Below, piece after piece: positions 1 through 33,951 of a stretch of 33,951 nucleotides of DNA; position 1 is the stretch's first letter; every line of letters begins with the position of its first letter. Source of the DNA: an uncultured Acidobacteriota bacterium (lineage in GTDB: Bacteria; Acidobacteriota; HRBIN11; JAKEFK01); contig CAZDDB010000005.1 in NCBI GenBank assembly GCA_964504105.1, positions 1 to 33,951 on the forward strand, in the 5' to 3' direction. The notes beneath the pieces are model-generated. The model was not told the origin of the DNA and made no database searches. It was given only the letters and a program-made list of their open reading frames with translations. A program made the translations under genes and the position numbers.

Positions 1-55
<55 letters not shown>

Positions 56-61
56 AAGAAT

Positions 62-134
62 TCACCGCAGAGACGCGGAGAACGCAGAGACAGGATTAGG
101 ATTTTTCTCTGCGAGCTCTGTGCCTTTGTGGTGA
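62..134. repeat. Long imperfect hairpin, repeat family A
   Basis: TCACCGCAGAGACGCGGAGAACGCAGAG ... CTCTGCGAGCTCTGTGCCTTTGTGGTGA: complementary arms of 8-9 nt units around an AT-rich spacer. Confidence 0.85.
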
Positions 135-136
135 GT

Positions 137-145
137 ATTATATCA
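137..145 (-). promoter_or_regulatory. Extended -10 promoter (TGATATAAT), probably for tRNA-Ala
   Basis: Perfect TGnTATAAT on the minus strand, directly after the upstream CDS stop and about 80 nt upstream of the tRNA. Confidence 0.6.
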
Positions 146-2044
146 TTATGCTTCTTTGGGGGAGATTGCTTCCTGGTTGATCCAGATCTCCTTCTCGTAT
201 TTCTTGCGAAGCATGGAACGGTACGATTGCATGAATTCGTTTTGTTTTTCCGACGCGACTTGTTGACGGATTCCGTCCTTCTTGCTTGCGAAATCAGCCG
301 GATCAAACGTCTTTTTTTCTTTGAGTTGAAACACGACAAATCCGGTGGATATTTTTACCGGTTTGCTGATTTCGCCGATATTCAACGTAAACGCTTTCTC
401 GGTGACTTCCGAAGCAGCGCCCAGATCGCTGATCGATCCGGCAGAAGTAAACTCTTCGCTGGACTTCAAAGTGAGCTTCGCTTTTTCGGCAGCCGCTTTC
501 AGATCGCCGGCAGCAATGGAATCGTAAAAGGCCTGCGCCTTTGTGCGCGTCAGCTCTTCCCGTTTGGACTGCCGGAGTTTCGCGGTGGCCTTTGTTTCCA
601 CCTTTTCAAACGCCGGGACCTCCGAAGGCTTTGTGTCCTGCAACTGTACAATCGCGTAATCCTGGAACACCTGCACCGGCTCACTGATGTCCCCTTTCTT
701 CTTTAACGCAAATGCAGATTCGCGAAACGCGGGACTCAAACTGCGGATGTCCTCATTGACCGCAAAAAAATCGGTAGTCTTCAGCTCCACGAGCTGCAAG
801 CGGGAAATTTCCGACATCGATTTCTTGTTTTTTGTAATTTCGTCGTGAATCCGTTTCGCCTGCTCCTGCGCATTCTTCATGGATTCCGGCAGCGCGATCT
901 CGCGGTAGATCTGATCCTTGACCAGCGCAAACTCCATCTGGTAGGGAGCCTGTTTTTCGGTCACCTGCAAGATGTGATATCCGTACTGCGTTTTGACCGG
1001 ATCGCTGATCTGGTTGATGGGGAGCGAGAACGCGGCTTGCTCGAATTCAGGGACCATCCGGCCGCGTCCGAACAGACCGAGATCGCCGCCGTTGGGAGCA
1101 GAGCCTTCGTCTTCCGAGTACTTCCTGGCCAGATCTTCAAAATTGGCGCCTGCACGCAACTGTTTCACGAGATCTTCCGCTTGAGCCCGGACGGCCGCAT
1201 CGTCCTTCCCTTCAGTTTTCAGCAGGATATGACGCGCATGCACCTGCTCCGGCCGCGAGTACTTCGCCTTGTTGGTGTTGTAATACTCCAGAAGCTTCTG
1301 TTCGGGAATCTGCATCCGGTTCTTTTCCGAATCATGGGAAATCCACAGGTATTGCGCCTTCCGCAGCTCACCGCTCTGAAATTCCTGTTTGTGCGAATCG
1401 TAATACGTGCGCGCTTCTTCCGGAGTCACCTGGACTTCGTCCGCAGAAACATTCTCAAATGGAACATAGTCGATTTTGGCAGTGAGGTTATTCTTCCGGT
1501 AATAGTCTTCAATTTCCGAATCGCTCACCAGGATACCGGAAGTCAACAGATTGTTGTATTTCCCGATGATCAGATCTTCGGAAACCATCTTTTCGAATCC
1601 TTCCACATCGGTGTGAAAGAATTGATCCACCCGCGCTTCGTACTCGTCGATTCCGACGAAATTGCCGTTATTCGAAAAATAAGGAGACTCCAGGATGGCG
1701 CGCCGAATCTCTTCTTTTGATGATCTGACACCCGCTTTCGTCGCTTCCAGCAGAATCAATTTACGGTCCACCAGCGTATTGATCGCTTGCTGCCGGAAAA
1801 AACTCACCATCTGCGGGCTGAGCTCTCCCTTTGTAAACTGCGAGTTCTGCTGTTGGATCATCTGCAGCATGTTCTGATACTCCACGATCCCGATTTGTTC
1901 CTTTCCCACAGCGCCCATGCTTCGCGAAGGGTCATTGCGGCTCACTCCGGAAAAGCTACCGGCATAAAAGATGATAAACGACAGAACGACCAGACCCAGG
2001 ATGACTTTGATCCCGATATTTTGACGTCGTATAAGTTCCAGCAT
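146..2044 (-). CDS. ppiD: PpiD-like membrane-anchored periplasmic chaperone / parvulin peptidyl-prolyl isomerase
   Basis: N-terminal TM (IKVILGLVVLSFIIF), SurA-N-like region, parvulin motifs VHARHIL, FEDLARKYSED, GGDLG, FEQAAF and GYHIL. ATG at 2044 has an AGGAG SD; the ORF-track start at 2083 lies in a repeat. Confidence 0.88.
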   Translation of the reverse strand: MLELIRRQNIGIKVILGLVVLSFIIFYAGSFSGVSRNDPSRSMGAVGKEQIGIVEYQNMLQMIQQQNSQFTKGELSPQMVSFFRQQAINTLVDRKLILLEATKAGVRSSKEEIRRAILESPYFSNNGNFVGIDEYEARVDQFFHTDVEGFEKMVSEDLIIGKYNNLLTSGILVSDSEIEDYYRKNNLTAKIDYVPFENVSADEVQVTPEEARTYYDSHKQEFQSGELRKAQYLWISHDSEKNRMQIPEQKLLEYYNTNKAKYSRPEQVHARHILLKTEGKDDAAVRAQAEDLVKQLRAGANFEDLARKYSEDEGSAPNGGDLGLFGRGRMVPEFEQAAFSLPINQISDPVKTQYGYHILQVTEKQAPYQMEFALVKDQIYREIALPESMKNAQEQAKRIHDEITKNKKSMSEISRLQLVELKTTDFFAVNEDIRSLSPAFRESAFALKKKGDISEPVQVFQDYAIVQLQDTKPSEVPAFEKVETKATAKLRQSKREELTRTKAQAFYDSIAAGDLKAAAEKAKLTLKSSEEFTSAGSISDLGAASEVTEKAFTLNIGEISKPVKISTGFVVFQLKEKKTFDPADFASKKDGIRQQVASEKQNEFMQSYRSMLRKKYEKEIWINQEAISPKEA

Positions 2045-2060
2045 GCTAACTCCTATTTTT

Positions 2061-2170
2061 ACCACGGAGGGCACGGAACGCACGGAGTAATTTATTTTCC
2101 AATTGTTCCCTGATCTGCGCAGTATTTCCTATGATTTCTTCTGCTCTGTGTCTTCCGTGTTCTCCGTGGT
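2061..2170. repeat. Repeat family A hairpin overlapping the nadB 3' end
   Basis: ACCACGGAGGGCACGGAACGCACGGAG ... CTCTGTGTCTTCCGTGTTCTCCGTGGT. Confidence 0.85.
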
Positions 2171-3736
2171 TAATCCTACGATTTCGATGGTACTGTTGCG
2201 AAGGACCGTGTGATGTCCGGTCCATTCCGGATTCTTTGCGGGGAAATCTTCGCGAAAATGAGAACCGCGGCTTTCTTCGCGTTTCCGGGCAAATGAACCA
2301 ATTAATGTAGAGCAATCCAACAAATTTCGCAATTCCAGCTCCGGAAGACTGCGCGGATCAAACGGAGGCATGCTTTCAGCAAAGCGGATCGCTTCCTCGA
2401 TACCGGCGCGGTTGCGAATCAAGCCGAGATGCTGCCAATTGGATTCCTGCAGTTGCAGGCGCAGATCCTGAGGAGGTTTCTCGCAAAGGCGCAGAGTGCG
2501 CAAAGAATTATTATTTTCCTCTTCGCGACCTTCGTGATCTTGGCGTCTTTGCGAGAAATCCTTCATCGCAACGCCGGCGCGGGCGCCGAAGACGAGTCCT
2601 TCGAGCAGCGAATTGCTGGCCAGTCGGTTGGCCCCGTGCACGCCGGTGCAAGCCACTTCACCCGCCGCAAACAAACCGGGAAGGGATGTCTGCGCATCGA
2701 GTCCGGTGCGAACTCCCCCCATCCAGTAGTGTGCACTGGGACTGATGGGAATCAGGTCCGCGGCCAGATCGAGGTCATACGATTCCAGAAACTGATAGAT
2801 GTTGGGAAAACGCGCGCGCAGTTTTTTTCGCGCGATCGAAGTTGCATCCAGGTACACCCATGAGCTTTTTGATTCTTTGATCTCGCTGATGATGGCGCGG
2901 CTGACCACATCACGCGGGGCGAGATCGCCCAGCGGATGAACCTGTTTCATGAAGGCTTTGCCATGCATATTTCTGAGTGTTGCGCCTTCGCCGCGCAGAG
3001 CTTCGGTGAGGAGGAAGCGGGGCGCGTCCGCAAAATGAAACGCGGTCGGATGAAACTGGAAAAATTCCAGATCCATCATTTCGCAGCCGGCCCGGTAGGC
3101 CATAGCAGCGCCATCGGCGGTAGCGACCTCAGGATTTGTTGTGTGGCTGAAGATTTGTCCGGCGCCTCCGGTAGCAAGAAGCACGGCGCGGGCAAAGCAC
3201 GAGCTTGTTTCGCCTGTCTGCTCATCCATTGCAAGAATGCCAAGACAATGGTTGTCCTGCACAATGACGTCAATCGCGGGCGCATGCGAAACGATTTCGA
3301 TTCCGCGTGTCTGCTCCACCCAGTTGAGCAGAGCGCGGACGATCTCTTTGCCCGTGGCATCGCCTGCATGAAGGATACGGTTTCGTGAATGCGCTCCTTC
3401 GCGCCCAAAGACAAACTTGCCGTTGACGGAATCAAACTGCGCGCCCCAATCCACGAGCTCTTCGATGCGCGCGGGGCCGTCTTCCACCAAAACGCGGACT
3501 GCCGGTTCGTAGCACAGTCCGTCTCCCGCATTCAGTGTGTCTTGCAAATGGAACTCGACCGTATCCCCTTCCTGCATCGCAGCGGCAATGCCTCCCTGCG
3601 CCCACCGGGTGTTGCTTTGCGAAGGCTCCCCCTTGCAAAATACGCGGACAGAACCGCTCCTGACCAGCTCAATCGCGGCGCGCAAACCGGCAATGCCCGA
3701 ACCCACAACAATGTAATCGCAACTACTCGTCTTCAT
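2129..3736 (-). CDS. nadB: L-aspartate oxidase
   Basis: GSGIAGL FAD motif, WAQGGIAA, REGAHSRNRILHA, QFHPT, EALRGEG, LAPRDVVSR, HYWMGG, GVHGANRLASNSLLEG, ESRGSHFREDFP. Start set at MKTSS (3736). Confidence 0.95.
   Translation of the reverse strand: MKTSSCDYIVVGSGIAGLRAAIELVRSGSVRVFCKGEPSQSNTRWAQGGIAAAMQEGDTVEFHLQDTLNAGDGLCYEPAVRVLVEDGPARIEELVDWGAQFDSVNGKFVFGREGAHSRNRILHAGDATGKEIVRALLNWVEQTRGIEIVSHAPAIDVIVQDNHCLGILAMDEQTGETSSCFARAVLLATGGAGQIFSHTTNPEVATADGAAMAYRAGCEMMDLEFFQFHPTAFHFADAPRFLLTEALRGEGATLRNMHGKAFMKQVHPLGDLAPRDVVSRAIISEIKESKSSWVYLDATSIARKKLRARFPNIYQFLESYDLDLAADLIPISPSAHYWMGGVRTGLDAQTSLPGLFAAGEVACTGVHGANRLASNSLLEGLVFGARAGVAMKDFSQRRQDHEGREEENNNSLRTLRLCEKPPQDLRLQLQESNWQHLGLIRNRAGIEEAIRFAESMPPFDPRSLPELELRNLLDCSTLIGSFARKREESRGSHFREDFPAKNPEWTGHHTVLRNSTIEIVGLTTENTEDTEQKKS
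2477..2558. repeat. Repeat family A hairpin inside the nadB reading frame
   Basis: Perfect 12-bp terminal inverted repeat TTTCTCGCAAAG (2477-2488) / CTTTGCGAGAAA (2547-2558) around an AT-rich loop. Confidence 0.85.
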
Positions 3737-3741
3737 CAGGA

Positions 3742-3812
3742 AACCACGGAGGCACAGAGACACCGAGTACTATTAATTTTATATCTCTCCGTGCCTTCGT
3801 GCCTCTGTGGTT
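3742..3812. repeat. Repeat family A hairpin between the phosphoesterase gene and nadB
   Basis: AACCACGGAGGCACAGAGACACCGAG ... CTCCGTGCCTTCGTGCCTCTGTGGTT. Confidence 0.88.
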
Positions 3813-3815
3813 ATC

Positions 3816-4556
3816 TTACACGCCGATGGCCAGACGGTTGGCCAGGGATTGAGGCAGTCCCGCTTTCAGGATCTTGTCCTGCGTTTTCGGGATGGAATAC
3901 TCGACTCGTTTGAATGTGACGGTCCTGCTTTCAGAATCAAACATGGCAAAGCTCGCGAGAGGATTCTTGTCCCGCGGCTGTCCGACGGAACCGGGATTCA
4001 CCATATATTTAAAGCCGTTCATGAGGGCGATTTTTACACGCTCTCCGTCCGGACGGAACGTGTACAATCTCTGGTTGCTGACTGCGTAGACAACGGGCAG
4101 ATGAGTGTGACCAAAAAAACAGATTTGAAAATCGAGCATCTGAAATACTTCAAACGCATCGTAATCGCTGAAGATGTAAGCATCTTCATCAATCGGGGTT
4201 CCGTGCGAAATCAGGATGAGGTTATCTACAAGCGCGGGGCCTTGCGGTAGATGGGACAGGTACGAGCGGTTTTCTGTGGTCAGTTTTTTTTGCGTCCATT
4301 GCGCCGATGCCTGGGCCGCGCGATTGAAGTTTTCACCGTTTTCCAGTCCACATGCCACTTTGTCATGGTTGCCGCGGATCACTACGGCCTGTTTTGTTCG
4401 CCGGACGATGTCTACTACCTGGTTCGGATTGGCGCCGTAACCGACGAGATCGCCGAGAACCAGAACGCGATCAAATCGCTTTCGCTTGACGCTCGCAAGT
4501 ACTGCGGAAAGCGCTTCCAAATTTGAGTGCAAATCGCTAATAATCAGATACTTCAT
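3816..4556 (-). CDS. Calcineurin-like metallophosphoesterase
   Basis: Motifs SDLHSN, GDLVGYG, RGNHD, SHGTP, GHTH and NPGSVGQPRD. Confidence 0.92.
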   Translation of the reverse strand: MKYLIISDLHSNLEALSAVLASVKRKRFDRVLVLGDLVGYGANPNQVVDIVRRTKQAVVIRGNHDKVACGLENGENFNRAAQASAQWTQKKLTTENRSYLSHLPQGPALVDNLILISHGTPIDEDAYIFSDYDAFEVFQMLDFQICFFGHTHLPVVYAVSNQRLYTFRPDGERVKIALMNGFKYMVNPGSVGQPRDKNPLASFAMFDSESRTVTFKRVEYSIPKTQDKILKAGLPQSLANRLAIGV

Positions 4557-4579
4557 AGAGGACGCGCGCGGGATTCCCA

Positions 4580-4588
4580 ACTATAGCA
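4580..4588 (-). promoter_or_regulatory. Extended -10 (TGCTATAGT) for the phosphoesterase-nadB transcript
   Basis: TGnTAnnnT about 23 nt upstream of ATG 4556. Confidence 0.5.
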
Positions 4589-4615
4589 AATAGGTCAGGA
4601 GCAAGCAAGAGGAAT

Positions 4616-4680
4616 TGCGTCGTCGCGTCATTGCGCCGTCGCGCGATAGACGCGATAGACCCGACGACGCGATAGACGCA
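4616..4680. repeat. Short 8-9 nt tandem and inverted repeat tract, family D (GCGTCGT / GACGCGATA units)
   Basis: TGCGTCGT-CGCGTCAT-TGCGCCGT-CGCG followed by CGATAGACG-CGATAGACC-CGACGACG-CGATAGACG. Confidence 0.75.
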
Positions 4681-4682
4681 CA

Positions 4683-4691
4683 TGGTACAAT
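4683..4691 (+). promoter_or_regulatory. Extended -10 (TGGTACAAT) for the coaD operon
   Basis: TGnTACAAT 12 nt upstream of the coaD ATG. Confidence 0.55.
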
Positions 4692-4703
4692 GACACCGGA
4701 AAT

Positions 4704-5231
4704 ATGAAGAAGATTGCGGTGTATCCGGGCTCCTTTGATCCGATTACAAACGGACACCTTGATATTGTCCATCGCGCACTGGAATTTGCGGATGATCTGG
4801 TGATCGCTATTCTGATCAATCCGGAAAAAAAGGCGCTGTTTTCGGTTCAAGAAAGGATGCGCTTGATTCAATCTGTTGTCCCACGGAACCCCAGGATACA
4901 GATCGACCAGTTTGACGGACTTCTTGTGGAATATGCCCGAAAAAAGGGAGCCCGGATGATTTTGCGCGGACTCAGAGCGGTCACTGATTTTGATTATGAG
5001 TTTCAGATGGCGCTGATGAACCGCAGACTGGAACCGCAAATTGAAACAATTTTTCTCGTGCCGGCCGAGCAATACACTTATGTGAGCTCACGGCTTGTAA
5101 AAGAGATCGCTTCTCTCGGTGGAGCGATTCAAGGTCTGGTGCCGCCGCAAGTGGAAAAGAAAGTCATGCAGAAATTTGCGCCACGCATACGAAAAGGCGG
5201 GCACGGAGGGCCCCGGGGAACCAGAAAATGA
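4704..5231 (+). CDS. coaD: Phosphopantetheine adenylyltransferase
   Basis: AVYPGSFDPITNGHLDI, RGLRAVTDFDYEFQMA and SSRLVKEIA. Confidence 0.97.
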   Translation: MKKIAVYPGSFDPITNGHLDIVHRALEFADDLVIAILINPEKKALFSVQERMRLIQSVVPRNPRIQIDQFDGLLVEYARKKGARMILRGLRAVTDFDYEFQMALMNRRLEPQIETIFLVPAEQYTYVSSRLVKEIASLGGAIQGLVPPQVEKKVMQKFAPRIRKGGHGGPRGTRK

Positions 5232-6409
5232 AACTGACTGATCGAATCGGGAGGATTACCGAATCTCCGACCATCGCGGTGAGCTCCAAAGCTGCTGCGA
5301 TGCGGGCTGCCGGAATCGATGTGATCGATTTCAGCGCGGGCGAGCCGGATTTTCCAACACCGGAAAATGTCAAAGCAAAAGGGATCGAGGCGATCCAGAA
5401 AAACATCACAAAATACACTCCTTCCGCAGGTCTGAAAAAACTGAGAGAGGCAGTTGCCGCGCGGTACCAGCGAAAATACGGGCATGGATTCCGTTCGGAT
5501 GAAGTGATCCTGTGTAACGGGGCGAAACAGGCCCTGTTCAATCTAATGCTGTGTCTGATCCAGGGAGGGGACGAAGTGTTGATTCCGGAGCCCTACTGGG
5601 TAACGTTTCCGGATCAGGCCCGGCTCGCGGGCGGTTTACCGGTGTATGTGCCTACACGCATGGAAGAGCACTTCCTGATCCGCACAGAAGAGATCGAAAG
5701 AAAGATTACTTCCCGGACCCGTGTTTTAATCTTGAACAGTCCCAACAACCCGTCGGGGGCGGTGGTCCCGCGCGAAACGATGGGCGCAATTGTGGATCTC
5801 TGCGCCCAAAGGAACATCCACATCGTCTTTGATGAATGTTATGACTGTTTTGTTTTTCCTCCTTACGAGCATGTGACGCCGGCACATTTTTTTCCGAACG
5901 GACGCGACCTGACGTTTATCGTAAATACATTTTCCAAGACCTATGCGATGACCGGATGGAGACTTGGATACGCGATCGGCCCGGCCGAGATCATTTCCGC
6001 CTGCGATAAACTGCAGAGCCACACAACTTCCAATCCATCTTCGGTCAGCCAGATGGCGGGAATCGAAGCGATGGAAGGGGATCAGAGCTCCGTAGACGTC
6101 ATGTATGCTGAATACGCCAGGCGCCGCAAGTATATTGCGGAGGCGCTTTCTTCCATGCCGGGACTGCGATGCAACGAACCGCAGGGAGCATTCTATGTGT
6201 TTCCGGATATCTCCCACTATCTGGGCGGCGGTGTGCCGGACTCGATCGCTTTTTGCAAACTGTTGCTGGAAGAATGTCATGTGGCAACGGTACCCGGATC
6301 CGCTTTTGGTATGGAAGGACATCTGCGTCTTTCGTATGCCAATTCGATGGAAAATCTGCAAAAGGGGTGCGGGCGCATCAGAGAATTTCTGAGTAAATAT
6401 TCGGCATGA
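5228..6409 (+). CDS. PLP-dependent class I/II aminotransferase (aspartate aminotransferase-like)
   Basis: GEPDFPTP, NSPNNPSG, DECY, SKTYAMTGWRLG (PLP lysine). ATGA overlap with coaD. Confidence 0.92.
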   Translation: MKLTDRIGRITESPTIAVSSKAAAMRAAGIDVIDFSAGEPDFPTPENVKAKGIEAIQKNITKYTPSAGLKKLREAVAARYQRKYGHGFRSDEVILCNGAKQALFNLMLCLIQGGDEVLIPEPYWVTFPDQARLAGGLPVYVPTRMEEHFLIRTEEIERKITSRTRVLILNSPNNPSGAVVPRETMGAIVDLCAQRNIHIVFDECYDCFVFPPYEHVTPAHFFPNGRDLTFIVNTFSKTYAMTGWRLGYAIGPAEIISACDKLQSHTTSNPSSVSQMAGIEAMEGDQSSVDVMYAEYARRRKYIAEALSSMPGLRCNEPQGAFYVFPDISHYLGGGVPDSIAFCKLLLEECHVATVPGSAFGMEGHLRLSYANSMENLQKGCGRIREFLSKYSA

Positions 6410-7140
6410 GTTTTCGGGGCTTTTTCTTTGCACTCATCAAATATTCGCTGCTGGTGTTTTCGTTGATGGTAGTGGGGGCGCTCAGCACATTTGTGACGCT
6501 CCGTTTCTTTACATCGGGAGATGAGGTCGCAGTCCCGGATTTGACCGGACAGGACCCGGTTCAAGCAATCCGCGTCCTGGACCAGGCGGGACTGCAGTTG
6601 AAGATCCTCCCGCAAAAGCGATACAGCGATCGGGTGCCGGCAGATAAAATTGTGGCCCAAAAACAGGAAGCGAATACGAAGATCAAACAGGGACGCAGCA
6701 TCGAAGTTTACATCAGCCTCGGTCCGGAAAAGGCGATCGTTCCTGAATTGACCGGACAAACAACACGCGTCGCCACCATGACGCTGGAACAGCAAGGGCT
6801 GCAGCAGGGAAAAATCATTTACGTCGCTTCCCCGGAAGCCTCATCCGACCAGATCCTGGCGCAATATCCGATCCCGGGGACAGTACTGACCGACAACCGG
6901 ACAGTGAACCTGTTGGTTAACAATAGTATCGCCGGTGTGGGAATCTACGTGATGCCGGATGTGATCGGGAAACAGGTATCGTTTGTGGAAAATTACTTCC
7001 GTTCGGCCGGACTGCGGGTGGGGCTGACCCAGGCGGTAGAATATCACGGGATCGAACCCGGGACTGTTGTAAAGCAGACTCCCCCGGCCGGTTATAAAGT
7101 CAGCACAGATACCCTCATCGGGTTATACTACAGCAAGTGA
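6406..7140 (+). CDS. Membrane-anchored protein with three PASTA domains and no kinase domain
   Basis: N-terminal TM, then repeats starting VPDLTG, VPELTG and MPDVIG; the third carries a GTVVKQTPPAG motif. Confidence 0.88.
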   Translation: MSFRGFFFALIKYSLLVFSLMVVGALSTFVTLRFFTSGDEVAVPDLTGQDPVQAIRVLDQAGLQLKILPQKRYSDRVPADKIVAQKQEANTKIKQGRSIEVYISLGPEKAIVPELTGQTTRVATMTLEQQGLQQGKIIYVASPEASSDQILAQYPIPGTVLTDNRTVNLLVNNSIAGVGIYVMPDVIGKQVSFVENYFRSAGLRVGLTQAVEYHGIEPGTVVKQTPPAGYKVSTDTLIGLYYSK

Positions 7141-7161
7141 AAAGATCAAATAATTTTTGAT

Positions 7162-7833
7162 ATGGAAAAACGAATAGCACCTTCGATTCTTTCGGCGGAT
7201 TTCGGACGATTGGCCGAGCAGATCAAGACTGTGGATGCGGGCGGCGCGGACATGATTCACGTGGACATCATGGATGGCCACTTTGTGCCCAACATGACGA
7301 TCGGTCCGGTTGTCGTCGAGTGGATCCGCTCCGCCACCAAATTGCCGTTTGACGTCCACTTGATGATCGAGAATGCGGACCAGTATATTGGAGCGTTTGT
7401 CAAAGCGGGCGCCAATCTGATCTCAGTTCACTTCGAAGCGTGCGCGCATTTGAACCGCACACTACAGCTCATTCATTCGCAGTCCTGTCAGGCGGGAGTG
7501 GTTCTGAATCCGGCAAGTCCGGTAGAGTGGCTGGAAGATTGTTTAACGGATCTGGATTATGTCTTGTTGATGAGCGTGAATCCGGGATTTGGAGGTCAGA
7601 AATTCTTGCCGCACGCGCTGCGCAAGATTGAAAAACTGCGCGCACTCCGCGAAAAGAACGGTCTTTCTTTTGCGATTGAAGTGGATGGCGGGATCGGTCC
7701 GGGCAATCTGCGGGACGCGCTTTCGGCCGGATGCGATTGGTTTGTTGCCGGCTCTTCCATTTTTAGCACCGCGAATCCGGCCGAAGCGGTCCGTCAAATG
7801 CAGCAGGTGATCCGGGAGTTCTACATCGTTTGA
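7162..7833 (+). CDS. rpe: Ribulose-phosphate 3-epimerase
   Basis: IAPSILSADF, HVDIMDGHFVPN, DVHLMI, MSVNPGFGGQ, EVDGGI. Confidence 0.97.
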   Translation: MEKRIAPSILSADFGRLAEQIKTVDAGGADMIHVDIMDGHFVPNMTIGPVVVEWIRSATKLPFDVHLMIENADQYIGAFVKAGANLISVHFEACAHLNRTLQLIHSQSCQAGVVLNPASPVEWLEDCLTDLDYVLLMSVNPGFGGQKFLPHALRKIEKLRALREKNGLSFAIEVDGGIGPGNLRDALSAGCDWFVAGSSIFSTANPAEAVRQMQQVIREFYIV

Positions 7834-8231
7834 AAAGCGTCTCCACCGTGCGCGTCCGCTACGCCGAAACCGACAATATGGGAGTCGTCTATCACAGTAA
7901 TTTCCTGATTTATTTCGAAATTGGACGAACCGATTATTTTCGAAACCTGGGATTCACATACAAAAAGATGGAAGAAGATCACGTTTACATGCCGGTCACA
8001 GAATGTTATTGCCGATATCTCATTCCTGCAAAATATGATGATGAGCTGGAAATCATCACCGGCCTGGAAATGCTTTCCAGATTGAAGATCAAGTTCGTGT
8101 ATGATGTCGTACGCAAACAGAATGCCATCAAGATTGCGGAAGGATTTACAGTGCATGTTCCTGTAGACCCGCGGGGAAATCCCTGCAGGATTCCGGTTGT
8201 GTATCGCGAAGCATTGGGCGGTCCCAAATGA
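7830..8231 (+). CDS. YbgC/FadM-family acyl-CoA thioesterase (hotdog fold)
   Basis: VRYAETDNMGVVYHSNFLIYFEIGR. TTG start overlaps the rpe stop. Confidence 0.9.
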   Translation: MKSVSTVRVRYAETDNMGVVYHSNFLIYFEIGRTDYFRNLGFTYKKMEEDHVYMPVTECYCRYLIPAKYDDELEIITGLEMLSRLKIKFVYDVVRKQNAIKIAEGFTVHVPVDPRGNPCRIPVVYREALGGPK

Positions 8232-9193
8232 AAATGATCGTTACCGGCGCGGCGGGGTTTATCGGCTCCCATCTTTGCGAAGCATTGATTGAGAAGGGCC
8301 ATGAGGTAACTGGAATCGACTGCTTTCTGGATTACTATCCGCGAAGAATCAAAGAAAGCAATCTGGAAAGGCTTCGTAGCTCAGAGCGGTTTCATTTTCT
8401 GGAACAGAACCTCCTCGATGTTCGGTGGCCCCAATTGCTGGAAGGCGCCGGAACCATTTTCCATCTTGCGGCTCAGGCGGGCGTGCGGGCCAGTTGGAGC
8501 AAGAATTTCCTGGTTTACACAAAAAACAATATTGAGGCGACCCAACTCATGCTTGAGGAGTCTAAACAAAGCGGACTCCGGAGATTTGTGTATGCTTCCA
8601 CTTCGTCTGTGTACGGAGATATTGCGGACATCCCCATGCGGGAAGAATCGTTGCTCAAGCCTGTCTCTCCTTATGGAGTTACGAAACTGGCCGCCGAAAG
8701 CCTTTGTTATTTATACTGGAAGAATTTTGGAGTTCCCTGCGTGTCGCTTCGGTATTTTACCGTCTTTGGTCCCAGACAGCGGCCGGATATGGCGTTTTAT
8801 AGATTTTTCCTCGCCTTGCTTCAGGATCGGCCGATCACGATCTTTGAAGACGGCAACCAGACACGCGATTTTACGTTTGTCCAAGATATTGTGGAGGGCA
8901 CGATTCAATCTTCCCAACAAGGAGAAGCAGGAAAGTGTTATAACCTGGGCGGCGGCCACCGGATCAGTGTCCATGACGTGCTGAAAATGATTGGTGAAGT
9001 CACCGGCATCGTTCCGCGTGTTGTGTATGCGGAAAAACAAAAAGGGGACATGAGACACACGTTTGCCTCTACCGAAGCGGCTGCAAGAGATTTTGAATAT
9101 GTACCGCGGACTTCGCTTCGAGAAGGCTTGACAGCACAATACATGTGGCTCAAAGATCTGTATGAAAAAGGATTGGCTCACCAAGTGGATTGA
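8228..9193 (+). CDS. NAD-dependent nucleotide-sugar epimerase/dehydratase
   Basis: TGAAGFIG, HLAAQAGVR, STSSVYG, YGVTK (YxxxK), GPRQRPDMA. Confidence 0.92.
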   Translation: MKMIVTGAAGFIGSHLCEALIEKGHEVTGIDCFLDYYPRRIKESNLERLRSSERFHFLEQNLLDVRWPQLLEGAGTIFHLAAQAGVRASWSKNFLVYTKNNIEATQLMLEESKQSGLRRFVYASTSSVYGDIADIPMREESLLKPVSPYGVTKLAAESLCYLYWKNFGVPCVSLRYFTVFGPRQRPDMAFYRFFLALLQDRPITIFEDGNQTRDFTFVQDIVEGTIQSSQQGEAGKCYNLGGGHRISVHDVLKMIGEVTGIVPRVVYAEKQKGDMRHTFASTEAAARDFEYVPRTSLREGLTAQYMWLKDLYEKGLAHQVD

Positions 9194-9194
9194 C

Positions 9195-9974
9195 ATGAAA
9201 AGCAATACGCGGATCATATGGATGATGTGTTTGCTCTGGATTGCGGCCGGCTGCGGCGGGAAGAATCCGGGACTGGACCCAAAAAAAATCAGTGACGAAA
9301 AACTTTACGGAATCGGGCAACAGAATTTAAAGGATGAGAACTGGGATAAAGCGCGGGAAGCCTTCAAAACCGTGTTTGAAAATTTTCCAAAAAGCGATTA
9401 CAGGATCCTGGCAAAAATCGGATATGCCGATACCTATTATCTCCAGAGCAGCGAGGCGAACTTGATTCTTGCCATCCAGGAATACCAGGATTTCATCAGT
9501 CTGTTTCCGTTCAGTCCCAAGGCAGAATATGCGCAATTTCAGATCGGCATGTGTTACTACCAGATGCGGGAAAAGCCGGACCGGGACCAGACCCAGACAC
9601 GGAAAGCGCTGGATGAATTTCGAAAAGTCGTGGATACCTATCCAAACGGCGAAATGTACCGTCAGGCATATGATTATCTGCTGAAATGCTATTCCCTGCT
9701 GGCAGAACATGAGTATCTCGTAGCGCGATATTATCAGCGTACAGGCAGACACAGGGCTGCGGTCGACCGTCTGAAAGGCATGTTGAAGCTATACCCGGAA
9801 AGTATCTATCAGCCCAAATACTATTTTGACCTCGCCCGCTCGCTGGAAGAACTGGGACAGGTGCAGGAAAGTTGTTCCACATACGGACTGCTTTTGGAAC
9901 GGTGGCCGAACTCCGAGTTCACGCAGGACGCAAAAGAATCCCGGTTGAAAGTCTGCGCAATCGGAGGTCACTAG
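9195..9974 (+). CDS. bamD: Outer membrane protein assembly lipoprotein BamD
   Basis: Lipobox IAAGC, TPR-like helices, DRDQTQT and LAEHEYLVARYY motifs. Start set at ATG 9195, just after the epimerase stop. Confidence 0.88.
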   Translation: MKSNTRIIWMMCLLWIAAGCGGKNPGLDPKKISDEKLYGIGQQNLKDENWDKAREAFKTVFENFPKSDYRILAKIGYADTYYLQSSEANLILAIQEYQDFISLFPFSPKAEYAQFQIGMCYYQMREKPDRDQTQTRKALDEFRKVVDTYPNGEMYRQAYDYLLKCYSLLAEHEYLVARYYQRTGRHRAAVDRLKGMLKLYPESIYQPKYYFDLARSLEELGQVQESCSTYGLLLERWPNSEFTQDAKESRLKVCAIGGH

Positions 9975-9998
9975 GGGCGCAGTCCATTGCGCCCGTGC
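9972..9998 (+). repeat. GTAG-type REP-like hairpin (family B) starting at the bamD stop
   Basis: TAG-GGGCGCA-GTCCAT-TGCGCCC-GTGC. Confidence 0.65.
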
Positions 9999-10027
9999 AG
10001 CGGGATGCGCATTGCTACAAGCGTCGC

Positions 10028-10056
10028 TTGACAAGCGTAATACTTCCTGTGATAGT
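10028..10056 (+). promoter_or_regulatory. Sigma70-type promoter for the LysM gene
   Basis: TTGACA (10028-10033), 17-bp spacer, then GATAGT preceded by TG-T. Confidence 0.55.
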
Positions 10057-10127
10057 GTTGTAGAATGAGACGGGGACTTGTCTCTCAAAAAACCGATAAC
10101 GTACTCTCTAGAACAAGGGGGCAGAAA

Positions 10128-11366
10128 ATGACGAAAGCCTCATTCCAAATTATGTTGAGCCTCATCCTGTGTTTATTCCTCTTCGGCACTGGCCACGTTT
10201 TTGCGCAGACGGAAGAGACGCAAACCTCCACGCAAGAAGAACCGGCGGCAGAGGCGCCGGCCTCGGCCGAACAAACGGCTCCCGCATCGGAAGCACGATC
10301 TTCCGATTTGCCCGCGGCCATCGAGGCAGAAATGACGATAGCAGAACACTGGTCCAAGAACCCGTATCCGCGAACCATCGCGGCCGGAGCACGTGTGCAT
10401 GTTGTGGAGAGGGGAGACACATTGTGGGATCTGGCGCAGCGATATTACAACAACCCGTTTCTGTGGCCGCAGATTTGGGATGCCAACAAGTATATTCCCA
10501 ACGCCCACTGGATTTATCCCGGGGATCCGATTGTGGTTCCGCCTCTGTCCCCGATTACAGAGGAAAAAATGGCTGAAGAGACTTCAGAGCAAGTTCCGCA
10601 GGAACAACCTTCTGAAGGTCAGGGCGGCCCAATGGTATCTGCCCCGGAGAAACGCGCCTTTCCAATCGCGCTCGATCAGGATCTATACTGCAGCGGATTC
10701 ATTACCGGTGGCGCCGGTCAGTGGAGTATGAAAGTCATCGGGAATGAACAAAACTTCGATAAGGTAAGCCTTTCTCTATTTGACATTGTCTACATGAACC
10801 AGGGGGAAGCAGAAGGGATTTCACCCGGAGATGAATTCACGGTCCTCCACAAGATTCGCGGTATCGCTCATCCGGTCACTTTGAAAGATCTGGGCGATTA
10901 CGTTGTGCAGACAGGCAGAGTCAAGGTGGTGGCAACTCAAGAACACACGGCTACCTGTGAAGTTACGTATTCGTGTGATACCTCCTTTGTGGGAGACTTT
11001 GTCATCCCGTTTGAACCGAAAGAAGTCCCGGTTTTCACGGAACTGCCGCCTGTCGACCGTTACAGCCTGGAAGGTCCCAACGCCAAGGGCTTTGTCGTGT
11101 TTACAAAAGACGATCTTGGCACGGTCGCGCAAGGAAACGAAATCCAGGTGGATCTGGGCGCCAAAGATGGAATCGGAGTTGGAACCAGATTGATCCTGTA
11201 CCGGCCGAATACCCGGGGATATGAGAGAACCAGCTTTGAAAAGAGCATTCCGCGGCATGTGCTGGGAGAAATGATTATCTACAGCGTACAGGAAGGCACG
11301 TCGACCGGACGAATCATTCAAATGTACGATTACACCGAGGCCGGCGATCACGTAGAAGTCCGGTAA
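10128..11366 (+). CDS. Secreted LysM peptidoglycan-binding protein with beta-rich C-terminal domains
   Basis: Signal peptide ending HVFA, acidic Ala/Pro linker, LysM HVVERGDTLWDLAQRYYNNPFLWPQIW...WIYPGD. SD AAGGGGG before ATG 10128. Confidence 0.88.
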   Translation: MTKASFQIMLSLILCLFLFGTGHVFAQTEETQTSTQEEPAAEAPASAEQTAPASEARSSDLPAAIEAEMTIAEHWSKNPYPRTIAAGARVHVVERGDTLWDLAQRYYNNPFLWPQIWDANKYIPNAHWIYPGDPIVVPPLSPITEEKMAEETSEQVPQEQPSEGQGGPMVSAPEKRAFPIALDQDLYCSGFITGGAGQWSMKVIGNEQNFDKVSLSLFDIVYMNQGEAEGISPGDEFTVLHKIRGIAHPVTLKDLGDYVVQTGRVKVVATQEHTATCEVTYSCDTSFVGDFVIPFEPKEVPVFTELPPVDRYSLEGPNAKGFVVFTKDDLGTVAQGNEIQVDLGAKDGIGVGTRLILYRPNTRGYERTSFEKSIPRHVLGEMIIYSVQEGTSTGRIIQMYDYTEAGDHVEVR

Positions 11367-11384
11367 GTTTCGCAATGAAAGCAG

Positions 11385-11413
11385 AAGGGCGACCCTTGTG
11401 GTCGCCCTTTTTT
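11385..11413 (+). terminator. Intrinsic terminator formed by a family B REP-like hairpin
   Basis: AAGGGCGACC-CTTGT-GGTCGCCCTT running into a T tract, about 18 nt after the LysM stop. Confidence 0.75.
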
Positions 11414-11473
11414 GCGTCTATCGCGTCGTTGCCTCTGTCGCGTCGTTGCGTCTTTTGCCTCCTAGCGTCGTTG
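11413..11473. repeat. Family D short tandem repeat tract
   Basis: TGCGTCTA-TCGCGTCGT-TGCCTCTG-TCGCGTCGT-TGCGTCTT-TTGCCTCC-TAGCGTCGT, the reverse complement of the units at 4645-4680. Confidence 0.75.
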
Positions 11474-11531
11474 AAATCCCATAGCAGGAAGCGTATGCTA
11501 TCCCCAAGATCGATAAAGCGAGGAATCGGCG

Positions 11532-13535
11532 ATGTCCAAGTATGAAAAGCTGGGCAATTTTCTTCTTTTTGAAAAGTTTGAGGAGGATAAACTTTCAAAA
11601 AGCTTTATTGCCGGCCAGATCGTAAACAACCAGATTCAGCAGATCCAGATCGTCAAGAAATTTAACCATTCGCTGACTGCAGTCCCCGGTTTTGTCGGAA
11701 ACCTGAATCAGGAATATGAGGTCCTGAAGGCGCTGGCCAATCCAAACATTGTCCGGCCCAGCGCGTTTGTGCAGGAAAAATCGGAATTTGCTGCAGTATT
11801 CGAATACGTGGAGGGGAAGAGTCTCCGCGCCGTTCTTTCCAGATGCCATCAGGACGGCTACCCCTTCACGGCCGATCATGCGCTCCTGATCGGTAGCCGT
11901 CTCTGCACGGCGCTTGAATATATTCATTCTAAAAAAGTAAATGATGAACGGCTGGTGCATGGCTTTCTATCGCCGGAGTCTATTCTTGTGACCTATGACG
12001 GCGAAATCAAATTGCAGTACTTGAATCTGGCCCAGGCGCTTCTCAAATCCACAGCGGGGCGTGATCTGTTCTTTCGCGATTACAAGAACTATCTTGCGCC
12101 CGAACTGCTGACCCAGCAGAAGCTGGACAAATCGGTGGACGTATTTGGCGCAGGCCTGGTGTTGTACGAAATGTTGACCGGTGAGGCGTTGTTTGCCAAA
12201 GGCCGGGAAATATCCATTCCCCAGGCGATTGAACATGCCCAGATTTTCTTGAGTTCAGGCGAAAGATCTCCTGTTCCTGATGATTTTAAGAAAATCCTTT
12301 CGCAGTGCTTATCCATGGATCCGGCACATCGTTTCGGAGCTGTTGCTGATGTGCGAAAGGCGCTGGATCAAATGCTCTTTTCCAGTGAATTTGCCCCCAC
12401 TACATTCAACCTGGCGTTCTTCATGCATTCGTTATTCCGTGAAAACATCGAGGAAGAAGGAAAGAACGTAAAGAATTTTAAGAAGATCGATGTCACCAGT
12501 TTCTTGAAAGAAGAGCCGCCTCCGCCACCGAAAGTGGAACATCCTGTCGGCGCCGAAGCCGCCAGGGACATCCCTTTGAATATAGACCGGCAGCCTCAGT
12601 CCGGGTTTTCGGAACCGCAAATTTTCGGCGCAGTCGAACCCAGGGAAAAATCAAAAACGCCGCTGTTTCTTGGAATCTTGATCGGCGTAGCTGTCTTGGC
12701 CGGGATCGGATATTTTGCGCTCAGACCGTCCTCCAAGTCCCCGCAAAACGCAACTGTCCCGGGTACACTCACCCCTGAGCAGCAGAAGTCGCAGGAAACG
12801 GAGCGTCTTCGTTACCAGGAAGAGGCTTCCAAAGCGCAGGAGGAAGCCAAGTCCAAAGACGTACAATTAAAGGAGCTTCAGGCAAAAATGGATGCGCTGC
12901 TAAAGCAGCAGCAGAAGCAACAAAAAGAAGATTCAACCGCTCCAACAGTTGATACGGCAGCGCTGCAGCAATTGCAGGAGCAAGCCAAAAAGTTGGAACA
13001 GGAAAAACGAGAACAGGAAGCGCTGGCTCAAGAGAAGTTGAAGGCGGCGCAGGCCCCGGTCCTTTCACCGGTCCAGCCGGTTTCCGATGCAGGCACCGCG
13101 GACACCAAAACGCAGGTGGCTCAGGCGCCGCCTGTTTCGCAGCCGGCAAACACGCAGGCCGATCCACAGCCGGCCGAATCAAAACCGGAAGCCGCGAATC
13201 CCGAGCCGGAAGCCGCGGGACCTGCAGTCAAGGAAGGGGACACGGTGGATATGACACCTGATGTGGTGAAACCGGAACTTGTCAGCCGCGTAAATCCGGA
13301 TTATCCTTCAGTCGCCCGAGCAAGAAGAATTGAAGGCACTGTAATTTTGAGCGTGCTGATTTCCGAACGCGGCGATGTGGCTGATATCAAAGTGCTTCGC
13401 GGCGCCGGTGGTTCGAGCGGTCTAAATGAGGCCGCCAGTGCGGCCGTGCGTAAATGGAAATTCCGCCCCGCAGTAAAAGAAGGCAAACGCGTCCGTGTCT
13501 GGGTGTCCTATCCCATCGTTTTCAAACTGCAATAA
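11532..13535 (+). CDS. Pseudokinase - TM - coiled coil - Pro-rich linker - TonB C-terminal domain fusion
   Basis: Kinase-fold hallmarks (NPNIV, FEYVEG, YLAPE, DVFGAGLVLYEMLTG) with degenerate catalytic motifs. TM LFLGILIGVAVLAGIGYFAL; TonB_C PDYPSVARARRIEGTVILSVLI...WKFRPA...PIVFKLQ. SD GAGGA. Confidence 0.88.
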   Translation: MSKYEKLGNFLLFEKFEEDKLSKSFIAGQIVNNQIQQIQIVKKFNHSLTAVPGFVGNLNQEYEVLKALANPNIVRPSAFVQEKSEFAAVFEYVEGKSLRAVLSRCHQDGYPFTADHALLIGSRLCTALEYIHSKKVNDERLVHGFLSPESILVTYDGEIKLQYLNLAQALLKSTAGRDLFFRDYKNYLAPELLTQQKLDKSVDVFGAGLVLYEMLTGEALFAKGREISIPQAIEHAQIFLSSGERSPVPDDFKKILSQCLSMDPAHRFGAVADVRKALDQMLFSSEFAPTTFNLAFFMHSLFRENIEEEGKNVKNFKKIDVTSFLKEEPPPPPKVEHPVGAEAARDIPLNIDRQPQSGFSEPQIFGAVEPREKSKTPLFLGILIGVAVLAGIGYFALRPSSKSPQNATVPGTLTPEQQKSQETERLRYQEEASKAQEEAKSKDVQLKELQAKMDALLKQQQKQQKEDSTAPTVDTAALQQLQEQAKKLEQEKREQEALAQEKLKAAQAPVLSPVQPVSDAGTADTKTQVAQAPPVSQPANTQADPQPAESKPEAANPEPEAAGPAVKEGDTVDMTPDVVKPELVSRVNPDYPSVARARRIEGTVILSVLISERGDVADIKVLRGAGGSSGLNEAASAAVRKWKFRPAVKEGKRVRVWVSYPIVFKLQ

Positions 13536-13538
13536 AAG

Positions 13539-13563
13539 CAACCACTCGGTGCCTCCGTGGTTG
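13539..13563. repeat. Collapsed family A hairpin between convergent genes; possible terminator
   Basis: CAACCAC-TCGGTGCCTCC-GTGGTTG; contains the GCCTCCGTGGTT arm. Confidence 0.6.
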
Positions 13564-13564
13564 G

Positions 13565-16500
13565 CTACACGTCGAGTAGGGCTTCTGCTTCTTCAAACTT
13601 TGCAGAGAGAATGCTGGAAACGCCCGGTTCCCCCATCGTCACGCCATAAAGCTGATCCGCAGATTCCATCGTGCGTTTGTTATGGGTCACCACAATAAAC
13701 TGAATCTGCTTCCTCATATCGGAGACAAGCGCCGTAAAACGCTGTACGTTGACTTCATCGAGTGCCGCATCCACTTCGTCCATGACACAGAAAGGGCTGG
13801 CATGATACTGGAAGAGCGACATCAGAAACGCGATCCCGGTAAGAGTCTTTTCCCCACCGCTCATGAGATTCATATTTTGCAGCCGTTTTCCCGGAGGTTG
13901 GACGTGCACTTCGATTCCGCTTTCGTTTGGGTTTTCCGGATCGCTAAGCACCATTTCTCCCCTGCCGCCGTCAAACAACCGCTGAAAAAGATCCTGAAAA
14001 TGCGTCTGCACTCCCGCAAACGCTTCCTGGAACCGTTTGAGTGAAGTGGCATCGATCCGCTGGATGGTGTCCAGCAATGTCTCGATGGACACACGTAAAT
14101 CCTCGTACTGAGCTTTTAAAAACCGGTGACGTTCTTCTAATTGCGTATATTCTTCCAGAGCCAGCATATTGATCGGACCGAGCCGGTCGATCTTGGTTTC
14201 GGTTTCGATGAGTTTGTTTTTTAAATCCTCATCGCCCAACTGGTTCCATTCGGACTCCACCGGCTGCAGGGATTCGAGATCCAGTCCCATTTCTTCGTTC
14301 GCCCTTGCCATCATATCCTCGCGCTGAGTCCGGATCCGAGTGGTTTCAATTTCCACATTCATGCGTTCTTCGCGGACACGGTCCAATTCGCTTCGTGCAG
14401 TCTGCACTTCCGTTTCCTTCGCGCTGATTCGTTGCGAAAGTTCTTCTTTCTGCTTTTCGCTCTCGGTAATGGCAAGCTTCCGGTGATCACGCACGCGGAG
14501 CATCTCGATCTGTTCCGATTCCATCTGTCCGCAAACGATTTCTGTGTCCGCAATCTCCTGATATCTTTGCGCAATTAAGGTGCTGTTTTCCGCGATCATG
14601 TTCCGGACAGTCAGGAGTTGACCCTGGAGTCTTTCGAGTTCCGCCGACAGGGAACGGTGACGTTCTTTTCGTTCCGCGATCTGAACGCGCGATTCCTGAA
14701 CCTGTTCCTGAAGCTCAAAATGGCGTGTTTTTGCGGTGTTCAGATGCTGCTCACATTCGCGAAACAGACGCTCGCTTTCTTCCCGTTTGGCAGTCTGTTC
14801 CTGGAGCTGAGCAGCAAATTGCTCTGAACGCGCGTGCACGGATTCCCGTTCGTCGGCAAGCTGAACCATTTCCTGCGAAAGAATTTCGATCACTTTTTCT
14901 TCGCGGGTCGACTCTTTCTGGATCTGATCGAGTTCCAGTTGCACCAGCATGCGGTCCTTGTTCTTGGACTCGCGTACTTCGTTCAGGCGCACGAGCTCAT
15001 GATTCGAAATGTCCAGCCGGTTTTGGATCGACCGTACCTGATCTTCCAGGAGGCGAAGGTGTTCCTGTACGGTTTCCAGATGGATCGCAAGATCCTTGCG
15101 CTCACGCTGAATGGCAATCAGTCCCGGAACATCGTCCGCTTTTGCGCCGCCCGCATACAGGGCCGGAGAGAGGATGACATCTCCCTGCACCGTAACAAAC
15201 TGATAGTCAGGATACTTCTTGATCAGCAATTGCGCGAATTGAAGATCGCTTACCATGACCGCGGAATTCATAAACGGAGCCACGGCCGGCAGAGCTTCTT
15301 CCTGGATCGTAACGACATCGCGAAGGCTCCCGATTACGCCTTCCTCGCTGCGCAGCTCTTCGGGCAATAACGGTGGGGTGGGATCGTGTCCGTTCTTGAT
15401 CACAAAGCTGCAATATCCGAGCCCTTCCTGCTTCAAGTAATCGATCGAAGCAAGCGCAGAATCTTCCGATTGCACAATCAGGTAGTTCAATTTGTCGGCA
15501 AGAAAATTTTCGACAGCCGTTTCATAACGTGGATCCGTTTCGATGAAATCCATCATCATTCCCATCGCGCGTTGCGAGGGAACAGACAGAAGCGACCGCG
15601 CAGATTCATTGTAAAATTTGGACGAGTGCTGCTGCGCATCCAGCTTCTGCAGAGAGTGCTGCAATTCGGACTGCTTCTTAAACGCAGTCTGCACTTCGAG
15701 CTGCAACCGGTCCCATTCCAGTTTTAGCTCATCGCAGCTTTGCAAAATCCCGGTCTTGGTTTGCTCCAGATACCCCGTCTCTTCAACAATCCGGCTCAAA
15801 ACAGATTGTTTGCCTGCAATCTGTTCGGCAAGCTGGTGCGCATGTTCTCTGCCTGTTTCCATCTCCGCCTCCTTTCGGCGGATGGTTTCGACCAGATGGT
15901 CTTGCTGTGTATGAAGACGTGTTTGCTCATTCTTCAACTGGGAGGCGGCGGAAAGTTGTTCGATAATCTGCTTGCGCAGATCTTCGGCACGCTGTTCCAG
16001 AGAACCGACTTCCCCGGCTTTTTGTTCAAGCGCAGAAAAGAGACCTGTATGTTCCTGGACCAGCGCTTCAAGGCGATTCCTCAACTCTGTTTCTTCCGCG
16101 CTCCGGCCGGCGTAAGATTCCTGGACTTGCGCCTCGGTTTCCGCAAAACGCAGGTTCTCTGCAGTCTTTTCTTCAATGCTGCGGCGCCATTCTTCTATGC
16201 GCTGCCGCTTGAATTGAAGCAGGTTCAGATTCTCCTGGATTCGCATCTCCAGTTGATGGAGATCCGCTTGCTGTTGATACAGACTGCTCTCCAATTCGGT
16301 AAACCGAAGCTTCATCTCGCCGGCAACGAGCTCCTGCTGCTGAAGCAACTGCGTGCACTGTTGTTCTGCGTTGCTGCGATCTGCGAGCAACTCTGTCAGC
16401 CGTTGCTGTTCGGTTTGAATCTGGTGAAATTTCCGTTCAAACAGAATCCGCTGGAGCGTTTGCTTTTCTTCAGTAAGGATCTGGAACCGCCTCGTTCTGG

Positions 16501-17125
16501 CAGCCTGACGCTTCAGACTGGACAACTGTTTTTCCACTTCGTTCAGGATGTCCTGAATGCGTTCGAGCTGAAGCTGGTTCTCTGCCAGTTTCATTTGAGC
16601 GGAACGTTTCTTGTGTTTGAACTCAGCAACGCCGGCAACTTCCTCAATCAGGGCACGGCGTTCCATCGGCTTGGAAAGAAACAGCGCTTCGATTTTTCCC
16701 TGCTCCAGAATGGAATACGCCAGCGGATCAAACCCTTCGTTCAGAAAGAAGGTATGGATGTCCTTGAGACGGCAGACTTCGCCGTTCATTTCGTACTGGC
16801 TATCGCCGGAACGGAAAAGCCGGCGCGCAATTGTCATTTCCGGCGCGGCAGGATTGTTCCGCTCGGTCTTCCATACCAGCGTCACCTGCGCCATGTTCAG
16901 CGGCTTCCGGTTCTTGGAGCCATTAAAAATGACTTCTTCCATCTTGTCGCTGCGCAGTGACTTGGCACTCTGCTCACCGAGCACCCAGTTCATCGCATCC
17001 ACAACGTTGCTTTTGCCGCAGCCGTTGGGACCGACAACTCCCGTAATCCCAGCCGGAATTTTCAGGATGGTTTTTTCACAGAAAGACTTAAATCCGAGGA
17101 TTTCGATACGATCGAGAAATAACAT
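13565..17125 (-). CDS. smc: Chromosome segregation protein SMC
   Basis: GFKSF, Walker A GPNGCGKSN, long coiled coils with hinge, signature MSGGEK, Walker B/D-loop MDEVDAALD. Start set at MLFLDRIEI (17125). Confidence 0.96.
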   Translation of the reverse strand: MLFLDRIEILGFKSFCEKTILKIPAGITGVVGPNGCGKSNVVDAMNWVLGEQSAKSLRSDKMEEVIFNGSKNRKPLNMAQVTLVWKTERNNPAAPEMTIARRLFRSGDSQYEMNGEVCRLKDIHTFFLNEGFDPLAYSILEQGKIEALFLSKPMERRALIEEVAGVAEFKHKKRSAQMKLAENQLQLERIQDILNEVEKQLSSLKRQAARTRRFQILTEEKQTLQRILFERKFHQIQTEQQRLTELLADRSNAEQQCTQLLQQQELVAGEMKLRFTELESSLYQQQADLHQLEMRIQENLNLLQFKRQRIEEWRRSIEEKTAENLRFAETEAQVQESYAGRSAEETELRNRLEALVQEHTGLFSALEQKAGEVGSLEQRAEDLRKQIIEQLSAASQLKNEQTRLHTQQDHLVETIRRKEAEMETGREHAHQLAEQIAGKQSVLSRIVEETGYLEQTKTGILQSCDELKLEWDRLQLEVQTAFKKQSELQHSLQKLDAQQHSSKFYNESARSLLSVPSQRAMGMMMDFIETDPRYETAVENFLADKLNYLIVQSEDSALASIDYLKQEGLGYCSFVIKNGHDPTPPLLPEELRSEEGVIGSLRDVVTIQEEALPAVAPFMNSAVMVSDLQFAQLLIKKYPDYQFVTVQGDVILSPALYAGGAKADDVPGLIAIQRERKDLAIHLETVQEHLRLLEDQVRSIQNRLDISNHELVRLNEVRESKNKDRMLVQLELDQIQKESTREEKVIEILSQEMVQLADERESVHARSEQFAAQLQEQTAKREESERLFRECEQHLNTAKTRHFELQEQVQESRVQIAERKERHRSLSAELERLQGQLLTVRNMIAENSTLIAQRYQEIADTEIVCGQMESEQIEMLRVRDHRKLAITESEKQKEELSQRISAKETEVQTARSELDRVREERMNVEIETTRIRTQREDMMARANEEMGLDLESLQPVESEWNQLGDEDLKNKLIETETKIDRLGPINMLALEEYTQLEERHRFLKAQYEDLRVSIETLLDTIQRIDATSLKRFQEAFAGVQTHFQDLFQRLFDGGRGEMVLSDPENPNESGIEVHVQPPGKRLQNMNLMSGGEKTLTGIAFLMSLFQYHASPFCVMDEVDAALDEVNVQRFTALVSDMRKQIQFIVVTHNKRTMESADQLYGVTMGEPGVSSILSAKFEEAEALLDV

Positions 17126-17169
17126 GCTCAAATACCATATATGCGTAGTCAGTCGTTGAACCGCCACAA

Positions 17170-17178
17170 AGTATAGCA
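17170..17178 (-). promoter_or_regulatory. Extended -10 (TGCTATACT) for smc
   Basis: TGnTATACT about 45 nt upstream of ATG 17125. Confidence 0.55.
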
Positions 17179-17187
17179 GATGTGATT

Positions 17188-17258
17188 TGAAAATGAAAAG
17201 TGGAAAAGTGCAAAGGGAAGGGCGTAGGGGCGAGCGGCGATAGCGGCGATTTGCCGTA
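17188..17258. repeat. Degenerate ~7-nt tandem repeat followed by a GTAGGGGCG REP-like element
   Basis: TGAAAA-TGAAAAG-TGGAAAAG-TGCAAAG, then GTAGGGGCGAGCGGCGATAGCGGCGATTTGCCGTA. Confidence 0.55.
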
Positions 17259-17293
17259 TTGTTCTCTTTTTGAGATAGAGATATAATGTCTTC

Positions 17294-18811
17294 CTGCGCT
17301 TCGCAATACGAACCATTCTAATTTTGTTTTTGTGCGTTTCGTGCCGCAAACCTGTTTCTCCTGCTTTTGTGTTGTCTTTTGATAGCACGCTGCAATCTTC
17401 CCTTGGGTCCGGGACTTTGCATCCGGCATCCGCGCAGTACAGCAGCTATCTCAAACGAAAGGCGTTGTACCTCGAAGCGGGAGAACGGCTGGAATATGAT
17501 GTTCGCACGCTGAAGCTCACGGAGGGAACTGCGGAATTCTGGATCAAGGTAGATTCGCTTCCGAAGGGTTCTTCCGTAACAGTACTGCAATTGCTGGCAG
17601 CCGAGAGTCGCCGGAAGCTGGAGATCGCAATCAAGCGGAAGGGGATTCAGGTGGTGTACAAAGGCAAAGTGTATCATTCGAGCTGGCAGATGCCGCGAAG
17701 AGACTGGTTGTTTGTGGCTGTTTCGTGGAACGATTCTGTTCACCTGTACTTCAATGGTGAAGAGGTTCGTCTGGATGGCGCGTCCTCCAGCCGGGTGGAG
17801 GAAAATGTACCGGCAGAGCGGCTTCGAATCGGTTTTCCACCGCTTCGGGAAAGCACAGATATTGCGGCTTATAAGCTGCGCGATGTTGCGCTGTACGATA
17901 GCGTGCAGGATGGAGACCGGATTCGTGCTGTCTACCGAAAAGGGAAGCCGGAAGAGAAGCTGGTTTGGCGCGCCGCGGACCTCAGGCATTTTGCAGGGAT
18001 CAAAGTTCGTGATGCGGAGGCCGCAGGTGGAGAAGCATGGACGTCAGATCCGCAGATGGCGCTGTTTGAAGGTTTGCATCTGCCGGGCGCCGGTGAATAC
18101 GAACTTCTCTGGCGGATCAAACCGCAGGGGAAAATTACCCCCGGTGTAATTCAATGTGAAGTTTGGTCGCAAGGAGCGAACGGTTCCAGACAAGTGCTCG
18201 GCAAGGTAAAGAATCAACCGGGCGAACTAGCTTCGATTGGCCAGTACCGTGATCTGTCGATAACCTTCCAGACTCAAAATGACGCAATCATCAGTTATGA
18301 GATGAGAAGTTTCATGCCGGTCCGGCATACGTTCTTGCTGGATACCGTCACGTTGCGGGCGCGCAATGGCGTGTGGCAGGATCGCCGGCGGGGCGAGGAT
18401 CTCAAACACACGCAAGGAGTATGGCAAAAAGATGTGGAGGCCGCAGGCGAAAAAGCCTGGGGCAATTCAAACACGCTGGCTTACGGCCCTTACACCTGCA
18501 TCGGAGCGCCGGGAAAGTATCGCGCCACATGGCGAGTGAAGCTTGGGCCTTCCGTTCCCCCTGCAACCACGGTCCTGCTTCTGGATGTCTACGCACACGA
18601 TGGTTTTGTGTCCCCAAACCGCAGGAGCCAAAAGAATTATGGGGCGCTTGCCCTCAATTCGGATCATCTTGCTCCAAACGTGTGGCAGCAAGCATCGATC
18701 GAGTTCGAATACGATGGCGCAGATTTGCTGGAGTTGCGCGCGTTTGCAAAAGACCTTCAGCGTGAATCGATTCTGCTGGATACTGTCACTGTGGAGCATT
18801 TGAATCCATGA
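17294..18811 (+). CDS. Putative lipoprotein: LamG/concanavalin-like domain plus two tandem CBM-like beta-sandwich repeats
   Basis: EGTAEFWIK and WLFVAVSW...LYFNGE are LamG-like. Internal repeats: DLRH..DAEAAGGEAW..GEY..W..LLDTVTL and DLKH..DVEAAGEKAW..YGPY..GKY..W..LLDTVTV. The frame is open back to a stop at 17276-17278; CTG 17294 gives a full signal peptide ending CVSC, while the ORF-track TTG 17324 does not. Confidence 0.7.
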   Translation: MRFAIRTILILFLCVSCRKPVSPAFVLSFDSTLQSSLGSGTLHPASAQYSSYLKRKALYLEAGERLEYDVRTLKLTEGTAEFWIKVDSLPKGSSVTVLQLLAAESRRKLEIAIKRKGIQVVYKGKVYHSSWQMPRRDWLFVAVSWNDSVHLYFNGEEVRLDGASSSRVEENVPAERLRIGFPPLRESTDIAAYKLRDVALYDSVQDGDRIRAVYRKGKPEEKLVWRAADLRHFAGIKVRDAEAAGGEAWTSDPQMALFEGLHLPGAGEYELLWRIKPQGKITPGVIQCEVWSQGANGSRQVLGKVKNQPGELASIGQYRDLSITFQTQNDAIISYEMRSFMPVRHTFLLDTVTLRARNGVWQDRRRGEDLKHTQGVWQKDVEAAGEKAWGNSNTLAYGPYTCIGAPGKYRATWRVKLGPSVPPATTVLLLDVYAHDGFVSPNRRSQKNYGALALNSDHLAPNVWQQASIEFEYDGADLLELRAFAKDLQRESILLDTVTVEHLNP

Positions 18812-18814
18812 AGT

Positions 18815-19825
18815 TCAGGTACCGAGTAGTTTGAGCGCATGGACCGCATGCGTAACGGCACAAAGTTCGTTTCCGATTCGAAGCCACTGCGACTGGATTG
18901 TATCGGCTGTGATGTAGCAGGCCGCATGAATCCACGGATGCGCGGGCACCAAAAACATGGACAACGGACTCAGCGCATCCAAACAATGCCCCGTTGGGTA
19001 CACGATTGCCCTGGCGCGCCGGAAACGGCGCGACACGATGTCCAGCAAAGATTCGCGCCACTCCTTCAAAGTGCGTGGGTATTTTTTCTCTTTGAACCAG
19101 CACCGGGGGATCGAGCCGTCATCCTTCTGGTTTTTTCCCATCAAATTGGCTGCATGCGCCACATAGTCATGCGCTTCCAGCCAGACTCCTTCCAACTGAT
19201 TCGGTTTGCATGCCCGTTCCAGACAATATCGAGAAACGGCAAAAGCGATTCCTTCGATCACGTGAGTTCCAAAACAGGAGCCGGCGCCAAAAGGCAATTT
19301 GCAGGCAGCTCGCAGGATCCGCTCCACATTCCAAATTTCTCCACGTTCATTGGTCCATTCGCCGGTTACACCAGGATGGAGGGAAAAGAGCATTAACGAC
19401 CAGCCTGGTTCTTCCACGGAATCAGAATGAGTCTTCATGGCAACATCTGCCAGATCCGCCAGAGTAAACTCTCTCCCCTGCTCGGTCGTCACCGGCGTCC
19501 CGAAAAAAATTCCGGACGCTGCAAGCATTCCCAGAAATTCATTCTGATGCTCGTTAGCAGGAAAATCCTTCACACCCCGGGAAAAATAGGGACGTCCTTT
19601 CTCATCATCTTTGATGATGCCGCCGGAAACAGGATAGTGAGAGATCTTCCGCGTCTCCCGGCAGAGAAACTGTAACGCCGGCTGGTGGCCACCTGTGGAC
19701 ACGTTAAATAAGGACTGCGAGACGCCCCCCGCCAGAATCATGTGGAGAATCTGTTCGGGAGAGTGCTCGCTATCCAGTTGAATGTGGCGAATCTGTCCGA
19801 TCGCATCTTCGACTGTGTTGATCAT
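18815..19825 (-). CDS. Hypothetical protein, probably alpha-helical (possible alpha/alpha-barrel enzyme)
   Basis: 336-aa ORF starting 7 nt after the upstream small gene. Motifs EHQNEFLGML, GWSL, WTNERGEIW, SCFGTH, NQKDDGS and TGHCLD. Confidence 0.75.
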   Translation of the reverse strand: MINTVEDAIGQIRHIQLDSEHSPEQILHMILAGGVSQSLFNVSTGGHQPALQFLCRETRKISHYPVSGGIIKDDEKGRPYFSRGVKDFPANEHQNEFLGMLAASGIFFGTPVTTEQGREFTLADLADVAMKTHSDSVEEPGWSLMLFSLHPGVTGEWTNERGEIWNVERILRAACKLPFGAGSCFGTHVIEGIAFAVSRYCLERACKPNQLEGVWLEAHDYVAHAANLMGKNQKDDGSIPRCWFKEKKYPRTLKEWRESLLDIVSRRFRRARAIVYPTGHCLDALSPLSMFLVPAHPWIHAACYITADTIQSQWLRIGNELCAVTHAVHALKLLGT

Positions 19826-19832
19826 GAATTAT

Positions 19833-20021
19833 TCAAAAGATGGCATCAATCGTAAAACCATCCGCGCTGTTAAATCGTATCTGGAAGGAAGTTCCACTGT
19901 CTTCATCCGCAAGCACGGATTCACCCGTCTCCTTCATCCGTTCTTCCAGCGCTTCACGGATCTGCTCTTCTTTCATACTGCTGATACTTCGTATGTAATC
20001 AAAAGCCTCTTCGTAGGTCAT
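19833..20021 (-). CDS. Small acidic hypothetical protein (62 aa)
   Basis: Strong SD (GGAGAGGT) before the ATG, protein-like composition, and tight spacing to the downstream CDS. Confidence 0.7.
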   Translation of the reverse strand: MTYEEAFDYIRSISSMKEEQIREALEERMKETGESVLADEDSGTSFQIRFNSADGFTIDAIF

Positions 20022-20074
20022 CGTCGCACCTCTCCATATCTTAACGTAAATTCGATCACGTACTGTCGGATCGC

Positions 20075-20140
20075 GACGCTTGGCGGCAAATCTAAATAAA
20101 CAGGTCTTGTCTGAATGATCGCAGCTTGCACTTTCGGCAT
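20075..20140 (-). pseudogene. 5' stub of a nitrilase / carbon-nitrogen hydrolase gene
   Basis: MPKVQAAIIQTRPVYLDL resembles the first strand of branch-1 nitrilases (K-V-A-x-x-Q-x-x-P-V-x-L-D). It is preceded by GGAG; similarity then ends and the frame closes at 20018. Confidence 0.55.
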
Positions 20141-20205
20141 TGTTTTATTTTTTCTCCGCGCTACAAACGTTGAGTTTCTTTTCAGTTTTATTGTATACCA
20201 GGGTG

Positions 20206-20230
20206 GTAGAGGCGATCCTTGTGGTCGCAC
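20206..20230 (+). repeat. Family B REP-like element
   Basis: GTAGAGGCGATCCTTGTGGTCGCAC; same core as 11385-11409 and the reverse complement of 30404-30428. Confidence 0.75.
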
Positions 20231-20276
20231 TCACAAACCCGCCCTCCGAGATTGAGGTAGTGCACCCAAATCGGCA

Positions 20277-20298
20277 GCCGGTGAGACGCCGGCGGTAC
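20277..20298 (+). repeat. Family C REP-like hairpin
   Basis: GCCGGT-GAGAC-GCCGGC-GGTAC. Confidence 0.6.
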
Positions 20299-20324
20299 AA
20301 AACGGTATAATCAGACGGCTAAGT

Positions 20325-21671
20325 ATGAGCGACCCTGAACTCGATCATCTCTCTACATCCGAACTAATCTCCCGTCTCAACTACGGCACGTGGCGTTATC
20401 AGCGGAACTGGAAGCCGCTTCACATTGTGGATGCGGACGGGTGCTACTTCACGGATGCGAGCGGTAAAAAATATCTTGATTTTACGGCACAGTTGATGTG
20501 TTCGACGCTCGGACATAAGAACCAGGCAGTGATCCGCGCCATCCAGGAACAGGCTGCAAAACTTGCGTACATGGCGCCGGGATTTGCAACAGATGTGAGG
20601 GCAGAGCTGAGCAGACAATTACTGGAAGTGCTTCCACGCGGATTGGAAAAATTCTTTTTTACCACGTCCGGAACCGAAGCAAATGAAGCGGCGTTCAAGA
20701 TCGCGCGGATGGTAACCGGAAAGTCCAAGATTATTGCGCGATATCGTTCGTATCATGGATCAACCACGGGATCGATTTCTGCAACCGGTGATCCAAGACG
20801 CTGGGCGATTGAACCTTCCGGAAAACTGCCGGGGGTGATCCATGCGCCGGAAGTATATTGCTATCGCTGTCCGCTGAAACTCAAATATCCCGATTGCGCC
20901 GTGGCATGCGTGGAATACATCGATCACATGATCGAGCACGAAAGCAATGTGGCCGCCGTCGTGGTAGAACCGATTGCGGGAACCAACGGAATTCTGGTCC
21001 CGCCGAAGGAATACATGCCGCGTCTCCGCCAAATTTGCGATCGCCACGGAGCGCTCCTGATTGTGGATGAAGTCATGAGCGGATGGGGACGCACCGGCAA
21101 GTGGTTCGCCGTCGATCACTGGAACGTGCAGCCGGATATCCTTACGACCGCCAAAGGGATCACCTCCGGATACATTCCGCTTGGACTGTGCGCCACGACA
21201 AAGAAGATCGCTGACTATTTCAATGATCACTACTTTGCGCACGGCCACACCTATGAAGCGCACACCCTCACGCTCGCGGCAGCGGTCGCCGCGATCAAAG
21301 AGTACGGAAGGCTCGATCTGATCCGGCGCACACACGAAATGGGCGAGCACATGGGCGCGCGTCTGCAATCCCTGAAAGAAAAACACCCTTCGGTAGGAGA
21401 AGTTCGCGGACTCGGATTGTTCTGGACTGTGGATCTCACGCAAAACCAGCAGACCCGCGAGCCGTTCAACACCTACACAGACAAAATGGAGAACAAGCCG
21501 CTGGTCGTAGACAAAATTGCAGCAGAGATGATGAAGAACGGAGTGTATCTCGTTTCGTGGGTCAATCACTTTATCATTGCGCCGCCTTTGATCATCACAA
21601 AGGAAGAAATCGATCAAGGCATCAAAGCGCTGGATGAGGCGTTGAAAATTGCAGATGAACAACTACATTAA
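20325..21671 (+). CDS. Class III (omega-amino acid) PLP aminotransferase
   Basis: YLDF, SGTEANE, YHGST, EPIAGTNG, DEVMSGWGRTG, TAKGITSGYIPLG, HGHTY. TATAAT at 20306-20311. Confidence 0.93.
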   Translation: MSDPELDHLSTSELISRLNYGTWRYQRNWKPLHIVDADGCYFTDASGKKYLDFTAQLMCSTLGHKNQAVIRAIQEQAAKLAYMAPGFATDVRAELSRQLLEVLPRGLEKFFFTTSGTEANEAAFKIARMVTGKSKIIARYRSYHGSTTGSISATGDPRRWAIEPSGKLPGVIHAPEVYCYRCPLKLKYPDCAVACVEYIDHMIEHESNVAAVVVEPIAGTNGILVPPKEYMPRLRQICDRHGALLIVDEVMSGWGRTGKWFAVDHWNVQPDILTTAKGITSGYIPLGLCATTKKIADYFNDHYFAHGHTYEAHTLTLAAAVAAIKEYGRLDLIRRTHEMGEHMGARLQSLKEKHPSVGEVRGLGLFWTVDLTQNQQTREPFNTYTDKMENKPLVVDKIAAEMMKNGVYLVSWVNHFIIAPPLIITKEEIDQGIKALDEALKIADEQLH

Positions 21672-23124
21672 CGGCAAGTGGGTGTCGTCCCGCAGCAGTG
21701 AATCGATTCCAAACATCAATCCCGCAGACACCGATGAGGTTCTGGGACAGACTCCTCTTTCGACCAGGGAAGAAGCACGGCAGGCGATCTCGGCAGCGAA
21801 GGAAGCGTTCCCGAAATGGAAGTCTACTCCAGCTCCTGTTCGCGGCAAGCTGTTGTTTAAAGCCGCAGACTTGCTGCAACAGCGCCTGGAAGAAGTGGCC
21901 ACTCTTCTCACAAAAGAAGAAGGAAAAATCCTGCGTGATTCACGGGGCGAAGTGCAGCGCGCCGTTAACATCATGGAGTTTACGGCCGGCGAAGGAAGAC
22001 GCCTGCGCGGCGCTACGATTCCGTCCGAGCTTCCACGCACGTTTGTGTACACCATTCGTCAGCCGGTAGGCGTTGCCGGACTCATCACTCCGTGGAATTT
22101 TCCCGTTGCCATTCCGGTGTGGAAGATCGCTCCCGCGTTGGTTGCTGGAAACACAGTCGTGTTGAAGCCGTCAGAACTAACGCCACTCACCGCCATCAAA
22201 ATTGTGGAGATTTTAGAAGAGGCAGGGTTTCCAGCCGGCGTAATCAACCTGGTGCTGGGAAGCGGAAGTACAGTCGGTGAAGAAATCGTAAACCATCCGG
22301 ATGTGGATGCGCTGTCCTTCACGGGCTCCAACGATGTGGGGTGCGCACTCTACGAAAAAGGCTCGCGCCGCGGAATCCGTGTGCAATGCGAGATGGGTGG
22401 CAAGAATCCTGTGGTTGTGTTGAGCGATGCGGATCTGGATCTCGCTGTCGAAGGCGCGGCCCAGGGCGGATTTGGCTCCACCGGTCAGCGTTGCACTGCG
22501 TCGAGCCGTGTGATCGTGGAAGAATCCATTGCGACTCGATTCACCGAAATGCTCCTTGCGCGCATGGAGCGCATCCGTACAGGAAACGGATTGGATCCGG
22601 AAATCGATATGGGGCCTTGCGTGGAAGAAAAACAAATGAATAAAGTTCTCCGCTACATCGAAATTGGAAAAACCGAAGGAGCACGGCTGCTTCGCGGAGG
22701 AAAACGTCTCACAGGCAGCGTTTACGACAAAGGTTTTTTTGTTGAACCTACGCTCTTTGACGACGTTTCGGCGGGTATGCGGATTGCGCAGGAAGAAATT
22801 TTCGGACCGGTCGTCGGTTTGTTGCGCGCCAAAGATTTTGAGGAAGCGGTCCAAATGGCGAACAATGTGAAGTTCGGCCTCTGCTCTTCCCTCTATTCTC
22901 AGGACATGTCCAGAATTCTGCGCTTTACCGAAATGGCAGAAGCCGGAAAAGTTCACATCAACTCGCCCACCATCGGCGGTGAGGCCCAGGCGCCGTTTGG
23001 CGGGACAAAGGCTACAGGAATCGGTCCACGCGAACAGGGAACCGAAGTATTTGAGTTCTACACGGAAGTCAAAACCGTTTACATGGACTACACGGGGCAA
23101 AAGCGGCAGACCAGCATCTATTAG
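21655..23124 (+). CDS. NAD(P)-dependent aldehyde dehydrogenase
   Basis: ITPWNFP, KPSE, FTGS, EMGGKN (catalytic Glu), GQRCTA (catalytic Cys), EEIFGP, PFGG. Overlaps the aminotransferase 3' end by 17 nt. Confidence 0.95.
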   Translation: MNNYINGKWVSSRSSESIPNINPADTDEVLGQTPLSTREEARQAISAAKEAFPKWKSTPAPVRGKLLFKAADLLQQRLEEVATLLTKEEGKILRDSRGEVQRAVNIMEFTAGEGRRLRGATIPSELPRTFVYTIRQPVGVAGLITPWNFPVAIPVWKIAPALVAGNTVVLKPSELTPLTAIKIVEILEEAGFPAGVINLVLGSGSTVGEEIVNHPDVDALSFTGSNDVGCALYEKGSRRGIRVQCEMGGKNPVVVLSDADLDLAVEGAAQGGFGSTGQRCTASSRVIVEESIATRFTEMLLARMERIRTGNGLDPEIDMGPCVEEKQMNKVLRYIEIGKTEGARLLRGGKRLTGSVYDKGFFVEPTLFDDVSAGMRIAQEEIFGPVVGLLRAKDFEEAVQMANNVKFGLCSSLYSQDMSRILRFTEMAEAGKVHINSPTIGGEAQAPFGGTKATGIGPREQGTEVFEFYTEVKTVYMDYTGQKRQTSIY

Positions 23125-23150
23125 CGTCGTTGCGTCATTGCGTGGTCACG
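23122..23150. repeat. Family D short tandem units between convergent genes
   Basis: TAGCGTCGT-TGCGTCAT-TGCGTGGT. Confidence 0.6.
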
Positions 23151-23152
23151 GG

Positions 23153-26068
23153 TCACTTTTTCTTTTTCTGGATTTCTTCCAAACGCTTGATTGCTTGCTG
23201 GTCACGCGGATTGCGGTCGAGGACCGCCTCATAGCGGGAGCGAGCCAGCGCGAAATTACCGGTCAGAAAATAAAGTTCGGCGATATCGCGCTCCGTCGCG
23301 AGATTACCGGGATCGATTTCGAGCGCTTGTTTGAAGGCAGCCATCGCTTCGTGACGAAACGCGGGATGGGTAGCAAGCGCTTCTCCCATAAGCCGGTAAA
23401 TTCTGAGTTCCTTGCGGTACGTAAGCGCCTTTCTACAGTACTCCACCGCGGCCCAATAGTTTTTGTCTGCTGAGCTTTTCACGGCGCACTGATAGTAGAA
23501 CAGTCCTAGATCTTCTCGAGGCCGCGCCGCCTGCACCGGTTCGGCAGCTTCCTGAGGAACAGGATCGCGCGGCGGGCTTTCCGGCAACTGCGGCTGAGGA
23601 GGTGGTGGCGGTGTCGGAGCAGGTGGCGGTGGCGGCTCCGGAGGTCTTAAAGGAGGAGGCGCCGGTTTTAGCGTCTTTCGCGGTGGCGCTTTTTGGATGG
23701 ACACCGGATGGATGTCCACAATGCCGACGCAAACGAACAGATAGATCAGGCGGAAAAATTCCTCTTCCGAGATTCCGGAAAGATCAAACAATTCGCGAAA
23801 CAGGATGCTCTTTTCGAACCGGAACAGCATAAACGCATCAGCGGGCACAATTTTGATATGCGAGAGCAGTGTCTGGAAATCGGGATTCAGATCGATGCGG
23901 CACAGGCCACCCAAGAAACGGCGCTGGATGGTTCCGTAATCCACCCAGCTTTTCACTCCGCGTGTTAACGCTTCCCCTGCGGAAATCCGGAGCGCCCCCT
24001 GTGCCGAAAATTCTCCTTCTTCAAAAATAAACTCCCCGACTACCCAGGAAAACAGACCCTGCAAGATGCGCGAGGCCAGTTCCATCAGTTCTCCGGATAA
24101 CTTCTTTCTGACTTCAGGATTGACTTCCTGCATCGCAGAAGAGTAGCCAAGAAACAAATCTGAAGAGTCTCCCTTGATTCTTCTTGCTCTTTGCCCGGTC
24201 AACTGATGCTGTTGAAGCAGGAGGTCGAGAAAACTTTCCCCTTCCTGGTTGGATAAAACAGCAATGATGTTTCCCGATTTGAAGTGGATTGTCTTGTGCA
24301 GATCGATCCAGCTCAGAGTGAGTTTTCCAGATAGGTTCTTCTTGGCAATCTCTCCCAGCACCTCACCAAAGGGACGGTCATACAGCAAACCGCGCATGTA
24401 GACTGAAGATCCCTGAGGCGTCACTGGAACCTCAACGATCACATCCTTTTGCTGCATTGCCCTGCGTGCCAGCTCCAGCTCTTCGATCAGTTCGGAGTAG
24501 CTGCTTTGCCGTTTCGCCGGATCGATCGACGTCATTCTGGCTGCGATGTCATACAGCTGTTGCGGGACAGCCTGATCGAGACTCTCGCGGGTGGGTAATT
24601 CGTCATGGAGACGGCTGCGAAAAATTTCAGGAAGGGTTTTTCCGGAGTACGGCACAAACCCGTAGAGCATCTCAAAGAAGGTAATCCCAAGCGAATAGAC
24701 ATCCGAGCGGAAGTCCGCTAATCCACCCTGAATTTGCTCCGGCGCAATATAGAGCGGGGTTCCTACAATATCGGTAGTAATGCGCTCAAGCTCACGGCTG
24801 GTGCGGGCCAGTCCGAAGTCCACAATTTTGACGCGATCCCCTTCCGCAAGCATCAGGTTGGAAGGCTTGATATCCAGATGCACAATCCCTTTTTCAAGCG
24901 CCTTATTCAAGCCGATCGCCACCTGCATGGTGTAGGACAACGCGGCTTCCGGATCAAAAAACCTCTTTTGCTGCAGCATATTTTCGAGCGATCCTCCCGC
25001 CATATACTCCATGCAAAAGTAAGGAAGCCCCTCCAGGGTTCCGAAATAATAGATCAGCGCGATATTTGGATGAGTAATGCTGGCAAGCAGCTTTGCCTCG
25101 CGGTGAAATCGTTCGAAATAATCCTTATCCGAGACACGGCCGGTACTGAGAATTTTGATCGCCACAAACCGTTCGAGCTGCTCATCGAAACCCTGGTACA
25201 CGCGCCCCATCGACCCGGCGCCCAAAAGAGTGATAATGCGATAGGGACCGATCCGCAAGGGCATTTCTTCCATGACCGAGGGCTCACCCTCGCGGTCACG
25301 GCTGCGAAAAGGATCTTCCGAAGATTCCACAAGGTCGGCCTGTCGCAACACTCCGTAGATTCCGTTTTCTTCCAGACTACAGTTGATAAGGAAATCCTGC
25401 TCCACACCGCTTTTCGCTTTGAGCCAGATCAGTCCCCGAAAACCGGTCTGGGATTCGACTGCCGAGACATAGTCTTCAAAACGCTTGCGGCTTTCCAAAC
25501 CGACGATGAGATCAACAAACGATTTTGCGACAATTTCCTTCTGATCAAAACCGAGAATATCGGTAATGACTCTGTTCGCATAAAGGATCCTTCCCGATTT
25601 GGATAGTTTGAAAACGATGTCGGGAAGATTCTCATCCATGGCAATCTGTTCGGCACGGCCGAGCGGCGGAAGGGAAAATTCCCGGTGCTCGGCAATCCGG
25701 ATCAACGCCTTCTTCGCAGCCAGAACCAGATTGGGCACATAGTTCTTGTCTTTTGAAACACAATCGTTGGCGCCAGCCATCATAAAATCATTAACCTGCG
25801 AACGCGCCGCATCAGGAAGAGAGACAATCAAGTACACCGAAGGATGATCCCGCCGGATTTCGGCGATCACTTCACGGCCGTTTCTGCCGAACAGGCCGTG
25901 CGCAAATAACACCAGGTCCGGCGTAAGTTCAGGAATCTTCATCAGAGCTTCTTCGCCGGACAGTGATATTTCAAGCTGGCATTCTTTGATTTCAGAAAGG
26001 AGAAGCGAGATCACCGAGATGGTGTCCGGCTCCTGCTCTACCAGCAGTACGCGAACGTATGGGTCCAT
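23153..26068 (-). CDS. Multidomain Ser/Thr kinase: pseudo-receiver - PAS - kinase - DUF4388-like - Pro-rich - TPR
   Basis: REC fold (VLLVE..PDLVLFA..AGANDCVSK); PAS (GRILYAN..ILGF); intact kinase motifs GAGSMG, VAIK, HLDIKPSN, DFG, APE; DUF4388/PatA-N-like SGKLTL..IHFKSGNII..GEFIFEEG; C-terminal TPRs. SD GAGGGGGG. Confidence 0.9.
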   Translation of the reverse strand: MDPYVRVLLVEQEPDTISVISLLLSEIKECQLEISLSGEEALMKIPELTPDLVLFAHGLFGRNGREVIAEIRRDHPSVYLIVSLPDAARSQVNDFMMAGANDCVSKDKNYVPNLVLAAKKALIRIAEHREFSLPPLGRAEQIAMDENLPDIVFKLSKSGRILYANRVITDILGFDQKEIVAKSFVDLIVGLESRKRFEDYVSAVESQTGFRGLIWLKAKSGVEQDFLINCSLEENGIYGVLRQADLVESSEDPFRSRDREGEPSVMEEMPLRIGPYRIITLLGAGSMGRVYQGFDEQLERFVAIKILSTGRVSDKDYFERFHREAKLLASITHPNIALIYYFGTLEGLPYFCMEYMAGGSLENMLQQKRFFDPEAALSYTMQVAIGLNKALEKGIVHLDIKPSNLMLAEGDRVKIVDFGLARTSRELERITTDIVGTPLYIAPEQIQGGLADFRSDVYSLGITFFEMLYGFVPYSGKTLPEIFRSRLHDELPTRESLDQAVPQQLYDIAARMTSIDPAKRQSSYSELIEELELARRAMQQKDVIVEVPVTPQGSSVYMRGLLYDRPFGEVLGEIAKKNLSGKLTLSWIDLHKTIHFKSGNIIAVLSNQEGESFLDLLLQQHQLTGQRARRIKGDSSDLFLGYSSAMQEVNPEVRKKLSGELMELASRILQGLFSWVVGEFIFEEGEFSAQGALRISAGEALTRGVKSWVDYGTIQRRFLGGLCRIDLNPDFQTLLSHIKIVPADAFMLFRFEKSILFRELFDLSGISEEEFFRLIYLFVCVGIVDIHPVSIQKAPPRKTLKPAPPPLRPPEPPPPPAPTPPPPPQPQLPESPPRDPVPQEAAEPVQAARPREDLGLFYYQCAVKSSADKNYWAAVEYCRKALTYRKELRIYRLMGEALATHPAFRHEAMAAFKQALEIDPGNLATERDIAELYFLTGNFALARSRYEAVLDRNPRDQQAIKRLEEIQKKKK

Positions 26069-26138
26069 TGGATTGAGCCCCCCTCATGAGTGTTCATGAT
26101 AGCTTAACCTCATTTGCCGGGTGCACGTCAATAGGTTC

Positions 26139-26234
26139 TCACCACGGAGGCACGGAGATACGGAGGAGAGGAAACCACAGATGAACAGCGACAAACACGA
26201 CGCGGCCACCGGCCGGCGGTTCGCTTTCGTGGTT
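26139..26234. repeat. Family A arms (one lone arm plus one degenerate hairpin)
   Basis: TCACCACGGAGGCACGGAGATACGGAG, then AACCACAGATGAAC ... GTTCGCTTTCGTGGTT. Confidence 0.75.
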
Positions 26235-26263
26235 GGGCAGGCTTCTTTAGGTTATCATGGCAG

Positions 26264-27130
26264 ATGCGCGGGAGTGGTTCAATGAATAGCGTGATCGCGA
26301 TAGGAACTGTCCCCTGGACCAGGGAAGAAATGAGAGACTCACTCGCAGAGTTTCGAACAATCTATGACGGGAGACCGATCGCTGACAATAGCGGTGGGAT
26401 GAAATCTCCCCACATGTTTTTAACCTGGTTTGTGTTGAAGAAGCTCAAACCGAAAGCAATTGTGGAAAGTGGCGTCTGGTTCGGTCAGGGAACCTGGCTC
26501 TTTGAGCAAGCATGTCCTGATGCTGAACTTCACTGCATAGATCTGAATCTGAATCGCATTCAATACAGATCAAAAAAGGCGAAATACTACGACCGCGATT
26601 TCTCCACAATCGATTGGAGTCATTTGCCGAAGAAAGAGACAGTTCTTTTCTTCGATGACCATCAGAATGCTTACGAACGCGTAAAGACTGCCGCGTGGTT
26701 CGGGTTCACACATTTCCTGATGGAAGACAATTACCCGCCATCCCAGGGTGATTGTTATTCTCTCAAGAAGATTTTTATGCACTCCGGTTTCACTCCGGGT
26801 ACAGGAACATCCGCGCAGTCCAGAGTAAAAGAAAAAATAGGAAATCTACTCGGAATACGGGGATCTAATCAAGATCATATTTCACCAAACGATGTCGATG
26901 AGAAGTACCTCAGGCAAAACGTTGCGGTGTACTGCGAGATGCCTCCCGTCTTCAAAACTGCCCGGACCAGATGGGGAGATTTGTGGGATGACGAGAATTA
27001 CCCGACTCCGGTCCCCTTGCTCACGTCAGTGGAGAAGGAATATCAACGGATATTTCTGGATGAAGCGGACTATTACACATGGATCTGCTATGTGAAATTA
27101 AAAAGCCGGCAGCCGGAGCCTTGCCCCTGA
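26264..27130 (+). CDS. Hypothetical protein with class I SAM-dependent methyltransferase-like motifs
   Basis: LKPKAIVESGVWFGQGT (motif I-like), LHCID, LFFDDH, MEDNY. Alternative start at ATG 26282 behind GGGAG. Confidence 0.75.
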   Translation: MRGSGSMNSVIAIGTVPWTREEMRDSLAEFRTIYDGRPIADNSGGMKSPHMFLTWFVLKKLKPKAIVESGVWFGQGTWLFEQACPDAELHCIDLNLNRIQYRSKKAKYYDRDFSTIDWSHLPKKETVLFFDDHQNAYERVKTAAWFGFTHFLMEDNYPPSQGDCYSLKKIFMHSGFTPGTGTSAQSRVKEKIGNLLGIRGSNQDHISPNDVDEKYLRQNVAVYCEMPPVFKTARTRWGDLWDDENYPTPVPLLTSVEKEYQRIFLDEADYYTWICYVKLKSRQPEPCP

Positions 27131-27140
27131 ACGTTGCATA

Positions 27141-27162
27141 GCGCATGCGCATGCGCCCTTAC
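27141..27162 (-). repeat. REP-like palindrome between convergent genes
   Basis: GCGCATGCGCATGCGC is a perfect 16-bp palindrome; the reverse complement of the element begins GTAAGGGCGCA. Confidence 0.65.
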
Positions 27163-27168
27163 CATCTC

Positions 27169-28377
27169 TCAACGTTTTCCGTGAGCGAGTTTGGCGGCTT
27201 CGGGCAGACTGCGAAGACGGAGCATGGAAAGCACACCGAAGACAGGTCCGGGAGCAAGCGCGATAAATGCGAAACGCCACCCTACAACGCCCACGAGTTG
27301 CGGGATGAGGTGGATCGAAATGGTAGTCAGAAGGAAACCGAGACAGGTTTGCAGTGTGAGTGCGGTACCGATATATTGAGGATCGGCGAGTTCAGTAACA
27401 CAGGTGGAAAACTGGGCCGAATCCGCGATCACGGTTGCTCCCCAGATGACCATGATCAGCAGCAGCAGAGCAGGCGCATCAAAAGCGAAACCGGCAAGGA
27501 GACAACAGGCGCCGCTCATTGCCATGGCTCCGATGGTAACCGCCGTGCGTCCGATGCGGTCCGCGAGAATCCCCGCAGCGGCGCAGCTCAGCGCGCCGAT
27601 ACCGATCACCAGGTAGGAAGACAACTCGGCAAACTGCATGCGGCTTCCGTGCGCGGCCAGACTCGCGCGGATCATGACCGGCGCCCAGGTCCACATCGCG
27701 TACAGTTCCCACATGTGACCGAAGTAGCCGAAACTTGCCAGCCGCACGCCGCGATTGGCAAACACTTTTTTAGCCTGATGCAAATCGAACCGCGCCGCAG
27801 GCAGAGCATAGGGTCCATCTTCTACAAACAGCAAAACGATCATCCCGCCAATTGCCGTTAGAACAGAAGCGATCAGCAAGTTCTGCTGCCAATGGACGCT
27901 TCCAAGCGCATTCAATAAATAGGGAGACGCCTTTCCCAGTGTGAGGGCGCCGATCAACACACCGATCGCTGTACCGCGTCCCTTTTGAAACCACGTAGCC
28001 ATGATCTTCATCCCGGGGGGATAAACGCCGGCAAGAAACAGCCCCGTGCAGAAACGAAGCAGGGCTCCCTGAGCGAGATTGTCTGCGAAGTGCGCGAACG
28101 CGGCGTTGCTGAGCGCAGCGAGAAGAGCCGAGATCGCAAGAAGCCGGCGGGGATTCAGCACGTCGGGAAGATTCAGCAGGGCACTGAGGAACGTGCCTGC
28201 GACAAAACCAAATTGAACGGACAGAGTGAGCCATGCGGCTCCGGAATTGGAAAGATGCCACAGATCCCGCAAGACAGGAACCACCGCGGAAGCGCTAAAC
28301 CAGACACTCATCGCGAGCAGTTCGGCCAGCGATAACAGCACCATCGCGCGAACTGCTCTTGAAGTACCAAAGCTCAT
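27169..28377 (-). CDS. MFS transporter
   Basis: Multiple hydrophobic segments, motif-A-like GILADRIGR, GVYPPGMK, GHMWELYAMW. ATG 28377 overlaps the AraC-gene stop (ATGA). Confidence 0.92.
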   Translation of the reverse strand: MSFGTSRAVRAMVLLSLAELLAMSVWFSASAVVPVLRDLWHLSNSGAAWLTLSVQFGFVAGTFLSALLNLPDVLNPRRLLAISALLAALSNAAFAHFADNLAQGALLRFCTGLFLAGVYPPGMKIMATWFQKGRGTAIGVLIGALTLGKASPYLLNALGSVHWQQNLLIASVLTAIGGMIVLLFVEDGPYALPAARFDLHQAKKVFANRGVRLASFGYFGHMWELYAMWTWAPVMIRASLAAHGSRMQFAELSSYLVIGIGALSCAAAGILADRIGRTAVTIGAMAMSGACCLLAGFAFDAPALLLLIMVIWGATVIADSAQFSTCVTELADPQYIGTALTLQTCLGFLLTTISIHLIPQLVGVVGWRFAFIALAPGPVFGVLSMLRLRSLPEAAKLAHGKR

Positions 28378-28721
28378 GGCGTGCGGGCGGGACGTTCGCG
28401 CTCCCAATCTTTACGGAATGCGCCGGGTGTAATACCAACAATTATTTTAAAGCAGCGCGTGAAATGACTTTGATCGGCAAACCCCGTCTCCTGGGCAATC
28501 TCAATGATCGGACGCCCCTGGATCAGGAGAAGCTTCGTTTGCTCGATGCGCACATTCACAAGGTATTTGTGAGGAGATCGCCCGACTTCACGACGAAAAA
28601 TACGAATCAGATGATAAGCACTCCATCCGGAAATTTTCCTCAGATCCTGTAACAAGATCTCTTCCGCATAATGATTCTGAATGTATTCTTTGGTCCGCTC
28701 TACAGCCGGATTCCTCTTCAT
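28374..28721 (-). CDS. Stand-alone AraC-family double-HTH protein with no sensory domain
   Basis: YIQNHYAEEILLQDL..SAYHLIRIF..IAQETGFADQSHFTRCFK..GITPGAFR; 115 aa. Confidence 0.88.
   Translation of the reverse strand: MKRNPAVERTKEYIQNHYAEEILLQDLRKISGWSAYHLIRIFRREVGRSPHKYLVNVRIEQTKLLLIQGRPIIEIAQETGFADQSHFTRCFKIIVGITPGAFRKDWERERPARTP
28383..28406 (+). repeat. Family C REP-like hairpin inside the AraC-gene 3' end
   Basis: GCGGGC-GGGAC-GTTCGC-GCTCCCA; same layout as 20277-20298. Confidence 0.6.
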
Positions 28722-28727
28722 TGAAGT

Positions 28728-30236
28728 TTATACCAGAACTGCTCTTTTCTCCGGTTCCGGGCCGGCAGGCGTCTGCGACATGTGTTTCTTCAACACGCGC
28801 GCAATTCGTTTTACTCCTTCTTCCATTCTGGCAGAATCCAGCATGCTGAAAGGGAGACGCATGGTGTTGAGCTGAGGTGAATTTCCGTAAAACATTTCGC
28901 CCGGAGTAAAGAGAACTCCCAGCTGCGCTGCTTCCGGGAGAATGGAGGATGCATGGATGCTCCGCGGCAGAGTGATCCACACATTCATGCCGCCGGCCGG
29001 CCGGCTCCAGCGGGTTCCTTCGGGAAAATATCTTTCCAGCGCGCTCAATAGCCTGTTGCGGCGTTCTGCATATACCTTTCTTACGCGTTTCAGGTGACGC
29101 GTGAGCAAGCCGGAACTGGAAAGTTCGCATAAAGCGGCCTGCGAAATCAAATTTGTGTGGAGGTCCTGGGATTGCCGGGCAACCCGAAGACGGTCAATGA
29201 CCGCGCGATGCGCAACGACCCATCCCACGCGCATCCCGGGAAATCCGATCTTGGAAACACTATTTAAATAGATCACGATTCCGCGATCATCCAGAGCCTT
29301 GAGAGAAGGAAGCGCCGATCCTTCATAACGCAATTCCCCATAAATATCATCTTCAACAACCGGGACCCGGTAGAGCGACGCAAGCTGCAAGAGTCTTCGC
29401 CTCCCGGCGAGATCCAGAGTGCTGCCGGTCGGATTATGAAACGTTGGAATCGTATAAAGCAGCTTGGGTTGGTTGTGAACCAGGACATGCTCCAATGCCG
29501 CCAGATCGATTCCTTGGGCGCCTACTGGAATTCCAATGCAGCGCACATCTCGTGTGCTAAAAACATTGAGCGCTCCCGGGTAGGTTGGATTTTCGATCAG
29601 CACCGTATCACCGGGTTGTACAAGAATTTTACGGATCAGATCCAGCGATTGCTGACAGCCGTTTGTGATCAGAACTTCGTCCATGCTTGCCTGAATGCCA
29701 TGATGATTAAGTCCGTCGATCAGATGTTCGCGGAGGGGATCGTAACCAAAGCTGTCTCCGATTTGCAGCAGTGCCTGACCTTCTTTTCGCAAAACCCGGT
29801 TGACGCACATCCTGATATCTTCCAGAGGAAACAATTCAGGCGACGGAAGAGCGCAGGCAAACGAAATGACATCTTTCCGGCTTTGCAGATCGATCAGCTT
29901 ATGCAGCCGGTCCTGGGACGGATCCGTAACAAACATCGAATCCCATGCCAGTGGAGTAAACGATGGACGCGGCGTCCGGGAGACTCGAGTTTCCGGAACA
30001 GCGGCAACGAACGTGCCGCGTCCCACATGAGAATCGATAATCCCTTCACTCTGCAATTCCGCATACGCATTGATCACCGTGGTGCGATGGACACCCAGAG
30101 TCGCGGCGAGCTCACGTCCCGGCGGAAGCTGGTCGCCAATGTGAAGACTTCCATCGGCAAGATATGCCTTCACCTGCTCTACGATCTGCTGATACAGCGG
30201 AGTAGTGCTTTCCTTGTCAAGTTCAATTGGTCGCAT
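28728..30236 (-). CDS. MocR/GabR-family regulator (GntR wHTH plus PLP aminotransferase-like domain)
   Basis: PLYQQI..LPPGRELAATLGVHRTTV..GRGTFV; NPTG, EDDIY, SVSKIGFPGMRVGW. ATG 30236 preferred because ATG 30248 overlaps a TATAAT box. Confidence 0.93.
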   Translation of the reverse strand: MRPIELDKESTTPLYQQIVEQVKAYLADGSLHIGDQLPPGRELAATLGVHRTTVINAYAELQSEGIIDSHVGRGTFVAAVPETRVSRTPRPSFTPLAWDSMFVTDPSQDRLHKLIDLQSRKDVISFACALPSPELFPLEDIRMCVNRVLRKEGQALLQIGDSFGYDPLREHLIDGLNHHGIQASMDEVLITNGCQQSLDLIRKILVQPGDTVLIENPTYPGALNVFSTRDVRCIGIPVGAQGIDLAALEHVLVHNQPKLLYTIPTFHNPTGSTLDLAGRRRLLQLASLYRVPVVEDDIYGELRYEGSALPSLKALDDRGIVIYLNSVSKIGFPGMRVGWVVAHRAVIDRLRVARQSQDLHTNLISQAALCELSSSGLLTRHLKRVRKVYAERRNRLLSALERYFPEGTRWSRPAGGMNVWITLPRSIHASSILPEAAQLGVLFTPGEMFYGNSPQLNTMRLPFSMLDSARMEEGVKRIARVLKKHMSQTPAGPEPEKRAVLV

Positions 30237-30304
30237 ACTATGGTCCATTATATGATCATTTTAAGTCATGTAAAGAACCTTTTGAGGCGAAATAGATCCG
30301 CTTC

Positions 30305-30330
30305 TGGCTATTTATACAAAAAATAGCAAT
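30305..30330. promoter_or_regulatory. Inverted repeat; candidate MocR operator
   Basis: GCTATTT-N7-AAATAGC in the AT-rich divergent intergenic region. Confidence 0.4.
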
Positions 30331-30403
30331 TTTGTTCAAGACAATCCTGAGTCCCGGGCGATAGGCTTGAGCGTGCGGGCAGCCACAAATGGCATCTGCT
30401 TGT

Positions 30404-30428
30404 GGGGGACCACAAGGGCCGCCCCTAC
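30404..30428 (-). repeat. Family B REP-like element abutting the SD of the lyase gene
   Basis: Reverse complement GTAGGGGCGGCCCTTGTGGTCCCCC. Confidence 0.75.
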
Positions 30429-30439
30429 GGAGGAAATTT

Positions 30440-31582
30440 ATGAGCTGGAAGATGGAAACGAAAATATTACACGCAGGCGAACCGGAGCCGCGGGTTCAGG
30501 GGGCGGTTTGCATGCCGGTGTTTCAATCCACGATGTACGAACTGGAGGGGGAAGCGGGTTATCACGATATCCGTTACATTCGTCTGAACAACACGCCGAA
30601 TCATGTGGTGCTTCACAGGAAGCTGGCCGCGCTGGAAGATTCGGAAGCGGCCCTTGTCACGGCAAGCGGGATGGCGGCTATTTCTACGAGTCTAATGTCG
30701 GTGCTCAAATCGGGCGATCATCTTCTCGCACAAAATGGTTTGTACGGCGGCACTCATACATTTGTTACCGAGACTCTGCCGGAGTACGGGATTTCGGTGG
30801 ATTTTCTCGATGCCGCCGATGCGGGATCATGGAAGCAGAGACTGCGACCGAATACCAGGGCAATTTATGTGGAAGCGATGACCAATCCGCTATTGCACGT
30901 GGCGGACCACAAAGCAGTGACGGCCTTTGCGCGCGAGCATGATCTGGTTTCGCTGATCGACAGCACATTTGCGAGTCCGGTAAACTTCCGTCCGATCGAG
31001 ATCGGTTATGATCTTTCAATTCACAGCTGCACAAAGTATCTGAACGGCCATTCGGACATTGTTGCGGGAGCTGTGATGGGCCGTACGGAACGGATCCGGA
31101 AGATCACTCATTTGCTGAATCATCTTGGCGGATCGCTGGATCCCCATGCGTGCTTCCTGCTTCATCGCGGGATGAAGACTCTATCGGTGCGAATGAAGCA
31201 GCACAATGAGAGCGCTCTGAAGATTGCGCAGTTTCTGGAAACGCATCCGGCGGTTTCGCGTGTAAATTATCCGGGATTGGAGAGCCACCCGCATCACAGC
31301 CGCGCGCGTGAGCTGTTTCACGGATGCGGTGGTGTGATCAGTTTGGAGCTGAAATCCGGGCTACCTGCTGCGGAGCAACTGATCAGCAAGGTGAAGATAC
31401 CGATCCATACAGTCAGTTTGGGGGGTGTGGAAACGCTGATCACGCGTCCGGCAGCCACTTCGCATTCCGGTCTGACTGCCGAAGAGCGCAGGCGTTTCGG
31501 GATCCCGGAAGGACTTGTACGATTGTCGGTTGGGATTGAATCCACCGATGATTTAATCGAGGATCTAAGGCAAGCACTGTAG
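30440..31582 (+). CDS. Cys/Met metabolism PLP enzyme (cystathionine or methionine gamma-lyase family)
   Basis: PVFQST, YIRLNNTPN, SGMAAI, YGGT, DSTFASP, HSCTKYLNGHSD, SLGGVETL, RLSVGIE. SD GGAGG before ATG 30440. Confidence 0.93.
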   Translation: MSWKMETKILHAGEPEPRVQGAVCMPVFQSTMYELEGEAGYHDIRYIRLNNTPNHVVLHRKLAALEDSEAALVTASGMAAISTSLMSVLKSGDHLLAQNGLYGGTHTFVTETLPEYGISVDFLDAADAGSWKQRLRPNTRAIYVEAMTNPLLHVADHKAVTAFAREHDLVSLIDSTFASPVNFRPIEIGYDLSIHSCTKYLNGHSDIVAGAVMGRTERIRKITHLLNHLGGSLDPHACFLLHRGMKTLSVRMKQHNESALKIAQFLETHPAVSRVNYPGLESHPHHSRARELFHGCGGVISLELKSGLPAAEQLISKVKIPIHTVSLGGVETLITRPAATSHSGLTAEERRRFGIPEGLVRLSVGIESTDDLIEDLRQAL

Positions 31583-31587
31583 GGCGA

Positions 31588-31954
31588 ATGAGCAAATATC
31601 CTTTCTTGCAGGTTGATGCATTTACGGATCACGCGCTGGGAGGCAATCCGTGTGCAATCGTGCTGGATGCAGACGATCTGGAGCCGGCTACCATGCAGGC
31701 GATTGCGCTGGAAATGAATCTCTCTGAAACGTCGTTTGTAGTGCGATCGAGCATGGCTGATTTTCACGCCCGCGGGAGCCTATCTCTGGCATTATGGTCT
31801 GATCGGAAAACCGGTGTTTGTTGCCGAGCAAGGACACTGGATGAAGCGGCCCGGGCAGGCATCGGTGGAAGTTGTGGGACCGCGCCAGGACATCGAGACG
31901 GTCCGTGTGGGCGGACCGGCCGTGGTGGTGATGCGAGGAGAACTAATACTTTAG
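31588..31954 (+). pseudogene. PhzF-family isomerase with a large internal deletion and frameshift
   Basis: 31588-31773 encodes the PhzF N-terminus (QVDAFT..GGNPCAIV..MQAIALEMNLSETSFV). 31775-31954, in the +1 frame, encodes the C-terminus (GAYLWHYGLI..AEQGHWMKRPG..VRVGGPAVVVMRGELIL*). Confidence 0.88.
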
Positions 31955-31955
31955 A

Positions 31956-32438
31956 ATGAGAGCAGTCATTATGACCGAATGGACGCGGGGCGAATATAAG
32001 ATCAGCACGGACCGGACGCGTTTGGACGTGGACATGATTCATGGGTATCTGGACCGCTCGTACTGGGCCGCCGGAAGACCGGTCGAAGTGATCCGCCGTT
32101 CGATAGAAAATTCGTTATGCTTCGGCATCTACAAAGTAGAAACCCAGATCGGATTCGCGAGAGTTGTGACGGACTATGCCACGTTCGCATGGGTCGCAGA
32201 TGTTTTTGTGCTCGAAGAATTCCGCGGTCTGGGTCTTTCCAAGTGGCTCATGGAAATCATGATTGCCCATCCCGATCTCCAGGGCTTCCGGCGGTGGGCG
32301 CTGGCCACGAAAGACGCGCACGGTTTATATCGAAGATTCGGGTTCAACGAGCTGAAGCGTCCGGAACGCTGGATGGAACGGCACGATCCGGCGGCAAAGG
32401 AGAATCCGGATTACTGGACGCAAGAGAAGAAATCATGA
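31956..32438 (+). CDS. GNAT-family N-acetyltransferase
   Basis: SYWA, QIGFARVVTD, DVFVLEEFRGLGLSKWL (acetyl-CoA motif), DAHGLYRRFGF. Alternative start at 31971. Confidence 0.92.
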   Translation: MRAVIMTEWTRGEYKISTDRTRLDVDMIHGYLDRSYWAAGRPVEVIRRSIENSLCFGIYKVETQIGFARVVTDYATFAWVADVFVLEEFRGLGLSKWLMEIMIAHPDLQGFRRWALATKDAHGLYRRFGFNELKRPERWMERHDPAAKENPDYWTQEKKS

Positions 32439-32536
32439 ATGAACACGATCAAGCGCTCCGCAGTTTTGTATACAGTCATTTCAACCATTCTTCTCTTGCA
32501 CAGCTGGGGTTGAGCGCGCCATTCTGGAAGCTGTAG
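32435..32536 (+). pseudogene. 33-aa ORF, probably the fused ends of a MerB-like (alkylmercury lyase family) gene
   Basis: MNEHDQALRSFVYSHF + NHSSLAQLGLSAPFWKL*, ATGA-coupled to the GNAT gene. The termini resemble those I recall for MerB-like proteins; not verified. Confidence 0.45.
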
Positions 32537-32540
32537 GATT

Positions 32541-32586
32541 TCACCGCAGAGGCGCGTCTTTGCGGTCTTTGCGGTCTTTGCGGTTT
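32541..32586. repeat. Family A hairpin with a perfect 3 x 9-bp right arm
   Basis: TCACCGCAGAGGCGC followed by (GTCTTTGCG)x3 at 32556-32582. Confidence 0.8.
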
Positions 32587-32604
32587 ATCATAAGATCTAC
32601 TGGA

Positions 32605-33450
32605 ATGGGTACGACCAATCTTCAGGGGAAGGTGTGCATGGTGACGGGGGCTAGCAGTGGGATTGGCCGGGCCGCGGCCATGGGCTTTGCGCGGTTGGGA
32701 GCAACTGTCGTTCTGGTTTGCCGCAATGAGCAGCGCGGCAGACAGGTCGTTGATGAGATCAGAAGTGACACTGGAAATCAGAATCTGCATTTGCTGATTG
32801 CGGATCTTTCTTCGCAGGCTTCAATCCGTCAGCTCGCTTCGAATTTTCGCGCGCAGTTTCAGCGTCTTCACGTGCTGGTGAACAATGCCGGAGTCGCAAT
32901 TCATACGAGGGCTCTTTCGCCGGACGGAATCGAGATGACTTTTGCCGTCAACCATCTCGGCTACTTCTTGCTCACCAATCTTCTTCTGGATTGCCTGAAA
33001 GCGGCTGCGCCATCGCGTATCATCAATGTTTCTTCTGAGGCGCATCGGAACGCCAGGATCGATTTTGAAAATCTACAGGGAGTGAAAGACTATTCGGGAT
33101 TCAAGGCCTATTGCCTGTCGAAACTTTGTAACGTTCTATTCACCCGCGAGCTGGCCGGAAGACTGGAGGGAACAGGCGTTACGGTGAACAGCATGCATCC
33201 CGGTTTCTTGCGGACCGGAATTTTCCGGGAAACATCCGGATTCCTGAAGCTTCTGGTGACGATGACCGCGGGAAGCCCCGAAAAAGGCGCGCGGGCGATC
33301 GTTCATCTTGCCACCTCCCCGGAAGTGGAGAATCGTACCGGAAAATACTTTAAGGGCACGCGAGAGCGCCCGTCCGCGCTTGCATCCCAGGACCGGCAGA
33401 CATCCAAGCGGCTCTGGCAAATCAGCGCGCAAATGACTGGCCTGAGCTGA
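32605..33450 (+). CDS. Short-chain dehydrogenase/reductase (retinol-dehydrogenase-like)
   Basis: TGASSGIG, ADLSS, NNAG, NHLGYFLLT, VSS, YCLSK (YxxxK), HPG. Confidence 0.93.
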   Translation: MGTTNLQGKVCMVTGASSGIGRAAAMGFARLGATVVLVCRNEQRGRQVVDEIRSDTGNQNLHLLIADLSSQASIRQLASNFRAQFQRLHVLVNNAGVAIHTRALSPDGIEMTFAVNHLGYFLLTNLLLDCLKAAAPSRIINVSSEAHRNARIDFENLQGVKDYSGFKAYCLSKLCNVLFTRELAGRLEGTGVTVNSMHPGFLRTGIFRETSGFLKLLVTMTAGSPEKGARAIVHLATSPEVENRTGKYFKGTRERPSALASQDRQTSKRLWQISAQMTGLS

Positions 33451-33465
33451 TTTGTGTAAGTGTTC

Positions 33466-33494
33466 CTTTACGCGCTTTGCGGCTTTGGGAGAAA
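33466..33494. repeat. Lone family A right arm
   Basis: CTTTACGCGCTTTGCGGCTTTGGGAGAAA resembles the ...CTTTGCGAGAAA arm inside nadB. Confidence 0.6.
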
Positions 33495-33582
33495 TAAACA
33501 AAGCGGCATAGAACATGAACAAACCGGATCAGACCCGATGTAAGCCTTTCCGTCCCCAAAGAAACCATTCGGGGTGGGAGAA

Positions 33583-33591
33583 TGCTATCAT
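33583..33591 (+). promoter_or_regulatory. Extended -10 (TGCTATCAT)
   Basis: 16 nt upstream of ATG 33608. Confidence 0.45.
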
Positions 33592-33607
33592 CAGTCCAGA
33601 AACAGTT

Positions 33608-33951
33608 ATGCAAATATCGTCGTACAAACACAGGTGGAAAGTATGGCTAGGAGCATTCGCCGGCGCCACATTTCTGGGTCTTCTGGCGGCGATCATCTGG
33701 CGACTGAGTCCTGCCTACAAGAAGGAGGGGGCCGCCATGGTTCAGGTGCTGGCATGGCAGCTTACGTGGTGGTACACCTGGCTTCCGGTGCTTCCACTGG
33801 CGGTGCATTTTATTCGACGTTTTCCGCTGGATGGCGGACGATGGTTCCGGAATCTGGCGTTGCACCTGCCGGCAAGCTTGTTCTTTTCACTGACACACCT
33901 GACGCTTTATGTTACCACTGCCTGGTACACCGGCGGCGCGTGGAAGTGGCT
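33608..33951 (+). CDS. Membrane protein, 5' part; probably a LytS/YehU-type sensor histidine kinase (runs off the window; not in the ORF track)
   Basis: Manual translation gives MQISSYKHRWKVWLGAFAGATFLGLLAAIIW...WYTWLPVLPLAVHFIRRFPLDGGRWFRNLALHLPASLFFSLTH, open to the window end. The W..L.P....RRFP....W....H pattern resembles that sensor N-terminus. Confidence 0.7.
   Translation, partial: MQISSYKHRWKVWLGAFAGATFLGLLAAIIWRLSPAYKKEGAAMVQVLAWQLTWWYTWLPVLPLAVHFIRRFPLDGGRWFRNLALHLPASLFFSLTHLTLYVTTAWYTGGAWKW

What the first reader, a model, noticed from the sequence alone, without database searches (positions are those of the whole stretch)
2477..2558. Palindromic repeat translated in frame as the NadB interdomain linker
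Seen: an 82-bp hairpin with perfect 12-bp terminal inverted repeats lies inside nadB without breaking the frame, encoding FSQRRQDHEGREEENNNSLRTLRLCEK just after the GLVFGARAG helix. Established: this is the variable linker between the FAD-binding and C-terminal helical domains; coding palindromic insertions are known as Rickettsia palindromic elements. Inference: an intergenic repeat family has supplied new protein sequence to a core NAD-biosynthesis enzyme.
Basis: partly seen in the sequence, partly recalled or inferred. Interest (0 to 1): 0.75.

Follow-up and report, generated by a model that had tools for sequence, protein, structure and literature searches.

The report
Palindromic repeat encodes NadB linker
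A copy of a short hairpin-forming DNA repeat that litters this bacterium's genome sits in frame inside the gene for L-aspartate oxidase and now encodes the flexible tether between two of the enzyme's domains, a known kind of event seen here in a new repeat family and a new lineage.

Summary
Window 2477-2558 has a perfect 12-bp terminal inverted repeat inside nadB (minus strand, 2129-3736) and encodes FSQRR...LRLCEK in frame.

It is a diverged copy of a genome-wide palindromic family. The arms are tandem 9-mers (CRCRRAG+2 nt) around an AT-rich loop. A profile built without this copy finds it at E=4e-11 among 289 loci.

Of those 289, it is the only copy convincingly inside a gene.

It is a replacement rather than a simple addition. 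The element (27-31 codons) takes up almost the whole hypervariable interdomain linker, for a net gain of about 6 residues over the nearest relatives.

- An 89%-identical ortholog keeps the same peptide, so the event is old.
- An independent metagenome study bridges the element, so it is not an assembly artefact.
- nadB is intact and single-copy, and nadA and nadC are present.

The most likely reading is a tolerated, translated, passive tether, analogous to Rickettsia palindromic elements and intragenic REPs but not a member of either.

One result was unexpected. In a sister genus, an unrelated repeated hairpin occupies the same NadB linker and is again the only intragenic copy. A third lineage carries a 7-mer-unit palindrome there.

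Interest is moderate: a new variant of a known kind.

The parts
2477..2558 (-). Core of the intragenic palindromic element: perfect 12-bp terminal inverted repeat, 29-nt imperfect arms and an AT-rich loop. Encodes F403-K429 in the numbering of the 544-aa listed ORF.
2471..2563 (-). Full extent of the element by the family consensus (AAGGATTTCTCG...CGAGAAACCTCCT): 93 nt, 31 codons, K401-P431. That is nearly the whole 33-residue linker.
   Evidence: nhmmer alignments and translation. The leave-one-out profile covers 2471-2545 at E=4e-11.
2129..3736 (-). nadB (L-aspartate oxidase). The true start is the ATG at 3736-3734 and the stop is at 2131-2129.
   Evidence: TIGR00551 above cut-off, PDB matches, ortholog N-termini and the sequence itself.
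2057..2181 (.). Second family copy (CACGGAG/CACAGAG units) at the nadB 3' end. Its first arm encodes the last 13 residues of NadB (TTENTEDTEQKKS) and the stop follows in its loop. Its other arm gives the spurious N-terminus MRSVPSVV of the next ORF.
   Evidence: In A1 only P0001 and P0002 have this tail. pLDDT is below 50 for residues 536-544.
3740..3814 (.). Third family copy, filling the spacer between the upstream gene's stop (3816-3818) and the nadB ATG.
53..140 (.). Family copy between the PpiD-like gene and a tRNA that is cut by the window end (1-55, minus strand).
   Evidence: E=2.4e-16; tRNA.
32529..32596 (.). Family copy with a short left arm and a right arm of 3 x CTTTGCGGT.

Best explanation
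A copy of a dispersed palindromic repeat landed in the DNA that encodes the unstructured tether between the last helix of NadB's FAD-binding domain and its C-terminal helical domain. The repeat has about 290 detectable copies in this 4.09-Mb draft genome. Its arms are 2-4 tandem 9-mers of the form CRCRRAG+2 nt, placed around an AT-rich loop.

The frame stayed open: 2 of the 3 sense frames of this copy have no stop. The element now encodes 27-31 of the 33 linker residues. Because relatives have linkers of similar length, most of the ancestral linker must have been lost with or after the insertion, for a net gain of about 6 residues.

The chimeric gene was then inherited. An ortholog at 89% identity has the same peptide, and a strain about 2.5% diverged has the same DNA.

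The repeat-derived peptide most likely acts only as a hydrophilic, flexible tether. Its first residues extend the preceding helix and the rest is coil. The enzyme probably still works.

Shown: family membership, position, open frame, age, and independent confirmation of the DNA. Inferred: translation of the segment, enzyme activity, and neutrality. Unknown: how the family moves.
For: Family membership:
- 41 loci with a two-sequence seed, then 202, then 289 loci at E<1e-3 with a profile that excludes the nadB copy. That profile finds the nadB copy at E=4e-11, rank 97 of 289.
- The triple-unit pattern occurs 147 times in the genome against 0.001 expected.

Mostly extragenic:
- 28 of 289 copies lie in a stop-to-stop frame with at least 60 codons on each side, against 1314 of 2000 random 85-bp segments.
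- Pfam on 19 of the 27 non-nadB frames found 7 with domains, all downstream of the element, and 12 with no family.
- By eye these are upstream read-through or non-coding frames.

Linker position and replacement:
- The anchor-to-anchor length is 53 residues here and 45-62 in 49 of the 50 relatives at 65-72% identity that were measured (the 50th, P0052, was measured by a fallback anchor). Their sequences are unrelated to this one.
- In the AF2 model (mean pLDDT 88.5) residues 382-410 are helix and 411-430 are coil with pLDDT 57-73.

Age:
- P0002 (89% identical) has FSQRRKESEERKEEKNDTLRTLRLCEK and the same C-terminal tail.
- In a tree built without the linker, P0001 and P0002 pair at 100 and are sister to rows that lack the element.

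Not an artefact:
- A 1382-nt contig of run X1 spans 2100-3439.
- A 130-nt contig of run X3 (another study) spans 2458-2587 with 1 change.
- No joint that skips the element was listed.

Gene integrity:
- nadB is single-copy at E<=1e-60.
- nadA and nadC are present and open.
- 17 of the 29 strain variants examined are synonymous and 12 are not.
Against: - No empty site was seen in any close relative, so insertion is inferred from family membership rather than observed. The same-genus genome G001 (84% complete) lacks both nadB and its PpiD-like neighbour, so it is uninformative.
- No target-site duplication is visible at the nadB copy.
- No transposase was linked to the family. No Y1 transposase (PF01797) was found in G000, which is 93.65% complete.
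- Translation is not shown. The only RNA-library evidence is one 242-nt contig (2270-2511) that reaches 35 nt into the element, and DNA carry-over in that library cannot be excluded.
- Between P0001 and P0002 all 8 differences fall in the central 13 of the 27 residues and none in the 14 terminal ones. By my own arithmetic, C(13,8)/C(27,8) = 6e-4, though the partition was chosen after seeing the data. This hints that the arms are constrained, which a purely passive tether does not predict.
- The closest other copy in the genome is only 78% identical.
Confidence: 0.78

Rival explanations
1. The hairpin is kept because it does something as nucleic acid. It might pause ribosomes at the domain boundary to aid stepwise folding or FAD loading, protect the mRNA, or serve as a protein-binding site. 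Its origin as a repeat would then only explain where it came from.
For: - The RNA hairpin is stable (-35.8 kcal/mol, z -4.8) and sits exactly at a domain boundary.
- The terminal arms are unchanged between P0001 and P0002, while 8 of the 13 central residues differ.
- Unrelated hairpin repeats occupy the same linker in G003 and in L128.
Against: - Across 78 nadB loci the linker DNA is no more structured than its flanks. z<-2 occurs in 5 of 78 linkers, against 6 of 77 upstream and 7 of 78 downstream control segments.
- The nearest relatives G002 and G004 have no such hairpin.
- Conservation of the arms could equally come from gene conversion by the roughly 290 other copies, or from constraint on the peptide.
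Confidence: 0.12
2. The palindrome arose in place, or resembles the family by chance, and was not derived from a repeat copy.
For: A single perfect 12-bp inverted repeat is not very rare: shuffles give a mean of 0.22 per window. No empty site or target duplication was seen. The nearest other copy is only 78% identical.
Against: A leave-one-out profile of 201 other copies matches it over about 75 nt at E=4e-11 for the whole genome. It also has the family's unit structure (CGCAAAG, CGCAGAG and CGCGAAG units), the terminal GGATTTCTCG motif shared with the copies on C3, C298, C35 and C76, and an AT-rich loop.
Confidence: 0.04
3. The segment is not part of the protein, either because it is removed from the RNA or bypassed in translation, or because nadB here is a decaying pseudogene.
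For: There is no direct protein evidence. The element forms a strong hairpin.
Against: - The frame is open and the length is in register. P0002 keeps exactly 27 residues with 8 substitutions and no stop or shift.
- No Rfam family, and so no known intron or ribozyme, matches in the window apart from a tRNA.
- The whole ORF matches TIGR00551 end to end.
- Strain variants lean synonymous, 17 to 12.
- nadA and nadC are intact.
Confidence: 0.03
4. The arrangement is an assembly artefact, with a repeat read collapsed into nadB.
For: The genome is a 531-contig draft, and 64 of 289 copies lie at contig ends.
Against: Contigs from two studies bridge the element with nadB sequence on both sides: run X1 over 2100-3439 and run X3 over 2458-2587. 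P0002 comes from a different data set and has the same peptide.
Confidence: 0.01

Closest known systems
Rickettsia palindromic elements (RPEs)
   Same: A dispersed palindromic repeat is found in frame inside a housekeeping enzyme gene. It encodes a short hydrophilic peptide at a position compatible with the fold, and the host gene remains intact. I read passages in PMC10969869 and PMC3733652. The original reports are recalled only through those passages.
   Different: - RPEs are described as about 150 bp and as inserted in dozens of ORFs (44 in R. conorii according to the PMC10969869 passage). Here 1 of 289 copies is intragenic.
- The arms here are tandem 9-mers and the median element length is 77 bp.
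- The phylum is different (names on about 50%-identical homologs point to Acidobacteriota).
- The element replaces a linker rather than adding a module.
- Sequence relatedness to RPEs was not tested.
Intragenic REPs (GTAG/CGTC-tagged repetitive extragenic palindromes; Di Nocera et al. 2013, PMC3733652)
   Same: - Both are mostly intergenic and favour unidirectional and convergent gene pairs. Here the counts are 131 unidirectional, 57 convergent and 21 divergent, against a background of 1761, 547 and 431.
- Rare in-frame intragenic copies encode 20-30 residues.
- The paper notes that in some species a single ORF is the only one modified (passages).
   Different: - REP units are 20-40 bp with a GTAG or CGTC tag and are tied to RAYT (Y1) transposases.
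- Here there is no evident terminal tag in the consensus and no PF01797 match in the genome.
- The arms are built of 9-nt tandem units.
- The intragenic REPs listed there are mostly in replication and repair genes. NadB does not occur in the main text (one search counts 0 occurrences of 'aspartate oxidase' in it). The paper's Additional file 3 (.xls) could not be read.
Bacterial MITEs with in-frame fusions (ERIC/RU elements, Coxiella QMITE, Nezha and others)
   Same: A small non-autonomous element with terminal inverted repeats, found in many copies, that occasionally fuses in frame to host ORFs (listing; PMC10969869 passages).
   Different: No target-site duplication is seen at this copy and no parent insertion sequence was identified. 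The internal structure is a tandem-unit palindrome rather than a degenerate insertion sequence.

Membership tests
L-aspartate oxidase (NadB, TIGR00551) | Full-length match above the curated cut-off. | tested here: met
   525.5 bits against a cut-off of 452.75, covering residues 14-508. PDB NadB chains match at E=1.5e-104 to 4e-102.
L-aspartate oxidase (NadB, TIGR00551) | FAD-binding domain plus C-terminal helical domain, with pathway partners present. | tested here: met
   PF00890 and PF02910 are precomputed for P0001. The AF2 model has pTM 0.90. nadA and nadC are present. Enzyme activity was not tested.
Genome-wide 9-mer-unit palindromic repeat family of this genome (unnamed) | Significant match to a profile built without the candidate. 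| tested here: met
   E=4e-11, 43.8 bits, rank 97 of 289 loci.
Genome-wide 9-mer-unit palindromic repeat family of this genome (unnamed) | Arms of tandem CRCRRAG(+2) units in inverted orientation around an AT-rich loop. | tested here: met
   On the plus strand the left arm reads CGCAAAG-G-CGCAGAG-TG-CGCAAAG and the right arm reads CTTCGCG-AC-CTTCGTG-AT-CTTGGCG-T-CTTTGCG. The units are mixed and one spacer is 1 nt, so this is a degenerate copy.
Rickettsia palindromic elements | Frequent in-frame insertion into many unrelated ORFs of one genome. | tested here: not met
   Only 1 convincing intragenic copy among 289. None was convincing among 30 sampled loci from five relatives.
Rickettsia palindromic elements | Sequence homology to RPE-1..10. 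| not tested
   No RPE sequences were fetched. The Rfam gathering search of the window gave only a tRNA.
REP / REPIN (RAYT-associated) | A cognate Y1 (RAYT) transposase gene in the genome. | tested here: not met
   PF01797 gave 0 matches in G000 (93.65% complete), while the control rang in 6 of 14 known genomes. An incomplete draft cannot prove absence.
REP / REPIN (RAYT-associated) | 20-40-bp unit with a GTAG or CGTC terminal tag. | tested here: inconclusive
   The family consensus shows no terminal GTAG or CGTC, and the median element is 77 bp. The tags were judged by eye only.
REP / REPIN (RAYT-associated) | Preference for unidirectional and convergent intergenic spaces. | tested here: met
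   131, 57 and 21 copies (unidirectional, convergent, divergent) against a background of 1761, 547 and 431, using a crude longest-ORF gene model.
MITE | Terminal inverted repeats and small size. | tested here: met
   A 12-bp perfect terminal inverted repeat and an element of 82-93 bp.
MITE | Target-site duplication and a related autonomous insertion sequence. | tested here: inconclusive
   No direct repeat flanks the nadB copy. This was not examined across the family, and no parent insertion sequence was sought.

The most novel reading that the evidence does not exclude
The NadB interdomain linker may be a recurrent and possibly preferred landing site for unrelated hairpin repeats in this phylum, and more than a merely tolerant spot.

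Three different palindromic families occupy it in three lineages:
- the 9-mer-unit family in this genus;
- a G-rich hairpin (CTCCTCCCCCTTATAAAGGGGGAGG) in the sister genus of G003, which has 17 copies in that genome;
- a 7-mer-unit palindrome in metagenome locus L128 and its kin.

In both genomes that could be checked, nadB holds the only intragenic copy: 1 of 289 in G000 and 1 of 17 in G003.

This would point to one of two things. Hairpin-directed targeting could be at work, with an existing hairpin or a structure-prone region attracting the next element. Alternatively a structured mRNA or a disordered tether at this domain boundary could be of benefit.
Probability: 0.25. Interest if true: 0.75.

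Novelty: new variant of a known kind. Interest (0 to 1): 0.55.

Why it matters
In-frame capture of palindromic repeats by essential genes has been known since the Rickettsia elements, but examples outside a few lineages are scarce. This case adds several things.

- **A new family.** The repeat is abundant and widespread in the phylum: 18 of 41 relatives carry its triple-unit signature (a tally that includes G000 and the unpublished G035). Its arms are tandem 9-mers. The six exact unit strings I searched do not occur in the held literature in this context.
- **Replacement, not decoration.** The element took the place of a linker instead of being added to a protein.
- **An old, inherited event.** It is shared at 89% protein identity.
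- **Repeated use of one site.** The same linker of the same enzyme was colonised independently by unrelated hairpin repeats.

If the recurrence reflects targeting or selection, NadB would be a tractable model for how selfish hairpins find safe harbours in coding DNA.

There is also a practical point for annotation. The family produces spurious N-terminal extensions and real C-terminal tails in this genome (nadB itself has both), so gene starts and ends next to copies need care.

Tried and rejected
- **Metagenome scan** with the NadB C-terminal half. Only the generic CTGVHGAN pattern hit, giving 80 loci at 35-45% identity and no close relative, so no DNA for P0002-like orthologs was obtained.
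- **Region-restricted protein search** of residues 398-437. Only the query itself was a candidate, so this says nothing about other bearers of the peptide.
- **Same-genus genome G001.** No nadB was found at E<=1e-5 beyond SdhA-like hits, and the PpiD-like neighbour is also missing. The region is simply not in that 84%-complete assembly.
- **G006 nadB.** It is frameshifted in several places. It was used only to note that it has no palindrome in the linker.
- **'Elements are built to stay open in all frames'.** Rejected. The mean number of open frames per element is 2.91 of 6, against 2.07 for shuffles and 3.3 for random genomic segments.
- **'Hairpins are general in nadB linkers'.** Rejected.
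- **The 7-mer family in other nadB genes.** In the genomes that carry it, the nadB linkers of G182, G142 and G105 show no hairpin (z -0.33, -1.13 and -0.25). G210 and G044 gave no nadB at E<=1e-90.
- **Joint 2176 to 3741 in one X1 contig** (side 27 nt). Both ends lie in repeat copies, so I treat it as a repeat-mediated mis-join or another locus and not as a nadB deletion allele.
- **RNA run X12.** It covers only 8 of 30 bins and is held as contigs, so it does not count as evidence of transcription.
- **P0004's linker** (TKTAKENKFEEPLRPLRL). It looks as if it could be back-translated into a 9-mer palindrome in another frame. No DNA was available, so this is only an idea. In the quick tree P0004 is unresolved and is not sister to P0001/P0002.
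- **Earlier-findings index.** It held nothing for this genome.
Full report
**1. The observation**

Window 2477-2558 carries a perfect 12-bp terminal inverted repeat, TTTCTCGCAAAG / CTTTGCGAGAAA. The imperfect arms run to 29 nt at 76% complementarity, with 24 nt between them. The coding-strand RNA folds at -35.8 kcal/mol, z -4.84, and 0 of 200 shuffles fold as well. As DNA the z-score is -4.34.

The segment lies inside a 544-aa minus-strand ORF (2129..3763) and is read through as FSQRRQDHEGREEENNNSLRTLRLCEK. The ORF is L-aspartate oxidase: TIGR00551 at 525.5 bits against a cut-off of 452.75, and PDB NadB chains at E about 1e-104.

A lone 12-bp inverted repeat is not decisive. The window has 2 such pairs, and shuffles average 0.22 with a maximum of 2 in 200. 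Family membership is what settles it.

**2. The repeat family**

- A search of the window's own genome (G000: 4.09 Mb, 531 contigs, 93.65% complete) with the 96-nt region gave 62 matches at E<=10.
- Iterated nhmmer profiles grew from 41 loci to 125 and then 202.
- A profile built from 201 copies without the nadB copy finds 289 loci at E<1e-3. The nadB copy scores E=4e-11 and ranks 97th.

The consensus is AAAGGATTTAAC, then 2-4 tandem 9-mers (CGCAAAGAC and variants), then an AT-rich loop, then the mirror image. The signature CRCRRAGNNCRCRRAGNNCRCRRAG occurs 147 times against 0.001 expected, and the units used are CGCAAAG, CACGGAG, CACAGAG and CACGAAG.

The same signature is present in 18 of 41 genomes of the phylum sample. 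This tally includes G000 and the unpublished G035. Examples are G001 with 62, G003 with 63 and G007 with 64, while the reversed-pattern control gives 0-1. Each genome favours its own unit.

Names on homologs of about 50% identity point to Acidobacteriota. Rfam gathering thresholds give only a truncated tRNA in the window. The six exact unit strings I searched occur in the held literature only in three unrelated vertebrate gap-junction and eye-development papers.

**3. Where the copies sit**

- 28 of 289 copies lie in a stop-to-stop frame with at least 60 codons on both sides, against 1314 of 2000 random 85-bp segments.
- Of the 27 frames other than nadB, 19 were scanned with Pfam. Seven have domains, all downstream of the element, and 12 have none.
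- Eight frames were not scanned. C85, both C165 frames and C269 look like upstream read-through or non-coding by eye. C199, C39 and the two C56 frames were not inspected; they are weak hits in frames of 153-196 codons.
- With a crude longest-ORF gene model, copies fall between unidirectional (131), convergent (57) and divergent (21) pairs, against a background of 1761, 547 and 431. A further 64 lie at contig ends and 16 inside crude ORFs. Apart from nadB, those 16 are N-terminal read-through or short spurious ORFs by eye.
- A sample of 30 loci from five relatives gave no convincing internal copy.

So nadB holds the only convincing intragenic copy found. No PF01797 (Y1/RAYT) gene was found in G000.

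**4. The element replaced the linker**

Alignments of 23 genomic orthologs, 20 proteins (A1) and 115 of 120 database proteins (5 lacked the anchors) all show a hypervariable segment. It lies between the conserved helix ...NSLLEGLVFGARAG.AM and the motif LR..LQ..NW..GL.R.

The anchor-to-anchor length is 53 residues here. It is 45-62 in 49 of the 50 relatives at 65-72% identity that were measured; the 50th, P0052, was measured by a fallback anchor and is set aside. Against E. coli NadB there is no net gap.

G002 and G004 (70-71% identical) have a 27-residue linker where this protein has 33. By the family consensus the element spans 2471-2563, which is 31 codons. About 23 or more ancestral residues must therefore have been lost with or after the insertion. 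I cannot tell which of the two happened. No target-site duplication is visible.

**5. Age and reality**

P0002 (89% identical, 535 aa, from another data set) has FSQRRKESEERKEEKNDTLRTLRLCEK and the same C-terminal tail. That is 19 of 27 identical residues. All 8 differences fall in the central 13 residues. By my arithmetic this has probability 6e-4, with a partition chosen after seeing the data.

In a quick ML tree built with the linker removed (58 rows; P0044 and P0053 dropped for lack of anchors), P0001 and P0002 pair at 100. They are sister (SH-aLRT 90) to P0010, P0003 and P0013, which lack the element.

Logan contigs confirm the DNA. A 1382-nt contig of run X1 spans 2100-3439. A 130-nt contig of run X3 (another study, about 2.5% diverged elsewhere in nadB) spans 2458-2587 with one change, 2558 A>C, which gives D to E. 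No joint that skips the element was listed. One contig from an RNA library covers 2270-2511, which is only a weak hint of transcription.

**6. Is the gene alive?**

- There is one nadB at E<=1e-60.
- nadA and nadC are present and open.
- Of 29 strain-level differences taken from the 40 that one search listed, 17 are synonymous and 12 are not. I left out 9 places in the conserved 2612-2651 pile-up and 2 beyond the gene. A further 22 places were not shown by the tool.
- The AlphaFold2 model (72-row alignment, mean pLDDT 88.5, pTM 0.90) puts residues 382-410 in a helix, 411-430 in coil with block pLDDT of 57 and 73, and 431-446 in a helix. The element's first arm therefore extends the helix and the rest is a low-confidence loop.

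**7. More repeat-derived coding sequence at the same gene**

A second copy at 2057-2181 supplies NadB's last 13 residues (TTENTEDTEQKKS), and the stop follows in its loop. The tail is present only in P0001 and P0002 among the 20 aligned proteins. A third copy at 3740-3814 fills the spacer before the real ATG and creates the spurious GTG-start extension.

**8. Recurrence at the same linker**

*G003.* The nadB linker of G003 (sister genus, 67% identical) contains CTCCTCCCCCTTATAAAGGGGGAGG. This is itself a dispersed repeat in G003: 17 places with at most 3 mismatches, and 0 in the reversed control. The copies share flanking sequence. Only the nadB copy lies in a 325-nt open frame, 1 of 17. Its peptide LPL(I/M)KGEA recurs in P0026, P0034, P0037, P0040 and P0045, all within one 17-row clade that also contains rows lacking it.

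*L128 and kin.* Metagenome locus L128 (42% identity to the query's C-terminal part) has a 78-nt near-perfect palindrome of tandem 7-mers in the same linker, with MFE -62.7 kcal/mol and z -7.3. L098 and L133 carry degenerate versions. Arrays of that 7-mer occur in 14 of 301 genomes of the phylum, a tally that includes the unpublished G058.

*No general trend.* Hairpins are not a general property of nadB linkers. z<-2 occurs in 5 of 78 linkers, against 6 of 77 and 7 of 78 flanking control segments.

**9. Comparison with what is known**

In-frame palindromic repeats in coding genes are established. This rests on passages read in PMC3733652 (intragenic REPs encoding 20-30 residues, with some species having a single modified ORF, and RPEs) and in PMC10969869 (RPEs in 44 genes of R. 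conorii, and MITE fusions). Other papers were seen only as search listings.

This case behaves like those, but it fails or leaves open the defining features of RPE (many intragenic copies), REP (RAYT gene, terminal tag, unit size) and MITE (target duplication, parent insertion sequence). I file it as a new variant of a known kind.

In a search of four terms (any three required), no listed paper links L-aspartate oxidase to such repeats (listing only). The .xls supplement of PMC3733652 that lists REP-decorated proteins could not be read.

**10. Verdict**

The most likely mechanism is a tolerated, inherited, translated replacement of a disordered tether (confidence 0.78). A nucleic-acid-level role is possible but lacks general support (0.12). 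The independent colonisation of the same linker by unrelated repeats is the most interesting open point.

Noticed in passing
window 2057-2181: A second copy of the repeat family overlaps the nadB 3' end. Its first arm encodes the last 13 residues (TTENTEDTEQKKS), and the stop follows in its loop. Its other arm gives the next ORF a spurious N-terminus (MRSVPSVVK...). That gene's likely start is the ATG at 2041 (MLELIRRQ).
   Followed up: partly
window 3740-3814: A third copy fills the spacer between the upstream metallophosphoesterase-like ORF (stop 3816-3818) and the nadB ATG at 3736. The listed GTG start at 3763 lies inside it. Every intergenic gap of this co-directional cluster (3814, 2181, 140) holds a copy.
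   Followed up: partly
G003:C121:16757-16781 (locus L034/L166): The nadB linker of a sister genus contains an unrelated G-rich hairpin repeat, CTCCTCCCCCTTATAAAGGGGGAGG. It has 17 copies in that genome and only the nadB copy is in an open frame. A degenerate second unit (SLPLDREDA) lies just upstream of it.
   Followed up: partly
L128:81-195; L098:1581-1692; L133:1581-1719: Distant nadB genes from metagenomes carry a palindrome of tandem 7-mers (GTTCCGA / ACTCGGA; AAATTCC; GATTCAA) in the same linker. In L128 the MFE is -62.7 kcal/mol and z is -7.3. Arrays of the 7-mer occur in 14 of 301 genomes of the phylum.
   Followed up: partly
G000, G001, G003 and G007 genome-wide: Within one element all units usually share the same 7-nt core, and each genome favours its own core (G003 CGCAGAG, G007 CGCAAAG, G000 and G001 mixed). 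This suggests homogenisation within elements and lineage-specific turnover.
   Followed up: no
window 2176 / 3741 (table 5): One contig of run X1 joins the 3'-flanking repeat copy to the 5'-flanking copy and skips all of nadB (1564 nt). The shorter side is only 27 nt and both ends lie in repeats, so it is probably a repeat artefact. A deletion allele is not excluded.
   Followed up: no
window 32420-32499: The only other perfect 12-bp inverted repeat within 100 nt in the window (GCAAGAGAAGAA / TTCTTCTCTTGC). It is not of the 9-mer family and lies just upstream of the family copy at 32529-32596.
   Followed up: no
G000:C126:690-772: A family copy lies near the C-terminus of a 223-aa ORF whose upstream part looks protein-like. 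This may be another repeat-derived C-terminal tail like that of NadB.
   Followed up: no
G006:C5:24872-26446 (L055): nadB of this 73%-complete relative is split over three frames, which suggests assembly indels or a pseudogene. Its linker has no palindrome.
   Followed up: no
P0026 versus P0031: These two NadB proteins are nearly identical outside the linker (branch lengths 0.026 and 0.036), yet their linkers are very different. The linker can turn over wholesale between close relatives.
   Followed up: no
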